IMG/VR virus record: IMGVR_UViG_3300025655_000026
Location: 13,517 to 77,516 of that record
Source: a virus
DNA length: 64,000 bases
Strand: one strand, 5' to 3'
A program made the translations under genes and the position numbers. The notes under the pieces were generated by a model. That model was not told the origin of the DNA. It saw only the letters and a program-made list of their open reading frames with translations, and did no database searches. The first letter of the stretch is position 1. The number at the start of each line of letters is the position of its first letter. Positions 1 to 64,000 of this stretch are shown here, piece by piece.

Positions 1-315
1 GATAGTGTAGATATTTTTGATTTGTTTGGAAAAGCAGGTAAGTTTCCAGCGAGAGTTGCAGATACTATACAAAGAGATAAGGTCATTGATTCGGGAGAAG
101 TGGAATTAGGTATTCAAAGAAATGGCTATCATGAATATTTCTTAGAAGGAAATAAATTCCAAACTAAGTTTCATGTTAGATACCTTCCCGTTAAAGATAA
201 GAAAATGTGGTTAGCATGGACTGGATATAAGCAAAAACCTGCCAAAATAGAAGGGGATGAGGGTTTATGGAATATAAGAGAAGATAAATATGCAAATGCC
301 GAAATACCAAAATAA
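1..315 (+). CDS. C-terminal fragment of a gene entering the window; resembles a LigD 3'-phosphoesterase-like domain
   Basis: Frame 1 is open from base 1. The pattern 'IDSGEVELG...HEYFLEGNKF...MWLAW' loosely resembles the C-terminal half of LigD PE domains. Confidence 0.35.
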   Translation, partial: DSVDIFDLFGKAGKFPARVADTIQRDKVIDSGEVELGIQRNGYHEYFLEGNKFQTKFHVRYLPVKDKKMWLAWTGYKQKPAKIEGDEGLWNIREDKYANAEIPK

Positions 316-324
316 CCGTGTAAC

Positions 325-332
325 TTAAATAG
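325..332 (+). promoter_or_regulatory. archaeal TATA-like promoter (TTAAATAG) upstream of the protease-capsid operon
   Basis: TTAAATAG lies about 21-30 nt before ATG 353/362; the same octamer occurs at 3484-3491. Confidence 0.5.
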
Positions 333-352
333 TAGATTGTTGAACGAGGAGG

Positions 353-1516
353 ATGAAAGCCATGACGCTTATGCTAAAGGCTGAGAGAAATGATGAATTT
401 CAAATCCTGAAAAGCGATGAACTAATGATTGGAGGATATGCGAGTATTGAAATCGTAGACAAACAAAACGATTTGATTACACTAAAAGCACTTAACGAAG
501 CAGTTCAAAAATTTATGGAGAAAGATAGATTTAGAAATGTAATGACAAATCACTCAAATGTTCAAGTTGGAGAAGTAGTAAAATCATACAGAGATAAAAC
601 GGGGAGGATATGGAAAACAGAAGTAGACGATGTGGGCTTCTTTGTTGTAATTAAACTCCGTGATGATATTGAAAAAGCAAAAGAAATAAATAGAGGTATT
701 CGCAAAGGGTCGTTAAGGTCGTTTAGCATAGGAGGACAAGCGTTACAGAAGGTGAAAAAATCTCATCCCGAATTAGGTGAATATAACGAGATTAGTAAAC
801 TAGAATTACACGAAGTAACTATATGCGAAAAAGGAATTAACCCCGAAGCGAAGTTTGACATATTAAAACAAGAAAAAGGAAGTGAAACAATGAGCAAAAT
901 GGAAAAAGCATTGGCAGAACTAGACGCACTTATGGCAGAGGTAAACACTTTGCGTAAGGAAGAAATGAACGAAGAAATGGAAAGCATGGCTATGCCCGAA
1001 GAAGAGGAAGAGTCTATGGGATATTCCGATGAGGAAGCAAAGTCTCTTGTTCCAACAGAAGACGGTGCTGGAGTTGAAATCGGTGAGCCAGCAGACCGTG
1101 TTGTGATTGACAACGGAAACCCAACAGGTAGCGATATGCCAGTTGTTAAGGCTTTTAACAACGATGAAGTTTCAACTCTTAACCTTACAAATGGAAACAT
1201 TGAGAAGGCTTACGAGGCTTTCCGAGCAGAACAACTTGAGAAGTTGGCTTTCTCACAATTGCAGAAGTCTTTTGAGGCTCGCTTTGAAAAAGAACTTTCA
1301 AGCCGAGAAGATATGCTCGCAAAGCAAAACTATGATGCGGCAACTGAAATTGCTTCTCTTAAAGAAGAATTTAGTGAACTCCGCAAATCTTTGACTGCTG
1401 AAAAAGATGCCATTGTAAAGGCTCAAGAAGCAGTTCGTGCAAACATTCCATCAATGGATGACATTGCCTCAATGGATTGGGCTGATGTTCACCGCTTGGT
1501 TGGAGGAAATTATTGA
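353..1516 (+). CDS. HK97-family prohead protease fused to an acidic/coiled-coil scaffold region
   Basis: 'IGGYAS..VDKQND', 'H..VQVG', 'RSFSIGG', 'LHEVTIC..GINP.A.F' motifs; directly upstream of the capsid gene. Confidence 0.85.
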   Translation: MKAMTLMLKAERNDEFQILKSDELMIGGYASIEIVDKQNDLITLKALNEAVQKFMEKDRFRNVMTNHSNVQVGEVVKSYRDKTGRIWKTEVDDVGFFVVIKLRDDIEKAKEINRGIRKGSLRSFSIGGQALQKVKKSHPELGEYNEISKLELHEVTICEKGINPEAKFDILKQEKGSETMSKMEKALAELDALMAEVNTLRKEEMNEEMESMAMPEEEEESMGYSDEEAKSLVPTEDGAGVEIGEPADRVVIDNGNPTGSDMPVVKAFNNDEVSTLNLTNGNIEKAYEAFRAEQLEKLAFSQLQKSFEARFEKELSSREDMLAKQNYDAATEIASLKEEFSELRKSLTAEKDAIVKAQEAVRANIPSMDDIASMDWADVHRLVGGNY

Positions 1517-1525
1517 GGTGATATT

Positions 1526-2827
1526 ATGGGATACATTAACACAATTGCAGATTTAGAAGCACAAAGTTACGGACTGAACATGGCAGGATATGCTGGAAAC
1601 GATTTGTTGAAAGCGGCTGGCGGACTAAGTGGGCTACATACTCCCCACGATGGAGCGCAAACCGCACCAACAGGTTATTTGGCTAACCTTTACAATCAAG
1701 TTTATGGCCAAAAAGTTTGGTCAATGTTGAACCGAGAATGCAACGCACTTTCAGTTATCTCAAAGCGACCATACACTTCAAGCGGTTGGAGAGTTCTAAG
1801 TGAGCGACCTGCTGGTGGTTCAAGCGCACAACTTTCAGTTGGAACATCGGGTGCTATTGGTGCTTCCGCAACTTCGGCTGATTTGATTGGTGGTGTGCCA
1901 GAAAATCAAAGCATTGGTAGCGGTGGTCTTCAAGCCATTGCACCAACATATGCTCAACTATACCTTTCTCCAAAGACTGTTGCTCATCAATTTGAGTTCA
2001 GCGAAATTGCTTTGGAAATGGCAAAAATTGATGATGGTATTGGTGACATTAGAGCGCAAATGAGAGAAGACATGGGTAAGCATCACGCTGAAATGCAAAA
2101 CAAGATGTTGGTTATGCCTTTGGAATTCTACGGTGAACCTACCGCTTTGTCTACTCTAGAAGATAACTACACTTCACTTTACAAAGTTGTTACTTCCACC
2201 GCAGAAATTGACATTGCTGATACAGACAACCTTTACTCCGAAGCACAAGGCGATTTGATTAACAACATTTACGGCTCAAACAGAACAAGTGCTTCTTTCC
2301 TTGATGCTACTGTTGATTACGGTGACGGATATGTTGCGGCAGATGTGCGAAGTCTTACACTTACTCGTCTTAACGCAATGATTCGTGATTTGAGAATTGA
2401 AGGCGGTTCACCAAAGGTTATTTTGACTGGTTACGATACTATTCAAGCATTGGCTGACCTTCTTCAAGCACAAGAGCGATTTATGGATAGAAAAGAAATT
2501 GTTCCAACTGTGAACGGTGTTCGTGGTGTAAAGGGTCAAGAAGTTGGATTCCGTGTTTCAACTTACTACGATATTCCTTTGATTCCAGTCAAAGACATGG
2601 CTTCAACCACACATTCATCTGTTACTGGTATTTCCGATATGTTGTTCCTTGATACTGACCATTTGTGGCTTTCAGTCATGAAGCCAACTCAATATCTTGA
2701 GGATGGTATTACCAACGGAAACCCATTCGGTGTTGGTCGTCTAGGTAATACTGGACTTTACCGAACCATTGGTGAAGTCGGTTGTTCATTCTTTAAGGGT
2801 CAAGGCAAGATTACGAACCTTCAATGA
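1526..2827 (+). CDS. major capsid protein (HK97 fold)
   Basis: 433 aa, follows the protease, GAGGTGA SD; C-terminal 'YYDIPLIP..M...MLFLD...QGKITNL' is typical of haloviral/magroviral capsid proteins. Confidence 0.85.
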   Translation: MGYINTIADLEAQSYGLNMAGYAGNDLLKAAGGLSGLHTPHDGAQTAPTGYLANLYNQVYGQKVWSMLNRECNALSVISKRPYTSSGWRVLSERPAGGSSAQLSVGTSGAIGASATSADLIGGVPENQSIGSGGLQAIAPTYAQLYLSPKTVAHQFEFSEIALEMAKIDDGIGDIRAQMREDMGKHHAEMQNKMLVMPLEFYGEPTALSTLEDNYTSLYKVVTSTAEIDIADTDNLYSEAQGDLINNIYGSNRTSASFLDATVDYGDGYVAADVRSLTLTRLNAMIRDLRIEGGSPKVILTGYDTIQALADLLQAQERFMDRKEIVPTVNGVRGVKGQEVGFRVSTYYDIPLIPVKDMASTTHSSVTGISDMLFLDTDHLWLSVMKPTQYLEDGITNGNPFGVGRLGNTGLYRTIGEVGCSFFKGQGKITNLQ

Positions 2828-2837
2828 GGTGATTTAA

Positions 2838-3104
2838 GTGGCTTTTTCATATACAGTTACTTCAAACACCGTGTTTGGTAATAAGCGAATTGTCTTTGGA
2901 AGTTTCACCAATGGCGTAAGTGATACTGGCGGAGAAGTTGCTACTGGTCTAAAAACAGTAGATTTCTTCATTCCTATCGGTAGTAGCCTACCTCTAACGG
3001 CTCAAATCAATGAAACTTTCCCTCTTTCTAGCGGGAATGTTACGATTGTTACTGACCCTGATTTAGACGGATATTGGATGGCTATTGGCGACGGTTTGGT
3101 TTGA
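2838..3104 (+). CDS. small beta-rich virion protein (putative)
   Basis: GAGGTGA SD with GTG start, Gly/Thr-rich, immediately after the capsid gene. Confidence 0.55.
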   Translation: MAFSYTVTSNTVFGNKRIVFGSFTNGVSDTGGEVATGLKTVDFFIPIGSSLPLTAQINETFPLSSGNVTIVTDPDLDGYWMAIGDGLV

Positions 3105-3113
3105 GGGATTTTT

Positions 3114-3455
3114 TTGGCTTACATGGAAATCTCTGAATCATCACCATTAAGAAGATTCAAGTGCAATATTCGCTTTACAGAAGTTTCTGTGGTGAAGGGG
3201 GAAAGAGTAGAAGTTCCTAATGATTGGGCTATTTCTGCTTTGAGTCATAACGACCTTCTTTTCTCCTTCACCGCAGAAGATGAAGCATTCTTCAAGGGAT
3301 TGAACGAGGCTCGCATTGCTTTAATTAACAGACAAGTGGAAGAAGAAATTCTTTCCCCAAAGGATGCGATTGCTTTATTCATTCCAAAGAAGTCTAAGCC
3401 AATTTCTGTTCCTAAAGCAACACCTGCTAAGAAGTCTAAGGCAAAGAAAGAGTAA
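3114..3455 (+). CDS. hypothetical protein with basic K/A/P-rich C-terminus
   Basis: ORF in operon; tail 'KKSKPISVPKATPAKKSKAKKE'. Confidence 0.6.
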   Translation: MAYMEISESSPLRRFKCNIRFTEVSVVKGERVEVPNDWAISALSHNDLLFSFTAEDEAFFKGLNEARIALINRQVEEEILSPKDAIALFIPKKSKPISVPKATPAKKSKAKKE

Positions 3456-3483
3456 TCTTTCAGCCATAGATTTTGGAATTGAA

Positions 3484-3491
3484 TTAAATAG
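3484..3491 (+). promoter_or_regulatory. TATA-like promoter (TTAAATAG)
   Basis: Same octamer as 325-332, in the gap before 3527. Confidence 0.45.
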
Positions 3492-3526
3492 GTGAACACA
3501 TAAGGACATAAACAGGGGAACTTAGT

Positions 3527-3820
3527 ATGGGGTTTGCTGGTGGTTGTAGAACAAGTGGAGTATTGACTGCGAGTGCAGTTGTCACAAAGGGTAGAGCATT
3601 ATTGGTTAGTGTTCATGCTTGTGAAGTTGGCGGAACTACACCCGTTACAATTAAAATCTACGATGGCACTTCATCAAGTGGAAAAGAAATTGCTAGGCTA
3701 AATATTGCCGCAGGTCAAACAATTGAGTTTGATATGCATGGTGTTATTTGCGACAATGGAATTTACTTTGAAGAAGTTGCGGCAGGTGGAGATTCAGCAG
3801 TCTCTATTGAGTTTGCTTGA
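3527..3820 (+). CDS. small beta-rich hypothetical (probable virion) protein
   Basis: 97 aa, 'IKIYDGTSSSG...GIYF' pattern, located in the structural region. Confidence 0.5.
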   Translation: MGFAGGCRTSGVLTASAVVTKGRALLVSVHACEVGGTTPVTIKIYDGTSSSGKEIARLNIAAGQTIEFDMHGVICDNGIYFEEVAAGGDSAVSIEFA

Positions 3821-3829
3821 GGCGTTATT

Positions 3830-4234
3830 ATGGCGGCATTGAATCACGATACTAGACTAGTTATGACTATTCTTTTTGTTGGAACACTTAGCGGAGCGAA
3901 TGTATTCTTTTATGCTCAATACGGAACAGGATTTCCTTATGGGCCGATGACGCATTCTGTTCTCTTTGGGCTAGGAACAATTGGTTCTATTATGGTCATG
4001 AAAGCCGTCTTTGATTTGGCTCTCAATGATAAAATTGAACTATGGCTTCTTGATAGAAAGATTTCAGCATATTGGGCTAGAAAGGCTAGAGATGCTGAAC
4101 AGCGAACTAAATTAGTAGAAAGCGCAAAGCAATACTCTAACAACTTCGGTTCTTCTCCATTCCAACAACCTCAAATGCTAAGTCAAGAAGATTCCAATTC
4201 AGTTGGAAATGAATTTTTGATTGGGCTACAATGA
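3830..4234 (+). CDS. membrane protein (2 predicted TM helices, Q-rich tail)
   Basis: Hydrophobic runs 'LVMTILFVGTLSGANVFFYA' and 'VLFGLGTIGSIMVMKAVFDLAL'. Confidence 0.7.
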   Translation: MAALNHDTRLVMTILFVGTLSGANVFFYAQYGTGFPYGPMTHSVLFGLGTIGSIMVMKAVFDLALNDKIELWLLDRKISAYWARKARDAEQRTKLVESAKQYSNNFGSSPFQQPQMLSQEDSNSVGNEFLIGLQ

Positions 4235-4243
4235 GGGTTATGA

Positions 4244-4459
4244 ATGCTAGGCGACATACTAGGTATGACCGATACTGACTTCATGTATAACCAAAGCAGA
4301 GCGCATTCTGCTGACATTTTCTTTTTGAAAATGAGAGCATGGTTTTGGGGCAGTTGTGCTACATTGTCGGCTTTATTGATTGGTAACATCATGGGAGTAT
4401 TTGATTTAAATATCATGGGTTGGTTGATTGAGTCTGTAAAGTCCTTTTGGGGGCATTAG
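4244..4459 (+). CDS. small membrane protein
   Basis: TM segment 'AWFWGSCATLSALLIGNIMGVF' plus amphipathic C-terminus. Confidence 0.65.
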   Translation: MLGDILGMTDTDFMYNQSRAHSADIFFLKMRAWFWGSCATLSALLIGNIMGVFDLNIMGWLIESVKSFWGH

Positions 4460-4460
4460 G

Positions 4461-5123
4461 GTGTCGCTACTAACAGGCTTTGCCGTTGTAATAACAGAAG
4501 CGGTCTTCTCTGTTTACAAAAAACTACACGCAATTAACTTCGGAGTCTATGGGGCGACAATGGTTGGCAAAACTACTTTGGCTCATCAACTTACTACGAG
4601 AGGAGAAGTTCAACAAATAAACGAAAGAACGGTTGGGCTACATAGAGCATCAAGAAAGTCAATAAAAATTGATGGCCAAACAAATACCATTAAGAGTGCT
4701 GATTTAGGAGGAGAAGCAATCTATTGGAAAGAATGGGTTAAAGATATGCAATTAAGAAAGCCAAAATATATTATTTTCATGATAGACCATAGGCACTTAG
4801 ATAATTCTTCAAATCTTGACCATCAAGTAGCATGGAAGTTTCTTGTAGATACTGTTTGCTCATCAATGTGGCCTACTGGAAAGAAAAAGAAAGAAGAAGA
4901 CTATCCTTTAGCCATAGGTATTTGGGCTAATAAATATGATATTTGGGGAAAGAAATATGATAACGATGAGCCTATTGAAAAACATGAAATATTTGAACCG
5001 TTTAAGTATGGAATGAGGAAGTTGAACGAGAAGGGAATACCCTGTTTCAAATATATTGTTTCAGCAAAATCTGACCCCGAAATGGTGTATAGAGGAATTA
5101 TTACAATGATAAAGGATTACTGA
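4461..5123 (+). CDS. Ras-superfamily small GTPase, Arf/Sar1-like
   Basis: G1 GATMVGKTT, G2 Thr (RTVG), G3 DLGGE, G4 NKYD, G5 SAK; hydrophobic N-terminal helix. Confidence 0.85.
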   Translation: MSLLTGFAVVITEAVFSVYKKLHAINFGVYGATMVGKTTLAHQLTTRGEVQQINERTVGLHRASRKSIKIDGQTNTIKSADLGGEAIYWKEWVKDMQLRKPKYIIFMIDHRHLDNSSNLDHQVAWKFLVDTVCSSMWPTGKKKKEEDYPLAIGIWANKYDIWGKKYDNDEPIEKHEIFEPFKYGMRKLNEKGIPCFKYIVSAKSDPEMVYRGIITMIKDY

Positions 5124-5128
5124 TTATT

Positions 5129-5656
5129 ATGTGGAAAGATATTCTTAAGGCTCTTGAAAGAATTGCTTTGAGTGATAAGGATAAAATAAAAATAGAAAAA
5201 GTTCCACAAGAAGTTTCATTCAAACCCAATGGACTATGGTATTCATTTAGTTTAGGAAGTGGCTGGATGAGAGGAAATATGTTAGATTATGGCTGGTTAG
5301 AATCATATCAATATATGTTATACTTAGATACTTCCGAATTAAACATTTTACAAATTAAAAACTTAGAAGATGCTAATGCTTTTTATAGCAGATGGAATCG
5401 TGGAAAACGCAGAAACCAATGGGATAGTGTTGCTTTTTACTATGATGGAGTAGAATTATTAAACTATAATAATTGGGTTGAAAAATATGGTAGCGATAAT
5501 CCTGTTATGGAAGAATTTGGTGGATGGGATATGGATTCGGGATGTATTTGGAATACTCAAAATTTAAAAGTTAAAAAAGTCAAACCTATTGAAGAACGCC
5601 ACTACAAAAGACAACATAAAGAACAATTGAGTTTATATGATGATATAGAGGAGTGA
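5129..5656 (+). CDS. hypothetical protein starting MWKDILK; possible ADP-ribosyltransferase-like fold
   Basis: 'KPNGLWYS...YDGV...GWDMDSGCIWN'; the fold guess is weak. Confidence 0.45.
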   Translation: MWKDILKALERIALSDKDKIKIEKVPQEVSFKPNGLWYSFSLGSGWMRGNMLDYGWLESYQYMLYLDTSELNILQIKNLEDANAFYSRWNRGKRRNQWDSVAFYYDGVELLNYNNWVEKYGSDNPVMEEFGGWDMDSGCIWNTQNLKVKKVKPIEERHYKRQHKEQLSLYDDIEE

Positions 5657-5660
5657 TTAA

Positions 5661-6371
5661 ATGTATCAACAACCAAACATTATAGGAATGCAACAACAAC
5701 CAATGGGTTTTCAAAATCCACAAGGGGCAAATGTAATGAATGCTTTTTTACCAAAATTACCTAGAGCGAGAAGTGCAGGTATTATTGAAGAGTATATTTA
5801 CGATGAGCAAAAGCCAAAGAAAAAACTTAAGGAAATTAAAAAAGTTCTTCTTCCCGAAAAGAAAAAGTTTCTTTTCTTTAAATATGGTAAAAAGTTTAAT
5901 TTAAAAGACAGATGTATTGTTTGCGGAACTCAACATTTTTGGGAGGCTGGAGATACATTAAGACCGCCTATTCCATTAACAGAAGTTACAAAAGGTAGAC
6001 CGATGAAAGGAACATATTGTCCTAAACACGCTAGCACATTTATGCAAATGGAAATGCTTGAACAACAAATACTTGCAGAAGAAAATGGGTTAGAATTTAC
6101 TGCGTTTAAACCTAAAATGCCAAAGGTTCTAAAAAGTGGCCCAATCAATAACCTTAACAAAGCAGATGTTATGGCTCTAACTGCGACAGGATGGATAATC
6201 AAGCCACCGAGCATTTCTACAACGGAGTCGGCCACACAAGAAGCGCATAGAATCGTTAATGAAATTAATATTTTAACAGAACAATTAAACTACTTGATGA
6301 TACACAAAGGAGTTGAGGCAAATGGGAGTAAGCACGAATACATTGAATTCAGCAATGACGGCACAGAATGA
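5661..6371 (+). CDS. Q/P-rich protein with a putative Zn finger (CIVC...CPKH)
   Basis: N-terminus 'MYQQPNIIGMQQQPMGFQNPQG'; CxxC and CxxH pairs. Confidence 0.65.
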   Translation: MYQQPNIIGMQQQPMGFQNPQGANVMNAFLPKLPRARSAGIIEEYIYDEQKPKKKLKEIKKVLLPEKKKFLFFKYGKKFNLKDRCIVCGTQHFWEAGDTLRPPIPLTEVTKGRPMKGTYCPKHASTFMQMEMLEQQILAEENGLEFTAFKPKMPKVLKSGPINNLNKADVMALTATGWIIKPPSISTTESATQEAHRIVNEINILTEQLNYLMIHKGVEANGSKHEYIEFSNDGTE

Positions 6372-6963
6372 TGCGACATTTAAGACGGTGAATAACCTCT
6401 TGTCGCTTCAAGATAATCATGTTGAAGAATTTCTTCAATATCATGGTGAATCGTTTTTGGGCGCATTAGAAAAAATGATGGAAGATGTTACTGAAAGAGT
6501 AGTTTCACAAATGTTAGCAAAACTAGCATTTATTCAAGACGGTGGAAACATAAAGGTTAATGCTGATTCTTTAAGAGAATATGAAAGAATTACTCAAGAG
6601 AATATTGATTTGGATATTCAAAAGATTCTAAGTGCGGCATTAAATGCAGAAATTATTAATCAACGAAAGATGGCTAAATCTCAATACCTTGAATCACAAG
6701 GCTTTGGTAATCCAGCAGGAATGCAGGGAGTTCAAGTTGCTCAAGGTGCATATGGTCAAAGCCAACAAATGTATGCTCAAGGATTTAATGCTACTCAAAA
6801 CGGAAGTGGCTATCCAGTTCCACCAGCAGGACAAGATGGATATGGAAGACCATATTGGATTGACCCACAAACAGGACAAATGAGTTATGAGCCTCCTAAG
6901 AGTGGTTTGGGATTAATGAATGTTGCACAAAAAGGGGCGGCTTGGGCTAAGTGGTTAATGTGA
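6322..6963 (+). CDS. helical protein with a Q/G/Y-rich linker and WW-like C-terminal motif
   Basis: ATG at 6322; 'GRPYWIDPQTGQMSYEPP' resembles the second half of the WW consensus. Confidence 0.6.
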   Translation: MGVSTNTLNSAMTAQNDATFKTVNNLLSLQDNHVEEFLQYHGESFLGALEKMMEDVTERVVSQMLAKLAFIQDGGNIKVNADSLREYERITQENIDLDIQKILSAALNAEIINQRKMAKSQYLESQGFGNPAGMQGVQVAQGAYGQSQQMYAQGFNATQNGSGYPVPPAGQDGYGRPYWIDPQTGQMSYEPPKSGLGLMNVAQKGAAWAKWLM

Positions 6964-6973
6964 GGAGATTTGA

Positions 6974-8929
6974 ATGGCAGTTCAAATCTTTTGGAATAAT
7001 CGTAAAATAGATATGAGCGATGCAAAGGCTCTTTTAAAAGCCGAAATGTTGGGCTATATTATGGGAACAGAAGAATCTAGAACATTCATACCAAATCTTA
7101 ATGAAGCCGAAAGAAAGTTTGATGATAGTGATTATGAAAATTATCCCGAAGAAGATATGGAAAAAATGTATATAGAATTTGAAAAAATGCTAAACGAAAT
7201 TCTTGAAATGTCACTAGATGATGTAATCAGTCAATTACCACAAAAAAAATATGGTAATTTGGCAGAAAGAGTTCAAGAACGAAAAGAACAAATTGAAAAT
7301 AAAAAACTTAAAGATTTATTAGAAGGCAACACTATTAATATGATTAGTGGTGCTGGCGCATATGAATTGGGTAGAAAACTAGAAGGACTACCAATGATAG
7401 ATTTCTTTGAAGAAATTAAAGGACAGACTGTTGAATTAGATTTTGTTTTTAAACAAAGAATAAAAGATGATAAGTCTTCTTTTATAATAACAACAACAAA
7501 CCCTAAAAATGAAGAAATACACAATATTACAATTGGCTTTTCTGACCATTCTACCGTTAGAGATGTTAAAGAAAAAGCCTTAGAAAAATATGGTATTTAC
7601 AATGCAGGTTTTACAGAAGCGAGAAAAAAAGACCCGTATGTTGTATCTAAAGGAAAGGAAACAATAAAATTTAATCTTGACTTGGCTGAAATTTTAAAAG
7701 ATGGTAAACTTCTACCTAAAGGAACATTAGTAGAATTAACTCCTGAATTAGACGAAAATGGCGACCACGCATTTATAGAAATTGATAAAGATGGTAAAAA
7801 AATAAAAAAACTATTGTATAAAGAAATTGGCAAAAGAACTCTTAAAACTAAAGAGTATGAAGAAATATTAGAACGAATCAAAACACAAAAAATAGATGAA
7901 GATATTATTTCAATAGATGATAAGCCATATCGTTTAATATTCAACGAACAAAGCCGTTCAACTAACATTACTGATTGGATTGAAGAAGATGTTAATAAAT
8001 TCATAACAGATAACATGGAAAAATTTCAATCAGCCTTAAAACCTTATTTAGATGACCCGTTAATTGTGGCAACTGGAAAAGTTAATTTAGATATTAAGAC
8101 TAGTATTACTAAAGTTAGCGGAGGAAAAGAAGTAATAGAAGATATAGATTATGAAACTTACACACTAATGGAGGAAGAAGATTTACTTCCCATTGTAGAA
8201 GAAGACATTGGGTATTTAAAAGAAGACATTACTATTTATGAAGAAAATCTTAAATTGCTCAATAAAACACAAAAGAATATTGTAAATAAAAATAAACCTA
8301 TGAGAGATAGAGTAATGGAATATAAATCAAATATAAATGAGTTAAAGGAACAAAGAGAGAATCTAAGAGAAAGGATTGCTTCTCAGCAAAAAACATCTAA
8401 TTCAGCAAAAAAAATAGGATTTTCGGATGAAGAAACATTAAGAAGATATGACAAACTTATTGAAGAATTTTCCGAAGTAAAAGAACTTACTAAAATACTT
8501 AATTACATAGTAAGAGAAAGAGAAGAAATAAAAAATAAATTAGAAAAAACTAAATCGCTATTGTCTTCTCTTGAGAAATACCTCAAAGATAGAAATATTA
8601 GTGCTTTACAATTAATGTATAGGGAAGAAAAAGATAAAAAGAAACAGCCCTACGAAAAATATACTACTCAAGAAAAATATATTTCAAGAAATCCCTTTCA
8701 AGAACTTTCAAGTTTTTTGACTTTTATTGCAGAAGTAAAAACAAAAGGTTTGCCAATTTATTACGAAGTTATTGTTGATAGTATAGGAAAAATTGACATA
8801 AATCCATCTAAGTATTCTAGAACAGGCCAAAAAGGAAGAATGAAAAGGTCATATGATAGCGAAATTGCCGATGGACTTAGAAACATGGTAAACAAAATTA
8901 ATCGTTTAAAGAATGAAATTGGGGGATGA
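6974..8929 (+). CDS. large K/E/I-rich hypothetical protein with coiled coil
   Basis: 651-aa ORF; heptad-like region around aa 415-545. Confidence 0.7.
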   Translation: MAVQIFWNNRKIDMSDAKALLKAEMLGYIMGTEESRTFIPNLNEAERKFDDSDYENYPEEDMEKMYIEFEKMLNEILEMSLDDVISQLPQKKYGNLAERVQERKEQIENKKLKDLLEGNTINMISGAGAYELGRKLEGLPMIDFFEEIKGQTVELDFVFKQRIKDDKSSFIITTTNPKNEEIHNITIGFSDHSTVRDVKEKALEKYGIYNAGFTEARKKDPYVVSKGKETIKFNLDLAEILKDGKLLPKGTLVELTPELDENGDHAFIEIDKDGKKIKKLLYKEIGKRTLKTKEYEEILERIKTQKIDEDIISIDDKPYRLIFNEQSRSTNITDWIEEDVNKFITDNMEKFQSALKPYLDDPLIVATGKVNLDIKTSITKVSGGKEVIEDIDYETYTLMEEEDLLPIVEEDIGYLKEDITIYEENLKLLNKTQKNIVNKNKPMRDRVMEYKSNINELKEQRENLRERIASQQKTSNSAKKIGFSDEETLRRYDKLIEEFSEVKELTKILNYIVREREEIKNKLEKTKSLLSSLEKYLKDRNISALQLMYREEKDKKKQPYEKYTTQEKYISRNPFQELSSFLTFIAEVKTKGLPIYYEVIVDSIGKIDINPSKYSRTGQKGRMKRSYDSEIADGLRNMVNKINRLKNEIGG

Positions 8930-10254
8930 AAATGGCAATATCATCATCACCTAGCGACTACACCAAAACTGTAAATGGTGTAAATTATTCTTCGGGCTTT
9001 GGCTATTACACAGATATTTATGCCGTTGCTGACCTTTTACAAATTCCCGATTTTAGCGCATCTACTAATCCAACTGCTGAACAAGTCGGTGCAATTATTA
9101 AGCGAGTGGAGGGAACAGTTGATGATAAAGCAAAGCGTTCATATCGGCCTATTATCTATAAAAATGAAGTTCATGATTTTGAAATCAGTAGACCTCCTGT
9201 TAAAGCATACTACGGTGGCTACTTGGGTTTTGTTCAACTTACTACAATGAAAGTGACTAAAATTATTTCTCTTAGAATTTGGCAGGGAGATTCATATAAA
9301 GAAATCGCTTCTGCTCATGCTTCAATTAAATTACTTGATAACTTTAGAGACATTTACCAAATCAAATTACAACTTCCCGATTCGGGAGCAACTTTTACAT
9401 TAGTTGCCGATACTGCTAGCATAGGTGTAAATGAATTTGATGTTTCTTTAGGAAAGAAAACTGCGGCAAAGGAAATAGAATATTGTGTTAATGAAGTATT
9501 TCCATCCCAAACCTCTCAATTCACAGGGGCTACTCAACCAAAGAGTATTAGTGGAGATAGCCCAAATACAACCAAAAATATATCCGATTTCTTTTATGCT
9601 TATTCCGATGATGACGATTCTACGAAGATACAAATTTCTTCATTGTTAATGGGAGAAGATGGTTCGGATTGTAATATCATTATCTCTACTCAACAAACCT
9701 GCACTACGACAAATGCTAGTGTTAATCTCACAGTTGCCGATTCATCAAAACTAGTTGTCGGTATGGTTGTTACTGGAACAGGAATTGATAGCAACACTAC
9801 TATCTCAAGTATTACTGATTCAACAACAGTTGTTTTGAGTAAGATTGCTACTGCTGATGGAACAGATGAAACACTTACTTTTACTGCTACTAACTTGAGC
9901 ATTCCTACTATTGCCACAGTAGAACAATTTACTGATAAGCAGGATATGAAAAGATTAGGTTCATTTTGGGCGATTGGAGATGAAGGCAAATTATTCTTCT
10001 TGAGAGATTATCCTTATCATACAAACAATTCAATTATTGTTACTTATGTGGCTGGAGATGCTAGAGTTCCTGCGGCTATTCATGAAGCAACAACAAAACT
10101 AGTTGCGGCAGAAATTCTAAGGCACGATGACCAAACAATTTTAATTGCTGAAACAGGGGCAAATATTTCTACAAAGGAAAAATATGACATACTTAGAAAA
10201 GAGGCTATGGATATATTAACAGGCGCATCGGATATGGTTTTCTTGATTGATTGA
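8926..10254 (+). CDS. putative head-tail adaptor/connector with inserted beta-domains
   Basis: N-terminal 'IKRVEGTVD' and C-terminal 'IIVTYVAG..RVPAAIHEATTKLVAA', a connector-like pattern. Confidence 0.6.
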   Translation: MKMAISSSPSDYTKTVNGVNYSSGFGYYTDIYAVADLLQIPDFSASTNPTAEQVGAIIKRVEGTVDDKAKRSYRPIIYKNEVHDFEISRPPVKAYYGGYLGFVQLTTMKVTKIISLRIWQGDSYKEIASAHASIKLLDNFRDIYQIKLQLPDSGATFTLVADTASIGVNEFDVSLGKKTAAKEIEYCVNEVFPSQTSQFTGATQPKSISGDSPNTTKNISDFFYAYSDDDDSTKIQISSLLMGEDGSDCNIIISTQQTCTTTNASVNLTVADSSKLVVGMVVTGTGIDSNTTISSITDSTTVVLSKIATADGTDETLTFTATNLSIPTIATVEQFTDKQDMKRLGSFWAIGDEGKLFFLRDYPYHTNNSIIVTYVAGDARVPAAIHEATTKLVAAEILRHDDQTILIAETGANISTKEKYDILRKEAMDILTGASDMVFLID

Positions 10255-10495
10255 TATGTCACAAGAACTTTTAGAAACAATAAAACAAATTAAAGGAATA
10301 GATGTTTCTAAGATACAAGAATTAATAGAGATTCATACTGAAAGACAAAAAGCAATGATAGAACTTTCAGCAATACTAGGACAAGATGTGAGTTTTACAG
10401 AAAATGAAATACTTCAAAATATTGCAGACCATTACGCTAATGAAGTTCTAAAAGATGTAGAAAAGAAATTATTGGGGGTTTTTTCAAATGGATGA
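10247..10495 (+). CDS. hypothetical protein
   Basis: Translationally coupled ORF. Confidence 0.55.
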   Translation: MIDMSQELLETIKQIKGIDVSKIQELIEIHTERQKAMIELSAILGQDVSFTENEILQNIADHYANEVLKDVEKKLLGVFSNG

Positions 10496-10997
10496 AGTTA
10501 GCCTCCTTATTGATTTAATTTCTACTAATTGGTCTAGTTCAGCAACAACTTTACTTTCCGAAGGAGTAATTACTGCTGACCATATTACAACTCCTAATTT
10601 TGTAGATGTAAGAACTCTAGAAAGAGGTCGTGGAGTTCGCTATGACCTTTCTTCAAAAGATGTGATTATATTCTTTGAAGATAGCCAAACAATTGATTAC
10701 CCTACTGTTGGATATGATATACGCAATGAGAGTTATTCTTTTACTATGCACATTCGCACGATTCAAGATGAAAGGGCTGGAGAAGATGGTGATTTTGGAA
10801 AAGATAGGTTAAGAGTTTTATACTTGATAGCCCGTCATGCGCTTGAGCGTAGTAGGAGGGGCTATACCGCAAGTGATGGTTCGTGTTTCAGTCAATTGTT
10901 TGTAGGAAACAGAAGCGAATCAAATGACCGAGCGAAAAGACTCTTTGGCTATAAGGTTACAGTAGAAGCCAAAAGATTTGCAGTTTCAATACCTTAG
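10488..10997 (+). CDS. putative tail terminator/completion protein
   Basis: 169 aa, directly upstream of the tail tube gene; call is positional. Confidence 0.5.
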   Translation: MDEVSLLIDLISTNWSSSATTLLSEGVITADHITTPNFVDVRTLERGRGVRYDLSSKDVIIFFEDSQTIDYPTVGYDIRNESYSFTMHIRTIQDERAGEDGDFGKDRLRVLYLIARHALERSRRGYTASDGSCFSQLFVGNRSESNDRAKRLFGYKVTVEAKRFAVSIP

Positions 10998-11024
10998 TTT
11001 GTTTGTATGTAAGAGGGAAAAGAA

Positions 11025-12983
11025 ATGACGACTGATTGTGGAGATATATTTTTAGGAAGCGGGGCGAGTATAACATTTGTTCCCGAAAATGACATTTACT
11101 TTCCTTCTACTAATGGCGGAAGTGCTTTTGACGGAGTAACTTCTCTTACCGAAATTACAGCCGCCTCTTCATTTAGCAATGTTTTTTCTCTTGTAAATAA
11201 TTTGTATGTTGGTTGTATTATTGAGCGATATGGAGTTGGCTCAAATACATATACTGATGAAGTTACAACTGTTACTTTCAATAGCGATACTAAGACTGAC
11301 TATTCGGCTGACTATTTAGTATTCACTATTCTCCCTAGTGATGGTGGGGCGGCTTCAACACACGCATTTTGGTTTGATGATACAGGTGCAATTTCCGAAC
11401 CTTCTCATGGTGCTGATGCAAGTAGTTCAGTAGATATTTCCAATGCTGGTGTAATTACAAAAGAAGAATTTGCCGCACTTTTTACTACTGCCGTAAATGC
11501 GGTTTCAAATATTTCTGCTACGAGAAGTGGTAATGTAGTTACTGTTACTAATACTTATGGTGGAAATAATTCTGCCGCTACAACCACAAGCGATTCAACC
11601 AATTTATCTCTAGTAAGAACAGTCGCAGGAAACGAATCAGCAACTCCTGCTTCTTTCCAAGATTGCGCTAGAATTACTTCAAATACTGATACTACGATTA
11701 CTTTTAGTCCTGCACTTACTCCTGCTTCGGGAGATTACTTCGTTATTACTCAATATGGCGCACCTGTTCCTGCACCAACTGATACTGCAAAAAGACTTCT
11801 TTCCGATGAATGGCTTGGTTTGGTAGAAAGCATTACTTTCCCAACAACAGAAGTTGAAATGAAACAGGTTAATCTTGCTCTTGGAGGTTCTAGAAATTGG
11901 ACTTATCAATATAAAGGAATTGAAACCGCTAGCGGTGGAAGTATTAATTTAGTTTCTAATCATGCCGCTTGGCTCTATTATTTCTTTGGCCGATGCACAG
12001 GAGTTAGCGCAACTACTTCTGTTGAAGCAACTACTGACAACTTTACTGCCGCTTCTTCGGGCGCAACTTACATTGATTATGGTTCAGTTACAGAAACAGG
12101 GCCAATCTTCTATCGTTCTGTCGGAGATAAACTTTGTCCTCCAATTGCTAAACACTTAGATAATTACGCTAATATGGATAAATTAACTCTTCCGATTATT
12201 GCTAGTGGAGAAATTGATAATGAAATCACCTATACTTTTGCAGAACAAAACGGAGAACTTCTCCCATCTTTCTCTCTTGAACAAGTATTCAGCAAATTAC
12301 CTTCAAGTGATACTTATAGAACTACGACTACTACTTACGAAGATACAAATTTCGTAACGATTGCTAGAGGTAATAGAGTTAATACTATGACAATTACTGC
12401 TAATGAAAATGAAGAAATTAAAATGACTATGGATTTGTCTACTCGCACAATCCATAATCTTGAAAGCGATGAAGTATATGATGCTAGAAGAGGAGTTACT
12501 GATGAAACTGCTTTCTTTAATTATGATTCCGAATCTAAATTTAGAGAACCTTTCTTTTTCTCAAGTGGCTACTTGAAAGTATTTGGTGTTCAATTCCTAA
12601 AGATTAATTCAATTACTTTAACTATGAATAATTCTCTAACAGAAAGAAGATTTATTGGCGTTGGAAATAAATCAATTCAAGAAGCAATTCCAGCACAACG
12701 AACTTATGAACTACAATTTACAGGTCATGTGACTGATGATAGACTTTATCAAGAATTATTGAATCAAGATGAGAATACTTCGGAAACGGATGGCCAAATG
12801 GTTGAACTTAACTTTTCTAAAGCAAATGGTGAATCATTTACATTAAAGTTTAAAGATTACATGGTTTCTGCTAATAATTTCCCATTACCCGATGATAAAG
12901 GGCCAGTTGTCGTAGAAACAACAATTATGCCAAGAAACTTAGAAAGTTGCTCAGTAACAACCCATTGGATTTTACAGGGGTGA
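11025..12983 (+). CDS. tail tube (major tail) protein with extra domains
   Basis: 'LPSFSLEQ', 'G.RVN.MTI', 'ITLTMNNSL' tube-like motifs; precedes the chaperones and tape measure. Confidence 0.7.
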   Translation: MTTDCGDIFLGSGASITFVPENDIYFPSTNGGSAFDGVTSLTEITAASSFSNVFSLVNNLYVGCIIERYGVGSNTYTDEVTTVTFNSDTKTDYSADYLVFTILPSDGGAASTHAFWFDDTGAISEPSHGADASSSVDISNAGVITKEEFAALFTTAVNAVSNISATRSGNVVTVTNTYGGNNSAATTTSDSTNLSLVRTVAGNESATPASFQDCARITSNTDTTITFSPALTPASGDYFVITQYGAPVPAPTDTAKRLLSDEWLGLVESITFPTTEVEMKQVNLALGGSRNWTYQYKGIETASGGSINLVSNHAAWLYYFFGRCTGVSATTSVEATTDNFTAASSGATYIDYGSVTETGPIFYRSVGDKLCPPIAKHLDNYANMDKLTLPIIASGEIDNEITYTFAEQNGELLPSFSLEQVFSKLPSSDTYRTTTTTYEDTNFVTIARGNRVNTMTITANENEEIKMTMDLSTRTIHNLESDEVYDARRGVTDETAFFNYDSESKFREPFFFSSGYLKVFGVQFLKINSITLTMNNSLTERRFIGVGNKSIQEAIPAQRTYELQFTGHVTDDRLYQELLNQDENTSETDGQMVELNFSKANGESFTLKFKDYMVSANNFPLPDDKGPVVVETTIMPRNLESCSVTTHWILQG

Positions 12984-12987
12984 TTCT

Positions 12988-13110
12988 TTGCCTAGTCGTA
13001 GAGAAAAAATAATGCTACAGACAATCGTAGTAGAAACACCTACTCCAGTTCCTAAAAAGAAAGGGCGAAAGCCAAAAAAGGAGGTTGTTGAAGAACAATC
13101 TAACGAATAA
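12988..13110 (+). CDS. 40-aa basic peptide (PKKKGRKPKK), not in the ORF track
   Basis: TTG start after a GGGGTGA SD; stop TAA at 13108-13110. Confidence 0.45.
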   Translation: MPSRREKIMLQTIVVETPTPVPKKKGRKPKKEVVEEQSNE

Positions 13111-13158
13111 TATTCCACCAACACCGTTTGTTTGTTTGTTGGTTTTTGAGGTGGAAAT

Positions 13159-13524
13159 ATGGAAAAAAAAGTTGTAACTGATAAGAGTGTGCTATTTGCA
13201 CTAAATGAGCCTAAGTGTCACTTTATTAAAGTGGCCGAAGACATAGACGAATACCTTAAGGTTTGGGTCAAAGAACCTACATGGTTAGAAGTTGATAAAG
13301 CCATGAATAGCATGATGAAGATTGATGCTAAGAGTCAAAACTTTGACCTTGACCTAAATGCAATGTATCGTTTTATGGTTGAAAACTTTGTTGTAAAGAC
13401 TGAACCAATGCTTTCAACCCTTGATATTCTCCGTTTGAGTCCTTATGTTGGAAATCAACTAAAGGAAATTTTACCTAATCCATTTGATGCTTTTAGCGAG
13501 GATGAGGAAAAAAACGAAAATTGA
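13159..13524 (+). CDS. tail assembly chaperone (gpG-like)
   Basis: Between tube and tape measure; ends across a slippery A AAA AAC at 13509-13515. Confidence 0.7.
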   Translation: MEKKVVTDKSVLFALNEPKCHFIKVAEDIDEYLKVWVKEPTWLEVDKAMNSMMKIDAKSQNFDLDLNAMYRFMVENFVVKTEPMLSTLDILRLSPYVGNQLKEILPNPFDAFSEDEEKNEN

Positions 13525-13730
13525 GGGCGGCAATTAAAGGAGGTAAAGCCGAACCTTCTACTGTTTCCCTCATAATTGTATATACATTAGCAAAGGCTTT
13601 AGGGATAAGCCCCCTGCAAGTGTATGAGATGCCAGCCGATTTGGTTCTAAGTATGTTAAGCATTCATAAGATATTTGAAGAATTAAAGGCAGAAGAAATT
13701 GAAAAAGCCACTAAGAGTTTAAAGAGGTGA
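13521..13730 (+). CDS. tail assembly chaperone -1 frameshift extension (gpT-like)
   Basis: In the -1 frame relative to 13159..13524; 'LAKALGISPLQVYEMP' is typical. Confidence 0.7.
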   Translation: MRAAIKGGKAEPSTVSLIIVYTLAKALGISPLQVYEMPADLVLSMLSIHKIFEELKAEEIEKATKSLKR

Positions 13731-13736
13731 GAATAA

Positions 13737-15233
13737 ATGGCAACGAATCAAGATATTGTAAATACATTAAGAGAATTAATAGATTTACAAAAAGGATATT
13801 CAAATGCCGTAAAAGAAACCTCAAAAGAATTAACTGCTCAAGAAAGAATTGCGAAAAGAAGAAATGAAAAAGCAGAAGAATATAATACTCGTTTAGGAAA
13901 AACAATTGCTACATTAACTGCGGTTGATGGAAAAATGGGTAAGTTCAAACGATTTTCATATGGTTTCTTACCAAAAGGTTTCTTTCGTGCGATGAACGCA
14001 ACTGCTTCAAGTTTAGAATCAATAGATATTGCTGTTGGAAGAGTTAGAAAAGGAATAGAAAAAACTAGTAAAATAAAATCTTTGTTTGGTAGAACTATGA
14101 CTATGGGTTTTAAAGATTTTGATAAAATGGGTTCTCAAATACGGGCGGCACAAACTGCTCAAGAAACTTACTATGGTAGAAGCACTAGTGCCGCATTTAA
14201 TCGTAGAGGTAGACAATATTACATGACCCCCGATGCCGCAGAAAGGCAAATGATTGGTCGCCAAAAGGCTGAAAAAACACTTAGAAGAAAAAGAGCATTA
14301 GAAGTAGGCGGAATGATTACTGGAATAAGAAAAAGAGAAGAACCTCTAAGTTTACAGAATATGAAAAAAGCGGCAGTTAAATTCTATGAAGGAATAAAAA
14401 ATACTGATTGGGGAAAGATTATAAATTTAACAAAAAAATATGTCATACGGGCGGCAATTCTATTTACAGGTGTAGTCTTTAGAGCCGTTGGTATAGTAGT
14501 TCTTTTGTATATGCTATTCAAAGGATTTTGGCCACAAATCAAAGAAAGCGTGATGGCCGCATGGGAAGCAATAAAGCAAGTTGGGATGATTGCTCTCGCT
14601 GGATTAAATATGGTTTGGGAAGGATTAAAAGGAGTTTGGAATGCTTTCTTTGGAGATGGCGATTTAGTTTCTTTAATTGATAGTTTATTAACAATTGCTG
14701 GTGGATTACTTATTTTTGCTGGAGGTCTTGTAATAACTGCCTTGACTGCTGGATTAGTTTTGCTTGGTGGCCTACTTATGGAAACGGGCGCAAGATTACT
14801 TACCTTTTTGGGTAATTTTTTCAGTAAAACAGGGTCTTTGGTGAACAAAATCGCTACTACTATTGCGGCTATTCTTGGAGTCGTTATGTTTATTGTTTCG
14901 GGCGCATGGGCGGCAGTAATTGCGGCCGCTATTGGATATTATGTCGCTAAGAAATTTGCAGGATTTTTGGGCTTCCATGCTGACGGAGGAACAGTTACTT
15001 CTCCTTTACAGATTGTTGGTGAGCGTGGCCCTGAAATTGCCGCTTTACCGAGAGGAACTAAAGTTATGACAAATACTCAATCAAAGAATATGGTTGGTGG
15101 AAATACTTTCAACATTACAATTAATGCTAGAGATACTTCGGATGCGGAATTAAGAAGAGTCGCTGATAAAATAGGACAAATGATTAACGGTAAGATTAAC
15201 AGAACTACTTCTTCTAGAACATTAGGTGCGTGA
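13737..15233 (+). CDS. tape measure protein
   Basis: Helical with hydrophobic segments; C-terminal 'FHADGGTV...VGERGPE...LP.G..V' motif. Confidence 0.8.
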   Translation: MATNQDIVNTLRELIDLQKGYSNAVKETSKELTAQERIAKRRNEKAEEYNTRLGKTIATLTAVDGKMGKFKRFSYGFLPKGFFRAMNATASSLESIDIAVGRVRKGIEKTSKIKSLFGRTMTMGFKDFDKMGSQIRAAQTAQETYYGRSTSAAFNRRGRQYYMTPDAAERQMIGRQKAEKTLRRKRALEVGGMITGIRKREEPLSLQNMKKAAVKFYEGIKNTDWGKIINLTKKYVIRAAILFTGVVFRAVGIVVLLYMLFKGFWPQIKESVMAAWEAIKQVGMIALAGLNMVWEGLKGVWNAFFGDGDLVSLIDSLLTIAGGLLIFAGGLVITALTAGLVLLGGLLMETGARLLTFLGNFFSKTGSLVNKIATTIAAILGVVMFIVSGAWAAVIAAAIGYYVAKKFAGFLGFHADGGTVTSPLQIVGERGPEIAALPRGTKVMTNTQSKNMVGGNTFNITINARDTSDAELRRVADKIGQMINGKINRTTSSRTLGA

Positions 15234-15237
15234 TTAA

Positions 15238-15885
15238 ATGCGAGAATTCTATGTTTATTTAAAATTGAAATCTTTTGATGGAACTGATTTACAATTAGAT
15301 ACAATTCCATTAAGAGCGAATTCTGTTAGCATTTCAACAGATAAAACAATCCCCGATTTCCCTATTCCTTTAAGTGGTTTAACTACTGGAGAATCAGTTA
15401 CATTGGCTTTAGATTTAGGTATGTCAAGTAAAAGAGTTTCAATTAGTGGATTTATTAACGCTACTCCTCTAAAAAGAAGCCATACTGATTCCGAATCAAG
15501 AACTTTTACTGCACATGAAATTGCACAATTAATTGCTTCGGGAGTTGATTCAACAGGTGCGGCAGTAAATCAAGCATTGGATGAATTAGTGGTTTTAATT
15601 CCTTCTTATGTTGATTCTAACTATGCTTATAGAAGTGGGGTTAATACTTTAAAACCAACATCAACAAGTGAAGCAGATACTCCTCTTATTCCTTTTACTT
15701 TTAGAGCGAGAGGAAGTAGCAATGATAAAGATAACAAATATGTTCCTATTTCATTTGGCTTTCCCGATACAACAACTGCTACTGGATTGAAAGGATATAT
15801 TCGTTCTTTTAGTGTAGACTTTGCGGCAGATACAGTGGAACTTTCTTTTAGTATGGAGTTTGTTGTGGCGACTGTTGTTCCTTGA
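15238..15885 (+). CDS. putative distal tail protein
   Basis: Follows the tape measure gene; beta-rich. Confidence 0.5.
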   Translation: MREFYVYLKLKSFDGTDLQLDTIPLRANSVSISTDKTIPDFPIPLSGLTTGESVTLALDLGMSSKRVSISGFINATPLKRSHTDSESRTFTAHEIAQLIASGVDSTGAAVNQALDELVVLIPSYVDSNYAYRSGVNTLKPTSTSEADTPLIPFTFRARGSSNDKDNKYVPISFGFPDTTTATGLKGYIRSFSVDFAADTVELSFSMEFVVATVVP

Positions 15886-15894
15886 GGTGGCTAA

Positions 15895-17016
15895 ATGTAT
15901 TCAATCTTTACAGGAAATCAGCGTTCTCTCGTATTTCCTGTAATGTGTAATGGATTCGCAACTATTGATTATAGTGCCAATATTCCCGATGCTAATTCTC
16001 CATCTATTACTAGCGATGAAGCGGCATATGGAATTTGGGTTCATGAAGGAGATTTTACTTTTGAAAGTGTAATTACTCCATATGATATTAATGGCTATGG
16101 AACATATGATGCCTCAAGAACTCCTCCAACTATTACTGCTTCAAAGAAAATTATGCCAGCATTAGGCCAATCTGTCTACGATGCTGGAAATGAAGGAAAC
16201 TATGAAAGCGAACTATATCTATCAAGAGCGAATCGCTTGACTCATGAAATGATGATTTTTTACAGTAGTGATTTTCAAATTAGCCTAGTAAATACTTCGC
16301 TACACAATGAAAATCAGCCAGCAGAATACAAGATTAGAGTTAGAATAAGATTAGGAAGCACAACAGAAATTATTGATAGTGATACTGTCATTAGTTCCAA
16401 CATTACTAGAAACTATACTTATAGTGGAGTGGCTGGTTTCAATCAAGATGGTAAAATTAAATATGATAGTTCGGGTCAAACAGTTACATCAGTAAGTGGC
16501 TCAACTCTTGTGGTGTCAAGCACTAGTGATTTCTACGCTGGTTTAGAATTATTTTATCGCAATGGGTGGGATTATTTGAGCATGGGAAAAATTGTTTCAG
16601 TAGATTCGGCCACAGACCTCACCATGTCGGCTAATGTAGATACTTCTTCAACTGGAACTGTATATGTTTATGATGCACAAGACCCTCTCTACATCAACAA
16701 TTTATTTCATATTGCCTGTTCTTGGAGTGATACTTATAAGACCTTGAATATTTATTTTAATGGCCTACTCGTCAAGACTGCTACTCATTCCCAAACAGAT
16801 ACCTTTACTTTTGCGAGAGAAGATTTCTATATTGGGGCTAATGGTCAAGGGGCGAATGGGAGTGAATCAGCAATTACAAATAAGCAATTCATGGGAGAAA
16901 TGCATGAAATGGCCATATTAAATTATACAAAAGACCAATTCGCAGGAAGAAATAATCTTCTTCCAAATTATGATAATACTCTTCTTTATCTTCGGTTTGA
17001 GGAGGTTGATTTGTAA
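15895..17016 (+). CDS. tail protein with a concanavalin A/LamG-like domain
   Basis: 'FHIACSW...LNIYFNG...FYIGA...FMGEMHEMAILN' LamG signature. Confidence 0.75.
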   Translation: MYSIFTGNQRSLVFPVMCNGFATIDYSANIPDANSPSITSDEAAYGIWVHEGDFTFESVITPYDINGYGTYDASRTPPTITASKKIMPALGQSVYDAGNEGNYESELYLSRANRLTHEMMIFYSSDFQISLVNTSLHNENQPAEYKIRVRIRLGSTTEIIDSDTVISSNITRNYTYSGVAGFNQDGKIKYDSSGQTVTSVSGSTLVVSSTSDFYAGLELFYRNGWDYLSMGKIVSVDSATDLTMSANVDTSSTGTVYVYDAQDPLYINNLFHIACSWSDTYKTLNIYFNGLLVKTATHSQTDTFTFAREDFYIGANGQGANGSESAITNKQFMGEMHEMAILNYTKDQFAGRNNLLPNYDNTLLYLRFEEVDL

Positions 17017-20000
17017 TGACATTATCTGTTACTCCTTCAAGATATGAAGCACCTACCAATCCTCAATTTTACTCTACTTCCGTTACAGATGGAAATAGAA
17101 TATATACGGCAGTTGTTCCTAATGGAGATGTTTCTTTTACAGTTGAAGGATTTGGTGGTTCTGTTACAGAATATTCAAATCTTACTAACACCAAAGGATT
17201 TAGAATTAAATGTTATGATGCCTTAACTGGAGAAGGAATTCAGTTTAATCCATCAACTATTGACTTTGAAACATACGATTATTTTGTTTTAGTTTATTCG
17301 GATGACGATTATCAGCATCACTTTGCTAGAATTAAGGAAATAATCACAGAAGATGAAGAAGGAGATGCTTTTGAATTTGAACCTAAACTCGGAAATGAAA
17401 TTCCAAAAAATACTAAGTTTATTATTTTTAAAGGGCCAAGTAAAGCAACAGATGTAGTTGCTATTTCATTAGGAATACTTCAAGATTCTACTAGGGCGCA
17501 TCTAAGATATAGAATGTCATGTTCTAGGCCATTGTTTTATTTTTATGATGGATTGGATAAAGAAGGAGAACTTAATCATAATACTAAGTATTATGTTATG
17601 AGAGAAGATGGAACTGCTAACAGTTACACTCTTGATAATACAAAAGATGTAGATACTTTTAGAACAGTTCAAGACTTTGGCCAAACAATTGTAGATTATA
17701 GTAAATATTCTTTAAGAGTTACTTTAACTGATACACTAAGAACAATAGATGTAGAAAGTGGAGGAAATATCACTCTAAATGAAGGCGGAACAATGGTCGC
17801 AGATAGAACAGACTACAATCAGTTTCTACCGAATGCTAGAAGAGATTCCGATGATGACATTACAACAAGAGTTTATACTGGAGAACAAAGATATTTGCAC
17901 TACGATTATTCTCCTCTTAGGGCTAACTTTACCTATGGGGTATATACACATCAAACTTATGATTCAGTTAATGGAAGAGGTGGATTTTCGGAAACTAAGA
18001 TTGTAGATACCTCAAGAATTCTACAAAAGAAAATTACTGAATTCACAGACTACAAAGTTAGACATATTGTTCATAGAGCAAACATAGATGATTGGTTTGC
18101 ACTTGAAGCAACATTTAGTAGTGACGCAGGTTCTCATGTATTTACTTTTGATACTACTTTTGATTTAGATGGTTTCATTAATGTTGGAGATGAATTAAAA
18201 ATTGATAGCCGAATTTACATTGTTCAAACAATTGGTTCGTTTAGTGGTTTTTCGCAAACAATTACAATGAGAAATAGAAGCCGTTTAGAAACTGAGTCTA
18301 TTTTAACTTCGGGATATTATACTCCTACTTCTGAAGCAATTGTTTATAGAAGGTGTTACAATTTTACAGATAAAACATTAATGGTTGATTTTGACCTTAT
18401 AGATAACAGATATTCTAAATTAAGCGTTTCTTTTTCTTCGCTTAATATGACAGAATTGTTTGCTACGGTTTCTGCCGTAGATGCAAAAAGAAAAATGATT
18501 ACTTTGGCTTTTGATGGAGATTCATATTATGATGACCCATTAAGATACGCTTTAGGACAATTTTTAATTCATGTAGAACGGTTTAATGGTGAGATTGAAA
18601 ACATTTCAAGTAAGAAAGAGAATGGCCAAACTGTTTTTGAAATTAAAGGAAGAGATAAATTCAATAAATTGATTTCTCCAATTGTGAATCTTAATAGTTT
18701 GTTTAGTGAAGATATTGTTTATTCTAGCAATAGTCCATATAACAAATTAGGGAATATCAAATCCTCTAGCACATATAGTATTGCATTAGGGGCAACTACT
18801 TTAGCAACAGGTGCTAGTGGAAGTAATTTTGATATTCTTCCAGCCGTAGGAGATAACTTATTTACTGCTAATGGATATATTGGAAAGGTGACTGCTGTTT
18901 CTGCTGACCCGATAATTTTAACTTTTACTCCTGCAATTACAGAAGCAAATAGCGAAGCAATTTATGTTGAAACAGAAAAGAACTATGTATTTACAAAGGC
19001 TCTAGGCTCTAGTTCGCTGGCTAATGCTACTACCACTTCTTTAACAGGTTCAGCAAATAAAGGAGTTTTCTTTACGGCAGGAAATGAAATATCTTCTGTT
19101 GATGGTTCGGAAGGTAATTCGCTAACAGGAAGCAGTAGTAACACTCATCCAAAGGCAATAGGCTACTCAATAACTCACCCAAATTCAATTAGTGAAGATT
19201 TTTCTTTCCAAGCGAAATTGACTGATGAATTTGGTGGAAGTGCTGATTCGGATTTTGATACTGTAAATGCTTTAATTGATTTTGAAATTGTTTCTATTTC
19301 TCAAAAAAATAATGTCAATGTTATTGAATTAGCCCCATATGTTCCAGTTACTTTAGGAAGAAAAGTAGAATATTATGATTATACTGATGAACAAACATTT
19401 ACTTCGCATGGAACAATAAGTTATATTGGTGGCTCTCCTCCATGTTTACTTCATTTAACTAATTCTTCTGCATATACTTTAAAGGTAGGAGAGGCATTAT
19501 ATGTAGGTTCTTCTAAAACATTTATAGGCAAAATATTATCAATTCATAGTTTCACTACTTCTTCTGTGATAGTTAAAATATTTTTAGATAGAACAATTTA
19601 TAATTATGGTATTGGAGATGAAATTTTTTCTTCTAATAAAGTAATTACTGATTTAGCAGTAATTAATGGGGCGCACTTATGGGGAGGAAAAATATTAATT
19701 CACCCACATTTAAATTATACTAGCGATGGGTTAGTTCCATTTAATGTAGAAAATACGGTTGGAAGCGGAGATTATAATTCTAAATACGGACAAATGTATT
19801 ATAAACCCGTAAGTAGTAGTTTTGGTAAATTTAATTTAAACTTACCAATAGTTAAAGCATCTAACAAACAAATTACTAAATTTTACATTAATAATAGTGC
19901 GTTAAATTATCTATATCAATCTTATCAATTTAAACCGAATCTAAGTTCTAATATCATATCATTTGGTCAAACAGACTCTTCTTATAGAACTCTTCCTTTA

Positions 20001-23000
20001 GATTATAGAGGAATAGGTAGTCCTTTTGGATATAATATAGCGACTTCTTTGATTCATCAAAATGAATATAATAACCTACCACTTAGAAATTCTGGAGGAG
20101 ATGGAGGACTAATATTTTATAATAGTAAATTTACAGATATAGACCAATCGGCCAGTAGACTATTCATGTATGTAGTTGGAGATTTACTGCCTTATTCTTC
20201 TTTAAGAAAAGATAGTTTAATGTCGGGCAATAAAACAATAAATAACTACGATTTGTTTTTATTAGAAAATAAAAAAGCAACAGACTCTTCAATTGAAGGA
20301 GGAAATAGATTACTTTTGAAAGATAGTAATTTTCAATCAATTTCTTTCAATACTGATACTGATATATCTACATTGAAAAGATTTGGATTAATGCGACTTA
20401 CAGAAATTTGCTTTGATTCACTTTATAATCAAGTAAATCCTGAAAAACCAATATTGAAAAAATATGGAACAAATTATTCCTCTTATATTACCTCTTCTTC
20501 TATTACAGATTTAGGAGGAATAGTTTCTATTAGTGGAACGAGCATTGTATTTAGTGGAACTGTTTCTTTAGTTAATGGAGATAAGATTTGTGATGAATAT
20601 GGTAATTTTATAGGAACGATTGATAGCGGTTCGGGAACAACATATACTCTTCAAGCAGATGGATATTTGACGAATGGCGGATTAGCGGCTTTAAATGCTA
20701 TTAAAGTAGAAGCACACGGATATACACATCAAATATATGGAAGAAATGAAGTGGATTCTTTATTTGAATTAGATTGGGGGAATATTCATCCATTAAAGGG
20801 TGCGGTTGTTCCCGAAGATTCGGCTTTGGGGGGAGACACTTCCGATGAAATATATATTGCTAATGGTGGCACAGTTTCGCAAACAGACCAAGAAATTTAT
20901 TTGTCCTTTGCATTAGAAGCCAGTAGTTCACCAATTAGTTCTTATTCTATAATCGGTGGCGGAAATAATGCTGATTTAAAAGTTATTTTGGACTATTGTA
21001 AAAACCAACAATCGCATGAAGGACTCATAGGAGTGGCATTAGATAGATATGATATTGAAAATGGTGGTAAGCATCCATTGGTTGAAGGAAATACAACTCA
21101 GGTATTAAAGGACTCAAAAGCCAATAGTGTTGGAAATGTGGAATTACCAGTATTAACCTCCGACTATCATTTCAAAGAATATAAAGTTCCTATTTCTGCT
21201 TCAACTAGTTCTCCAAGTAATACTAGCGATGATTCTAAAAGCGCAGATGGAGCATATATGGTGTTTAAGCCTAGATTATGGATTGGAACTGCTTCAAATG
21301 CAACAATAAAATCATCAAATGATAATTTAAATAAAAGCACTATTAATATTAATCCTAGCGGTGGATATAGTAATGGATTTTTACAATTTATTGATTTGAC
21401 TGGTTGCTATTTGATTCCCGAAGATGGAACTAATATTGATGGTAGCGCAAAAACAGGCGGAACTCAATATCAAAGAATTTCTATGACAGATGTAATCCCT
21501 AGTGATTTAATTTATATTTATTCACATGAAGTTAGTGATTCCGATGTGCATGACCACCATCTTATTACTGATGTGGGTTTAACTAATAATACTGCATATA
21601 GAATTCTACAACCAAATGAGGTTTGTTTTTACGACTTTATGCCTAAAGACATTTACATCAATATGCTACGACCTTCTTATACAAAAAAGGCTAATAGAAA
21701 TGAAACTTATAATATCAATAAAGGCTATTTTTATAGAGATGGAACTGATAATGGAAATGAATTGACTTTAGACGAAGGAGTTCTTTCTATGTTCGTGCCA
21801 ATTGATACTGATAATATTAATGGAGAAAGCAGAATGGTTGTTATCAATACTGATGAGTTTCATGACAATATTTTACCCGAAGGAGAACATGGATTGTATT
21901 TTAGTGATGGAGATAATTCTAGCAAAGTAACATTATCAGTTAAAAAACATGATACTAATAACCATTCAGTTGTTTTTTCAAAATTATTAAATTTAAATGG
22001 TATAGTTTCTGTTTCCGAACCATTTACTGTAACTTCTAATTCCGAATTAAAGATTAATCCATCAAGAGCATGTATTGGAACAACCGCTACTGTTTGTTTA
22101 GAAGCAGAAGATTTAATCAACGAATTATTTGAACAAAATGGAATTGATTTCTCAATTCCAGAGAATACTGATTACCCTCTTTATTTAGCACCTAATTTCA
22201 AAGGCGTAGATTTGTATGCGGCAATTCGCTATATTATGGAAAGGAAGGATATGGTTTTGAGAGAAGAAAATGGAACTTTTTCTATTACTCAAGATAATGA
22301 TTCTACTCATTATAGTAATATTATTCTTAATGATACTGATAAATTCAAAATATATGAATTTGAAAAGGCCACGACTTTATTTGACTTCTACAATGACATT
22401 ATTGTTTATGGTAATACTCACAAAGCAGAACGCAAAGATTTGAGAAGTGTTCAAAAGCGAGGAAGAAAAACATTAGAACATCACGATAAAACTTTACTAA
22501 CTCAAGACGAAGTAGATAGAAAAGCCATTGAATTACTTCGCCTACATACTACCTTTAATCAAAAATTAATTATGACTGTTAGCCACGAAGGACTTTCTCA
22601 ATTAAGGGCTGGAGATATTATCAATGTTGAAATTAAACAAGAAAACATTGAGTTAGGGCAATACATGGTTCTTCAAATAGAGCATGAATTAACAGGTCTT
22701 ATGAAATTAGAATTAGGTAGATATTCAAAACAATTATCGGATTTGTTCTCGGAATTACTTGTCACTCAAAAGCAAATCAATTCCAATTTGAGAAATGAAA
22801 CCTTCAATGAAAAGAGCGTAACATACAACTTTTTAGATACCATCAATATCAAAGAACTACGCCTGTTGATTCGTAAGCGACAAGCAATTGGTGGTTTTAC
22901 TCTAGGCTTTAGTGAAACGCTAAATACAGGTGATAACCCATTAGGATTTGATGGGGGAACAATCACCATCACGGATTTGTATGAGGAGGATTTGGCTTGA
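17016..23000 (+). CDS. large tail tip/hub (central tail fibre) protein
   Basis: 1994 aa; 'RFNGEI...IKGRD' and C-terminal 'YNDIIVYG...LRAGDII.V...YMVLQIEH' hub motifs. Confidence 0.7.
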   Translation: MTLSVTPSRYEAPTNPQFYSTSVTDGNRIYTAVVPNGDVSFTVEGFGGSVTEYSNLTNTKGFRIKCYDALTGEGIQFNPSTIDFETYDYFVLVYSDDDYQHHFARIKEIITEDEEGDAFEFEPKLGNEIPKNTKFIIFKGPSKATDVVAISLGILQDSTRAHLRYRMSCSRPLFYFYDGLDKEGELNHNTKYYVMREDGTANSYTLDNTKDVDTFRTVQDFGQTIVDYSKYSLRVTLTDTLRTIDVESGGNITLNEGGTMVADRTDYNQFLPNARRDSDDDITTRVYTGEQRYLHYDYSPLRANFTYGVYTHQTYDSVNGRGGFSETKIVDTSRILQKKITEFTDYKVRHIVHRANIDDWFALEATFSSDAGSHVFTFDTTFDLDGFINVGDELKIDSRIYIVQTIGSFSGFSQTITMRNRSRLETESILTSGYYTPTSEAIVYRRCYNFTDKTLMVDFDLIDNRYSKLSVSFSSLNMTELFATVSAVDAKRKMITLAFDGDSYYDDPLRYALGQFLIHVERFNGEIENISSKKENGQTVFEIKGRDKFNKLISPIVNLNSLFSEDIVYSSNSPYNKLGNIKSSSTYSIALGATTLATGASGSNFDILPAVGDNLFTANGYIGKVTAVSADPIILTFTPAITEANSEAIYVETEKNYVFTKALGSSSLANATTTSLTGSANKGVFFTAGNEISSVDGSEGNSLTGSSSNTHPKAIGYSITHPNSISEDFSFQAKLTDEFGGSADSDFDTVNALIDFEIVSISQKNNVNVIELAPYVPVTLGRKVEYYDYTDEQTFTSHGTISYIGGSPPCLLHLTNSSAYTLKVGEALYVGSSKTFIGKILSIHSFTTSSVIVKIFLDRTIYNYGIGDEIFSSNKVITDLAVINGAHLWGGKILIHPHLNYTSDGLVPFNVENTVGSGDYNSKYGQMYYKPVSSSFGKFNLNLPIVKASNKQITKFYINNSALNYLYQSYQFKPNLSSNIISFGQTDSSYRTLPLDYRGIGSPFGYNIATSLIHQNEYNNLPLRNSGGDGGLIFYNSKFTDIDQSASRLFMYVVGDLLPYSSLRKDSLMSGNKTINNYDLFLLENKKATDSSIEGGNRLLLKDSNFQSISFNTDTDISTLKRFGLMRLTEICFDSLYNQVNPEKPILKKYGTNYSSYITSSSITDLGGIVSISGTSIVFSGTVSLVNGDKICDEYGNFIGTIDSGSGTTYTLQADGYLTNGGLAALNAIKVEAHGYTHQIYGRNEVDSLFELDWGNIHPLKGAVVPEDSALGGDTSDEIYIANGGTVSQTDQEIYLSFALEASSSPISSYSIIGGGNNADLKVILDYCKNQQSHEGLIGVALDRYDIENGGKHPLVEGNTTQVLKDSKANSVGNVELPVLTSDYHFKEYKVPISASTSSPSNTSDDSKSADGAYMVFKPRLWIGTASNATIKSSNDNLNKSTININPSGGYSNGFLQFIDLTGCYLIPEDGTNIDGSAKTGGTQYQRISMTDVIPSDLIYIYSHEVSDSDVHDHHLITDVGLTNNTAYRILQPNEVCFYDFMPKDIYINMLRPSYTKKANRNETYNINKGYFYRDGTDNGNELTLDEGVLSMFVPIDTDNINGESRMVVINTDEFHDNILPEGEHGLYFSDGDNSSKVTLSVKKHDTNNHSVVFSKLLNLNGIVSVSEPFTVTSNSELKINPSRACIGTTATVCLEAEDLINELFEQNGIDFSIPENTDYPLYLAPNFKGVDLYAAIRYIMERKDMVLREENGTFSITQDNDSTHYSNIILNDTDKFKIYEFEKATTLFDFYNDIIVYGNTHKAERKDLRSVQKRGRKTLEHHDKTLLTQDEVDRKAIELLRLHTTFNQKLIMTVSHEGLSQLRAGDIINVEIKQENIELGQYMVLQIEHELTGLMKLELGRYSKQLSDLFSELLVTQKQINSNLRNETFNEKSVTYNFLDTINIKELRLLIRKRQAIGGFTLGFSETLNTGDNPLGFDGGTITITDLYEEDLA

Positions 23001-23350
23001 TTACTGATGAATTAAAAGAGGCAATAGCGACTTATTTAGCAACTGCCGCTAGTCCGTATATTGATAGTGCTAAAATTGGTTTGGGTGGCAATTCCACAAA
23101 CCCTACTTCTACTGATTTAGATGTAGAGATTGCTGGAGTAAGCCCTTCCATCATTCGTTCAAAATCAGACATAAATGTAATTGAAGTAAAATTATCTGTT
23201 AGTGGAACATATATTCAAGGAAAGGTTATTCGGGAAGCGGGGCTTTTTAATTCAACAGGCAATATGCTTCAAAGAGTAAACTTTGATGGAGTCGGCCCAT
23301 TTTCCACAGATGAAACACTAGAGATTTTTATTATCATGGAGGTAGAATGA
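22997..23350 (+). CDS. baseplate/tail-fibre attachment protein
   Basis: 'KIGLGG.ST.P..TDL', 'IREAGLFNSTG'. Confidence 0.6.
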   Translation: MITDELKEAIATYLATAASPYIDSAKIGLGGNSTNPTSTDLDVEIAGVSPSIIRSKSDINVIEVKLSVSGTYIQGKVIREAGLFNSTGNMLQRVNFDGVGPFSTDETLEIFIIMEVE

Positions 23351-23351
23351 T

Positions 23352-25439
23352 ATGGTAACAAACCCAAATTTTTTCGGACAAAGCACAACTGGAACGCCTA
23401 ATCAAATTGAAGATGGAGTAGATTTCCCTCATACTGGTTTAATCAAAACATTGGCTTTGGGAATGAAAGGCAATTATGTCATTAATGGATTTGATATTAC
23501 TCCTTCATCGGAAACTGCGGGAACAGTTTCAACTGGAACTATTATGAGAGATGGCCAAGTAATTAGCATTAGTGGTGGCTCTCCTCCATATGCAATTACA
23601 TTAGATACTACATATACAAATGGCTATCATTTATTAGTTGTTGATTCTTCAAATACAGTTGTTGTAAGAAATCCTAATTCACCTACAATTGGTGCTGATA
23701 AAGTTCCAGCATATAATGATGGAGATGTAATTATTGCAGTTTTAACTCATACTGGCGTTAATCCATTTGATATTCAATATCTTACTGTTAGTAAAACCAA
23801 AAACAGTTTAAGCATTGGAGAAGGAAGTGGAACATATAGCGAAGAAATGTCTATTACGAGCGATGGAACTGATGTTACTTTTACAGGTTCTACAAATACA
23901 AATATGGACTTTACACCTTCGGGAAGTGGGAAAGTAAGAATTACGACTGGAGATTTAGAGGTTCAAAATGGAAACTTTGAAGTTCCTAATGGTTATGCTG
24001 AAATTACAGTTGTTGAAAGCATTACTGATGGAGGAGGCGCAGGATTAAGTGCTGGTGCGCCAGTTTATCCAACCAATTACTCTTCGGGAAAAATTACAGT
24101 TCAATTGGCTGATGCTACAATTTCAGCAAGTAAATATCCTGCTATTGGATTAGTCTATGATACCATTACTGCTGGTGGGAATGGTAAAGTGGTTGTTCAA
24201 GGATTAACAGGAGATATTTCTGCAACTTTGTTTGATGCAGGTTCTTATTCCGAAGGTGACATTATCTATCTTTCACCGAATATTGGAAAACTGACTAATA
24301 CTCGCCCAACGGCTGATGCAGACGCAATTCAAAACATTGGAAGAATTGTTCATCTTTCTACATTTACTGCTGGTTCTTCGGGAACGGCTAAGATTCTCGT
24401 TCAAGGTTCGGGTCGTTCAAACGATGTAACGAATGATGGTTTCATTACTACAAATGCTTCTTCTATTCCTTCCGCTAGACAAATTACTGCTGGAACTGAT
24501 ATTAGTTTCACAGATGCAGGGGCAGGTTCAACTTTAACTATTGATAATACTTCTACATTAGATTCTGTTACTACAAGAGGGGCAACTACTGGAAATGAAA
24601 TTAGTGTTGGCACTACCACGATTACAGGGGCTTTTTTACCACAAAAAATAGGAACTTTAGATGCTGATGCAACAGTTATTGTTAATTATGCAGATGCTAG
24701 TCAAAATGCTACTGCAAATAGATTTACTTTGCCATCAGCCGCAATTAACGATGGAAAAATACTTTTCATTAAAAATTTAAATGCGACTACAATCATGGAA
24801 ATTTTTACTTCCGATGTTTTTGAAAATGGTGGAGTAAGCACAGATTCAAGATATGTTAGTCCAACTACATTAAATCTAAAACCATATCAAAGTATTATAC
24901 TACAAGCCCTTACTGATTCTACAATCATCCCTTTAAGCCCAACTCCTACAACTTTAGCATCGGGATGGTATATTCTTGATAGCGATGAAACAGGAAGTGG
25001 AGGTATTGCTAATGTTGTTGATGATACTTCCCCACAATTAGGTGGAAACTTGGATTTAAATTCACAAGACATTACAGGAACAGGTGATATAAACATTACA
25101 GGAACAATTACTGCTTCTTCTACTATTACTACTACTTCTACTATTAGTGCCGCAACACTTACTGCTACTAAATTAGATACTGATACTAAATCAATATCAT
25201 CAATACTAACTTCTGCTGATGCTGGTAAATATCTTTTTGTTGATGCAAGTGTAACAATTACTTTACCCTCCACTCATTCCGCAGGTGAACAATATACTAT
25301 TTTAGCGAAAGGCGTTAATGTAACTTTAGATGGTAATGGAAACAATATGAACGGTTCAACATCAACAATTACAATTACTGCATATAATGGTGTAACTTGT
25401 ATTTCCGATGGAACAAACTGGATTGTATTAGGTGCGTGA
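23352..25439 (+). CDS. tail fibre protein
   Basis: T/S/G-rich; 'DTSPQLGGNLDLN', 'TITLP...SDGTNW' fibre motifs. Confidence 0.75.
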   Translation: MVTNPNFFGQSTTGTPNQIEDGVDFPHTGLIKTLALGMKGNYVINGFDITPSSETAGTVSTGTIMRDGQVISISGGSPPYAITLDTTYTNGYHLLVVDSSNTVVVRNPNSPTIGADKVPAYNDGDVIIAVLTHTGVNPFDIQYLTVSKTKNSLSIGEGSGTYSEEMSITSDGTDVTFTGSTNTNMDFTPSGSGKVRITTGDLEVQNGNFEVPNGYAEITVVESITDGGGAGLSAGAPVYPTNYSSGKITVQLADATISASKYPAIGLVYDTITAGGNGKVVVQGLTGDISATLFDAGSYSEGDIIYLSPNIGKLTNTRPTADADAIQNIGRIVHLSTFTAGSSGTAKILVQGSGRSNDVTNDGFITTNASSIPSARQITAGTDISFTDAGAGSTLTIDNTSTLDSVTTRGATTGNEISVGTTTITGAFLPQKIGTLDADATVIVNYADASQNATANRFTLPSAAINDGKILFIKNLNATTIMEIFTSDVFENGGVSTDSRYVSPTTLNLKPYQSIILQALTDSTIIPLSPTPTTLASGWYILDSDETGSGGIANVVDDTSPQLGGNLDLNSQDITGTGDINITGTITASSTITTTSTISAATLTATKLDTDTKSISSILTSADAGKYLFVDASVTITLPSTHSAGEQYTILAKGVNVTLDGNGNNMNGSTSTITITAYNGVTCISDGTNWIVLGA

Positions 25440-26337
25440 TATTTTGTATTGTTCTATTGCTGGCTCAAATGCCGAAACAAAAGCGAATGCTTTTACTTTA
25501 TCCGAATTAACATTACATTCGGAAACAACAGTATCAGTATCAAGCGTAGTTACAGAATTAGATGTAAGTCCAACAGATATTGTTTTGGCTTTAGAGCAAT
25601 CAACAGATACTATGGCGGCATATACCTTTACAGGAACATTACCTTCTTTTACTTCTACTTCTGCTACATTATCAGTAAGTGGAAATAACCCAAGAGGTTC
25701 TTGTTTTAATAGTGATGGAACAAAATTTTATGTTACTGGAACAGATGCTTATATTCGTGGATATGATATACCCCTTCCTACACCACCTACACCTAATGTC
25801 AATGCTTATAATATTAGTTTGGCTAGTATATCAAGTTCTAAAAGCGGAATTGGATATGGCGGTCAAGGTTTGTTCTTAAAACCCGATGGAACAATTTTGT
25901 ATGTTGTTGAATCTGCTAATGTTAGAACTTTAACTTTAACTACGCCTTATGATGTTAGTTCTTACTCTTCCTCTACAACAAGTATTTCTTCAGTTGTAGA
26001 TAGTGATGGTGACACAATATCGGGATTAACTGGAATTAGATTCAATAATGATGGAACTAAATTTTTTGTATGTTATCGGAAATCTCAAGGAACATATGTT
26101 ACAACTGCGAATCGTGCTAAGATAGCAGAATTCTCTCTATCAACTCCCTATGATGTTAGTAGTTATACTTTCGTATCAAGTATGGATTTTGGACTAAACA
26201 TCGGAATACAGGTCGCCCCCGACACTACTACGCTTCCTGCTGGTTTCGCATGGAATGCTAACGGAACTGCCCTTTTTGTAGCGGGTGTTCATCAAGATAC
26301 AACACAAAGCGCAGTTAAAGTTCTAATGTATTCGTAA
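25432..26337 (+). CDS. beta-propeller receptor-binding/tail-associated protein
   Basis: Repeats 'FNSDGTKFYV', 'LKPDGTILYV', 'FNNDGTKFFV', 'WNANGTALFV' and 'TPYDVSS' twice. Confidence 0.7.
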   Translation: MRDILYCSIAGSNAETKANAFTLSELTLHSETTVSVSSVVTELDVSPTDIVLALEQSTDTMAAYTFTGTLPSFTSTSATLSVSGNNPRGSCFNSDGTKFYVTGTDAYIRGYDIPLPTPPTPNVNAYNISLASISSSKSGIGYGGQGLFLKPDGTILYVVESANVRTLTLTTPYDVSSYSSSTTSISSVVDSDGDTISGLTGIRFNNDGTKFFVCYRKSQGTYVTTANRAKIAEFSLSTPYDVSSYTFVSSMDFGLNIGIQVAPDTTTLPAGFAWNANGTALFVAGVHQDTTQSAVKVLMYS

Positions 26338-26359
26338 AGTTTATTTTATACACTTACTT

Positions 26360-27205
26360 GTGCCGATTGTGAGAGTTTCCATCTATGAAGTAAGTCCGAG
26401 AGATGGCCTCCAATCTCTACCACATTTTATCCCTACTGAACTCAAAAAGGAATTTATTTCTTCTTTGTATGAGGCTGGATTCAAAGATGTAGAAGAAACG
26501 AGCATGGCTCATCCTAAATTAGTTCCGCAAATGGCTGATGCTCAAGAAGTATTCCAACGAGGCGCAGTCTTAGTGATGAACCGTAAAGGATATGAAAGAG
26601 CAATAGAAATGGGTGCTAAGAAAATAAACTTAGTATTTTCTCCATGTGAAACTTTCAATATGAAAAACATGGGTAAAACCCGTAGTGAAATAATCTTAAT
26701 GTATAAAACATTTTTAAATGTGCCAAAGAAAGATGTTAGAGTTTATATCTCAATGGCTTTCGGTTCTCCTTATTCTGGTAAATTTGACAAAAAATTAATT
26801 AGAAATTGTATTAGAGATGCTAAGATGTTTGGAAATACAGTTGTATTTGCTGATACTGTTGGTTGTGGAACTCCTAAACAAGTTAAGATATTTGCACAAA
26901 TAGCAAAAGAAGAAAATATGCGGTGCGCTTTACATTTACATCATAAAGGAGATGAAGATAAAGCAATTGAATTAGTAAAGGCTGGACTATTTGCTGGAAT
27001 AAAACAATTTGATTCTAGTTTGGGTGGATTAGGAGGTTGCCCTTTTACTGAAAATAGCGGGGCTAATATTTCTACTGAAACGCTAGTTAAACATTTAAAT
27101 TCTTGGGGATTCAGTTGTGGGATAAGTCCTAGCGATTTAGTTACACCAAAAAGATTAGTTTCTAAGATATTAGAGATACAAAGCCAACCGCTTTTAGTCT
27201 TATGA
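26360..27205 (+). CDS. hydroxymethylglutaryl-CoA lyase (DRE-TIM family), auxiliary metabolic gene
   Basis: 'EVSPRDGLQ', 'PKLVPQMAD', 'ADTVG', 'HLH', 'GLGGCPF...GANISTE'. Confidence 0.85.
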   Translation: MPIVRVSIYEVSPRDGLQSLPHFIPTELKKEFISSLYEAGFKDVEETSMAHPKLVPQMADAQEVFQRGAVLVMNRKGYERAIEMGAKKINLVFSPCETFNMKNMGKTRSEIILMYKTFLNVPKKDVRVYISMAFGSPYSGKFDKKLIRNCIRDAKMFGNTVVFADTVGCGTPKQVKIFAQIAKEENMRCALHLHHKGDEDKAIELVKAGLFAGIKQFDSSLGGLGGCPFTENSGANISTETLVKHLNSWGFSCGISPSDLVTPKRLVSKILEIQSQPLLVL

Positions 27206-27238
27206 AATTTTGACCTAAAAAAAATCCAAAAAAAATTA

Positions 27239-27272
27239 GGGGGGAGAATCCTAAGACTCTCCCCCCGTTTTT
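27239..27272. terminator. hairpin at the convergence of the + and - gene blocks, probably a bidirectional terminator
   Basis: GGGGGGAGA...TCTCCCCCC stem with an A-run upstream and a T-run downstream. Confidence 0.65.
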
Positions 27273-27421
27273 CTAACGAAGTTAGTTTTACTAGACCAAA
27301 TGCCACCGCATTCTCTACACTCCCAAAGTTTAACTTGGTCACTAGAACCAACATAAAATCCTTGTAGACGCTTTGCCAAACTTGGCTTTTTACAATAAGC
27401 GCAAATCTGTTTCAATGTCAT
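27251..27421 (-). CDS. 56-aa Zn-ribbon protein (TFIIS-like spacing), not in the ORF track
   Basis: MTLKQICAYC-x24-CRECGGIW. Confidence 0.55.
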   Translation of the reverse strand: MTLKQICAYCKKPSLAKRLQGFYVGSSDQVKLWECRECGGIWSSKTNFVRKTGGES

Positions 27422-27570
27422 TTACGCCTAACCTCTTCTTTACCAATAAGGCGATTCATGTATTCTTCAACGGATTCCTCCGTGATATTAGAACCACCGA
27501 ATGCGGCAAAAAAGAGAAGCATAAGTGTAATAAGAAACAGAAGTAGCCAAAACCATTCCCAACCTGTCAT
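27418..27570 (-). CDS. 50-aa membrane peptide, not in the ORF track
   Basis: MTGWEWFWLLLFLITLMLLFFAAFGG..., coupled to both neighbours. Confidence 0.55.
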   Translation of the reverse strand: MTGWEWFWLLLFLITLMLLFFAAFGGSNITEESVEEYMNRLIGKEEVRRK

Positions 27571-28163
27571 CACCAATCAACCTCCAAATCCACAAACTTT
27601 TCACCATTAATAGAAAACGCTTTTACAATTCCGTTTTCTTTTCCATAATTCCACAAATCATAAACTAATTGTGTATCTTTCATACAATACTCAACTACTT
27701 CATCATATTGACCCATTTTCCATAACTTAGGTGCATCAGCACTATCCATTAATTTAAAATCATTCATTGTGCATTTTACCAAATTCTTTAATTGAAATCT
27801 TTCTCCATGATTCTTTAAAAGAATCTTAGAAGTGTCAATATATTGTTCTTCTTTCAAGAATTTATTAATACAGAAAATATCCATTGAATCTCTTAGAACA
27901 GGCAAATCAAAGGCCGCTAAATTATGACCTAATAATAAGCCACCTTTTTCAAAATGGTCATCTAAATCATATTTTAATTCACTAAGAGATTTAATGACAT
28001 GCCCCGACTTTGCGAAATTACTTACAGGTTCATCAACATAAACAGTTCCAGTATTTCCATCCCAAGTCGCTACGGTTGAAACTTGAAACATATGGGTATT
28101 TGAAAAACCGCCTATGTCATGCGACATATTTTTTGTTTCAATGTCTAAGGCTAGAACAGACAT
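27570..28163 (-). CDS. DEDD/RNase H-fold 3'-5' exonuclease
   Basis: 'LDIET', 'GHNLAAFD', 'YC.KD' ExoI/II/III motifs. Confidence 0.8.
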   Translation of the reverse strand: MSVLALDIETKNMSHDIGGFSNTHMFQVSTVATWDGNTGTVYVDEPVSNFAKSGHVIKSLSELKYDLDDHFEKGGLLLGHNLAAFDLPVLRDSMDIFCINKFLKEEQYIDTSKILLKNHGERFQLKNLVKCTMNDFKLMDSADAPKLWKMGQYDEVVEYCMKDTQLVYDLWNYGKENGIVKAFSINGEKFVDLEVDW

Positions 28164-28168
28164 GGTGG

Positions 28169-28393
28169 TTATTCACCCGACCATAGTTTAGAAACTTTTT
28201 CCTGTTCTTTGTCTACCTTCGGCTTTTCTTCTGTGACAATTGCTCTCTTAAGGAACACTACAATGTTTGACCCTGCTACTGTTACCATAGAAGAACATTC
28301 CCATCCATCCTCTCCATAAGTGTTTAGCGTTTCAATAATTACTTTTGGCCCTTTCGTTACATCAAATACTAAATATGTGTTTTCCCACTTCAT
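28169..28393 (-). CDS. DUF4177-like small protein
   Basis: 'MKWE...LNTYGEDGWE...FLKR'. Confidence 0.6.
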   Translation of the reverse strand: MKWENTYLVFDVTKGPKVIIETLNTYGEDGWECSSMVTVAGSNIVVFLKRAIVTEEKPKVDKEQEKVSKLWSGE

Positions 28394-29865
28394 TCTATAT
28401 CCTCTCCAATCAATCGTATGTATCTATACTTTCCATGTGTCTTTTCATCAAACTTATGTTCAATTTCTTTAAAATGCCTGTAAATCTGTGCTTTTGATTT
28501 TCCTGTTTTCTCAATCATTTCTTCTAGGAATTTGCTTTTATGAGTATATCCCTCTTCATCTTTTTCTGTTTCATCGTAAATTGTCATGAATTGAGGCTCA
28601 AGTGATTTTTCAGCGATGCTCGCCTTACGAACCTTTAGGCTCTGTTCAAGCCAAGAAACCAGACTGATATAACACTTCCTCATAATAATGGCCGCTTCTC
28701 GCACATGCTGGCCAGTTACTAAGAAGCGGGAGTCTTTATCTTTAATGTTGAGACTGCGAGCAATACAAACTAATACGCTCATCTTTGTCAAATTGACCAT
28801 CAATCGTGTAGTAAAGTTGGAAGCCAACTCAGCAACTTCTTTGCGACTCTTTGTTAGTTCGGCTCTCATATTCTTATATTCAAGAATCAAGTTAGCATTG
28901 AATCCGTCAGCAAAACGAATCGTCTTAGTAGCATCTCCACCCATTTCTTCATGATGTGTCTTTAACATAGTATAGATTTCTATGAGAGCATTGACATACT
29001 TATCAATGGGTTGATTAACTTCTTCAATCGTTCCAACCTTTGCTAATTGCTCAAGTCTCATTTGATGTTGAATGTGGTCGGGAACATCAACAACATACAT
29101 AACCATCCTTTGAAGCACACCCTTTTCAGCAATCACATTGTTAAGATTGGGTGGAGGATAAGTCATAGCCAATACTGAACGCTCGGAATAGCAGTTTAGG
29201 ATTTGTCCTCCAAAACTTTGTAGGGCTTTTGAAATAACCCAAGATTCGCCAGCGAGAGTATTCATTAGTGTGTTTAGATAAACAATTGAGTTCTCTTTGT
29301 GTTGGCTTTGCTTAAAGATACCCGAATATTCAAATTCATCCCAATGGGCTAAACCACTTCCTTCAAGGAGTCCAGCAACTCTTTCATATGACTTTTCTCC
29401 TTCTTCATCAATTTCTTGATTGTAAGTTCCTAAAAGAACAGAATCAGTATAATCAGTAACTCCAAAAATATCAAATCTTCTTGGCATAATAAGTCCATCA
29501 ATAGGAGATACCAAATGAGGATGATTGTTTGTGGCATTTATTCTTTCAAAAGTTCTAGACGCAACTGGCCCTACAAAGTTCCAAAGCGTAGATTTTCCTG
29601 TTCCCGAAGTTTGAATCCAACAAAAGTGTATTCGGGAATCTTCACGGTTTCTTCCAGTTGGAATAGTCACAAAGTCTTTACAGACTTGTCCTAAAATTGT
29701 AAAGAAAGACATTGCGGCAGGTATTTCATTATAGTGAGATACCTTAGCGGCATCTGCTTGAAACTCCGCTACAATTTTTGGTAGGTCTTCGGTTAAGGGT
29801 TTAGCAGTTTCTTCAACTACTTCCCAATCTTCTTCGTTTATTTCATATTCGCTATATTTACTCAT
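28390..29865 (-). CDS. MCM-like AAA+ replicative helicase
   Basis: Walker A SGTGKST, Walker B 'HWDEFE', 'LQR' and 'TTRL' motifs, C-terminal winged-helix-like region. Confidence 0.65.
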   Translation of the reverse strand: MSKYSEYEINEEDWEVVEETAKPLTEDLPKIVAEFQADAAKVSHYNEIPAAMSFFTILGQVCKDFVTIPTGRNREDSRIHFCWIQTSGTGKSTLWNFVGPVASRTFERINATNNHPHLVSPIDGLIMPRRFDIFGVTDYTDSVLLGTYNQEIDEEGEKSYERVAGLLEGSGLAHWDEFEYSGIFKQSQHKENSIVYLNTLMNTLAGESWVISKALQSFGGQILNCYSERSVLAMTYPPPNLNNVIAEKGVLQRMVMYVVDVPDHIQHQMRLEQLAKVGTIEEVNQPIDKYVNALIEIYTMLKTHHEEMGGDATKTIRFADGFNANLILEYKNMRAELTKSRKEVAELASNFTTRLMVNLTKMSVLVCIARSLNIKDKDSRFLVTGQHVREAAIIMRKCYISLVSWLEQSLKVRKASIAEKSLEPQFMTIYDETEKDEEGYTHKSKFLEEMIEKTGKSKAQIYRHFKEIEHKFDEKTHGKYRYIRLIGEDIE

Positions 29866-30557
29866 ATTTTCACCTTTTCTTCGGATTGAAGTGTAGATAG
29901 AATCCTTTTGGCTAGGGTTTCGCCAATTCCATCTACGGCCTGTATTTCAAATACAGAGCATTCACCTATTTCCATAATAGAACCAAAAGTGTCTATTAGG
30001 GCTTTTGCCTTTTTATAGGAAACGCCTTTGATTCCAGTTAATACATCTAATCTCAAATCATCTGTTGTTATTCTCTTAAATACTTCGGGTCTAATTACTT
30101 CTCTTTTCATTGGTTTTATTTTACAAATAGAAGTTATAATCTGTGCCGCTTCTTCTTCATTAGAAACCCAAAATGGTTTAGCATCAGTATCTAAAGTAAT
30201 TCTACCTATTGCACCTAGAAATTTATTCCTTAGCATTATTGCTCTTGAAGCAATTGGCATTTTACTATCAGCATTTTCAATAACGGCCATGATTGCTTCA
30301 TCAATTGAACCATATATGATAACGATGCAATGATTGTAATGTCTATCCATATTATCTAATTGAGTCCAAATCCGTTTAGACATAACAGACCCTAAAAAGT
30401 CAATAGAAGATTTTGCTTCAAAACAAACATCATCAAAAACATAGTCACCGATTTCTAACCATCTTTTATCGGTTTTAATATTGAGAGCCTTTGCCTGTTT
30501 TTCTACAAGAGAATATAACTTAGACTTCTCAGTTTCTCTACTATCAATAATTAACAT
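29862..30557 (-). CDS. ERCC4/XPF (Hef-like) structure-specific nuclease with HhH motifs
   Basis: 'IIDSRE', 'GDY', 'EAKS..DF..S', two HhH motifs (GIKGVS, DGIG). Confidence 0.85.
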   Translation of the reverse strand: MLIIDSRETEKSKLYSLVEKQAKALNIKTDKRWLEIGDYVFDDVCFEAKSSIDFLGSVMSKRIWTQLDNMDRHYNHCIVIIYGSIDEAIMAVIENADSKMPIASRAIMLRNKFLGAIGRITLDTDAKPFWVSNEEEAAQIITSICKIKPMKREVIRPEVFKRITTDDLRLDVLTGIKGVSYKKAKALIDTFGSIMEIGECSVFEIQAVDGIGETLAKRILSTLQSEEKVKI

Positions 30558-30561
30558 ATTC

Positions 30562-31587
30562 TCACTCCTTTGGGTATCTCCAACACTTACCTACGCAATA
30601 TCCATCGGAAATCAATTTACCGCAAGAAGGAGTATTGTAATTACCATAAACTGTAAACTTGGCATGTTTTCTAGTAGTAGATTCATCCCAATCCAGCCAC
30701 ACATCTTCTTTCTCTCCAAAGACGACCTTTAGTTCTTCTACAACTAGATTCAACACCTTTTGCTTATCCTCCATTGTTTTCAAATTTTGATTGAGGCTTA
30801 ACAAATCCCGATACCATGCTACTAGATAGGCTCTTGAAATGTGTGCTGGATTTTCGCTCATTGTAGCATGATATAGGCAGGGAAGTATGGGTAAAGTTCC
30901 ATCGTGGCTAGGAACATCAACTTCTCCTTCTATGTCTTCAATAGGCGGTGCTTCGGGAAATATCACTTTGATTGAACCCTCCTTGCGATAGGGGATAGTG
31001 CGGGGGTATTTAGCCAAAGTGTGTAAAGTGGCTAAACCATTCTGTAAATCCTCGTAAAAGAGAGGGATGCAATAGTAAGGATTTCCATTTTCATCCCTTG
31101 ATGAAAGGTTCACGGTATTCGGCACTCTACGCAATCTGCTAATTTGTCCTACTCTATCATCTAAAGTAGAGTTAGTTCCTAACAACGATTTGATTTGTTT
31201 AAAGAATACCTGTATGTTGCGAATTGATTGTGTTCTTTCACCTTCAATAAAAAGGTGAAAGCCTCTACCCGAAAAGAATAGAGAATGTTCCCAATCATTT
31301 TCTTTTACATAATCCATAACAATACATACATCATTGAATGCCTCTTTTAGAGATTCATCCTCATGTGCATCAAAATCAAGAAAGACTCTATTGATGATAA
31401 CTGAATGTTCCATCTTTGCATTGTCGCTAAACTCATCAAAATCATAAACCGTTGTGTAGACATTGGTTTTATTATTTTGAGTTTGAACAAACTCAAGATA
31501 TTCATTCTTCGTTTGAACTATCTTTCTCTTCATCTGTGGTGCGTTCTTGATGTGACTCCCCGCCCACACTTCTCTCGGAAACTTCAT
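30562..31587 (-). CDS. archaeo-eukaryotic primase, PriS domain fused to a PriL-CTD-like Cys region
   Basis: 'FLDFD', 'SGRGFH', 'RLRRVPNT'; C-terminal 'LPC...PSC..L...GYC...C'. Confidence 0.75.
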   Translation of the reverse strand: MKFPREVWAGSHIKNAPQMKRKIVQTKNEYLEFVQTQNNKTNVYTTVYDFDEFSDNAKMEHSVIINRVFLDFDAHEDESLKEAFNDVCIVMDYVKENDWEHSLFFSGRGFHLFIEGERTQSIRNIQVFFKQIKSLLGTNSTLDDRVGQISRLRRVPNTVNLSSRDENGNPYYCIPLFYEDLQNGLATLHTLAKYPRTIPYRKEGSIKVIFPEAPPIEDIEGEVDVPSHDGTLPILPCLYHATMSENPAHISRAYLVAWYRDLLSLNQNLKTMEDKQKVLNLVVEELKVVFGEKEDVWLDWDESTTRKHAKFTVYGNYNTPSCGKLISDGYCVGKCWRYPKE

Positions 31588-31876
31588 TTTTATTACCTCC
31601 AAAATTTACAGTTGCGCTTTCAAGCATATTTCTAATTGTTCCTGCTACTTCTCCTTGAATATGTGCCATTACAATTTCACGGAAAGCATCTTCTAAAGTT
31701 AATCCTACATAGCCATCATTGATTTTAGTTTCTCTAGCCAATTGAAATCTTTCAATTACATTCATTTCAGAATAAACTTCTTGAGATAAAGAACTAATAG
31801 TATTTTTAAGATTGGAAATCTCAGTAAAAGACCAATTTTTATTCAATACCTTAGTTTTTATTAATTCCTCTATCAT
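31502..31876 (-). CDS. hypothetical protein
   Basis: ORF between the Cas4-like and primase genes. Confidence 0.5.
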   Translation of the reverse strand: MIEELIKTKVLNKNWSFTEISNLKNTISSLSQEVYSEMNVIERFQLARETKINDGYVGLTLEDAFREIVMAHIQGEVAGTIRNMLESATVNFGGNKNEVSERSVGGESHQERTTDEEKDSSNEE

Positions 31877-31879
31877 AAT

Positions 31880-32785
31880 TCACACCCATGTATCATCTTG
31901 CGCTCCGTCACAAATACCAAAATAAGAACAATGAGCGCAGGTTTTGTAAAAGAACTTAGTTGGAAAATGTTCTGTTTCGTAGGCTTGAATTAATTTAGCA
32001 ATGTTATCCTTAACAGAAGTCATTGTTCTTTTCTTAATTTCTTCAACATAGATATAATTAGAAACAGGGTAATACCATCCCCAATGACTTACTTTCATAT
32101 CTCTCGTTAATCCATTCTTTTCAAGAACTTCATCGGAAGCCTGTTCAATAAGCAATTGATAGAAAGCCATTTCTTGACGCATTGAACTTGATTTGTAGTC
32201 TTTCCAACCTCCAGTTTTAAACTCAAAAGGAATTAGATTACCATTCTCAATAAAGATGCGGTCAATAATACCTTGAATATGAATAACATAATCCTGCTTC
32301 AATGGATATTTTTTACTTATATCTTTAGGAATAGTAATTTCAGCATCAAATTTACCTTCATTTACAATTGGTAAAAACTCATGAACTTTATCTTCACTTC
32401 TAGCCTCAATATATCGTTGGGCTTCAAACGCCGCAACAGTCATTGAAACATCAAAATAATCATCAATAGGAAAAAGTCCTGTGCAATAATCAATGACTTC
32501 ATCAGCAGACATATTTTCTGCTTTCTTAAGGTCAAATTGATTAAAGAAGTTCTCACGATGATTGTGAAGAACAGTTCCTTTTCTCATTGCTTCCGATTGG
32601 TCTTGAGGCAATCGTTGAATATACCCAAAGTCATATTTCTTAGGACACCATTCATGCGCCCCCAAAGAAGATTTAGTAATCTTCAAAATTGGCTTACTTG
32701 GGTCTTCATATGCGCTAGCATCCCATTGATAGGTAAACTCTCGCATTGATTTAATTCTCGCTTCATATCTTTCATCTTTATTCAT
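31880..32785 (-). CDS. Cas4-like PD-(D/E)xK exonuclease
   Basis: 'WCP', 'GIIDRI', 'EFKTG', 'Q..FY', 'C.HCSY...C'. Confidence 0.8.
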   Translation of the reverse strand: MNKDERYEARIKSMREFTYQWDASAYEDPSKPILKITKSSLGAHEWCPKKYDFGYIQRLPQDQSEAMRKGTVLHNHRENFFNQFDLKKAENMSADEVIDYCTGLFPIDDYFDVSMTVAAFEAQRYIEARSEDKVHEFLPIVNEGKFDAEITIPKDISKKYPLKQDYVIHIQGIIDRIFIENGNLIPFEFKTGGWKDYKSSSMRQEMAFYQLLIEQASDEVLEKNGLTRDMKVSHWGWYYPVSNYIYVEEIKKRTMTSVKDNIAKLIQAYETEHFPTKFFYKTCAHCSYFGICDGAQDDTWV

Positions 32786-33014
32786 TTATTTTCACTCTCC
32801 TATGTGTTCCACATCTGTTTCCATCAAAGTCAGCCCAACTCTTACATCTTTCATTTGTAGAACCCGATATGGCTCTACATCTAAATTCATCGGGTGTAGG
32901 CTTTCTTCTACATACTGAACAGATTGGAGTATAATTTGGTTTGCTAGACTTATGCGGCCTAGCATTAAATTTACCTTCGCATAATATACAAAATACTGTT
33001 GCCATCAAAACCAC
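32778..33014 (-). CDS. Cys-rich Zn-finger protein
   Basis: CxxC...CxxC...C...C...C..H. Confidence 0.55.
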   Translation of the reverse strand: MVLMATVFCILCEGKFNARPHKSSKPNYTPICSVCRRKPTPDEFRCRAISGSTNERCKSWADFDGNRCGTHRRVKINE

Positions 33015-33916
33015 TCTTCTAAACTCATTTGCATTGTTCCGTTTCTAATACCCGAAACCAACCAGCCCATAGCATTGTAAATTGGTTCGGCTTTCTTAAT
33101 TACCTGTTCTGCATAATGTTCCCAATCGGGAGTATAATTATCAAAATCAGCATAAGTTACTCCAGCAACATATTCTACTTGTCTAGTTTCTTTAGTTAAA
33201 GGATGAATAAAAGTTTCATCTGTTTTTACCTTTAAATGCAAATAAGAATCTTCAAACTCCATATCTTTCTGTTGCCAACAATATACAATACCTGCTATTC
33301 CAGCAGAAATACTGGGTCGCTTATTTTCTAAAGTTTTAAAATTAGAAACAGATTCTTGACAAGGCATTGAATTCTTATTCTTCTTATAGCCACAAATTTT
33401 CTTATCCCCAATTAAATCCTTAAGATTATGCTTATGATTAAATCTACATCGTAGATTAAATCTATTTTCTTTAAGACGGCTTCTTTTAATAATTGACTCT
33501 AAAGGTATTTGTCCTTTCAAGGTTTCTTGAAAGATATTGTAAAGATGCGTGTTGATTTCCTTTTGAGTCTTTTGAGACACCCACATTTTTAATGCATCAG
33601 TTTGAACTTGCTTTGCTAGTTTTGTTTCGCTAACTCTTTTAGCAGTAAACCCTGTCATTGTAAATTTAGGCTTATCTAAGAAAACATTATCTTCCCAAAT
33701 AATCATTCCAGCATTTCTGTTTTTCGTAGTGCCAACGCCAAGAGCCGAATAAAACTTCTCAAATTCCAACACAACGGGATGTTGTTCAAGTCCGAGAACA
33801 TTCGGGAACTTTTTCCTAACTTCACTTTGAATCACCTCTAATTTTTCTTTTGCTTCTTCAATACTATCTACTTGAACATAGATAGAATCAGTATGACCAT
33901 AGACTACTTTCATCAC
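33005..33916 (-). CDS. polB: DNA polymerase B, C-terminal part (motif C, thumb)
   Basis: Starts 'KVVYGHTDSIYV'; 'LEFEK', 'TGF.AKR'. Confidence 0.85.
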   Translation of the reverse strand: MMKVVYGHTDSIYVQVDSIEEAKEKLEVIQSEVRKKFPNVLGLEQHPVVLEFEKFYSALGVGTTKNRNAGMIIWEDNVFLDKPKFTMTGFTAKRVSETKLAKQVQTDALKMWVSQKTQKEINTHLYNIFQETLKGQIPLESIIKRSRLKENRFNLRCRFNHKHNLKDLIGDKKICGYKKNKNSMPCQESVSNFKTLENKRPSISAGIAGIVYCWQQKDMEFEDSYLHLKVKTDETFIHPLTKETRQVEYVAGVTYADFDNYTPDWEHYAEQVIKKAEPIYNAMGWLVSGIRNGTMQMSLEEWF

Positions 33917-34161
33917 ATCACATCTGTAAAAATAATTCCTATTGGCTCATTCTTTAATTCAGCAATGGATTCTTGACATTCTCTAACTGCTAATCCAATT
34001 TTGTCTTCTTTATTCATATCAACATGAATAGCATTTATATCTTCTAAAACATCATCTAAATCATTTCTGATTTCTTTCAAAGAATTCAGTAGATTGTTGA
34101 TTGTTTTCTGCAATAATCCAATTGTTATAGTTTGTTCTTTAATTATTTCTTCTAAATTCAT
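33913..34161 (-). CDS. coiled-coil hypothetical protein
   Basis: Heptad pattern; coupled to the polB C-terminal gene. Confidence 0.55.
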   Translation of the reverse strand: MNLEEIIKEQTITIGLLQKTINNLLNSLKEIRNDLDDVLEDINAIHVDMNKEDKIGLAVRECQESIAELKNEPIGIIFTDVM

Positions 34162-34313
34162 AATATTACCACCAGTAATGTAATGATAGTTGCTATGTTT
34201 ACAACATTAACCATCATTAATATTTTGTTGCTTCTTTTTACATTCTCCAGCAACTCGGAGAGAGTTTCTTGTGTTTCTTTTTGCACACTAATTAATTCAT
34301 CTAAATTAAACAT
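34158..34313 (-). CDS. 51-aa tail-anchored coiled-coil peptide, not in the ORF track
   Basis: MFNLDELISVQKETQETLSELLENVKRSNKILMMVNVVNIATIITLLVVIL; GAGGTGA SD. Confidence 0.55.
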   Translation of the reverse strand: MFNLDELISVQKETQETLSELLENVKRSNKILMMVNVVNIATIITLLVVIL

Positions 34314-34317
34314 TTAA

Positions 34318-34515
34318 TCACCTCATAACTTCTATTAACTTTGATTTAAAATCACAGTTTTTATTATTACATACAATTTGTAGTTTGTTTAAACCTGCTT
34401 TATTATCGCTAGCAAAATACACCTTGAATTCTTTTTCAAGGCATTTCGGACAAATATAGTTCTTCATTTCATAACTCTCCTCATTCTTAAAAAACAGGGA
34501 TGACAAATACCCCAT
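34318..34515 (-). CDS. small Zn-ribbon protein
   Basis: CPKC...CNNKNC. Confidence 0.45.
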   Translation of the reverse strand: MGYLSSLFFKNEESYEMKNYICPKCLEKEFKVYFASDNKAGLNKLQIVCNNKNCDFKSKLIEVMR

Positions 34516-34567
34516 TCGGGATGAACAACATGCACTATGTCATAACAAACTTTACAATTATACATAC

Positions 34568-34840
34568 TCATAGCCCCCCTCGCATCTCCTTTGTCTTAAT
34601 AGACCAATTTTTATAAGATAAACCTTCTAAACAAATTCCCGTAATTAAGCCAACCACTCCATCAAGAGTCTCAACATTTAGTAATATTAAAAGAATAAAA
34701 AAAGACCAAATCCAATGATGAATATGATACTTTCCTATGATAATAGAAGAAACTCTTGGTGTAAGATATTTTGCTAATGAATAGCCTAATATCAAACCAA
34801 TACTGTATTCAATCATATTTCCATCTCCTTCACTATCCAA
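34568..34840 (-). CDS. small membrane protein (HIHHW motif)
   Basis: Hydrophobic segments and 'HIHHWIW'. Confidence 0.55.
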   Translation of the reverse strand: MDSEGDGNMIEYSIGLILGYSLAKYLTPRVSSIIIGKYHIHHWIWSFFILLILLNVETLDGVVGLITGICLEGLSYKNWSIKTKEMRGGL

Positions 34841-35052
34841 GCCATTACTCCATAAATAGGATTCGCCCCTTTAATGCACCAACAAAAGAAACTTCTTTCG
34901 TTTTCTTCTTCATATTTCTCCTGTTCTTCTTTACTCCAACGATAAAGACAAGGGCGATAAAAAGGAATATCGCCAGTTTCTTTTTCTGCTTCTTGAAAAA
35001 CAATATCTCCTAAACCTTCATGGGGCGGCAATTTATTCAGTTGCGGATTCAT
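34813..35052 (-). CDS. hypothetical protein
   Basis: Coupled to the stop of the polB N-terminal gene. Confidence 0.45.
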   Translation of the reverse strand: MNPQLNKLPPHEGLGDIVFQEAEKETGDIPFYRPCLYRWSKEEQEKYEEENERSFFCWCIKGANPIYGVMAWIVKEMEI

Positions 35053-36722
35053 TCTTCCATCCCCTTTGCTACAAATGCCGCAGTTCTAATGGCTTCTCTC
35101 GCACTAGCAGTAATAGATGCGGCTAAATCAACATCAGCCCATCCAAACCCTTGAAATGCGACTATACCATAAAAGGAAGCCATTAATCTTTTAACTGCCA
35201 TTTGATTATTATACCACTTTTGGTATTCACCAGTATTATTCTCTCTCGCTTCTCGCATTTTTTGTTTGTAGTCGTTTCTTAATTCCTTGAGTTCTAAGAC
35301 TGCTCTAGGAAGAAGACCTAATTTATCAGTTTTGTAATAAAGCATCTTTTGCTCGGATGCAAGACTGAAATCTCTAGGAGTAAGAATATTCACGCCTAAT
35401 TCTGTTGGCTTAGAGGATTTAGTTTCCCATGAGATATTTCTAGCAATCATCATACTCGGATAAAGACCAGCAAAATCAAAAGCGGCCACATTTAAATGAA
35501 GTCCTTGAGTTTGTTCACTAAGAGGGTCATAAATCATAGCCCCTTCATATTCTTCTCTAACTATATCTTTATTGCCAGTCGGTGCTTTCCAATCAGCATT
35601 ACGCATGAAATAGATTGAACCCATGTGTGAAGCGTAGAAACATGCATCAAATGGCGCAACTAGAAGCCTTTGTAAAGAAATAATGGCCTCACTAGTAAAA
35701 TTAGTTTCGTCAATTTTTCTTAGTAACTCTACATCTTGAAGCGCATATTGAAAGTAGGCTACTGAATCTTCTAGCCATGCCCTACGATAGAACTCATTAG
35801 GGTCTTCAAACTTAGTTTCAGCATGTTTACCTTCACCAAAAAGTGTTTGAGAGACATACTCTAAAGATAGAGAAGGCAATGTTCCTCTTTGAGAATCATT
35901 CCATTGTCGCTCAAAGGCTAAATCAAGATTCAATGTAATTCTACCACCGATAGGTTGCTCAATTGGAGAGTAGCCTTTTTCAGCATAGGCAAAATGATAG
36001 CCGTTGGACTTAGTAAATCCTTTAATCTCTCCAATTGGAGAGATTTTTCTAGCATCAATATCATGAACTACACATCTTTCTAATAATTTAGGCAAATCAA
36101 ACTTTAATCCAAACCAAGCAATCAACATATCGGGGTCATGATTAACCATTAAAAACAGAAATCCATTAATCATATCTTTTTCATTTGTGAAACAAAGAAA
36201 TTTAGTTTCGTAATTTTCAATAGACAACTCTTTGTAAATATCTCCACTAAATTCATTATTAGGACACCAAACAAATTGATAAAATGTTTTGGAATAGTTA
36301 TCAAAAGTCACAATAGCAGTAATAGCCCCATCGTGTTCTCCTCCCTGTTGCCATTCCATATCCCAATACCATTTACGCATAGGATATTCATGAAGTGATT
36401 TTAATTCATCAACGCAATAGCGAAAATGATAAGGAACATCGGCTTCATATGTTTTAGCGTGTGCATCTTTTGCATTTCTATCACTATGCTTTTCATAATA
36501 ACAACGAACTAAAGATTGTCCTTCTAAATTAACCCAATCTCCTTCAACATAAGTAAATTCTCCATCTAAAAATTTACTTATTGGATAATTCGTTGGTCTA
36601 GGCGCATTTGAATCAATATAGAAATAAGGAATAAAGTCATTAAATAGTTCTTGTTTCTCACCTTTCTCATTTCTCCAAGAAACATAGACTGTATTTTTAT
36701 TTTTATATTTACTAATAATCAT
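35049..36722 (-). CDS. polB: DNA polymerase B, N-terminal part (3'-5' exonuclease, motifs A and B)
   Basis: 'WDME', 'FDLP', 'FDFAGLYPSMMIARNIS', 'Q.AVK..MASFYG'. Confidence 0.9.
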   Translation of the reverse strand: MIISKYKNKNTVYVSWRNEKGEKQELFNDFIPYFYIDSNAPRPTNYPISKFLDGEFTYVEGDWVNLEGQSLVRCYYEKHSDRNAKDAHAKTYEADVPYHFRYCVDELKSLHEYPMRKWYWDMEWQQGGEHDGAITAIVTFDNYSKTFYQFVWCPNNEFSGDIYKELSIENYETKFLCFTNEKDMINGFLFLMVNHDPDMLIAWFGLKFDLPKLLERCVVHDIDARKISPIGEIKGFTKSNGYHFAYAEKGYSPIEQPIGGRITLNLDLAFERQWNDSQRGTLPSLSLEYVSQTLFGEGKHAETKFEDPNEFYRRAWLEDSVAYFQYALQDVELLRKIDETNFTSEAIISLQRLLVAPFDACFYASHMGSIYFMRNADWKAPTGNKDIVREEYEGAMIYDPLSEQTQGLHLNVAAFDFAGLYPSMMIARNISWETKSSKPTELGVNILTPRDFSLASEQKMLYYKTDKLGLLPRAVLELKELRNDYKQKMREARENNTGEYQKWYNNQMAVKRLMASFYGIVAFQGFGWADVDLAASITASAREAIRTAAFVAKGMEE

Positions 36723-36726
36723 ATTT

Positions 36727-37497
36727 TCAACCTTCTGTTACTACTGGTGCTTTTATTAACAATCTGTTATTTGACATAATTAAAACTGGAAATTCATCTT
36801 TTACAAAGAAATTAAGCACTTCACCTTTTCTAAATAATCTATGAAGAGGAGAAGTAAATTGAACTGTTGCCGCTTCTCCATGAGTATAGACTGCATTCAT
36901 TGTTTCTTCATATCTGTTTTCTGTGCTTATACGGGAACTAAACTTTACTTCACGATTATCTGTAAAATCTAATCTATATGTTCCTGCTTTCACTAATTCC
37001 ATAGATTGCATACATGATTCAAAATCATCGGAAGTTAAAGTAAAGACTCCTTCAAATTTACCTGTTCCAAAAGAAGGAAGTTCAGTTGGTGAAAGAGTAT
37101 AAGTTACATCGCCTAAATTCTTATTAAGAGCATTATACATTGCTAAAGAAGTATTATCTAAAATAATAGGTATTGTTGCTTTCTTACTTCCCGAAGAAAG
37201 AGTAATAAAGTCAGTCACATGAAACATTGTGTTTTCGCCAAAGGTTTTACAGTAAGAAAGAATTTGTGAAACATCACAACAACAAGTTCCATTTTCTTCA
37301 CCTTGAACAGTAGTATCTGCTCGGACTAGAAAGGTTGCATCTCCATTATATACTCTCAATAAGTTATCATTGAGAACAAAATAAACTTCTGTTCCTAAAC
37401 TGCTATTGGAAAATCCATTTGAAGTAGAATATTTTCCCTTCATTTGAATGCTTTCAAGTAGTTCTCTCATTTCTTTTGTATTCATTGTAAATTTCAT
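36727..37497 (-). CDS. PCNA-like sliding clamp
   Basis: 256 aa; clamp-like repeat pattern ending 'FPV...LLIKAP'; adjacent to polB. Confidence 0.65.
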   Translation of the reverse strand: MKFTMNTKEMRELLESIQMKGKYSTSNGFSNSSLGTEVYFVLNDNLLRVYNGDATFLVRADTTVQGEENGTCCCDVSQILSYCKTFGENTMFHVTDFITLSSGSKKATIPIILDNTSLAMYNALNKNLGDVTYTLSPTELPSFGTGKFEGVFTLTSDDFESCMQSMELVKAGTYRLDFTDNREVKFSSRISTENRYEETMNAVYTHGEAATVQFTSPLHRLFRKGEVLNFFVKDEFPVLIMSNNRLLIKAPVVTEG

Positions 37498-38421
37498 ATT
37501 TTACCCTCCTGTAATTCTTTAATTCCATTCCATTTAATGTTGGGTGGTGTTCCTTCTCTCGTAGTAAAGCGAGTTCCCACTAAATTACCATTAGTTCTAG
37601 AACCAATGAGTTCTGCAATATAGTGAATTTCACCTTTTATGTTTTTGCGAGAACAATAGATTTCCTGTTCTAATCTACCGCCCCAATCTTTCCATGCTGG
37701 TTGCACACCAACTGGAGAATTGTCTACATATCGTTCTGTTTCATGAGTAATGTAAATAACATCACAATTTAGATTGTAGATAGTATCTAGAAGATGATAG
37801 AATGTTTTGTTTCTAGCACCATACATATAAGGCATAACCTTAGTAACAATTCTAGGGTTTGGATTAATCTTTAACATACATGATTCAAACCATGTATCTA
37901 CTCCATCAATGATGAAGATAGGATTCTCGCCATTATCAATCTTTTCACGGACATAGCGAATAAACATATGTGAATTTTCTTCACTCACTTCAATATCAAC
38001 CACATTGTCTTTGTTTAATTCAATAGGACAATAAATTTGAATTCTATCAGTAGCATTGTGGTGTTCAATCCATGTTGATTCAACGCCTTTATCCCAATCA
38101 AGAACATAAATTGGCCTATTAGGGAAATCAAGAGCAATACCCGTCTTTCCAGTTTTAGGTTCACCCCAAATACCTAGAACAAGGCGAGATTTTCTTTCTG
38201 CTCTCTTCTTTTCCATTAATTCACGGAATTTATGATTAAGGAAAATCAAGAGCAATACCCGTCTTTCCAGTTTTAGGTTCACCCCAAATACCTAGAACAA
38301 GGCGAGATTTTCTTTCTGCTCTCTTCTTTTCCATTAATTCACGGAATTTATGATTAAACTCCTCCTGTTTCTTACCAAAATTCATGGTAGTCGCTTCACC
38401 TGTTTTGCTTGTTATACTCAT
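37494..38421 (-). CDS. RadA/RecA-family ATPase, frame broken by a 115-bp duplication (likely assembly error)
   Basis: Walker A GEPKTGKT, 'LDWDKG', Walker B 'IIDGVD', 'YITH'; N-terminus in ORF 38236..38436, remainder in 37494..38282. Confidence 0.7.
38125..38357. repeat. exact 115-bp tandem duplication (38125-38239 and 38243-38357)
   Basis: Identical sequence with period 118 nt. Confidence 0.9.
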
Positions 38422-38629
38422 TTTTATTCCTCGCATTTTTCCATTGTTTTACTAATTCATCTATTTCTCTTTGATTGCTACAAACCAATCGGACTTCTTT
38501 TGTTCCGATGTGTAACTTAATGTGATGGTTTCCATCATCCCAATTTTCTTTCATTGTAATGAAGTCTACTCTCGTTAAGTCTACTTCCCACTTATTTTCT
38601 ATTGAAAGAAAAATATCTTTAAACTCCAT
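38396..38629 (-). CDS. small beta-rich hypothetical protein
   Basis: Coupled ORF with a pattern similar to its upstream neighbour. Confidence 0.55.
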   Translation of the reverse strand: MEFKDIFLSIENKWEVDLTRVDFITMKENWDDGNHHIKLHIGTKEVRLVCSNQREIDELVKQWKNARNKNEYNKQNR

Positions 38630-38834
38630 ATCCTTTCACCCCCATGTGAACTTTATACTTTGTTAATAAATATTCAGCATCTTCAAATTTCATTACTTGA
38701 ATAATGAAATTAGACATTGAGTGTATCTTAACTTCAACATTTTCTTCATCATATTTATTCCAACTAATATGTTGAACATTATTAAAATGAATAAATGCTC
38801 TTTCTGTTTCAATTGCATTATCATATATTTTCAT
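38619..38834 (-). CDS. small beta-rich hypothetical protein (likely start 38834)
   Basis: GAGGTGA SD at 38839-38845 before MKIYDN. Confidence 0.6.
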   Translation of the reverse strand: MKIYDNAIETERAFIHFNNVQHISWNKYDEENVEVKIHSMSNFIIQVMKFEDAEYLLTKYKVHMGVKGYGV

Positions 38835-38849
38835 AATATCACCTCTTTT

Positions 38850-38934
38850 GAATAGGGAAACAGGTTCATGCCGCAAACTGGCACTATCTCCGTAGCCCAA
38901 ACCTTTTCCTGTTATTACTGGATAAACCCTACTC
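38850..38934 (-). ncRNA. candidate structured intergenic RNA
   Basis: Outer stem GAGTAGGG/CCCTATTC, inner stem AGGTTT/GAACCT, three small hairpins; G-U pairs work on the - strand. Confidence 0.35.
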
Positions 38935-38955
38935 AAATTAAAGAGTCAATTCAAC

Positions 38956-40167
38956 TCAAAACCAGTCAAAGTCCTCCTCCGCAGGAACAGGAACATCAAC
39001 TGGAGAACCATGTCGTGTTGTGACATAAATTCCAGCCGTATTGATTGTTGCTGGCTCAACTCCATCTTCACCTTGTCGTTGAGATGTTCTACCAATAACA
39101 ATAACAGTAGAACCAATACCAAAGTCAAGTTCAAGATGTTCGGGAATCCAACAAGTTACCATGCCAGTATCGTTTTCATAATCCATTTCTGCATTAAGGT
39201 CAGTAATGTTGATGATACGATTTCCATTTGAAGTTGGAGTCATATTCATGTTACAAACCGTTCCATCAGTAATGATATATCGGTCTTTGGCAGGAAGTGT
39301 TTGGATAGCCATGTGCCTACGGTCTAATTCAACCAAAGGTGTTAGTTTATCACTAAACTTCTCAACAAGAATTTCTTGAATGTCATAAGAACTAACATCA
39401 CGATAGGCTTCGCTTTCGGGGTCAAGGCTGTCATTCAAAGTAAGACTGTTAAGAGTCTTAGTTGTAGCACCGTAAATATCTTCTCCGTTATCATTAGCAA
39501 CACAAATAAAGTGAACCCATGTAAACGGTTGAGGTTGGAAATCAACGGCAGGTTGGTTTTTGTAAGAGAAATAATAAGGTTTCATTTCTCCTCCCATAAT
39601 TGAACCATAAAAGATACCTGCTCTACGATATTGTTCCTTTGGTAGGGGCTTACCGTAATTAGCATTCTTTCCACCACTCATATAAGATTCGGTTGCATCT
39701 AAAGGAATGTAGATTCGGCCATCTTCTAGAGTTTCAGCACCTTCGGGAAGGGCTGAAACAATCTTCTCTTGATATTGTCGGTTGTGGTATCGGGAGATAA
39801 CAAACTTACCTAGAGCGTTTTCAGTTGCTTGAGCAACAATACCTTCTTCAAGAGCCTTATCGGAATCACGAAGAAATGCTTCCTTTGCTTTGTTTCTGTT
39901 CCAACTCATCATGTCTCTAGGAGCATCAAGACTTACAAAGAAGCCAAAAGCATTCTTGTAGAGACTGTCTCCACCTGTGCTTCCTTCATTTCCGCTTTGC
40001 TTGCTTCGCTTTACATTTGCTACATAATTTCGCCATAGAGAAATAGCAACAGGGTTTTCTTGTGTCAAGTTGTTCTCTTGACAGATACCTGCATACTTCT
40101 CCATTGCTTCATCCAGTTCCATTTCTAGAACCTTCGCACCATTTTCAATTTCGGTTTCATAACTCAT
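38956..40167 (-). CDS. RPA/SSB-like OB-fold ssDNA-binding protein
   Basis: C-terminal OB-like 'RIINITD...VTCW...FGIGSTVIVIGRT' and acidic-aromatic tail EEDFDWF. Confidence 0.65.
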   Translation of the reverse strand: MSYETEIENGAKVLEMELDEAMEKYAGICQENNLTQENPVAISLWRNYVANVKRSKQSGNEGSTGGDSLYKNAFGFFVSLDAPRDMMSWNRNKAKEAFLRDSDKALEEGIVAQATENALGKFVISRYHNRQYQEKIVSALPEGAETLEDGRIYIPLDATESYMSGGKNANYGKPLPKEQYRRAGIFYGSIMGGEMKPYYFSYKNQPAVDFQPQPFTWVHFICVANDNGEDIYGATTKTLNSLTLNDSLDPESEAYRDVSSYDIQEILVEKFSDKLTPLVELDRRHMAIQTLPAKDRYIITDGTVCNMNMTPTSNGNRIINITDLNAEMDYENDTGMVTCWIPEHLELDFGIGSTVIVIGRTSQRQGEDGVEPATINTAGIYVTTRHGSPVDVPVPAEEDFDWF

Positions 40168-40236
40168 TTTTTCACCTCATTTACTTTTTTCTTTTTCATT
40201 TTTTTTTGCTTGTTCTATTTGTTAGTGAGTTCGTTC

Positions 40237-41148
40237 TCACATCAATTGACTAATCATCCAAGAGGCTAATACCTTTGGTGTCATAGTCATTGACCGCCAT
40301 TCTGCTTCTCCTATTGTTCTTAGAAACTTAAATTTGACATTACTATCAAGGCCATTAGAGGCAATGATAACATCATGTAGTCCATGACAAATTTCTTTGA
40401 TAGCCTTACCTTTGTAGAGCAAATCATGTATTTCACCTAAGACATTTGTATTTTTATTCAGTATTTTATCAATGATATTTTTGTATTCGTCAAGTGTATT
40501 TTCTATCTGTTTTGCTAGGGTAGAATTACTAGACTTTGCCGCCTGTATTTCTGTAATTGCCCTACGCATATCACCGTTCATAGCATATAAAAAGGATTCA
40601 ATCTCTTCACTTGAAAACTTAGTAATTGCTTCCTTAGCGAGAATTGATGAAATGACATGCATCATATCAGCATGACCTAATGGCTTAAAATGATAGTTTG
40701 CACATCGGCTTTGAAGTGCAAAGATAATTTTGTTACGGTCATTACAGGTAATGATGAAGCGAATGTTAGAAGAGTATCTTTCCATGATTCTCTTAAGCGC
40801 ATTCTGTGCGTCTGTGGTCATCCCATCCATTTCATCTAGCAAACACATACGGAACGGAACAGAACCAATGCTGGCGTTTCTAGCGATGTTCTTAATGGCG
40901 TTCCTAACAGTCTCCAATTTTCTATCATCGGAGGCATTAATCTCAAAGAAGTTATCATTGAAATTCTCGCCTAGCATTTCTTTACCTAGAATAATTCCAG
41001 CAGTTGTTTTTCCATTTCCCGAATTGCCATAAATTAAAACATTAGGCATTTCTTTTTCGTCAATCCAAGATTGAGCATCCATTGTAAAGTGTTGTTGTCC
41101 TACAATTTGGCTAATCTTATTAGGTCTATATTTTTCAGTCCATAGCAT
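40237..41148 (-). CDS. rfcS: replication factor C small subunit (clamp loader)
   Basis: 'WTEKYRP', GNSGNGKTT, 'EINASDDR', 'LDEMDGMT.DAQNAL', 'SRC', 'GDMRRA'. Confidence 0.92.
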   Translation of the reverse strand: MLWTEKYRPNKISQIVGQQHFTMDAQSWIDEKEMPNVLIYGNSGNGKTTAGIILGKEMLGENFNDNFFEINASDDRKLETVRNAIKNIARNASIGSVPFRMCLLDEMDGMTTDAQNALKRIMERYSSNIRFIITCNDRNKIIFALQSRCANYHFKPLGHADMMHVISSILAKEAITKFSSEEIESFLYAMNGDMRRAITEIQAAKSSNSTLAKQIENTLDEYKNIIDKILNKNTNVLGEIHDLLYKGKAIKEICHGLHDVIIASNGLDSNVKFKFLRTIGEAEWRSMTMTPKVLASWMISQLM

Positions 41149-41315
41149 TTTTATTCCTCATGATACATATTGTAATACATTCATTCTTTTAGCATAATTA
41201 TATCTTCTACATTCTAAACAACGAACTTCTTTTGCTAAAGATACTTCGCAGTTATAGCAATTGTTACAGATATAAACTCTCCATGTTAAATTTTTAATTT
41301 TTCTTAATCTCATTT

Positions 41316-41555
41316 TTATTCCTCTTCATAAGTCCACATAGCGGGATAATCTTCATTCACTTTGGTAAATCTACCACTAAGAATATTGGTTAGAGTTCCC
41401 ATTGAAGGGGCATCTCTCCATTTTTTTCTTATATTTCTTTTTTTATCATTATAGGCTACTAGATTTTGAAGCCTATCATAAATCTCAACAGTATCTAAAA
41501 CATCGTCTTTCAACATTATCTTTAATTTTTCAATAATTCTTACATTTCTAACCAT
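41316..41555 (-). CDS. small basic winged-helix-like protein
   Basis: 'LDTVEIYDRL...PSMGTLTNILSGRF.K'. Confidence 0.45.
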   Translation of the reverse strand: MVRNVRIIEKLKIMLKDDVLDTVEIYDRLQNLVAYNDKKRNIRKKWRDAPSMGTLTNILSGRFTKVNEDYPAMWTYEEE

Positions 41556-42397
41556 TAAAAATCCCCCAAAGTTCTTTGTTTAGATTTAATTTGTTGAACT
41601 TTCTTTCTAATTTTCTTTTCTCCAAGATTTAATAATCTACATTCAGCATTGTTCAATTTAGACTTTGCATATTTTCTAAAATCTTCATCTTTTAACAATT
41701 GCTTAAGTAAGCGTTCATCTTTAACTCCTAGCCTTTTTGCTAAGGCTGGAATCTTAGAATAAGTTCCACGCTTAGGCATGGTTGGTCTACCGAAAAAGTT
41801 TCCTGTATGTGCATAGGCTAACATCTCATAAAAGTAATCTTGACTCCATCTACGCTTTACAACTCCATCAACAAATATTAATTTATTTGGGTGTAAACTT
41901 TCAATTAACCAACTTAGTATTTGAGTATCGGATGGTTTGTTGAACTTCAACAACTCCGCCATCAAATCCCTATTAGATTCTTTGAGATATTCCATAGTCA
42001 AAGAAAATGTATCTCTTTCATAAGAGAGAGGCTTTTCGCTACGAGGCGCAATGGATTCAATGTTTTCTCGCAAAAACTCTTTGCTTCCTGCTCTCTTTAT
42101 TTGACACATTGATTTAATTTCATTAGGAACAGATTTCTCATTGATTGAAGTTAATACAACTAATCCTTTGTAATGTCTAAGAATAAATAAGACACTTTCT
42201 TTATCTATGTTATAATGAATATCTTCAATAAGAATTCCTTTTGAAATAGGCAATGACAATAAATCATTTACAAAACATTCATCGCCATAAAGAACTAATG
42301 GTTCATTCAAGAGAGAAAGAGCCTTTGTTGTTTTACCTGTTCCATTTTTTCCTGTAATTAATATTGGTCTATTATTATTCATGGTTGTTAATCCCAT
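41555..42397 (-). CDS. degenerate RFC large-subunit-like ATPase
   Basis: GKNGTGKTT, 'LIEDI'; C-terminal PIP-box-like 'KQRTLGDF'. Confidence 0.7.
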   Translation of the reverse strand: MGLTTMNNNRPILITGKNGTGKTTKALSLLNEPLVLYGDECFVNDLLSLPISKGILIEDIHYNIDKESVLFILRHYKGLVVLTSINEKSVPNEIKSMCQIKRAGSKEFLRENIESIAPRSEKPLSYERDTFSLTMEYLKESNRDLMAELLKFNKPSDTQILSWLIESLHPNKLIFVDGVVKRRWSQDYFYEMLAYAHTGNFFGRPTMPKRGTYSKIPALAKRLGVKDERLLKQLLKDEDFRKYAKSKLNNAECRLLNLGEKKIRKKVQQIKSKQRTLGDF

Positions 42398-42803
42398 ATT
42401 CGCATTCTCCTTTTATTTCTACTAATCTTTCTATTCCTTCTAAAGTTAAATGTCGTCTATCCGACATAATATCTACTGCTTCTCTAAACAACTTCCATTC
42501 ATCTTTTGCATCGGGAAGTTCGGGAACGAGTTCTTTTGTTTTACATAAGTTCTTGACTCCACCAATATACAAAACAGGCATTGGTCTTTTTTTGTTTTCT
42601 TTTTCTCGGTATGTTGTTTCAATACCATGTTGAAGAAGGCTTCTTCTTAGAGCCAAAATAAATTCATTTTTTCCACGAATGACAAGGCGCAATCTAACAT
42701 TGTAGCCTATTTGCATTCTTTCATCTACTGACATATGTAAATTCATCTTAGACGATGAAAGCAAAATACCCGTAATTATATCCTTACTAAACACCGTAAT
42801 CAC
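42375..42803 (-). CDS. LAGLIDADG-fold protein (degenerate)
   Basis: 'GYNVRLRL...W.LF.EAV.IM....HLTLEGIERLVEIK'; the catalytic acidic motif is not evident. Confidence 0.6.
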   Translation of the reverse strand: MITVFSKDIITGILLSSSKMNLHMSVDERMQIGYNVRLRLVIRGKNEFILALRRSLLQHGIETTYREKENKKRPMPVLYIGGVKNLCKTKELVPELPDAKDEWKLFREAVDIMSDRRHLTLEGIERLVEIKGECEYGINNHE

Positions 42804-43152
42804 ACTTGCCTTTACCTAAGAAATCAAACTTGAATCTTAGATATTCAATGCCTTCACCGATAAGATGAACCATTGCTTCTTCATGAGCCAATTCACCTCC
42901 AAAAATAAATGTTATCTTTGTTCCTTGAAAGCAATTCATTGCTCTTGCCTGTGTTTCAGTAATATAATCAACAATGACAACATACGGTGTTTCTTTTTCA
43001 GTAATAGCAAAGAACTTACTAAACAAACCGAGACTCAACATATTAACTTCGTCTAAATCAATATCACCGTATGCTATAAAACTAAGTGTGGTCACAAAAC
43101 CATATTTATTAATCAAACCTACAACTTCTTCATCGGTGAACATGATAATCAC
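42787..43152 (-). CDS. hypothetical protein
   Basis: Coupled ORF. Confidence 0.55.
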   Translation of the reverse strand: MIIMFTDEEVVGLINKYGFVTTLSFIAYGDIDLDEVNMLSLGLFSKFFAITEKETPYVVIVDYITETQARAMNCFQGTKITFIFGGELAHEEAMVHLIGEGIEYLRFKFDFLGKGKCDYGV

Positions 43153-44681
43153 TAAGCCATTCTTTCTATATCTTCTAAGGTATTAATATCTGCAACATAT
43201 TTATCATCTCTAATTCTTTCCATTCTTGGAAATCTTAATCCATAATTACCATTCGCATCAGTTGAAATTAAATCAGCCTTAACCTGTAAAACAATTCTAG
43301 GTAAGAAAGTAAATTTACCATTATTGAAACTTTCAACATTGCGTTTTAATTGATTCGTTAAAGTAACTAATTGTTGGTCACTAAATCCTGTTCCTACTTT
43401 TCCTATGGAAGTAAACCCTGTTAATGATTTAACTCCGACTTCAAAGGTAGAGAACACATTTGATTTCTTACCTTCACCATATTCGGCTGATAGAATAACA
43501 ACATCAAGTTCAATTCTAGGAGGTTTGTATTTAGCCCATCCTTGACTTCTTTTACCTGCTTCATAAGGAAGAGAGGCATCCTTAACAATAATACCTTCAA
43601 ATCCATCGTTGATGGCATTATTGTAAAAAGCGAGAACATCTTCTCCTTCGGTCATTCTATGTGCTTGATTAGGAACACTAGAGAAACGCTCTAATCGTTC
43701 TCTATAAGATAAGTTCATTGTAGTTTCATTGCCCCACTTCAAACAGTCAAAGATAACCCACTTGACTAAAACCTTACTTACTGCTTCTTGAGTATTCTTA
43801 GAATGAACTCTAGTAGCCATGTGTTTGTGTTCAAGAGGATAGCCATGAGAATCTACTGGATAAATCTCTCCATCAAATATTGCTTCTTCTACTGCATATC
43901 CTTGAAGAATCTCAACTACATCAGGAAATTGATTTGTTACTACACTTCCTTTTCTATTGAAGATAATAACTGAATTACCTTTCTTATGAATTTGATACCT
44001 ATTACCATCATATTTGTAATCTACAATCTTATCCTTTGGCCACTTCGCCATAGGAATTTCTTTTGCTAACATAGGTGAAATGAACTTACCATGAACTAAA
44101 TTCATTGGAGGCTCATTCCCCATTTCATAATAAGATACAACATTAGAAAGGCTATTGAAATTACAATGTTTCTTAGTATCGGTTAATTTCTTATTATAGT
44201 GTTTAGCGACTGCCTTTTCACAAATACCCGAATTAATACCATTTCTAGGCACTCTTAACCAATAGCGAATAAACCACCTTCTTTCTAATGACGACATTTC
44301 AAAAATCGCATCTTTTACTAGTTCATAAGAAGTGCTGGAAATACTAGCACAATCTAATTCTAGAAGTCTAACAATATTTTTCAAAGAAGAATGAGTAGTT
44401 GTTTCTTTACTAGATTGAAGATAATAAACTGCATCACCTAAATCGTTATGCGCTGAATAATATTCTTCTATCTCATCATCAAATACTTCAAACATTTTAG
44501 CCATCCATTTCTTTGCTTTGGCTAAACCAATATTATTAGATTCTAAGTCTAAAGAAAGAATCTTAACTAAACTCTCTTTATCTTCAAAATTCCCCAATGC
44601 CGTTGAAATCAACTTGACCTGTTGAGTTGGTTGTTTCAAATCTGTTGCTTCTAATAGTCTGCTCATTGTCATCCAATTCAT
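43152..44681 (-). CDS. lig: ATP-dependent DNA ligase
   Basis: KYDG, 'FDGE', 'EGIIVK', 'WAKYK', 'VGTGFS', 'LRFPR..RIRDDK'. Confidence 0.93.
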   Translation of the reverse strand: MNWMTMSRLLEATDLKQPTQQVKLISTALGNFEDKESLVKILSLDLESNNIGLAKAKKWMAKMFEVFDDEIEEYYSAHNDLGDAVYYLQSSKETTTHSSLKNIVRLLELDCASISSTSYELVKDAIFEMSSLERRWFIRYWLRVPRNGINSGICEKAVAKHYNKKLTDTKKHCNFNSLSNVVSYYEMGNEPPMNLVHGKFISPMLAKEIPMAKWPKDKIVDYKYDGNRYQIHKKGNSVIIFNRKGSVVTNQFPDVVEILQGYAVEEAIFDGEIYPVDSHGYPLEHKHMATRVHSKNTQEAVSKVLVKWVIFDCLKWGNETTMNLSYRERLERFSSVPNQAHRMTEGEDVLAFYNNAINDGFEGIIVKDASLPYEAGKRSQGWAKYKPPRIELDVVILSAEYGEGKKSNVFSTFEVGVKSLTGFTSIGKVGTGFSDQQLVTLTNQLKRNVESFNNGKFTFLPRIVLQVKADLISTDANGNYGLRFPRMERIRDDKYVADINTLEDIERMA

Positions 44682-44797
44682 CTATAATCACTTCCATATT
44701 CTTATTTATTTTTACAATCATTTCTTTAATCAAGGGAGAAATCTTCCCATTATTTGTTTCAGCATACTGCCAAAGAATACCTGCTAATTTTACCCAC

Positions 44798-45148
44798 TCA
44801 CTCTTCTTCATCGGGTTCAACCGCCTGTAATAATCTCAAGAAATTACTAATCATTTGATTAGTAACATGGGCTTCCTGTTCTTTTTCCTGTTCAAGAAAC
44901 CGATGCATTAAATGAATTAATGTTGCTTGAGTAATAGCAGGACTCATCTTAAGAAGCCCTCCTCCCCTTTGAATCTCCCAATAAGAAACAAAGGTTGCCT
45001 TTGCTAAATGATTAGCATATCGCATTTCCCCTACACTAGAATTAAAATGGTCTAGAAGAATAGGAGTTCTTCTCAATCTTTTTCTTTGCTCATCAACCCA
45101 CGATGCAAATTTCTTATCGTTTGTGCATATTAAATATAATTTATTCAT
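44798..45148 (-). CDS. hypothetical protein
   Basis: Coupled ORF. Confidence 0.55.
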   Translation of the reverse strand: MNKLYLICTNDKKFASWVDEQRKRLRRTPILLDHFNSSVGEMRYANHLAKATFVSYWEIQRGGGLLKMSPAITQATLIHLMHRFLEQEKEQEAHVTNQMISNFLRLLQAVEPDEEE

Positions 45149-45411
45149 TTCATTCTCTCCTCAGTATTTATGAACCATTCTTTCATCATCTGTAATTCCA
45201 CTAACATAATTTGTTCGTGAACATGACTCGGTTCTAATCTAGAACCTCTACCTGTTGTTGCTGGAGGCAATGACTTCTCAATAATAGAAGCCATCAAATC
45301 AACAAATTCCCCCATTTGTTCTTGAAAAGCACTAACTGCATTCTTTGAATGTTGTCTTTTTGGATTTGCTTTACTAAGACTTTCTTTTGCTTGAACATAA
45401 CTAATTCTCAT
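45145..45411 (-). CDS. putative divergent histone-fold protein
   Basis: Short helix - 'RQHSKNAV' - long helix - 'SRLEPSHV' - helix; spacing matches the histone fold. Confidence 0.5.
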   Translation of the reverse strand: MRISYVQAKESLSKANPKRQHSKNAVSAFQEQMGEFVDLMASIIEKSLPPATTGRGSRLEPSHVHEQIMLVELQMMKEWFINTEERMK

Positions 45412-45604
45412 CTAATTCCCTCTTTAAAATCTCAAGAAGAAGTTTTGCTTCTTCTCTATTCATTCTAATTCCTTTAACTGTTGGTTTATCATTTTTAGCC
45501 CATCTAATATCAATGACTGGTATATTCCAATATACACCTGCACGAATAATAACTTCGTCTACATCACTTCTTACTACTCTTCCAATCATAGGTAAGTCGC
45601 TCAA
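45401..45604 (-). CDS. PC4/Sub1-family ssDNA-binding protein
   Basis: 'IDIRW....KPT.KGI.M...E'. Confidence 0.75.
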   Translation of the reverse strand: MSDLPMIGRVVRSDVDEVIIRAGVYWNIPVIDIRWAKNDKPTVKGIRMNREEAKLLLEILKRELDEN

Positions 45605-45996
45605 TTAATCCACCCCTGTTTAAATTTATCAAGTTCCTGTCTTGAAGTAAAATATCTAGGAGTATTACCTCCACTTAAAGGATTACATATCCAACATGCA
45701 CCACCAATACTTGAAATTTGAACAATCTCAAATTGCTCATCATTTACTTCGCACACTTCTATTGTATTTACTTCGGGAACTAAACCATACATGCGAGTAA
45801 TTTCCGAAGCAACATCATGAATGTTATCTACAACATACTTGATAATGTGCGCTCTTTGAATTGGAATTTTAGGTGCAACTTGAAACTTTACTTGGCCTGT
45901 CATGCTACAAACCTTACATTTATTTCCTTCACAAATAGGACATTTAATTTCCGCATCGTAAGGAGCAGGTAATGTAACGGTGACGGCTTTCTTCAC
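45601..45996 (-). CDS. protein with a DnaJ-type Zn motif
   Basis: CPICEG.KC.VC..TG. Confidence 0.5.
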   Translation of the reverse strand: MKKAVTVTLPAPYDAEIKCPICEGNKCKVCSMTGQVKFQVAPKIPIQRAHIIKYVVDNIHDVASEITRMYGLVPEVNTIEVCEVNDEQFEIVQISSIGGACWICNPLSGGNTPRYFTSRQELDKFKQGWIN

Positions 45997-46190
45997 TCGG
46001 CTTCCTCCACAAATTTGCGAAGTTTATATCTATTAAATCCTTTTAATAAATCATGCATAACTGTGGCATGAGTATTCCAAGCCCATGTAAGAAAACTAAC
46101 TTCTACTTCGGCTTCCCAACAATCAGCACAAAAATCACCATCAATCAAATGTTCTTTTAACATACTTCTATGACAAATACTGCATTCCAT
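45993..46190 (-). CDS. small Zn-finger protein
   Basis: CSIC...CADC. Confidence 0.5.
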   Translation of the reverse strand: MECSICHRSMLKEHLIDGDFCADCWEAEVEVSFLTWAWNTHATVMHDLLKGFNRYKLRKFVEEAE

Positions 46191-46192
46191 AT

Positions 46193-47683
46193 CTATTCCT
46201 CCACTAATACGGCTACATCAGTTGTCAAGAACAAACTAGCAATAGACATTGCGGCAACAAAACTATTCTTTGTTACTTTTACGGGGTCAAAGACTCCAGC
46301 CATTTCCAAATCTTCATATTGGCATGTTAAAGCATTGTAGCCTTTATCTCTCAAGAGCGAGAGAGATAACTCTCCACCACTATTACTAATCAAAGTAGTT
46401 AATGGTGCAATTAGAGAAGACTTTACAATTGTGTGTCCTAGAGAATCCCCTAGAGCCTCTCTAGCCTCATAGAGAGTCATACCACCACCAATGACAATAC
46501 CTTCGCTTAAAGCGGCCTTAGTAGCGTTAAGAGCGTCATCTAATCTCTCCTTCTTTTCTCTCATTTCAAGTTGAGAACCTGCGCCAACTCTAATAGTGGC
46601 TACTCCACCACTTAAGCGAGCAATTCTTGATTTGATTCTAGACAAATCAAAGCCCTCCATGTCTTGAGCAATCTCTCTCAATTGAGAAATCTTTTGAGAA
46701 GTATCGCCAACGCCTCCGATGATAGTAGTATATTCCTTGCCAATAATAATCTTCTCACATTGACCGAACTCTTCATATGAAATCAACTTAGGGTCATCTC
46801 TAGATTCATCATTGAATACTTTACCTCCGACTAAAGAACAGGTATCTTGTAATTCATCTAATTGAGCATCGCCAAAGTTAGGTGCTAGAATGGCCGCACA
46901 TTGAATTGTCTTATTCATAATATTCATCATAAGATTAGCCAACGCTGAACCCTCAATTCCCTTTGAAATAATTAGAAGAGGTTGTTGCTTAACAGAAGCA
47001 ATTTCTAACATAGGTAATAAATCTTGAAATGCCTTAATCTTTAGATTAGAAAGGAAAATCAAAGGATTCTCAAAAGTGCATCTTCCATCTTCATCAGCCA
47101 TAAGATGAGAAATATATCCTTCATCTAAACGAACTCCTTCCCTAGTAATTAATTCAGTTCTATGAGATTTTGCTTCTTCAACAGTAACAATACCTTCTCT
47201 ACCAACTGCACTAATTGCATCTTGAATCAATTGTCCTAGAGAAGCATCGTTATTAGCGGCAATCGTAGCGATGTTTAGAATATTATCATCTTCAATAGGT
47301 GTTGCCTTATCATCTAAATACTTTAGAATGATTTCTTGGGCTTCTTCTAATTGAAGTCTTAACTCATGAATGTTAAATGTTTCAAGTTCAGCAATGCTAT
47401 TACATAGAGCCTTAGCAATAACGCAAGCAGTTGTTGTTCCATCACCGCTAGAATCCTGTGCTTTACTGGCTAAGTTTTGAACCATTTGAACTCCCATTTG
47501 AATATAAGGGTCTTCGCTTCTAACATATTTAGTGATAGTAACTCCGTCATTAATGATAATAGGAGGTTCACCTTGAAGAATAACAGTTCTCGCTTGTGGC
47601 CCTAATGTTGGGCTAACTGTATCAGCGACTAAATTAATACCTTCAAGCAATTTGTTTTTTACTTCCTTTCCATATAAAATCAT
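46193..47683 (-). CDS. groEL: group I (GroEL-like) chaperonin
   Basis: 'TLGP', 'NDGVTI', 'GDGTTT', 'APNFGD', 'RIARLSGGVA.I.VG', 'DALNATKAA..EGIV.GGG'. Confidence 0.93.
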   Translation of the reverse strand: MILYGKEVKNKLLEGINLVADTVSPTLGPQARTVILQGEPPIIINDGVTITKYVRSEDPYIQMGVQMVQNLASKAQDSSGDGTTTACVIAKALCNSIAELETFNIHELRLQLEEAQEIILKYLDDKATPIEDDNILNIATIAANNDASLGQLIQDAISAVGREGIVTVEEAKSHRTELITREGVRLDEGYISHLMADEDGRCTFENPLIFLSNLKIKAFQDLLPMLEIASVKQQPLLIISKGIEGSALANLMMNIMNKTIQCAAILAPNFGDAQLDELQDTCSLVGGKVFNDESRDDPKLISYEEFGQCEKIIIGKEYTTIIGGVGDTSQKISQLREIAQDMEGFDLSRIKSRIARLSGGVATIRVGAGSQLEMREKKERLDDALNATKAALSEGIVIGGGMTLYEAREALGDSLGHTIVKSSLIAPLTTLISNSGGELSLSLLRDKGYNALTCQYEDLEMAGVFDPVKVTKNSFVAAMSIASLFLTTDVAVLVEE

Positions 47684-47941
47684 TCAATCATCTCCATATC
47701 TTCTTCCAAAAAACCATAACAATTAGGACACTCAATTAAATCACCCTTTACGAAATTGTGGCAATGAGGACATAATACTTCGCTCATTCTTTCACCAACC
47801 CATAATAGCCTTCTTCCATGACAGGAAGTCCAATATATTCAGCATAGCACTTTTCACTACAAAAGTTTCTAATCCCAATCGCAGTCGGAATTTCTTTGTA
47901 GATAGGAGAAGCATCACACATGGCGCAATAATTTCTACCCG

Positions 47942-48166
47942 TCATTCTTCCACCAGCCTAGTTTGAAGGCCTTTCCACAAATCATAGTTTTGCTTCTTAG
48001 TTGGAATTGAATCTAAGAGCATATGAATAATGCTTACTAAGAATTGTAGTTCCCCTACTAAGTATCTATCAGTAATTTCTTCTCGGAATAAATCACCATT
48101 TTCTGTCAAATCTAACATTTGAGTTAGAATACTTTCATATAATTCAATATCATTCATTTTTTCCAC
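47942..48166 (-). CDS. hypothetical protein
   Basis: ORF in a cluster of small genes. Confidence 0.45.
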   Translation of the reverse strand: MEKMNDIELYESILTQMLDLTENGDLFREEITDRYLVGELQFLVSIIHMLLDSIPTKKQNYDLWKGLQTRLVEE

Positions 48167-48235
48167 ACTCGCATAATTTTTCTATTCTATAAAATACACC
48201 ACATATTTCACATTCTACTGGAATTGCACCGCACA

Positions 48236-48463
48236 TTATTCTTCACCTAATACTGCTAAAATAGAACTGTATTCAACAAATAAGTAATTATCAAATTCTT
48301 CGTATCTATTCTTAGATGACCAAATTACTTTCTTACCAATGATGGATTCATCAACATCACATGAGATACATACTCCTTCATTGCGATGCATGGAAAGAAT
48401 ACCACTCGCTGATTTCCTTTGTTCAATTTCAACTATTACCCAATTACCAACTGCTTTCATCAT
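48236..48463 (-). CDS. groES: GroES-like co-chaperonin
   Basis: 'MKAVGNWVIV....KSASGI...G.....G..V......ILAV'; about 0.55 kb upstream of groEL. Confidence 0.7.
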   Translation of the reverse strand: MMKAVGNWVIVEIEQRKSASGILSMHRNEGVCISCDVDESIIGKKVIWSSKNRYEEFDNYLFVEYSSILAVLGEE

Positions 48464-48753
48464 TCTACCTCCAAAACTGCATCATTATGCTCGCATATCC
48501 TACAAATATTGTTAGAGTATAAAAGAGATTCATAATATTCAATCTTTTCTTGAAGTAATTTATTCTCTTTTTTCAATTTGTTATATTGTATTGCGAGTCC
48601 TCTACTCATCATTCCACCTCATGCCTTTGTTTAAGAGTGCGGCAACCGCTAATGCTTCCTGCTCACTTTGGGTTAAGAAGAAATTATAGTCGTCTTTCTT
48701 AACATACCATGAATCACCGAGAACTTTTGAGTCTACTTTAGTAATAATCCACT

Positions 48754-49263
48754 TCATTCTTCATCATCCTCACATTCACATTCAAAACAATTTTCACAAC
48801 CGCTACATTCACCATTCTCGCATTCCCAATCAGCGTCGTCACGAAAAACAATATGGCCACAATTCCAACATGTAGTCATAGAATTATCATGTCTGTCGTT
48901 AATATAAACAACACCGTCTTCAACATATAAATCGGGTTTTTTGTCAAAGAGCATACCGACACGGCTCGCCTCATATCGGGGCGCATTAGGTAATTTATCA
49001 AGGTCAATGATACAGAAAATACCTGCATCAACACCGAATGAATTTGCACCATTTGTAGTTTCAACACCATTAAAAGTCCATGTGCCATCTCCACCGTTTG
49101 ACCAAATAGTGAGTTCTTGACCTTTCCAATCAAATACAGAATCACAATGGTTTCCATAGTCTTGAACCTTCGCCCGATTAGATTGAAGGAATGTTGCTTC
49201 ACAAAACTCACTCCATTCGTCATCGGGAATAATATAACAGGGGTCGCCAATATAATATTTCAT
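48754..49263 (-). CDS. conserved-looking hypothetical protein (YIGDPCY / GGDG / FGVDAG) with Cys-rich tail
   Basis: Motifs as listed. Confidence 0.55.
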   Translation of the reverse strand: MKYYIGDPCYIIPDDEWSEFCEATFLQSNRAKVQDYGNHCDSVFDWKGQELTIWSNGGDGTWTFNGVETTNGANSFGVDAGIFCIIDLDKLPNAPRYEASRVGMLFDKKPDLYVEDGVVYINDRHDNSMTTCWNCGHIVFRDDADWECENGECSGCENCFECECEDDEE

Positions 49264-49274
49264 TCTTCTTCACC

Positions 49275-50012
49275 TCATAAACTAAAATATGCATAAGTCA
49301 TTAGAGCAATAGCACCAAAAGCAGTAAGGCCATACTTGATTTTATCCATCGTTGTAATTCTATACATTCTATTCAATAGTTTTCTTAATTCTTTAATTGT
49401 ATAATGTTCCCATTCAATAACTTCATTTGTATTATCAGTAATATGGAAATGGAAACCATCAGTTACAATAAAACCATATTCGTTAATATTTGGAACTTCA
49501 TCAATGAATTCTTCAACCTGTTCCATTCCTTTATGTGAACGGTTTGGGGCTTCTGCCTCAACGAGCCATTTGAAATTCTTAGTTCCTGTTTTTTGAGTAA
49601 CTGTCAAAAGATAATCTAAATGTCTTTTCTTTCCACTAACTGTTGTAAAGGTTGGTTCTCTTGATGACTCAACTAAATAATCACTATTTGATTTATCAAA
49701 CAATTTAAAGAAAGGTTCAATCAAGGTTTCGCAAACTGCCGTTTCTGGTTTTACTGGATTAGTGAAATGACTACTATACATCATTCTACCATTAAGTAGC
49801 GCATCCTTACCTTCGTTTGTTAAAAGAGCCAAAAGAGGTTTGTTATTTTTATTATCTCCAAAAGAGTATCTTTTGGATTTCTTTCTAGACTCTTTTTTAC
49901 TTTTCATTTCTTCTAATTGCTCCGCTTCTTTCTTTTTAGAACAACTTCTAGAAGTGTGACCTTTGATGCCACAAAATCCACAAGTCATATCTTCTACTGT
50001 TATTTTTTTCAT
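49275..50012 (-). CDS. CCHC Zn-knuckle + HsdR-N-like PD-(D/E)xK domain + C-terminal TM helix
   Basis: CGFCGIKGHTSRSC; 'LDYLL...VEAE...Q...YGFIVTDG'; hydrophobic terminus. Confidence 0.55.
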   Translation of the reverse strand: MKKITVEDMTCGFCGIKGHTSRSCSKKKEAEQLEEMKSKKESRKKSKRYSFGDNKNNKPLLALLTNEGKDALLNGRMMYSSHFTNPVKPETAVCETLIEPFFKLFDKSNSDYLVESSREPTFTTVSGKKRHLDYLLTVTQKTGTKNFKWLVEAEAPNRSHKGMEQVEEFIDEVPNINEYGFIVTDGFHFHITDNTNEVIEWEHYTIKELRKLLNRMYRITTMDKIKYGLTAFGAIALMTYAYFSL

Positions 50013-50611
50013 TCTTCTTCACCTCTTATTTTTACAACATATCTATCTTGCTTGCGATGTAAAACACCATCAACATAAATGTCTAAATGATTAGGATTAG
50101 TTTTATCCCAATATCCATAGTGTCCTTCTCCTCCTAAGACATACGCACTTTGCATATTCAATTCCCAAATGTTAATTGTTCGCCAATCAGTTCCACTAAA
50201 ATACGCTGAACCAAATGGATGAGTATGAATCCAACACTTAATCGGCAACTTCATACCGATAAGATTAGATGGATTGATTGTCAAATAATCAACATATCCA
50301 GCCGTTCCAGTAGAAACAAAGATTTGATTCTTAGAATCAATTACTGCTTGAACCTCAAGCGCAGGTAAGATTTCAGTTGAAGCATACCAAATAGCCCTAT
50401 GAAAATCAAGGGTGTGTTCCATATCTTCAAATTCTTCTACTTTAGAAGTAGAAGAAATACCATGCACACAAAGAATCATGTCCCAAGCCTGTTCAATGTG
50501 ATTAATTGCTTCTAATCTTCGTTCATTCAGCATAGCAGTTTCCATGCGCCAAACATCATAGCCACTATCATCATCTTCATCATCAATTCCAATATTACCC
50601 ATTTTACTCAT
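50009..50611 (-). CDS. JAB/MPN+ (JAMM) metalloprotease
   Basis: Upstream Glu ('LEVQ') and 'WIHTHP....FS..D' JAMM motif. Confidence 0.85.
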   Translation of the reverse strand: MSKMGNIGIDDEDDDSGYDVWRMETAMLNERRLEAINHIEQAWDMILCVHGISSTSKVEEFEDMEHTLDFHRAIWYASTEILPALEVQAVIDSKNQIFVSTGTAGYVDYLTINPSNLIGMKLPIKCWIHTHPFGSAYFSGTDWRTINIWELNMQSAYVLGGEGHYGYWDKTNPNHLDIYVDGVLHRKQDRYVVKIRGEEE

Positions 50612-50621
50612 TTTATTCACC

Positions 50622-51176
50622 TCAAACATTTACCATTTTAAATTCGGGAACTTCTTCCTCATTAAACCAACGCTGAATCCATTGTGCGCCCATTCCAGCA
50701 ACAGTAACCTGCATAAAATGCACACCTGTATTAGAACCATCCCATGAATCCCCTTGACAACTAAAAGACCTAGAAGAATCTCCTGCCAATAAAGAATCAT
50801 ATTGTGATGGGTTTGCTTGATAGGAAACTAACACACAATTTCTTCCCTGCGCTCTCAAATCTAACCACTTTACTTTAGAATTATAGAGTGTCTTTCTTAA
50901 TCCTAAGTTATCTACACAACAAACAACCAAATCATATCCTTGAAGTTGTTTTTCAGTCAGGATAGGATAACAACTGGTGCTAAAAACAGAAGAATACTTA
51001 TTCATGTATTCTGCTTTATTTTTACCAACATTCATTTCAAAGTTTTGATATGGTAAATTCTTTTCTTCAATCTTATCGGGGTCTGCTACTGCAATATTAT
51101 ACAAACCTACTCTATCTAATAGAGGAATTAGGAAACTCCCAATACCTCCTGCTCCAATAACTAATACTTTTCTCAT
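50622..51176 (-). CDS. ThiF/MoeB/E1-like adenylyltransferase (minimal)
   Basis: 'VLVIGAGGIGS', 'D.D.IE..NL..Q', 'VG.NKA', 'CVDN...R', 'WLD'. Confidence 0.88.
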   Translation of the reverse strand: MRKVLVIGAGGIGSFLIPLLDRVGLYNIAVADPDKIEEKNLPYQNFEMNVGKNKAEYMNKYSSVFSTSCYPILTEKQLQGYDLVVCCVDNLGLRKTLYNSKVKWLDLRAQGRNCVLVSYQANPSQYDSLLAGDSSRSFSCQGDSWDGSNTGVHFMQVTVAGMGAQWIQRWFNEEEVPEFKMVNV

Positions 51177-51178
51177 TT

Positions 51179-51439
51179 TCATTCCTCCTCTCTTGTCTTT
51201 TTCCATTCTTCGTGAACTCTTCCTAAACTATAAGCGGTTTGCATAATCTGTCCGATAAGTTTTGCTAAAAGTTCTTGCGTTTCGGGTGAATACCCCATCA
51301 TATACATTCTTGTAGCCGTTACAAAATTATTACAATCTCTACAAACCCTATCTTCAAAATTAGGAAGAAGAGGTTGTGGGTTATTTCCTTCGTATTCTTC
51401 CATTTCTTTATTACATAATTTACAATTAATCATTTTCAT
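51179..51439 (-). CDS. Zn-finger protein (C..C...GNNP.P...C..CN)
   Basis: Motif as given. Confidence 0.55.
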   Translation of the reverse strand: MKMINCKLCNKEMEEYEGNNPQPLLPNFEDRVCRDCNNFVTATRMYMMGYSPETQELLAKLIGQIMQTAYSLGRVHEEWKKTREEE

Positions 51440-51699
51440 TCTCTCCTTCCTGCATGTGGTAAATCTACTTCATTAATTTCCCAAACTTTTCCTTCGTCAA
51501 TTAGAGGTTGTAGTTCACCCATCCAAAAAGAACCCCATTCATTCTCAAAGCCTTGAACATATCCAAAATACAATGGGTGTCCTCCATAATCTTCTTCATC
51601 TATTTCAGTCACAAACCAATACCAACCGCTAAACGATTCATACCCTTTTATGACTTCTTTATTATTAACATACAATTTTCCATTTTTAGTATTCAACAT
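51436..51699 (-). CDS. DUF2958-like protein
   Basis: 'W.WFVTE.D...FGYVQG.ENEWG.F...EL'. Confidence 0.6.
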   Translation of the reverse strand: MLNTKNGKLYVNNKEVIKGYESFSGWYWFVTEIDEEDYGGHPLYFGYVQGFENEWGSFWMGELQPLIDEGKVWEINEVDLPHAGRRE

Positions 51700-51871
51700 T
51701 TTTATTCCTCCTTTCTATATTGTTTTGGAATGCATCGGTCATTGTGAAAAATGAATAATTCATTTTTTATTACAACCAATCTAGCACATTCTCTACAAAT
51801 ATATTTTTCACAGGTTTCACAATCGCACATTGTTGTGCCTACTGTTCCGCATTTACATATTTCATTCATAT

Positions 51872-52675
51872 TTACACCTCATTTATTTTTCCTTTCATTT
51901 GTTTTGTTTCCTTAAAACCAAGAAGAACACATAATTCATTACCTTTCACCTTGATTGTTTGGGCAGGAACACCCGTTTTCTCCGATATTTCTTTTTGAGA
52001 AAGAGGAGAGTTCAATAGAAGCGAAGCAAACCAACAAATCGTTGCATAGTATGCTTTACCTCTCACAAAATATTGCTCATCAAAATCAGTTTCAAGTTTA
52101 GTGAGAACTTTCTTACATGCATTCTCAAACTCTAATCCCAAATTGAATTTGTTAAGTTCTTTACCTAAAGAGAAGTCATGATTCACAATAGAACAATTTC
52201 TATTACCATACACTTGATTGATTTTACGAACTATGTTTCTTACTATCTTAGGATTGCTAGAATACTCCGAACAAACTTCATGCATAGTAAACGGAGTATT
52301 GTTTTCCTTAAGAACATAGTAAACAACTGCGCTGGCTCTATCTTCTAAACTCTTAGAGGTTAGGAGATTCTTATTGTGAGCATCAACATATACTTTAGCC
52401 ACTCTATCTTTCAAATTCAATTGGGGGGCAATAGCATTTAATGCCATATTACAGAAATGTATTCCTTTTTTGATATGTCTAGGAATATCATTTGTAGTTC
52501 CTACTACACCATTATCAATAGAATGAATAGCGTAGCCATCTTGAACGAGAAGAACAGTTTGTTCAAATGGTTCAGTCACAATAACTAGACCGCAATCATC
52601 ACAAACTGATTCTCCTAATCGCTCATTAAAATGTTTATTTTCACCTTTGCATTCGGGGCAAACCATTATTATCAT
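51872..52675 (-). CDS. tfb: transcription initiation factor IIB (TFB) homologue
   Basis: CPEC...GE.VC..CGLV Zn ribbon plus two cyclin-like repeats ('ASAVVYY', 'LSQKEISE.TGV...TI'). Confidence 0.85.
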   Translation of the reverse strand: MIIMVCPECKGENKHFNERLGESVCDDCGLVIVTEPFEQTVLLVQDGYAIHSIDNGVVGTTNDIPRHIKKGIHFCNMALNAIAPQLNLKDRVAKVYVDAHNKNLLTSKSLEDRASAVVYYVLKENNTPFTMHEVCSEYSSNPKIVRNIVRKINQVYGNRNCSIVNHDFSLGKELNKFNLGLEFENACKKVLTKLETDFDEQYFVRGKAYYATICWFASLLLNSPLSQKEISEKTGVPAQTIKVKGNELCVLLGFKETKQMKGKINEV

Positions 52676-53786
52676 CTCTCACTTCTATATTTGGCATATA
52701 AGATTTAATTGTTGAAACCATATTAACAACAACATGGTCATTAAGTAAGGCTAATGCTCTAGCAACAAATTGGTCGCCAATAGATGAATTGGTATTCAAA
52801 TTATCAATACAAATCGGCCCACGATAAACAGGGTTAGAATCAGCATCAATTCCATAAACATAAGTAGCAACATCTTGCCTTCCGCCAGAACTACGAGTTT
52901 TAGCCGTTAGTTTCCAATCTGCTATTTTACCACGAACACTTAAGGCCGTAACAAAACCAGTTTCATCCTTTTCAGCAAAAAGCCTATCGGGATATTTCTT
53001 AACCATTTCATCAACTAATTCTCTCGCTCTCTTCTCAACTAAATCAGCCGTTCTGTTTTGAAGAAGAAAACTCTTCATCACTTTGACTTCGGAAGCAAGA
53101 GGTTCTTTACCAACAGTTTTGATATAGAGTTCTTTAGGAGAAATATAAGACCAATTACTACGCTTAGAATCAAAACGATAAGCATTACAAAAAGCATCTA
53201 AGTCTTTAAAGGACATATTGCCCCAAATACCATCACTCACTTCAATGGCTACTGCGTTATCATCAATTAATTGAACATTAAGTCGCACTTCATGTTTTTC
53301 ATAGTCATGCCAAAAAACAAAAGGCGCACGATTCTCAAGAGCATAGGCTACATTTTCGGGCATTTTGTTTAATTTACCTAAATACACTAATAACTTAGTT
53401 CCGTCTTTTTCACGAATAGCCTTTGAAAACATTCTAGCGAGAATTGATTTAGCATTGGCTACACTATGTTTTACACCATTAATTGAAACCTTAGTATCAT
53501 GACTAAGTAAAATAGGACAACCATACAAATTAATTACAAAGTTGTCTAATTCCTTAAGACCACTATAATTAGAATATCTTCTATAAGTTCTTTTTCTAGG
53601 AAACAAATAATTTCCAAAGAAATTGGCTAGACCATCTAAAATAGGGTCATTTCCAACAACTCTATCAACAGAAAGAGGAATAGTTCTATTACCAAATATA
53701 TTAGTAGAATTACAAGTAAATTGAATTCTATACGAACTATTATTATCATCGGGGGTTGGTATTATCATTTCATATTCTTTTGTCAT
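52641..53786 (-). CDS. hypothetical protein, candidate E2-like conjugating enzyme
   Basis: C-terminal 'NPVYRGPICIDNL' resembles the UBC active-site motif; lies between the Ubl and E1/JAB genes. Confidence 0.4.
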   Translation of the reverse strand: MTKEYEMIIPTPDDNNSSYRIQFTCNSTNIFGNRTIPLSVDRVVGNDPILDGLANFFGNYLFPRKRTYRRYSNYSGLKELDNFVINLYGCPILLSHDTKVSINGVKHSVANAKSILARMFSKAIREKDGTKLLVYLGKLNKMPENVAYALENRAPFVFWHDYEKHEVRLNVQLIDDNAVAIEVSDGIWGNMSFKDLDAFCNAYRFDSKRSNWSYISPKELYIKTVGKEPLASEVKVMKSFLLQNRTADLVEKRARELVDEMVKKYPDRLFAEKDETGFVTALSVRGKIADWKLTAKTRSSGGRQDVATYVYGIDADSNPVYRGPICIDNLNTNSSIGDQFVARALALLNDHVVVNMVSTIKSYMPNIEVRDDNNGLPRMQR

Positions 53787-53955
53787 ATTATCACATCATA
53801 TACATATTGCTTTTATCTTTATTACATTTCTCATGTATTTCTTTTTTTATTTCATAGGACTCAAGTAATTGTCCTCCGCAAACTCTACAACGAGTTGCTA
53901 TTCTATTTTTGTGCGCTCTAATGCTAGACACATATTCGGGGTTTTTTTCTTTCAT

Positions 53956-54213
53956 CTAAACACCTATTTTTTCTAAATCACTACAAATTATACAAGGCGA
54001 GTCGCAGTTCCTCGCATGATAGCGTAAAGCATCTTCTATTTCTTTAGTTCGCCTTTTAATATAAAGAGCGAATCCTTCGTCAATCGCCATCGGGTAATTC
54101 CAAAGTTTTTGATAGATAAGTTGTGTTATCACAAGAGTATCATCAGTTTCTTGGATAAAAGAGTCTGATTGGTGAATTTTACAATAAAGAATTTTAAGAG
54201 CATTTAGATGCAC
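53956..54213 (-). CDS. hypothetical protein (start uncertain)
   Basis: Ends H..NC...C..C. Confidence 0.35.
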   Translation of the reverse strand: MHLNALKILYCKIHQSDSFIQETDDTLVITQLIYQKLWNYPMAIDEGFALYIKRRTKEIEDALRYHARNCDSPCIICSDLEKIGV

Positions 54214-54275
54214 TTAAATCAATCCTTTATTTTAAACTCCACATAAAATTATTGAACAGTTAATAAAGGAAGTAT

Positions 54276-54310
54276 TGGGGAGAGAGTAATTGGACTTTAC
54301 TCTCTCCCCA
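54276..54310. terminator. perfect 14-bp hairpin downstream of the Ubl gene
   Basis: TGGGGAGAGAGTAA-n7-TTACTCTCTCCCCA. Confidence 0.6.
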
Positions 54311-54342
54311 CTTCGCTTAAGGATAAGGCTACACTATGGAAT

Positions 54343-54549
54343 TTAGTAGCAACCTCCTACAATTGCTGGAGTTAGGTCTACTGATTCCACCGCATCCCAA
54401 TTAATTTCGTTAATGTTTTGACGAGAAACGAGTTCTCCATCAACGAATAGCCAATGGGTAGGATGGCTATCAATTTGTTCAATGACTTCGGAAACTTCCA
54501 AAGTCAATTCTGTGTGGCCTGTTTCATTCAAAATTCGCATAGTAATCAT
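54343..54549 (-). CDS. ubiquitin-like beta-grasp protein (ThiS/MoaD/SAMP type) ending GG-CY
   Basis: 'LFVDGELV...VDLTPAIVGG' + CY; TATA-like TTTTTATA upstream on the - strand (about 54583-54590). Confidence 0.75.
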   Translation of the reverse strand: MITMRILNETGHTELTLEVSEVIEQIDSHPTHWLFVDGELVSRQNINEINWDAVESVDLTPAIVGGCY

Positions 54550-54717
54550 AATATCACCTTTATTACTTCCATATTCCTTATCCTATAAAAAGGGTTCATA
54601 AGTATTCACCCTTTCCTTCACCTATTTCGTCTAAGTTTTCAGCCAGCAATCCCCATAAGGGGAGTCCAATTGCTAACCCAACTCCAACTAATACTGCACC
54701 TTTCAATATTTTTCCAA

Positions 54718-54957
54718 TCATTCTTCATCACCGCATTCTGTTGGCTCTCCAATCATACCTTCAACAATAGCACCATCACTAAAATGTTGCTCAACAACAT
54801 AACAGTTATCGTGGTTATCCAAACGATAAACACGCATTGATGCGAGATTTCCGATGTATTCTTTTCTGTTCCATTCGTAACAATCCCCACAACAATCCTC
54901 AAGACATTTATCCCAATTTACTGTGTGCCATGTTTCTTCAATTTTAATCTTCGTCAT
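54718..54957 (-). CDS. hypothetical protein
   Basis: Coupled ORF. Confidence 0.5.
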   Translation of the reverse strand: MTKIKIEETWHTVNWDKCLEDCCGDCYEWNRKEYIGNLASMRVYRLDNHDNCYVVEQHFSDGAIVEGMIGEPTECGDEE

Positions 54958-55262
54958 TCTTCATCACTCTCCATTGAATCACATATTGCACAAGGATGGC
55001 TCAAGTATTCGCACCATCCTTCGTCGTGAAACCAAATGTGTGCATCATGGTCAAAGTCCATCTGCAACCCATCTATCATCCGATACAGTCGTTTGACTTC
55101 TTGAAGAAGAAGTGGTGCGTCTGCGACGATTTGTGCAACAGCCTTATCGTGGAGTTGGTCGGTGATGTGGTAGTCTCCATTCGCACCTCTTTGGAAAAGT
55201 TCTCCGTCAATCACCACCAATCTGCATTTGCTATCCCATTCGTATTTGTCTGTGTCAATCAT
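54954..55262 (-). CDS. hypothetical protein (IADAP.LL.EV.RL family)
   Basis: 'IVADAPLLLQEVKRL'. Confidence 0.55.
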   Translation of the reverse strand: MIDTDKYEWDSKCRLVVIDGELFQRGANGDYHITDQLHDKAVAQIVADAPLLLQEVKRLYRMIDGLQMDFDHDAHIWFHDEGWCEYLSHPCAICDSMESDEE

Positions 55263-56407
55263 TCTTTATCACCTTTTGTTATCTCTTCAATACGCCTTAA
55301 GTCAGACCTGTCTAAATTCTTCATGTCACTATTGATGTAACGATGTAAAGTTCTCAAATCATGAAGGGAGAGATTAGGATTGATATTCTGCCAGTTAATA
55401 GGTTCTAGACCATAGTATTCTATCATCTTATCTGCTTTAGAACCATGTGTTGCCATATGCAACAACAAATCGTTCCTTTCCCTTGCTTCGGCTTTCTTTC
55501 TTTTAATCTCTCTTTGCCTTGCTTCTTCTTCCCAAATGGGGCGCATCTTCTCTTCGTAGGCTTTTCGCTCAAGTTCCCGTTGTCGTTGTATTTCCGCATA
55601 TTCAGCCTGTCTTCGGGCTTCTTCTTCTTGACGAATTCTTTGTTGCTCGGCAACTTGAGCAATTCTTTCTTCTCTAGCCAACTTTTCAGCCTGTAATTGG
55701 TCATTAAGACCAGTAAGACACTTAATGTAAAATACACTCAAATCATACATGAGTTTCTCATTAGGATAGCCTCTTGAATTAATTTGCGCTCTAGAGTTAT
55801 CGGGATGATTCCAACGCCAAACAATAGAAGCCATTTCATCTGTTGGTGATGCTTTCTTAATTAATTTGTAGACTGGTTCATTCCTTTTAGTGCCATAGTT
55901 GTATTTCCAATCCTTAACCTTAGTGTTATAGCGAAGGTCTGCTTCTTTGACAGTATTAAACATCAATTCAAACGATTTACCATTTTCAGCCCACCATGCT
56001 TCGGCTTTCATTCCTTTAACACGGACATTTAACCATTGTTGAATCAATTCTTCTGTAATCTCATCAGGCCTCATACCAGTTTCTTTGGCAATAGCCCGAA
56101 TAATCAAGTAAGAGTTAATGTGGTCGCTTCCAACAATATCTTCATTGCCGTTTTCTGTATTTTGAATACGGAAATGATAAACAATATCGTGGCCACAAAG
56201 ACACTTCATTGGATGATTGTTTTGTTGAACCCATGTAGGAATGTTATCTGTTTGACCACGCCACCAAACATCTCCAGTAGCAATCCATTCTTTGTGGGCT
56301 TCTTCATAATCATTAGAAACAGAAAGAGCAACCATATTTGTTACCAATTTCTTATCCCAATGAGAAGTTCCTAATCTTCGCTTTGCCATTGTCATTTCAT
56401 CAGTCAT
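55259..56407 (-). CDS. hypothetical protein with CLCGH/GSDH metal motif and charged coiled coil
   Basis: Motifs as given; E/R/Q-rich helix. Confidence 0.65.
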   Translation of the reverse strand: MTDEMTMAKRRLGTSHWDKKLVTNMVALSVSNDYEEAHKEWIATGDVWWRGQTDNIPTWVQQNNHPMKCLCGHDIVYHFRIQNTENGNEDIVGSDHINSYLIIRAIAKETGMRPDEITEELIQQWLNVRVKGMKAEAWWAENGKSFELMFNTVKEADLRYNTKVKDWKYNYGTKRNEPVYKLIKKASPTDEMASIVWRWNHPDNSRAQINSRGYPNEKLMYDLSVFYIKCLTGLNDQLQAEKLAREERIAQVAEQQRIRQEEEARRQAEYAEIQRQRELERKAYEEKMRPIWEEEARQREIKRKKAEARERNDLLLHMATHGSKADKMIEYYGLEPINWQNINPNLSLHDLRTLHRYINSDMKNLDRSDLRRIEEITKGDKE

Positions 56408-56409
56408 TT

Positions 56410-56652
56410 TTATTCCTCCATAAATTCTCTTTCTTCTTTTTGGAAGGTATATTGTTCTTCCAAATAAGCAGTTAAGATATTATCCATTTCTCCTTGAAGG
56501 GATTCTGTAATCCCTGCAATTATTCGTCTATTTAGACTAATCCAAAGTTTGTGATAAGTATTCAACACAACTTTAGGTTCGCCAGTATCGCCTCCAGTAA
56601 TAATTATCGCTGGAAGTTCGCTATCTTCTACAATTCTAAATTCTACTTGCAT
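56410..56652 (-). CDS. hypothetical protein
   Basis: AGGAG SD. Confidence 0.55.
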   Translation of the reverse strand: MQVEFRIVEDSELPAIIITGGDTGEPKVVLNTYHKLWISLNRRIIAGITESLQGEMDNILTAYLEEQYTFQKEEREFMEE

Positions 56653-56670
56653 TTTAATTTCTCCTTTGAG

Positions 56671-56745
56671 TGGTAGGCATGACAGGAATTGAACCCGTAT
56701 CTTCGGCTTAGAAGGCCAAAATGCTATCCATTACACCACATGCCC
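56671..56745 (-). tRNA. tRNA-Arg (anticodon UCU), CCA encoded
   Basis: GGGCATG acceptor / D-arm TGGTGTAATGGATAGCA / anticodon arm TTGGC CTTCTAA GCCGA / GGTTCAATTCC / CATGCCTACCA. Confidence 0.93.
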
Positions 56746-56754
56746 TTTATGTTC

Positions 56755-57051
56755 TTAGCAAACTGTGTTTGCATATAGCAATAGCGATTCTTTTTGCTTT
56801 GCTACAATATATTGTTCTAGATATGAATACTCTCTATCCATAATGTGAGCATTCTTCACAATGTTTTCAGCAACCAATAGTGCCAACCTTTGTGGGCTGG
56901 TATTCACAATCAGTTTTGAAACCTTTTGAATAAGTTCCTGCTCATGTTGCTTTTCACTTTCACATGACCAACATGGTTCTCGCACATTCATATCATGACT
57001 GCTATCAAAGCGGTCAATATATCCTTTATCATTACAATCATTACATTTCAT
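56755..57051 (-). CDS. Zn-finger protein
   Basis: CNDC...G...PCWSC. Confidence 0.55.
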   Translation of the reverse strand: MKCNDCNDKGYIDRFDSSHDMNVREPCWSCESEKQHEQELIQKVSKLIVNTSPQRLALLVAENIVKNAHIMDREYSYLEQYIVAKQKESLLLYANTVC

Positions 57052-57055
57052 ATTA

Positions 57056-57682
57056 TCACCTTAATCGTTGCATTATTCTTTCTCTTCTTTTTCTTTCTAT
57101 TTCATTACCATATGTAAAGTCAAACCATGCTGGCGCATCACGCTTTTTCCATGATGCAAAAGCATACTTTCCTTTAATGTAGTAGTTTTGATAACATTCA
57201 ATGACATAATCCCAATCACCGAGATTAGGATTGTCAATGAAGTATTGTTCACGGTCTAAACGATAGACATTATCCATCGCAATATTGAGTGGTGTCATAT
57301 CAACAGGGTTAAAATCAAAGGTAACACTATCTAAGATACGCTTTTGTGAACCATGTTCTTTACCATAGCGATAAGTATATTCTTCGCAAAGAGCAAGCGC
57401 ATGTTGATACAACCACATATAGTTGGCTTTTGTTTCTCTAGCCCAAATTGTGCTAGGATGGTTAAGCATGGCTGGCTTCATTAAGTAGCGATAGTGCGAC
57501 TTAGCATGAAACTCTTTGAGTTCTTTGAGAGAAGGCTCTCGCTGATGTGCTGAAACAAACATGAAGTAAAGCATGTTTGTGTGCAACATTTGACAACTTT
57601 CAGTTGGCATTTTAACTACATGCTTATCTATCAATTGTTGCGCTGATGTTACAGGATTACTAGATACTGCAAAAATATTCAT
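57056..57682 (-). CDS. pyrimidine-dimer DNA glycosylase (DenV-like) family protein
   Basis: 'MNIF...DKHVVKM..E..QML', 'HPSTIW.R....NY.WL', 'EY..RYGK.H'. Confidence 0.75.
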   Translation of the reverse strand: MNIFAVSSNPVTSAQQLIDKHVVKMPTESCQMLHTNMLYFMFVSAHQREPSLKELKEFHAKSHYRYLMKPAMLNHPSTIWARETKANYMWLYQHALALCEEYTYRYGKEHGSQKRILDSVTFDFNPVDMTPLNIAMDNVYRLDREQYFIDNPNLGDWDYVIECYQNYYIKGKYAFASWKKRDAPAWFDFTYGNEIERKRRERIMQRLR

Positions 57683-57935
57683 GCTTTCACCTTCCTTGAA
57701 ATAAGGTAGGCTTGGTAGTAAGGAACGCCATTGGCTACCAATTGTTTATAGAATTCCGCTTGTTTATTCCTTGTTGAAATATCCCGTTTAAGATATTCGG
57801 GTTTCCAGATACTATTATTTTTAATCATTTTAATCACCATTAAGAATGGGCTTTGCACCCATTCGGAAGTCAATTTCTCCACCTAGTTCACTTCTACACT
57901 AGGTAAGGAGGCGATACCACAGCCTTTGGAGTTAT

Positions 57936-59363
57936 TCAGTTCTTTTGTGGTTTTGGCCCACAATAAAACAGGTTTTCTTGCGCTCTTGTAATAGCGACAT
58001 AACAAATATTATTTTCCTCATGTCCTCCTTTTGGATGAGGCATACGCTCAGTTGCTAATAAGAAAACATTAGGTGCTTCAAGCCCTTTAGCCTTATGAAC
58101 AGTTGAAAGCATAATTTCACCTTCTTCTGTTCCATCAAACACCAATTTGATATTCTCAATCATTTGACCAACTGTTTCACTTCGGCTAGCAAAGATATTG
58201 ATACAATCTGCCTTATCGGAAAGATTCATGGCTTGATTCATCTTTTCATCAGCCTCAAGCCGTTGAATTTGAACCGTAACATGAATCTTGAATAATTGGT
58301 TAAACTCATCAATACCCATTGCATCGCTTTTGGTAATCTTACGGATTTCATTAATCAATCCAGTTGTCATATCTCGCCCTAGAATGTAGGCTGATTTACC
58401 ATTACTTACTAATTCATAGAAAGCACTAACGAGAGGGGCATTGTAACGACACAAAACCATATCACCACTTTCGGGAGTAAAGGAAGCATTCTCAACAACT
58501 TTACCAACAATAGCATTAGGTGCATGGTGGAAATCTCTAACATAGCGGTTTGCTTCTTGAACAACTGATGTAGGACAACGCCATGAAATCGTTAAAGGCA
58601 ATTGAATAATTTCTCTATTGGATTCCTTCTCAAGACGATTTCGGAACATATTGATTGAGTTAGAATCAGCCCCACGAAAACCATAGATTGCTTGATTAGG
58701 GTCGCCAACAATAATACAACGACCACCATTTACAACTCGCACAATAAGTTCTCTTTGCATTTCATTGAAGTCTTGGGCTTCATCAACAAAAAGAAGGTCA
58801 TAGTGTGGAAGTGGGTAATTGTTTACTAAGGGCAACCAAATCATATCATCAAAGTCAATCTCATTTGTTTGAGTCTTACATTTGTTAAGAATAGCAGGAA
58901 TTGCGCTAATTGCCTGTTGTTCTTCACGACTTGATTCAAATTGAATATTGTATTCATCAATAAGTCTACGAATACCACGCACATCTCGCCCATCAATCAT
59001 TGAACCTTTGATTAAACCCACTAGTTTAGCCAATGGTGCTGAGAAGTAATCTCGGCCTAGAACTTCACTAATGATATTCTTCACTTTGTAGTTGTTCACT
59101 TTGGTTCTAATTCCAGCCGCACGAATGGCTGAAAATCCGAAGGCATGAAATGTTTTGGCTTCCACATTATCGGGTAATTTCTTTGCTAGTTCAGTTGCGA
59201 TACTTTTGTTAAAAGCAAGGAAAGCCGCATTACCAGTTACTCGGTTTGCCGCTTCTACAATTGTGGAAGTCTTTCCACAACCTGCTCCTGCAATCACAAT
59301 CACATGCTTTTCTGTTTCACCAATAGCGGTGAAAATTGCTTCTTGTTGTTCGGTATATTTCAT
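57936..59363 (-). CDS. UvrD/Rep-like superfamily 1 helicase
   Basis: AGAGCGKT, 'TFHA', 'VDEAQD', 'VGDPNQAIYGFRGA', 'STVHKAKGLE', 'YVAITRA'. Confidence 0.92.
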   Translation of the reverse strand: MKYTEQQEAIFTAIGETEKHVIVIAGAGCGKTSTIVEAANRVTGNAAFLAFNKSIATELAKKLPDNVEAKTFHAFGFSAIRAAGIRTKVNNYKVKNIISEVLGRDYFSAPLAKLVGLIKGSMIDGRDVRGIRRLIDEYNIQFESSREEQQAISAIPAILNKCKTQTNEIDFDDMIWLPLVNNYPLPHYDLLFVDEAQDFNEMQRELIVRVVNGGRCIIVGDPNQAIYGFRGADSNSINMFRNRLEKESNREIIQLPLTISWRCPTSVVQEANRYVRDFHHAPNAIVGKVVENASFTPESGDMVLCRYNAPLVSAFYELVSNGKSAYILGRDMTTGLINEIRKITKSDAMGIDEFNQLFKIHVTVQIQRLEADEKMNQAMNLSDKADCINIFASRSETVGQMIENIKLVFDGTEEGEIMLSTVHKAKGLEAPNVFLLATERMPHPKGGHEENNICYVAITRAQENLFYCGPKPQKN

Positions 59364-59407
59364 TTTTATTTCTCCTTATTTTAATTGTCACAATGGACTA
59401 TGATAGG

Positions 59408-59612
59408 TGGGGAAGATGAGATTAAGTCCTAACGGACATACTGCTCATTTTGGCCACCCGTTCTCATCTTCCCCGTTATCCTAAAGCAAAACGCTTTGCT
59501 TCATAGAGTAGGCGAGGCCACCACGCCCCGACCCCTCAAGGATGCCCCACACCCCTTTTCGGATTTATAAACCCACCCCACCACTCCCGTAAGAGAATAG
59601 TGGCGAAAGCCA
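59408..59612 (-). ncRNA. GC-rich structured intergenic RNA/leader with a G-quadruplex-forming tract
   Basis: 13-bp stem GGGGAAGATGAGA/TCTCATCTTCCCC; 11-bp hairpin needing G-U pairs on the - strand; four GGGG runs at 59526-59555. Confidence 0.45.
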
Positions 59613-59618
59613 AACGCT

Positions 59619-60083
59619 TTATTCTTCTTCGTCAAGAATCAGAGATTGCATTTGACCATCCCATTCTCCAGTTTTATACATACTGGATAATTTGTTACGC
59701 AACTTCTTTAGTTCAGCCAAACGATATTGCTTCTCGTTAGAATACAGACCACCACCTGCTTTACCATGACGGAATAATAGATATGGCATCATTTTGTCAT
59801 GGTTGAAAAAATTAGTTAGCGCACTACCATACACCGAACAAATTTTGTCAATGTTCACTCTTACTGTTGCTGGAATTGAGGTTCTGTTGCCCTTTCTAAA
59901 TGGCGTTCCATCACGGCCTTTCAGCAATGCCTTTATTGATAACATGGCCGTTTCACGCTCATTCATATCATTCTCGCCAATATACAGATTCATTTTGACC
60001 ACCGTAATGACTCCCTCCGACAAATCTTCTGTTGCTTCCAAAAATTCATTCACTTCAACTACAAAGGTTTCCCACTCGCTCAT
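59619..60083 (-). CDS. hypothetical protein, distant paralogue of 60791..61318 and 62715..63218
   Basis: Shared W..V..[FW]L, G..DG.P...G..S, HG..GG and WDG motifs; leaderless after a TATA-like TTCATATA. Confidence 0.65.
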   Translation of the reverse strand: MSEWETFVVEVNEFLEATEDLSEGVITVVKMNLYIGENDMNERETAMLSIKALLKGRDGTPFRKGNRTSIPATVRVNIDKICSVYGSALTNFFNHDKMMPYLLFRHGKAGGGLYSNEKQYRLAELKKLRNKLSSMYKTGEWDGQMQSLILDEEE

Positions 60084-60199
60084 GTCCTAACTACTGTTTT
60101 TGGACTATATGAAGGATTCAATTATTTTCGCTACTTTCTGCTGAAAAATCAGGATTATTTTAGCCCAATAATAAATAGTTTGCACAAATACAAATCTAG

Positions 60200-60510
60200 A
60201 GTCATTTCTCATTTTGATGATGTGTCTCATTTAATGAGAAACGAGAAAAAAGTGCGAAATTCGCTCAAAAACCAAGATTTTGGGGGTTCATTTCTCACAT
60301 TTCTCATTTCTCACCTACCCCTCTTTCTAGAGAGAGAGTATATCCTCTCTCATATATATACAAGAGAGAGATGATGATGAATGAATGAATGAATGATGAG
60401 AAATGAGAAATATGAGAAATGAAAAATAATCTTCATACTTCTGTATGCATATCTACCAAGTTTCTTCTCAGTCGTGTCGCATCTCATTCCGATTTTTGGA
60501 TGAGAAATGA
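60200..60510. repeat. cluster of about 10 TGAGAAA(T) motifs in both orientations around a GA/TA-rich core; candidate origin or packaging/terminus site
   Basis: Three copies on - (60288-60314) face three on + (60396-60420); located at the transcription strand switch. Confidence 0.7.
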
Positions 60511-60790
60511 CAACCTCGCCATATTATATGATATATTGCATATGCAATGAACATATTACATTACCATTTTACATAAGGCCAATTGAAAAATAGTGTAAAT
60601 AAGCACTATTAGAATTAGGTTGGATATTTTTGAATTAAGTAAATGAATGTAAGGTTATTTGTTGTAGTTTCAATCAAATAAAGAGCATTACCATATGGTT
60701 TGAAACGCTTTGTTGCTTCAAACCTTAAATGAGAAATCTCCTATTGGTTGGCTCAAAGGGAAGATTGGCCAAATACATGAGGTGAAACAA

Positions 60791-61318
60791 ATGAAAATAG
60801 AAAATTGGATTACGAATACAACTGCGGTTCGTGCTTGGATGAGCAACGAATTGAAAGACGACGGGGTGCGAGCAACCCTAAGCGGTATCTTTGATATGGC
60901 TAACGAACAATCAAGTGAAGACTTCCTTTCTTCAATGTGGACTGCGGTTCGCAACATTGCAGGGCATCTTGATGGATTCCCAAAAGCCCGTGTTGGACAA
61001 CCCTCCGTTTTGAGTCAAGAAGGTCAAGCCAATGTTGCGAATGTGGCCAGCCTAGTGCGTGGTGCATTTGCATCTATTGGTGAGAATCATGATATTCTCT
61101 TGAAGGTTATCCTACCACATGGCAGAACTGGTGGAGAATTTGAATCATGGTCAGCATACTGTGACCACATGGCTTCAACTGCTGAAAACAACATGCTTTC
61201 CGCAGTTAAGGAAAACCGATGGAATGCGGAAGAAGACATTTTGACCTGTCAAGCACCACTAACAAAGGCAGAGAAGGATGCTCTCAAAGAAGAAGGAGGC
61301 GTCACTCAAGAAGAGTGA
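60791..61318 (+). CDS. hypothetical protein, cassette 1 (paralogue family)
   Basis: GAGGTGA SD; shares 'WT..RNI.G..D.FPKARVGQ.S' with 62715. Confidence 0.75.
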   Translation: MKIENWITNTTAVRAWMSNELKDDGVRATLSGIFDMANEQSSEDFLSSMWTAVRNIAGHLDGFPKARVGQPSVLSQEGQANVANVASLVRGAFASIGENHDILLKVILPHGRTGGEFESWSAYCDHMASTAENNMLSAVKENRWNAEEDILTCQAPLTKAEKDALKEEGGVTQEE

Positions 61319-61472
61319 TGTTTTCTTCACCAAAACCGCCAATCTTCCCTTTGGCCACCCCTCCTCATGAGGGGTGGTCGTCGGGGTCAAGTAAATGAAC
61401 ACCAAAGTAAGTGCAACCATATGGTAGGTGACTTTGGAACATACCTCATATTTGAGAAATTTACTCAAGGGT

Positions 61473-61691
61473 ATGAAACTTGATGTTTTGATTGAGGTGC
61501 TTGAAGATTTGAGATATTTGGAGAGGTTGAACTACGATGACTTCAAAGACTTATTATTTCCCGACTCCGAATACCATTATGTGGATATGAAATGGGAACT
61601 ATTTAGAGATAACAGATATCATTTTTTACAATTGAGTTCAAATGACAAATTACAAATTTTAGTGGACTACATCAATAGAATAAAAGAATGA
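61473..61691 (+). CDS. hypothetical protein, cassette 2 (leaderless)
   Basis: ATG about 25 nt after the AT-rich box of element 2. Confidence 0.6.
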   Translation: MKLDVLIEVLEDLRYLERLNYDDFKDLLFPDSEYHYVDMKWELFRDNRYHFLQLSSNDKLQILVDYINRIKE

Positions 61692-61701
61692 AGGTGAGTT
61701 A

Positions 61702-61866
61702 ATGCCAATAGGAATATGTATAAAATGTGGTGAAGAACACGATTGCGATACTGGGATTATGGGATTATTTCGTTTGAAGTGTTACGAATGTGAACGCATT
61801 GATGACGAATTATATGAAAAGGAATCAGCCGAGTTAGATAGATATGAAGAGGAGAGAGATAGATGA
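61702..61866 (+). CDS. 54-aa Zn-finger microprotein, cassette 2
   Basis: MPIGICIKC...CYEC; GGTGA SD. Confidence 0.55.
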   Translation: MPIGICIKCGEEHDCDTGIMGLFRLKCYECERIDDELYEKESAELDRYEEERDR

Positions 61867-61982
61867 GATGGAATGTGCCTATCAAAGAAAGCCCCTTCAA
61901 GGTGTCAAAGTGTAAAGAATGCAATGAACAATATTTGGGATTGTATTATGACACATGCACCGATTGTCGGCTTGGGATTTAA
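61863..61982 (+). CDS. 39-aa Zn-finger microprotein, cassette 2
   Basis: ATGA overlap; CKEC...CTDC. Confidence 0.5.
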   Translation: MRWNVPIKESPFKVSKCKECNEQYLGLYYDTCTDCRLGI

Positions 61983-61989
61983 AGCAACC

Positions 61990-62023
61990 AAAAAAAAACT
62001 ACGGTTTTTCCCTTCGGGGTTTT
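61990..62023 (+). terminator. double UNCG-tetraloop hairpin + T-run (repeated terminator)
   Basis: AAAAACTACGGTTTTTCCCTTCGGGGTTTT; near-identical copies at 62575-62605 and 63626-63658. Confidence 0.7.
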
Positions 62024-62099
62024 GAGCGCAAAGCGTCACACCATATGGTAATGAACTTTGTGAAATTAACCCATAAATGAGAATTCTCCTCTTGGGTGT

Positions 62100-62355
62100 A
62101 AGCAAGCAATACTAGTCAATGGCTTGCTGAAAAGAAACATCAATGCAACGGAAATATGCAGGGTATGGCGGTAGGCCGAACCATTGGGAACGAGTTGGAA
62201 TTCCGAGTGTTCTCATGTAAGTGGTGGCTGTGAATCCCAAAAACTCCCGTAAGTCTCATGAAAGAAGGAAGGGCAGTCTGCTTGATGTATTCCCACTCAC
62301 AAGGGGGAGAATCCACCGCTACTTTGGATTCTCCCCCGCCCTACGGGGTTTTTTT
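62100..62355 (+). ncRNA. candidate structured ncRNA, cassette 3
   Basis: Own promoter-like element and terminator; no ATG ORF longer than 25 aa; stems AGCAAGC/GCTTGCT, ACATCAA/TTGATGT, GGGGGAGAATCCA/TGGATTCTCCCCC. Confidence 0.5.
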
Positions 62356-62429
62356 GATAACAAAGCATCACACCATATGGTTCTAACTTTGTGTTTAGAA
62401 CCTTATGTTTGAGAAATTCAGCATTAGGC

Positions 62430-62567
62430 ATGTATAAGAATACATATGATGCGAATTGCGAAGGTTGCGGAAACAATGTTGAAATTAGTCTCTATGGCTA
62501 CATTGGGGAATTCAAGTATGTTTGGTGTGAAGAATGTGGCTATGAGGGCGAAAACAAAAATGAGTGA
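62430..62567 (+). CDS. 45-aa Zn-ribbon microprotein, cassette 4 (leaderless)
   Basis: MYKNTYDANCEGC...WCEECG. Confidence 0.6.
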   Translation: MYKNTYDANCEGCGNNVEISLYGYIGEFKYVWCEECGYEGENKNE

Positions 62568-62574
62568 AATCATC

Positions 62575-62605
62575 AAAAAACCTTCGGGTTTCCCTTCGGG
62601 GTTTT
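62575..62605 (+). terminator. double cUUCGg hairpin terminator
   Basis: AAAAAACCTTCGGGTTTCCCTTCGGGGTTTT. Confidence 0.7.
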
Positions 62606-62714
62606 AATACCAAAGTAACACCATATGGTAATGCTTTGCACTTTCCTCATTTATTTGAGAAAATGAGTCTTGGTTGCTTCGGGGGCGAAGTGATGAATTG
62701 CACCAACAAAGGAG

Positions 62715-63218
62715 ATGAATACCATGAAGTTGAGTAATTGGAATACAAACATTGAGCGAGTTCTCAGTTGGTTAAACACAACTGAGAATGATATTAGTGG
62801 AGTTGAAAGCACAATCAAGTCTATTATTGGTTTGGCTGGAACTTCCGAAAACGAAGAACTACTTGGAGCATATTGGACTTCAATTAGGAATATTGGCGGT
62901 CAATTTGATGACTTCCCAAAAGCGAGAGTTGGTCAAACTTCCAACTATCCCGAAGAAGTTATCATGTCTGTGGAGAGTGTGACGAATCATGTATCATCTG
63001 TCTTTGCGTCTGTTTTTGATGACATTCTTCAATCGGTTATGTTGCCTAGAGGGATGAAGTCACGGCATATGACAAATAATGCCTTCGGAACTTATTTTGC
63101 TAGTTCGGCACAACGAGTTCTCTTTATGGCATATGACGATGGCCGATGGGATGGCACTTTATCTAAGAAAGGAGTGCCAAATGTCGCCCTAATTGAAGTG
63201 GAGGAAACAACGGAGTGA
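62715..63218 (+). CDS. hypothetical protein, cassette 5 (paralogue family)
   Basis: Clear similarity to 60791..61318. Confidence 0.75.
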   Translation: MNTMKLSNWNTNIERVLSWLNTTENDISGVESTIKSIIGLAGTSENEELLGAYWTSIRNIGGQFDDFPKARVGQTSNYPEEVIMSVESVTNHVSSVFASVFDDILQSVMLPRGMKSRHMTNNAFGTYFASSAQRVLFMAYDDGRWDGTLSKKGVPNVALIEVEETTE

Positions 63219-63328
63219 TTTTATCACTCGCCCCCGTTGCTCTACTTCAAGTGGGGTTAGTGCAAAGCATAACCATATGGTAGGAACTTTGTAAACTACC
63301 TTAATATTCAAGAAATTAAGGCTTAATC

Positions 63329-63619
63329 ATGCGAAAGATTACGCAAGACGCAATAAGAGCCTTTAGGAACGGAAACAACTTCAAGAGAGGTAATACAGAA
63401 GTGCGAATTTTAGACAATTCTCGCCAACTTCGCCTTCATGGGAATGTTATCGCTGAATATGTTGCTGATGGTGGGCTTTGGATTTCATCGGGTGGGTGGC
63501 AATCAAACACAACAAAGGAACGCTTGAACGGCCTTCCTAATGTGCATATTCATCAAAAGAACTTTCAATGGTTCTTGAATGGTGAAGCATGGGATGGCGA
63601 ATTCATTTTAGTTGAATGA
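63329..63619 (+). CDS. hypothetical protein, cassette 6 (leaderless)
   Basis: 'LHGNVIA...GGWQSNTTKERLNGL...QKNFQW'. Confidence 0.7.
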   Translation: MRKITQDAIRAFRNGNNFKRGNTEVRILDNSRQLRLHGNVIAEYVADGGLWISSGGWQSNTTKERLNGLPNVHIHQKNFQWFLNGEAWDGEFILVE

Positions 63620-63625
63620 AACGAT

Positions 63626-63658
63626 AAAAAAACCTTCGGGTTTTCCCTTCGGGGTTTT
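63626..63658 (+). terminator. double cUUCGg hairpin terminator
   Basis: AAAAAAACCTTCGGGTTTTCCCTTCGGGGTTTT. Confidence 0.7.
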
Positions 63659-63819
63659 AAAGCACAAAGTTACAACCATATGGCTTTGTTCCAAATTTTT
63701 ATTTTGCTGTTCATTTAAAGCCATTTAATTTAATGCGTAAAAATAGAACTAAAACGCCCCATATTAACCACTTTAAAGCCAAATAAATATATGTAGTTCG
63801 GCCTTTTCGCCCATACTGA

Positions 63820-64000
63820 ATGAAAGAGACTACTTTGCACAAAACAAATACTGAAGAATCAAATGGTTCGTCTGAACATCGTTTAGAATTAGACAAACTA
63901 ATAGAAAGAATACAAAATGCTAGAAAAGCAATCAAGGAATACACGCAAAAAGATTCTAAATTAAATGAAGATACTTTAAACTATTTAAAATCAATAAATA
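63820..64000 (+). CDS. N-terminal part of an ORF running out of the window
   Basis: ATG 63820 open to the end; AT-rich TAAATATAT box upstream. Confidence 0.5.
   Translation, partial: MKETTLHKTNTEESNGSSEHRLELDKLIERIQNARKAIKEYTQKDSKLNEDTLNYLKSIN

Follow-up and report, generated by a model that had tools for sequence, protein, structure and literature searches.

Magroviruses, which rank with the most numerous viruses in the surface ocean, where Marine Group II archaea are abundant as well, carry a five-gene block that is very probably a real, conserved and membrane-associated cassette with an Arf-like GTPase. The stretch of 64,000 nucleotides analysed here (the window) belongs to a magrovirus, a tailed virus whose hosts are Poseidoniales archaea (Marine Group II), and the block encodes, in turn, a pair of membrane proteins, the GTPase, a Cys/His protein and a Q/G-rich protein, an arrangement that recurs in three divergent magrovirus lineages. 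So far undescribed, the block is a candidate only for acting on the host membrane or leaving via it. The main players in the egress of tailed archaeal viruses have been called "completely uncharacterized" (PMC10791045), and a universally conserved, autonomous Arf-like GTPase cassette offers a concrete, clonable egress candidate.

Four magrovirus lineages (groups 1-4) were compared, group 1 being the lineage of the window; gene presence was scored in 80 GTPase-containing group-1 loci, and motifs were counted in 164 homologues of the GTPase, 80 of them from group 2. The GTPase occurs as a single copy per genome. Its public labels, all automatic, read 'GTPase SAR1 family protein' at JGI and 'hypothetical protein' at NCBI, and no mention of it was found in the magrovirus papers searched.

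A divergent Arf-like GTPase

The GTPase gene (4461-5123, plus strand, 220 aa) was recognized from its open reading frame, motifs, profile and predicted structure, and the protein is a genuine small GTPase, a call far beyond chance. An N-terminal hydrophobic or amphipathic helix (aa 1-22, nt 4461-4526; aa 2-22 in the AF2 model) is followed on the same strand by G1 GATMVGKT (4551-4574), the G2 Thr57 within ERTVG (4623-4637), G3 DLGGE (4701-4715), the switch-II Trp92, which is invariant in the family profile A1, the strand IIFMID (4770-4787), a basic insert WPTGKKKKEEDYP (4869-4907), G4 NKYD (4929-4940, quoted earlier as ANKYD) and G5 SAK (5061-5069). The 164 homologues conserve GxxxxGK[ST], the Thr of switch I, NKxD and SAK/ATK, and every sequence in which the motif was found has G1, G4 and a Trp at D+11. 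The G3 pattern DxGG was matched in 155/164, the nine sequences with no match belonging to the 80 of group 2; it reads DxGG[E/Q/D/H], the position of the catalytic Gln thus varying among E, Q, D and H, and the Trp stands at D+11 wherever G3 was matched, a spacing that we take to be that of Arf1, Sar1 and Galpha. By hydropathy, the N-terminal helix is hydrophobic or amphipathic in all lineages (muH 0.27-0.53), and the segment is not a consistent transmembrane anchor, being TM-like in group 1 only (KD 1.67, against 0.8-1.3 in groups 2 and 4). With a mean identity of 78% across the 80 group-1 loci, the GTPase is the best-conserved protein of the region, exceeding even the capsid protein (68%).

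Motifs, profile and predicted structure together support a divergent Arf-like assignment, in agreement with the earlier note's description of a GTPase with intact G1-G5 and Arf-type features. Searched against PDB sequences, profile A1 matched Arl3 (E 3.5e-9) and the Asgard GerdArfR1 (8oun, E 5.1e-9). The alignment-based AF2 model (pLDDT 88.8) adopts a small-GTPase fold resembling GTP-form Arfs, since GTP-form Arf or Arl structures fill the first 29 VIA rows (Z 18.0-19.1, rmsd 2.2-2.5 A, ~160 residues). Rab, SRbeta, Sar1 and Galpha reached Z 17.3-18.0, about 1-2 below the Arf rows, and the subfamily assignment is therefore soft; Foldseek on the same model gave no discrimination between small-GTPase subfamilies. 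In Pfam, no match of the window protein to Arf (PF00025) was obtained at E<=0.1, and its best matches, Roc (22.4 bits) and MMR_HSR1 (20.2 bits), are both sub-threshold; SRPRB was weakly matched by 6/31 family members.

The common Ras-like G domain is shared with the Arf family (Arf1/Arf6/Arl1/Arl3/Arl8 and Sar1, together with the ArfR GerdArfR1, 8OUN/8OUM), as are the amphipathic or hydrophobic helix before beta1, DxGG instead of DxAG, the Trp placed 11 residues past the Asp of G3, and the hydrophobic-FxxD strand. The viral protein differs from these relatives in its identity of only ~20%, in its lack of a Pfam Arf match, in a Glu (Q, D or H in other lineages) in place of the catalytic Gln, in a basic insert of 23-29 residues between alpha3 and beta5, in a longer region from switch I to the interswitch, and in a cassette devoid of ArfGAP or Sec7 partners. 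The N-terminal amphipathic helix is the defining feature of Arfs, and ArfRs are reported to be almost exclusive to Asgard archaea (10.1101/2024.02.28.582541), whereas the present protein comes from a virus of Thermoplasmatota-type archaea. The known span of Arf-like switches that carry a membrane helix at the N-terminus would thereby extend to viruses of non-Asgard archaea, which bears on a pre-eukaryotic origin of GTPase-driven membrane remodelling.

The nearest sequence kin outside the magroviruses are prokaryotic proteins of ~232 aa labelled 'ADP-ribosylation factor-like' (P0181, P0185-P0262; many with a Chloroflexota/Anaerolineae label) and the orphans P0161, P0167, P0176 and P0180, with phmmer E values of 1e-8 to 3e-4. 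They share with the viral GTPase an N-terminal extension, DxGG..W, a GIIFxVD strand and NKxD(I/L)W, and they pass the Pfam Arf gathering cut-off of 22.3 bits (the four orphans at 27-57 bits), whereas the viral proteins do not. In a tree that included no Sar1, SRbeta, ArfR, ArvA or MglA references, the magrovirus sequences formed a single clade (SH-aLRT 94) beside these prokaryotic Arf-like proteins and apart from the eukaryotic Arf-related sequences and the Rabs. The epithet 'eukaryote-like' given to the protein earlier was not borne out, as the closest relatives found were further viral proteins and Arf-like proteins of bacteria (labelled Chloroflexota).

Two further systems invite comparison. 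SRbeta is likewise an Arf-related GTPase held at the membrane via an N-terminal hydrophobic segment (2fh5_B, Z 18.0), but the viral segment is TM-like only in group 1 and the cassette has no SRalpha-like partner. Giant viruses also carry a Ras-superfamily switch (mimivirus Rab, 5XC5, Z 18.0); that protein is a Rab from the host lineage in a virus of eukaryotes, whereas here an Arf-like protein resides in a tailed archaeal virus within its own cassette.

The four partner proteins

Two membrane proteins precede the GTPase, as had been claimed, with hydrophobic segments confirmed by hydropathy. TM1 (3830-4234, plus strand, 134 aa) has two hydrophobic helices (aa 10-28 and 43-61), the second followed by a basic helix RKISAYWARKARDAEQRTK that is placed in the cytoplasm by the positive-inside rule, and TM2 (4244-4459, plus strand, 71 aa) has one hydrophobic segment (aa 44-62). 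The stop codon of TM2 lies one base ahead of the GTPase start (...TAG G GTG). TM1 is present in 78/80 group-1 loci with a mean identity of 66%, and TM2 in 79/80. In groups 2 and 4 the gene immediately before the GTPase encodes a small membrane protein, and in group 3 such a gene overlaps the GTPase start. Counterparts of TM1 in groups 2 and 4 were recognized by position and architecture; they are homologous to each other (E 6e-18), whereas TM1 of group 1 gave no significant hhalign match to that of group 2, and homology of the group-1 TM1 and TM2 to their group-2 and group-4 equivalents was not demonstrable.

Searches of TM1 and TM2 against Pfam and PHROG returned no significant family match. 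Holin families are highly diverse, and TM1 may be called holin-like on architecture, namely the one or two TM segments and charged tail seen in TM1/TM2. Holin/antiholin cassettes resemble the block as compact, movable sets of small late membrane proteins in which 1-2 TM segments are combined with a charged tail in the cytoplasm, but the viral cassette has neither a holin family match nor a recognized endolysin partner, and we know of no phage lysis cassette that includes a GTPase. Across the cassette proteins, no match to holin, lysin, OapB/OapC, ArfGAP or defence families was obtained.

The Cys/His protein (5661-6371, plus strand, 236 aa) is putatively Zn-binding and begins with a Q-rich N-terminus and a basic stretch, followed by CIVCG (5913-5927) and a conserved segment GRPMKGTYCPKH (5994-6029), both on the plus strand. 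It is found in 73/80 group-1 loci and is homologous across groups 1, 2 and 4 (hhalign 96.4%, E 1.2e-9; HMM E 2e-6), with a conserved core C..G ... V..GR...GTYCP.H whose halves lie 25-60 residues apart. Pfam (E<=0.1), PHROGs, NCBIfam and the ESM Atlas contained no match. An ArfGAP zinc finger (PF01412; CxxC-x16-CxxC plus a catalytic Arg) was considered and rejected, given the lack of a Pfam match at E<=0.1 and the different core spacing.

The Q/G-rich protein (6313-6963, plus strand; the likelier start is the ATG at 6322, preceded by GGAG) consists of a helical domain, a disordered Q/G/Y-rich linker (6700-6843), a lineage-specific hairpin GRPYWIDPQTGQMSYEPP (6844-6897) and a C-terminal amphipathic tail GLGLMNVAQKGAAWAKWLM (6904-6960), all plus strand. 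Present in 71/80 group-1 loci, it has a central domain homologous to the group-4 protein (HMM E 1.9e-8) and matching the group-2 protein by hhalign (77.6%, E 1.9e-5), and the low-complexity parts in groups 1-3 have a Q+G+M+N+P fraction of 0.57-0.76. All the open reading frames and motif strings quoted in the earlier note were located at their given positions, LRPPIPL and KPPS included; its interpretation of the hairpin as a WW-like domain pairing with a Pro-rich partner did not hold up. WW domains carry two signature Trp about 20-22 residues apart; on direct reading the first is missing from the hairpin and the second is a Tyr, and on the Pfam WW profile (PF00397) the hairpin reached 14.2 bits (E 0.047) where 26.9 are required, over positions 12-31 and hence the second half of the domain only. 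The hairpin was not found in the group-2, group-3 and group-4 proteins, nor LRPPIPL in those of groups 2 and 4. The pairing is thus unsupported, because the WW match is sub-threshold and the motif lineage-specific.

Synteny, mobility and possible roles

The full five-gene order is kept in groups 1, 2 and 4 within a neighbourhood that differs in each, and group 3 has a shorter set of membrane protein, GTPase and Q/G/M-rich protein. Each cassette gene is present in 71-80 of the 80 group-1 loci. A loss of synteny of the flanking genes in relatives had been named earlier as grounds for abandoning the original reading; the order was found in three divergent lineages, and those grounds therefore fall away. 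The cassette moves as one unit and is autonomous within genomes.

Its surroundings bear on a competing explanation, in which the cassette would be a membrane-tethered platform organizing procapsid, portal or head-tail assembly with the GTPase as a checkpoint; T4 proheads, for comparison, begin on the membrane. The group-1 cassette is flanked by the MCP/decoration (head) genes on one side and the neck/tail genes on the other, and a check anchored on the MCP placed the GTPase 1.6-2.4 kb past it in 38/38 loci with enough downstream DNA. The group-3 set immediately precedes the protease-scaffold and MCP genes, so that with head genes adjacent in two of the four lineages, an assembly role fits equally well. 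Neighbours of the group-2 cassette bear a capsid-cargo-like tag, and the Q/G-rich protein weakly matches phrog_14074 'virion structural protein' (E 0.0011). Against this stands G002, a complete magrovirus relative of 108.6 kb: G000 and G002 are colinear from the terminase through the MCP and neck, yet in G002 the cassette and the capsid gene are ~22 kb apart, and the cassette falls outside the colinear morphogenetic block. Similarly, the group-4 cassette follows a chaperonin-like gene, and the related halovirus HVTV-1 has the common head module but no match to the GTPase profile at E<=1, whereas G000-G002 do match. To our knowledge, HK97-type head assembly requires no GTPase, and altogether an assembly platform seems unlikely. 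The description of the genes as lying 'inside the capsid operon' is correct only for the lineage of the window and fails for G002.

The best explanation, tentative and somewhat short of probable, would be a machine switched by GTP that works on the host membrane in the late phase of infection, in egress or remodelling, much as ArvA does in archaeal vesiculation. The cassette would be expressed together with the late genes, and the GTPase, bound to GTP, would act at the cytoplasmic membrane of the host, where TM2, translated together with it, may recruit it as Sec12 recruits Sar1; its N-terminal helix would be inserted in the membrane, the conserved basic alpha3-beta5 loop possibly aiding lipid binding. 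Next, the GTPase would recruit two partners, the Q/G-rich protein with its amphipathic tail and the Cys/His protein, which may be a regulator or GAP and has a near-invariant Arg next to its Cys knuckle; these partners and the holin-like two-TM protein could remodel or breach the membrane, most likely timing or driving virion egress. That the role of the cassette is membrane remodelling or egress is, from architecture and analogy, a possibility rather than a probability; the narrower proposal, that it serves a major group of tailed archaeal viruses as their machinery for egress or for breaching the membrane, with an Arf-type switch that inserts its amphipathic helix and recruits dedicated partners to remodel or rupture that membrane, is more doubtful. 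If true, it would parallel, in viruses of prokaryotes, the nucleation of coats by Arf/Sar1, and would have evolved outside both the Asgard archaea and the eukaryotes.

Membranes could also be taken over without lysis, by inducing or blocking vesiculation, by forming a replication or assembly compartment, or by superinfection exclusion. Vesiculation in Euryarchaeota is driven by the Arf-like GTPase ArvA and modulated by a Zn-ribbon partner, and the phylum of the magrovirus hosts is not listed among the main ArvA carriers (PMC10927574), two points that favour such a takeover together with the autonomy and mobility of the cassette. By description, the ArvA-ArvB-ArvC system (OapA/B/C; Euryarchaeota and DPANN; PMC10927574) resembles the cassette in its Arf-like GTPase, amphipathic N-terminal helix and Zn-binding neighbour, and in Pfam both GTPases give MMR_HSR1-type matches with Arf as a remote best match; the viral cassette differs in having two membrane proteins and a Q/G-rich protein instead. 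Neither OapB/ArvB (PF09846, with control matches in Haloferax volcanii) nor the Zn-ribbon OapC/ArvC (PF09845) was matched at E<=1 in G000, G001 and G002, and the cassette is therefore not counted as a member of ArvABC. This result and a PADLOC defence search of the cassette with no match weigh against a takeover, and an early one is further opposed by the tight packing of the group-1 cassette with late structural genes; we regard the proposal as improbable.

The inserted gene and a putative cargo tag

The gene list of the earlier note, correct for the frames it contained, had overlooked a 175-aa open reading frame between the GTPase and Cys/His genes (p5129, 5129-5656, plus strand). Its product begins with MWKDILK, which conforms to the WxxILK tag borne by the putative capsid cargo proteins of this genome. 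The tag bears on a last possibility, in which virions would carry the membrane and amphipathic proteins and deliver their DNA through a channel that these build across the host membrane, the GTPase coming into play once injection is over. In tailed phages, membrane activity is common among ejection proteins, whose genes lie amid the structural ones, and the cassette does offer amphipathic tails and TM segments. However, the tag is found in 0/5 cassette proteins, in contrast to the inserted p5129, HVTV-1 lacks the cassette, and no small GTPase packaged along with TM partners is known to us, so that a virion-borne role appears very unlikely. The p5129 protein matches phrog_8582 (E 8.7e-8), and its gene, present in only 5/80 related loci, is a variable insert outside the conserved cassette.

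Genome setting and gene models

The window derives from a 77.5-kb IMG/VR virus record. Ahead of the cassette, a gene at 353-1516 encodes a prohead protease-scaffold, and one at 1526-2827 a major capsid protein (MCP) of HK97/SU10 type; the cultured relatives of this MCP are the haloviruses HVTV-1 and HCTV-1/5 at ~25% identity. Tail genes, namely those of a phrog_290 minor tail protein, a tail assembly chaperone and a tape measure, follow downstream. These head and tail genes, together with the best named match of the GTPase, 'hypothetical protein gp088' of Poseidoniales virus YSH_150918, identify the virus as a magrovirus. The sign of the GC skew flips at ~25 kb and once more at ~60 kb, both changes coinciding with strand switches from + strand (structural) to - strand genes and then back, and the replication arm holds a tRNA-Arg gene (anticodon TCT; 56671-56745, - strand).

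The cassette consists of five + strand genes encoding two membrane proteins, TM1 (3830-4234) and TM2 (4244-4459), the GTPase (4461-5123), a Cys/His protein (5661-6371) and a Q/G-rich protein (6313-6963). All of these ORFs are present as the earlier note described them, and each motif quoted there was located in the sequence. Its gene list had passed over a 175-aa ORF between the GTPase and Cys/His genes (5129-5656, + strand), which is carried by only 5 of 80 related loci and is an inserted accessory gene, and the TTG start at 6313 of the otherwise confirmed last gene probably has to give way to the ATG at 6322, which is preceded by GGAG. Just 3' of the cassette, a Lys/Glu-rich coiled-coil protein of 651 aa (6974-8929) with only a weak match to the coiled-coil family DUF7491 is poorly conserved, tblastn matching it at ~25% identity in 6 of the 80 loci; the genes on either side of it are conserved.

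An Arf-like GTPase with a membrane-seeking N-terminus

Single-sequence searches placed the GTPase only loosely, with sub-threshold matches to Roc, MMR_HSR1, Ras and SRPRB in Pfam and to small_GTP in NCBIfam, and weak KRas matches in the PDB. Near relatives are numerous (350 at 70-90% identity), and only 64 cluster representatives among 1.8 billion were retrieved at E<=1e-3; the family is large but isolated. Within the family alignment of 31 members, G31, G36, K37, T39, D81, G84, W92, D109, N157 and K158 are invariant. Across 164 GTPases of four magrovirus lineages (groups 1-4, the window belonging to group 1), G1 and NKxD are universal and G3 reads DxGG in 155, with a Trp always at Asp +11. 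The position of the catalytic Gln is occupied by Glu in groups 1 and 3, by Gln, Glu or Asp in group 2 and by His in group 4. An insert before beta5 spans 23-29 residues with 5-10 Lys/Arg, or 18 residues with 5 Lys/Arg in the single group-3 GTPase. In the group-2 outlier P0141 (264 aa), the G4 motif is followed by an insertion rich in Cys (…YCYKCKEVGGGCGCED…), which looks like a small metal-binding knuckle fused into the G domain.

Searching the PDB with the profile of the family alignment ranked Arl3 (3.5e-9), mini-Galpha, Asgard GerdArfR1 (8oun, 5.1e-9) and Arl8 above Rab33 and KRas. The alignment-based AlphaFold model (pLDDT 88.8, pTM 0.84), used in place of an unusable single-sequence AF2 model (pLDDT 43.5), contains an N-terminal helix of lower confidence at residues 2-22. 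Foldseek against the PDB confirmed the small-GTPase fold of the model and did not separate Rab, Ras and Arf. In VIA-align the top 29 chains were all GTP-form Arf/Arl structures (Z 18.0-19.1, rmsd 2.2-2.5 A over ~160 residues), followed at Z 17.3-18.0 by mimivirus Rab, Loki RagA-like, SRbeta, GerdArfR1, Sar1 and Galpha; the lead of Arf/Arl suggested by the model is consistent but small. Four distant kin (P0161, P0167, P0176 and P0180) exceed the Pfam Arf cut-off, and their joint profile retrieves a family of ~232-aa proteins pre-annotated as PF00025, many of whose members are labelled Chloroflexota 'ADP-ribosylation factor-like'. A quick maximum-likelihood tree unites the viral GTPases of groups 1 and 2 in a single clade (SH-aLRT 94), whose sister group is P0161 with the prokaryotic Arf-like proteins P0208 and P0262 (93). 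The viral clade shares its side of the tree with the bacterial Arf-like proteins, and the eukaryotic Arf-related and Rab rows lie apart; this tree does not settle the subfamily, since Sar1, SRbeta, ArfR, ArvA and MglA are absent from it.

The first 20 residues are hydrophobic or amphipathic in every lineage, and TM-like hydropathy is confined to group 1. For this reason a conserved SRbeta-type TM anchor was rejected, and an Arf/Sar-type inserting helix fits the N-terminal sequences better.

Conservation and mobility of the cassette

The flanking genes, for which the earlier note had proposed a check of synteny across magroviruses, keep the same five-gene order in groups 1, 2 and 4. In the 80 IMG/VR loci of group 1, found via the GTPase, the order o3527, TM1, TM2, GTPase, Cys/His protein and Q/G-rich protein is kept; from TM1 to the Q/G-rich protein, mean identities are 66%, 69%, 78%, 59% and 66%, and the MCP stands at 68%. 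When the search was anchored on the MCP instead and limited to loci with at least 4.5 kb downstream of it, the GTPase lay 1.6-2.4 kb after the MCP in 38 of 38. Group 2 (240 IMG/VR loci; ~31% identity for the GTPase, 46-47% for the MCP) encodes these five proteins too, and their order is unchanged. Profile-profile comparison of the two groups linked the GTPases (99.9%), the Cys/His proteins (96.4%, E 1.2e-9) and the Q/G-rich proteins (77.6%, E 1.9e-5), and found no significant similarity for either membrane protein; these correspond in position and architecture only. In group-2 loci the Q/G-rich gene is immediately followed by one for a protein of 80 aa with two to three strong TM segments (11404-11646 in locus L132). 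This protein, which has no counterpart in the window, may be a sixth member of the cassette in that group.

Group 4 (L172-L175) again has all five genes, here preceded by a chaperonin-like gene, with TM1 and TM2 matching group 2 by HMM and the Cys/His and Q-rich proteins matching group 1. The 553-aa ORF directly upstream of this cassette (L175:3820-5481, with for example TLGPKGMDK) reads by eye like an archaeal group II chaperonin (thermosome). Searches of viral and metagenome collections with the group-3 alignment yielded one 4.7-kb contig. On it, the gene of a 74-aa membrane protein overlaps the start of the GTPase gene, which is followed by the genes of a Q/G/M-rich protein (251 aa), the protease-scaffold and the MCP; the Cys/His gene is absent from the contig, and the membrane and Q-rich proteins encoded there gave no significant hhalign match to the profiles of groups 1 and 2. 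Searches with P0141 and the homologue P0133 found no viral loci.

The magrovirus records G000 and G002, the latter a complete genome of 108.6 kb, are colinear from terminase through tail; in G000 the cassette follows the MCP, and in G002 it precedes the terminase by ~9 kb, which implies that it moves as a unit. The GTPase profile, positive in all three magrovirus records compared (G000-G002), had no match at E<=1 in HVTV-1, which shares the head module. The cassette might be a membrane-tethered platform for assembly, but two findings speak against a core role in assembly, namely its absence from HVTV-1 and its displacement from the head genes. Tblastn of the GTPase against the 'phages' collection gave no match, and 185,579 species genomes gave one close match only, a 12.2-kb contig (NZMJ01000024.1) of a MAG labelled Maricaulis sp., a bacterium, with 77% identity to the window GTPase; this is almost certainly a magrovirus contig misbinned in a bacterial MAG.

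Partner proteins and possible function

Two TM helices and a basic tail, which the positive-inside rule puts in the cytoplasm, give TM1 a holin-like predicted shape; it has no family match in Pfam or PHROGs. The TM2 stop codon lies one base from the GTPase start codon. The Cys/His protein, in which C..G ... V..GR...GTYCP.H is conserved across lineages after a basic stretch, matched nothing in Pfam, PHROGs or NCBIfam and nothing usable in the ESM Atlas; an ArfGAP finger was rejected for want of any Pfam match. The last protein combines a conserved helical core, low-complexity stretches of 57-76% Q/G/M/N/P and an amphipathic C-terminus. The pairing of a WW domain with a Pro-rich ligand proposed in the earlier note is not supported, because the WW-like hairpin, at 14.2 bits, falls short of the 26.9-bit cut-off, spans just the second half of the domain and, like LRPPIPL, is limited to group 1; a true WW domain was rejected on the same grounds.

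At the centre of the magrovirus cassette, which is conserved, autonomous and set in a late context, stands an Arf-like switch whose N-terminus is membrane-seeking and whose neighbours are membrane proteins. Vesicle formation in Haloferax is driven by the Arf-like GTPase ArvA and its operon partners, among them a Zn-ribbon protein proposed as a GAP (PMC10927574), and how tailed archaeal viruses leave their hosts is not known (PMC10791045). Given these two precedents, membrane remodelling or rupture for egress appears the most economical reading: the GTPase would insert into the membrane in a GTP-dependent manner and recruit partner proteins, and the cassette would then remodel or rupture the membrane. 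The cassette differs from ArvABC in that OapB and OapC models found no match in the three magrovirus records compared, and an ArvABC operon was rejected accordingly; a defence system was likewise rejected, as a PADLOC scan of ten cassette proteins returned no family match. Non-lytic takeover of the host membrane is a rival to egress. Public labels of the GTPase are automatic only, and the magrovirus papers searched do not mention it.

The cassette proteins might also be carried in the virion for entry. The motif W-x-x-[IVL]-L-[KR] occurs 7 times in the ORFs of this genome against ~1.1 in shuffled proteins, mostly at the N-termini of small late proteins; one copy opens the inserted ORF at 5129-5656 (MWKDILK), and there are copies upstream of the window. 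The motif may serve as a tag for capsid targeting or mark a protease site. It is missing from all five cassette proteins, which argues weakly against their packaging. In the group-2 locus L132 (4024-8032 and 12680-13801), several genes upstream of the cassette encode very basic, K/R-rich proteins. Two L132 ORFs match W..[IVLM][LM][KRQ] (WWNLLK, WSTLMK), other group-2 ORFs show by eye D-x-A-W-x-L-L-K-like stretches (MDIAWRLLK, IDSAWSLLQ, EEAWGILK), and the L132 tag looks like the same system as that of the window's genome.

Follow-up and report, generated by a model that had tools for sequence, protein, structure and literature searches.

A nested palindrome between terminator hairpins and putative promoters in the gene-cassette arrays of magrovirus-type viruses

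Seven sites and six cassettes

The array lies at 60679–63688 of the window, the whole 64-kb stretch of viral DNA that was analysed. A sequence search of the 77.5-kb record found seven ACCATATGG cores with CAAAG/CTTTG arms in this interval, starting at 60690, 61416, 62040, 62372, 62620, 63272 and 63675, exactly where an initial annotation had placed them. The arms, the spacers, the hairpins upstream and the three near-identical double UNCG hairpins also read as it described, and its repeating unit of site, promoter, cargo and terminator, with heterogeneous cargo, is upheld. A stem-loop and promoter composite is thus placed between small genes, with a hairpin before sites 2–7 and a putative promoter box after sites 1–6. 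Cassettes, hairpins, promoter boxes and the element that ends the array are all given on the plus strand.

Site 1 (60679–60712; TAAAG-N6-ACCATATGGT-N8-CTTTG, its right arm here corrected to 60708–60712) is the first of the array and has no hairpin upstream. Promoter box 1 (60722–60737) consists of ACCTTAAA then TGAGAAAT, with a gap of 17 nt between CTTTG and TGAGAA. The cassette 1 gene (60791–61318), which has a leader and a GAGGTGA ribosome-binding site, encodes an acidic, all-α protein of 175 aa that belongs to cassette family 0, and is followed by a GC-rich hairpin (61355–61377; CCACCCCTC/GAGGGGTGG). Site 2 (61403–61436; CAAAG-N8-ACCATATGGT-N6-CTTTG) and promoter box 2 (61441–61460; ACCTCATATT then TGAGAAAT) precede cassette 2 (61473–61982), which contains a 72-aa ORF and two CxxC microproteins (61702–61866 and 61863–61982). 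The cassette 2 ATG lies 20 nt past the T of TGAGAA, and its transcript is therefore predicted to be leaderless. The same 20 nt separate the T of TGAGAA or CAAGAA from the ATG in cassettes 4 and 6. A leader of ~40 nt, equipped with a GAGGTGA or AGGAGA ribosome-binding site, precedes the coding sequence in cassettes 1 and 5.

The first of the three double hairpins (61993–62023; UACG and UUCG loops, then a T run) closes cassette 2. Behind site 3 (62029–62060; CAAAG-N6-ACCATATGGT-N6-CTTTG), cassette 3 (62069–62356) comprises a promoter box of ACCCATAAA and TGAGAAT, a structured ncRNA candidate and a terminator at 62334–62355. The candidate has a predicted minimum free energy of −88.1 kcal/mol (z −3.25), and an Rfam search of 59300–64000, which includes this RNA, returned nothing above noise. 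Site 4 (62361–62391; CAAAG-N6-ACCATATGGT-N5-CTTTG) leads into cassette 4 (62400–62567), in which a box of ACCTTATGTT and TGAGAAAT precedes a leaderless 45-aa zinc-finger microprotein (62430–62567); a double UUCG hairpin (62575–62605) and a T run follow. Next come site 5 (62611–62638; CAAAG-N4-ACCATATGGT-N4-CTTTG) and cassette 5 (62645–63218), with a box of CCTCATTTATT and TGAGAAAA, a second family-0 paralogue of 164 aa (62724–63218) and, beyond it, a GC-rich hairpin (63233–63256; CCCC…GGGG). Site 6 (63263–63291; CAAAG-N4-ACCATATGGT-N5-CTTTG) precedes cassette 6 (63298–63619), in which a box of ACCTTAATATT and CAAGAAAT stands ahead of a leaderless 96-aa protein of the Kyano_Gp96/phrog_554 family (63329–63619). 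The third double hairpin (63627–63658), with UUCG loops and a T run, ends this unit.

Site 7 (63665–63706; CAAAG-N5-ACCATATGGCTTTG then TTCCAAATTTTTATTTT, with a T-rich tail) had been read as a collapsed, promoter-less closure of the array. It is instead a conserved array-end element, present in 48 loci with the same polarity throughout; no site follows it in 45 of these, and the other three have one further core match. The element heads the next gene block. The first gene after the array (63820–64000, plus strand) runs off the contig end and matches in position, though only weakly in similarity, a conserved coiled-coil gene of ~75 aa in relatives.

Family 0 is the hallmark cargo of magrovirus-type arrays. 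Searches of Pfam, PHROGs, PDB sequences, Foldseek and the protein atlas returned no match to it; its predicted structure is a confident all-α model for which VIA-align gave only generic three-helix-bundle matches (Z up to 8.1). Pfam likewise returned no match for the commonest cassette families, and no HTH or RHH domain in 51 small ORFs of the window or in the cassette families.

Exact core matches all fall inside the array, and ACCATATGGT was not found outside it in the whole 77.5-kb record. Allowing one mismatch gave 27 matches versus 12.3±4.2 in shuffles, and the full arm–core–arm pattern occurred in 0 of 100 shuffles. The palindrome ATTGCATATGCAAT at 60535–60548 was considered and dropped, as it is not kept in relatives. 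Restriction avoidance was likewise discarded, CATATG being undepleted elsewhere in the window (32 found versus ~36 expected).

Occurrence, anatomy and promoter register of the site

The motif is common to the whole magrovirus-type virus family, in which its copies are putative cis-elements. We collected ~500 cores from ~1 Mb of loci, which comprise more than 118 IMG/VR stretches from more than 90 magrovirus-type contigs, and the layout of hairpin, site and promoter recurs in these relatives. Seven complete relatives have 3–11 cores each, all within one 2–5-kb cluster, and a reversed control pattern gave none. To the question of whether the motif is scattered genome-wide, the answer is that exact cores are confined to the array here and to a single cluster in the seven complete relatives. 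Cellular genomes gave 35 single matches versus a chance expectation of ~27, and the only array among them belongs to a mis-binned magrovirus contig.

A single palindrome cluster per genome would also suit sites for a genome-organising protein, such as a parS-like centromere or the target of an origin-associated or packaging factor, which would serve replication or segregation rather than transcription. The record's cluster moreover adjoins a strand-switch region with TGAGAAAT repeats and the GC-skew minimum. However, the sites occur one per intergenic gap and in promoter register instead of being grouped in a non-coding tract, and no ParA or ParB-type match was found among the ORFs scanned; a role of this kind is highly improbable.

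The site itself is a fuzzy nested palindrome of three tiers, GGGTT..CAAAG..ACCATATGGT..CTTTG..AACCC, the 10-bp core of which is invariant. Attempts to orient the sites by fold energy or by an EM motif failed because ACC(C) stands on both flanks, and this failure exposed the third symmetric tier: 78% of 822 flanks have ACC(C) 3–10 nt outside the arm, compared with 17% in a control window. The core and its arms are −2 to +12 nt apart, and left and right spacers are weakly anticorrelated (r=−0.22). Such a range of spacing is unusual for a rigid single operator. The complete relative G009 has the palindrome replaced by a fused, asymmetric ACCATATGCTTTG, all seven copies of which point toward their own promoter. 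This variant site is rare in IMG/VR.

The initial annotation had favoured a folded single strand, akin to integron attC sites. This reading is not supported: single-strand DNA folds of the sites are weak (−1.4 to −5.5 kcal/mol) and no better than those of shuffles (z +0.87 to −1.86), spacers are no more complementary to each other than to shuffled partners and there is no covariation. The same findings bear on an RNA-level signal in read-through transcripts, for example a processing or dimerisation hairpin, which is suggested by the palindromic nature of the site and its location just 3′ of hairpins that may terminate incompletely. A predicted fold as weak as that of shuffles, the lack of covariation, conservation in sequence and not in structure, and a position downstream of the T runs all argue against such a signal, to the point where it is barely conceivable.

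The site keeps a fixed register with the start codon through its arm. The promoter-side CTTTG arm lies at −43 to −39 from leaderless ATGs, just ahead of a BRE-like CC and an A/T box, with the core at a variable −2 to +12 nt upstream of the arm. Distances from the end of CTTTG to the first ATG peak at 36–39 nt (118 of 463 flanks), and the core-to-ATG distance is broader. This constancy fits an operator of co-regulated genes, one of the functions proposed at the outset. In the profile of 181 unique putative promoters, Y (C or T) occupies −1 in 88%, an A/T box lies at −26 to −22, CC at −32 to −28 and TTT(G) at −42 to −39. The predicted promoters thus have, as a statistical profile, the archaeal geometry of a BRE-like CC, an A/T box and Y/A at −1/+1. 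The most likely transcription start is the A of the ATG in leaderless genes and a position ~40 nt ahead of the ribosome-binding site in family-0 genes. A scan for sigma-70 promoters showed no excess (15 versus 13.2±3.6 in shuffles).

A promoter-plus-ORF flank was recognisable, by a rough classifier, at only ~60% of sites, and some sites lie between two hairpins. The loose ACC plus A/T pattern is too common for promoter-type use elsewhere in the window to be judged by it. TGAGAA was rejected as a family-wide promoter element; it is absent beside sites in relatives and is lineage-specific.

Cassette exchange between genomes

The proposal that cassettes vary between relatives, with breakpoints at the core, fared better than the folded strand. 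Cassette content, order and orientation all differ between relatives: 483 cassettes fall into 309 families, their order varies between genomes, individual cassette replacements were identified, and family 0 is co-directional with the array-end element in 37 cases and inverted in 20. None of the fetched loci is a close DNA relative of the window; breakpoints were therefore analysed in pairs of other genomes, and only 25 two-sided events were found. Breakpoints are concentrated at the core. Among 794 HSP ends, 224 fall 0–19 nt beyond the core centre, and in a strict set of unique junctions 28 of 90 lie 0–24 nt beyond it versus 6.7% expected, the other 62 lying elsewhere. Core breakpoints are also expected if selection keeps only whole units.

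Breakpoints at the core, together with its invariant 10-bp palindrome, the occurrence of cassettes in both orientations, the presence of some sites with no promoter on either side and the polar end element of each array, speak for dedicated integron-like site-specific recombination, whereby a recombinase would cut and rejoin DNA at ACCATATGGT to capture, excise and invert cassettes. However, the integron-type recombinase envisaged initially did not come to light: tyrosine (Phage_integrase, PF00589) and serine (Resolvase) recombinases are absent from the record (G000, 83% complete) and from four complete relatives (G001–G004), whereas PF00589 was detected in all 14 of its control genomes and the Resolvase controls were positive too. 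Nor is there a stable single-strand fold or complementarity between spacers. Every cassette has its own promoter, the arm-to-ATG register is fixed and the asymmetric G009 variant points toward its promoters, all of which make an integron-like system very unlikely. It is also distinctly unlikely that the palindrome serves dedicated recombination or inversion machinery that is neither a tyrosine nor a serine recombinase and moves self-expressing promoter–gene–terminator cassettes within a magrovirus or from one to another, with the array-end element as the platform boundary. If true, this would be the archaeal-virus counterpart of the integron.

Breakpoint enrichment and mosaic arrays would also suit a pure recombination boundary with no regulatory role, a block that persists only through mediating homologous module exchange. 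A 10-bp core with short, variably spaced arms, however, offers poor homology for general recombination, and a constraint linked to transcription is indicated by the fixed arm-to-ATG distance and by the orientation of the G009 variant toward its promoters; we regard a purely recombinational role as rather unlikely. Nothing speaks for staged DNA entry, another function initially suggested for the sites.

Proposed function and known systems

The anatomy, conservation, clustering and promoter register of the site are matters of direct observation, as are the differences in cassette order and orientation and the accumulation of breakpoints. The explanation we favour, with moderate confidence, is that the palindrome is a promoter-upstream regulator site within a terminator–site–promoter module, which resembles the promoter early stem-loops (PeSLs) of T4-like phages and doubles as an exchange point. 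Most likely, the site co-regulates the array genes and marks swap points between genomes. It would occupy untranscribed DNA that separates the terminator hairpin of a small transcription unit from the archaeal-type promoter of the unit that follows, where a symmetric dimeric or higher-order DNA-binding regulator, viral or host-encoded, would recognise the 10-bp core and its arms. Bound beside the BRE, this regulator may control TBP/TFB recruitment. The placement of the site, upstream of the BRE with no overlap, would favour activation over repression. The 2–5-kb block of fast-evolving accessory genes would then form a single regulon, made up, by analogy with comparable regions of phages, of what are probably early host-takeover genes. 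The module is the sole sequence common to otherwise unrelated cassettes and may for this reason be a preferred crossover point for general recombination, which would shuffle, replace and invert units running from half-site through promoter, gene and terminator to half-site between genomes, as PeSLs do.

PeSL modules of T4-type phages combine a terminator with a promoter and recur in a hyperplastic region between small genes that are not essential; there, the boundaries of insertions, deletions and replacements coincide with modules, giving rise to modular shuffling (PMC2839356, PMC4122927). The magrovirus modules are likewise short, conserved terminator–promoter units between the small genes of a variable region, with boundaries of indels and replacements between relatives at the modules. 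They differ in that their predicted promoter is archaeal (BRE-like CC, A/T box, Y/A start, leaderless) and not sigma-70, in having an extra invariant armed palindrome between hairpin and promoter, in forming a single array in each genome that has a polar end element, in cassettes that also invert and in lacking sequence homology to PeSLs.

In integron attC arrays, as in the magrovirus array, single-gene units are set apart by imperfect palindromes whose ends are conserved and whose middle varies, and the cargo is heterogeneous and mostly of unknown function. Unlike an integron, the magrovirus array has no IntI-type recombinase or stable folded strand, its site is conserved in sequence rather than structure and no attI or Pc platform was recognised in it. 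Whereas integron cassettes are promoterless and depend on a common Pc, magrovirus cassettes carry their own promoter and terminator.

Archaeal upstream activator sites beside the BRE include those of Ptr2 in Methanocaldococcus and TFB-RF1 in Pyrococcus. These too are symmetric, end directly upstream of the BRE/TATA at about −40 and govern a small regulon. Beside them, the three-tier architecture with variable spacing is unusual, and the magrovirus element is viral and also present where no promoter follows.

Magroviruses are tailed viruses of Marine Group II, an abundant group of marine archaea, and are themselves some of the most abundant viruses in the surface ocean; to our knowledge, neither they nor their host have been cultured. 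Our literature search found nothing on magrovirus transcription or on the site, and searching with the core sequence returned, at the level of titles and abstracts, only primer-type occurrences. The profile described here provides a first concrete, testable model of a magrovirus promoter, with CTTTG at −40, a BRE-like CC, an A/T box and a leaderless Y/A start, and it lends independent support to the host being archaeal. Magrovirus contigs, among them those mis-binned into bacterial MAGs, can be flagged by the 20-nt pattern, which is sufficiently specific for this purpose. The site would delimit a regulon of fast-evolving accessory genes that are likely candidates for host takeover or anti-defence, and the PeSL idea, that regulatory modules double as exchange points, would extend from T4-type phages to archaeal viruses.

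An array of palindromic sites in magroviruses

Exact copies of the palindromic core ACCATATGG are found at 60690, 61416, 62040, 62372, 62620, 63272 and 63675 and nowhere else in the window, and no further ACCATATGGT occurs in the whole 77.5-kb virus record (estimated completeness 83%), of which the window represents bases 13517–77516. Allowing one mismatch yields 27 matches against 12.3±4.2 in shuffles, with every exact match inside the array, and the full pattern CAAAG-N-ACCATATGG-N-CTTTG arose in 0 of 100 shuffles. GC-rich hairpins, three of them near-identical double UNCG hairpins, precede sites 2–7, and an A/T box with TGAGAA or CAAGAA lies directly downstream of sites 1–6. In cassettes 2, 4 and 6 (the units between sites) the ATG comes 20 nt after the T of TGAGAA/CAAGAA; cassettes 1 and 5 have a leader with a ribosome-binding site. 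Re-reading bore out the initial annotation's description of these cores, hairpins, promoter boxes and leaderless or leadered starts.

Proteins encoded in the window include a family-B DNA polymerase, an ATP-dependent ligase, a chaperonin, a UvrD-type helicase and a tail tube protein; the nearest relatives by polymerase are IMG/VR contigs of 90–100 kb. The arm–core–arm pattern is present in at least 118 IMG/VR stretches, with ∼500 cores in ∼1 Mb among the matches listed, spaced 300–1500 nt apart. In seven relatives of estimated 100% completeness there are 3–11 cores each, all in one 2–5-kb cluster per genome and not randomly scattered; the reversed control pattern gave zero matches there. IMGVR_UViG_3300021958_000021 (184,733 bp; loci L014, L071, L109, L214 and L232) has polymerase copies at ∼39 kb and ∼130 kb and arrays at ∼4–17 kb and ∼97–111 kb, and is probably two magrovirus genomes joined by assembly.

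A search of 596 Gb of prokaryotic genomes found the pattern in 36 stretches, 35 of them single matches in unrelated bacteria, where roughly 27 are expected by chance. The remaining stretch is an array of five sites, with six cores, on a 14.7-kb contig from an Altibacter sp. bin (L149, NZ_NZTP01000027.1). It encodes typical array proteins (families 0, 2, 4, 7 and 18) and most likely represents magrovirus DNA wrongly binned with a flavobacterial MAG. Poseidoniales genomes in the same search had no match, and the element therefore looks virus-specific.

Site anatomy and promoter register

Core and arm are separated by 2 to 12 nt on either side, with a peak at 4, and left and right spacer lengths are weakly anticorrelated (r=−0.22). 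The arms follow the consensus RCTTTG, and a weak extension takes the core to WGTR. A third symmetric tier, ACC(C) 3–10 nt outside the arm, is present on 78% of 822 flanks (17% in a control window) and on both flanks of 213 of the 328 two-armed sites. On one flank ACC heads the A/T box, marking the promoter; on the opposite flank it corresponds, on the complementary strand, to the GGGG-TT end of a CCCC-loop-GGGG hairpin. Hence, a cassette starts with AACCC and ends with GGGTT. Sites with a promoter on either side exist, as do a few that lie between two hairpins.

The arm keeps a tighter register with the gene than does the core. Family-wide, the interval between the CTTTG end and the first ATG (ORFs of ≥40 aa) peaks sharply at 36–39 nt (118 of 463), with a broader spread when measured from the core, and a secondary group at 76–98 nt matches the window's leader-bearing genes of family 0, the hallmark cargo protein. 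Gaps in the window are 16–18 nt from CTTTG to TGAGAA and 26–30 nt from core to TGAGAA. When 181 unique promoters are anchored on the ATG, position −1 is C or T in 88% and +1 is A, which is the archaeal initiator pattern; upstream lie an A/T-rich stretch (−26 to −22), CC (−32 to −28) and TTT(G) (−42 to −39). Judged from sequence, this profile is that of archaeal BRE/TATA/Inr geometry with predicted leaderless transcripts, and the arm adjoins the BRE position.

TGAGAA itself is confined to the window's lineage and also clusters in the strand-switch region 60180–60550. There, at the cumulative GC-skew minimum, the octamer TGAGAAAT occurs in about ten copies on both strands, and again between A/T box and start (−20 to −13) in the promoters at 60730, 61453, 62078, 62410 and 62656. 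Since relatives lack it at this promoter position, TGAGAAAT has the look of an additional operator or iteron specific to the lineage.

G009, a complete relative of 93 kb whose polymerase is 66% identical, lacks the canonical core and carries a rare variant. Beside its single family-0 gene are seven copies of a fused asymmetric site, CTTACCATATGCTTTGG-N6-ACC-TATATATT-N18-ATG, all directed toward their own promoter (L243, G009:C1:4600–9000); the 23-nt unit AAATTGCCAAAGCATATGGTAAG is identical in five and has one base different in two. One canonical array-end element is also present. In the variant the symmetry is lost and the promoter-side half stays at an unchanged register, which argues that constraint on the site is linked to transcription.

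Cassette exchange, array ends and cargo

Cassette order differs widely among genomes, and family 0 is co-directional with the end element in 37 cases and inverted in 20. We screened for breakpoints by all-against-all blastn of loci, taking HSP ends inside arrays. Of 794 such ends, 224 fall 0–19 nt beyond the core centre, with almost none in the preceding 30 nt. Under a strict filter (≥85% identity, ≥200 nt, without collinear continuation, duplicates removed), 28 of 90 unique junctions lie 0–24 nt beyond the core centre, compared with 6.7% of positions expected; the other 62 lie away from that interval. Two-sided replacement events are few (25), and in several of them at least one of the two boundaries falls at a site. 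The pile-up just past the core implies that the promoter moves with the downstream gene and the hairpin with the upstream gene, homology ending in the site.

A dedicated recombination system acting at the sites would be a different explanation, for which loose spacing, promoterless sites and the missing binding protein leave room; we consider it quite improbable. The folded single-strand form originally suggested for the site was not supported: single-stranded DNA folds of the seven sites are weak (−1.4 to −5.5 kcal/mol, z +0.87 to −1.86), and complementarity between the two spacers of one site does not exceed that of shuffled partners (z=−2.8 beside the core, +2.0 beside the arm). Extending the search for a recombinase beyond the window, Phage_integrase and Resolvase models had no match in this record or four complete relatives, with control genomes positive. 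We infer that cassettes are exchanged by general recombination. One small ORF within 27573–57882 encodes an ERCC4/XPF-type nuclease domain (1.5e-17), a type that cuts branched DNA and could have a role in recombination; helix-hairpin-helix families match a member of the same small-ORF scan.

The array-end element, the form of the site seen in copy 7, comprises ACCATATGGCTTTG and then a tail resembling TTTCAAATTTTTTATTT. It is found in 48 loci with one polarity throughout and is the last site in 45, the other three having one further core match after it. In many relatives (L012, L021, L023, L025, L078 and others) the first post-array gene, 110–175 nt downstream, is a conserved coiled-coil ORF of ∼75 aa with the C-terminus QTSLxDF; window ORF 63820–64000 has the same position and weak similarity. 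Four contigs stop 74–312 nt past the element, including this record, where 312 nt separate array end and contig end.

The 483 inter-site segments contain 651 ORFs in 309 families. Family 0 dominates (found in 72 of the 118 loci listed, with 106 members in all), with window paralogues at 60791–61318 and 62724–63218 and a third, from motif comparison, at 59619–60083 on the minus strand. The protein is acidic, ∼170 aa, with a confident all-alpha AlphaFold model (pLDDT 92); it has no Pfam, PHROG or PDB match and no informative fold match in any library. Family 2, which includes the cassette 6 protein (63329–63619; PF23790, 8e-22), is Kyano_Gp96/phrog_554, a small-protein family that cyanophages also have, which suggests that genes have moved between marine viruses whose hosts belong to different domains. 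Other common cassette families have no Pfam match. Cassette 3 (62098–62356) is without a plausible ORF and its RNA fold is stable (−88.1 kcal/mol, z −3.25, 0 of 200 shuffles as stable), it matches no Rfam family, and the fetched loci contain no DNA homologue of it; many of the relatives' arrays likewise include non-coding cassettes. Outside the array, tRNA-Arg(TCT) at 56671–56745(−) has 82–96% DNA identity in about ten relatives, with flanks that cannot be aligned.

A putative regulatory site

The site fits best as a promoter-upstream regulatory site that would be bound by a symmetric, putative factor, because its conservation is sequence-specific, each genome has one regulon-like block, the arm–promoter register is fixed and the G009 variant is oriented. 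Activation is more plausible than repression, and timing may be early. Loose spacing, promoterless sites and the missing binding protein are real weaknesses of the regulatory reading; no candidate for the protein was found among scanned small window ORFs or common cassette families. The magrovirus literature searched mentions neither promoter nor palindrome, and by title or abstract, literature matches to the core sequence have nothing to do with viruses and presumably reflect primer sequences.

Hairpin, site and promoter together would form a module, doubling as a crossover point, that is like the promoter-early stem-loops (PeSLs) of T4-type phages (PMC2839356, PMC4122927). As a natural variant of the site, G009 could help to identify a binding protein that co-varies with it.
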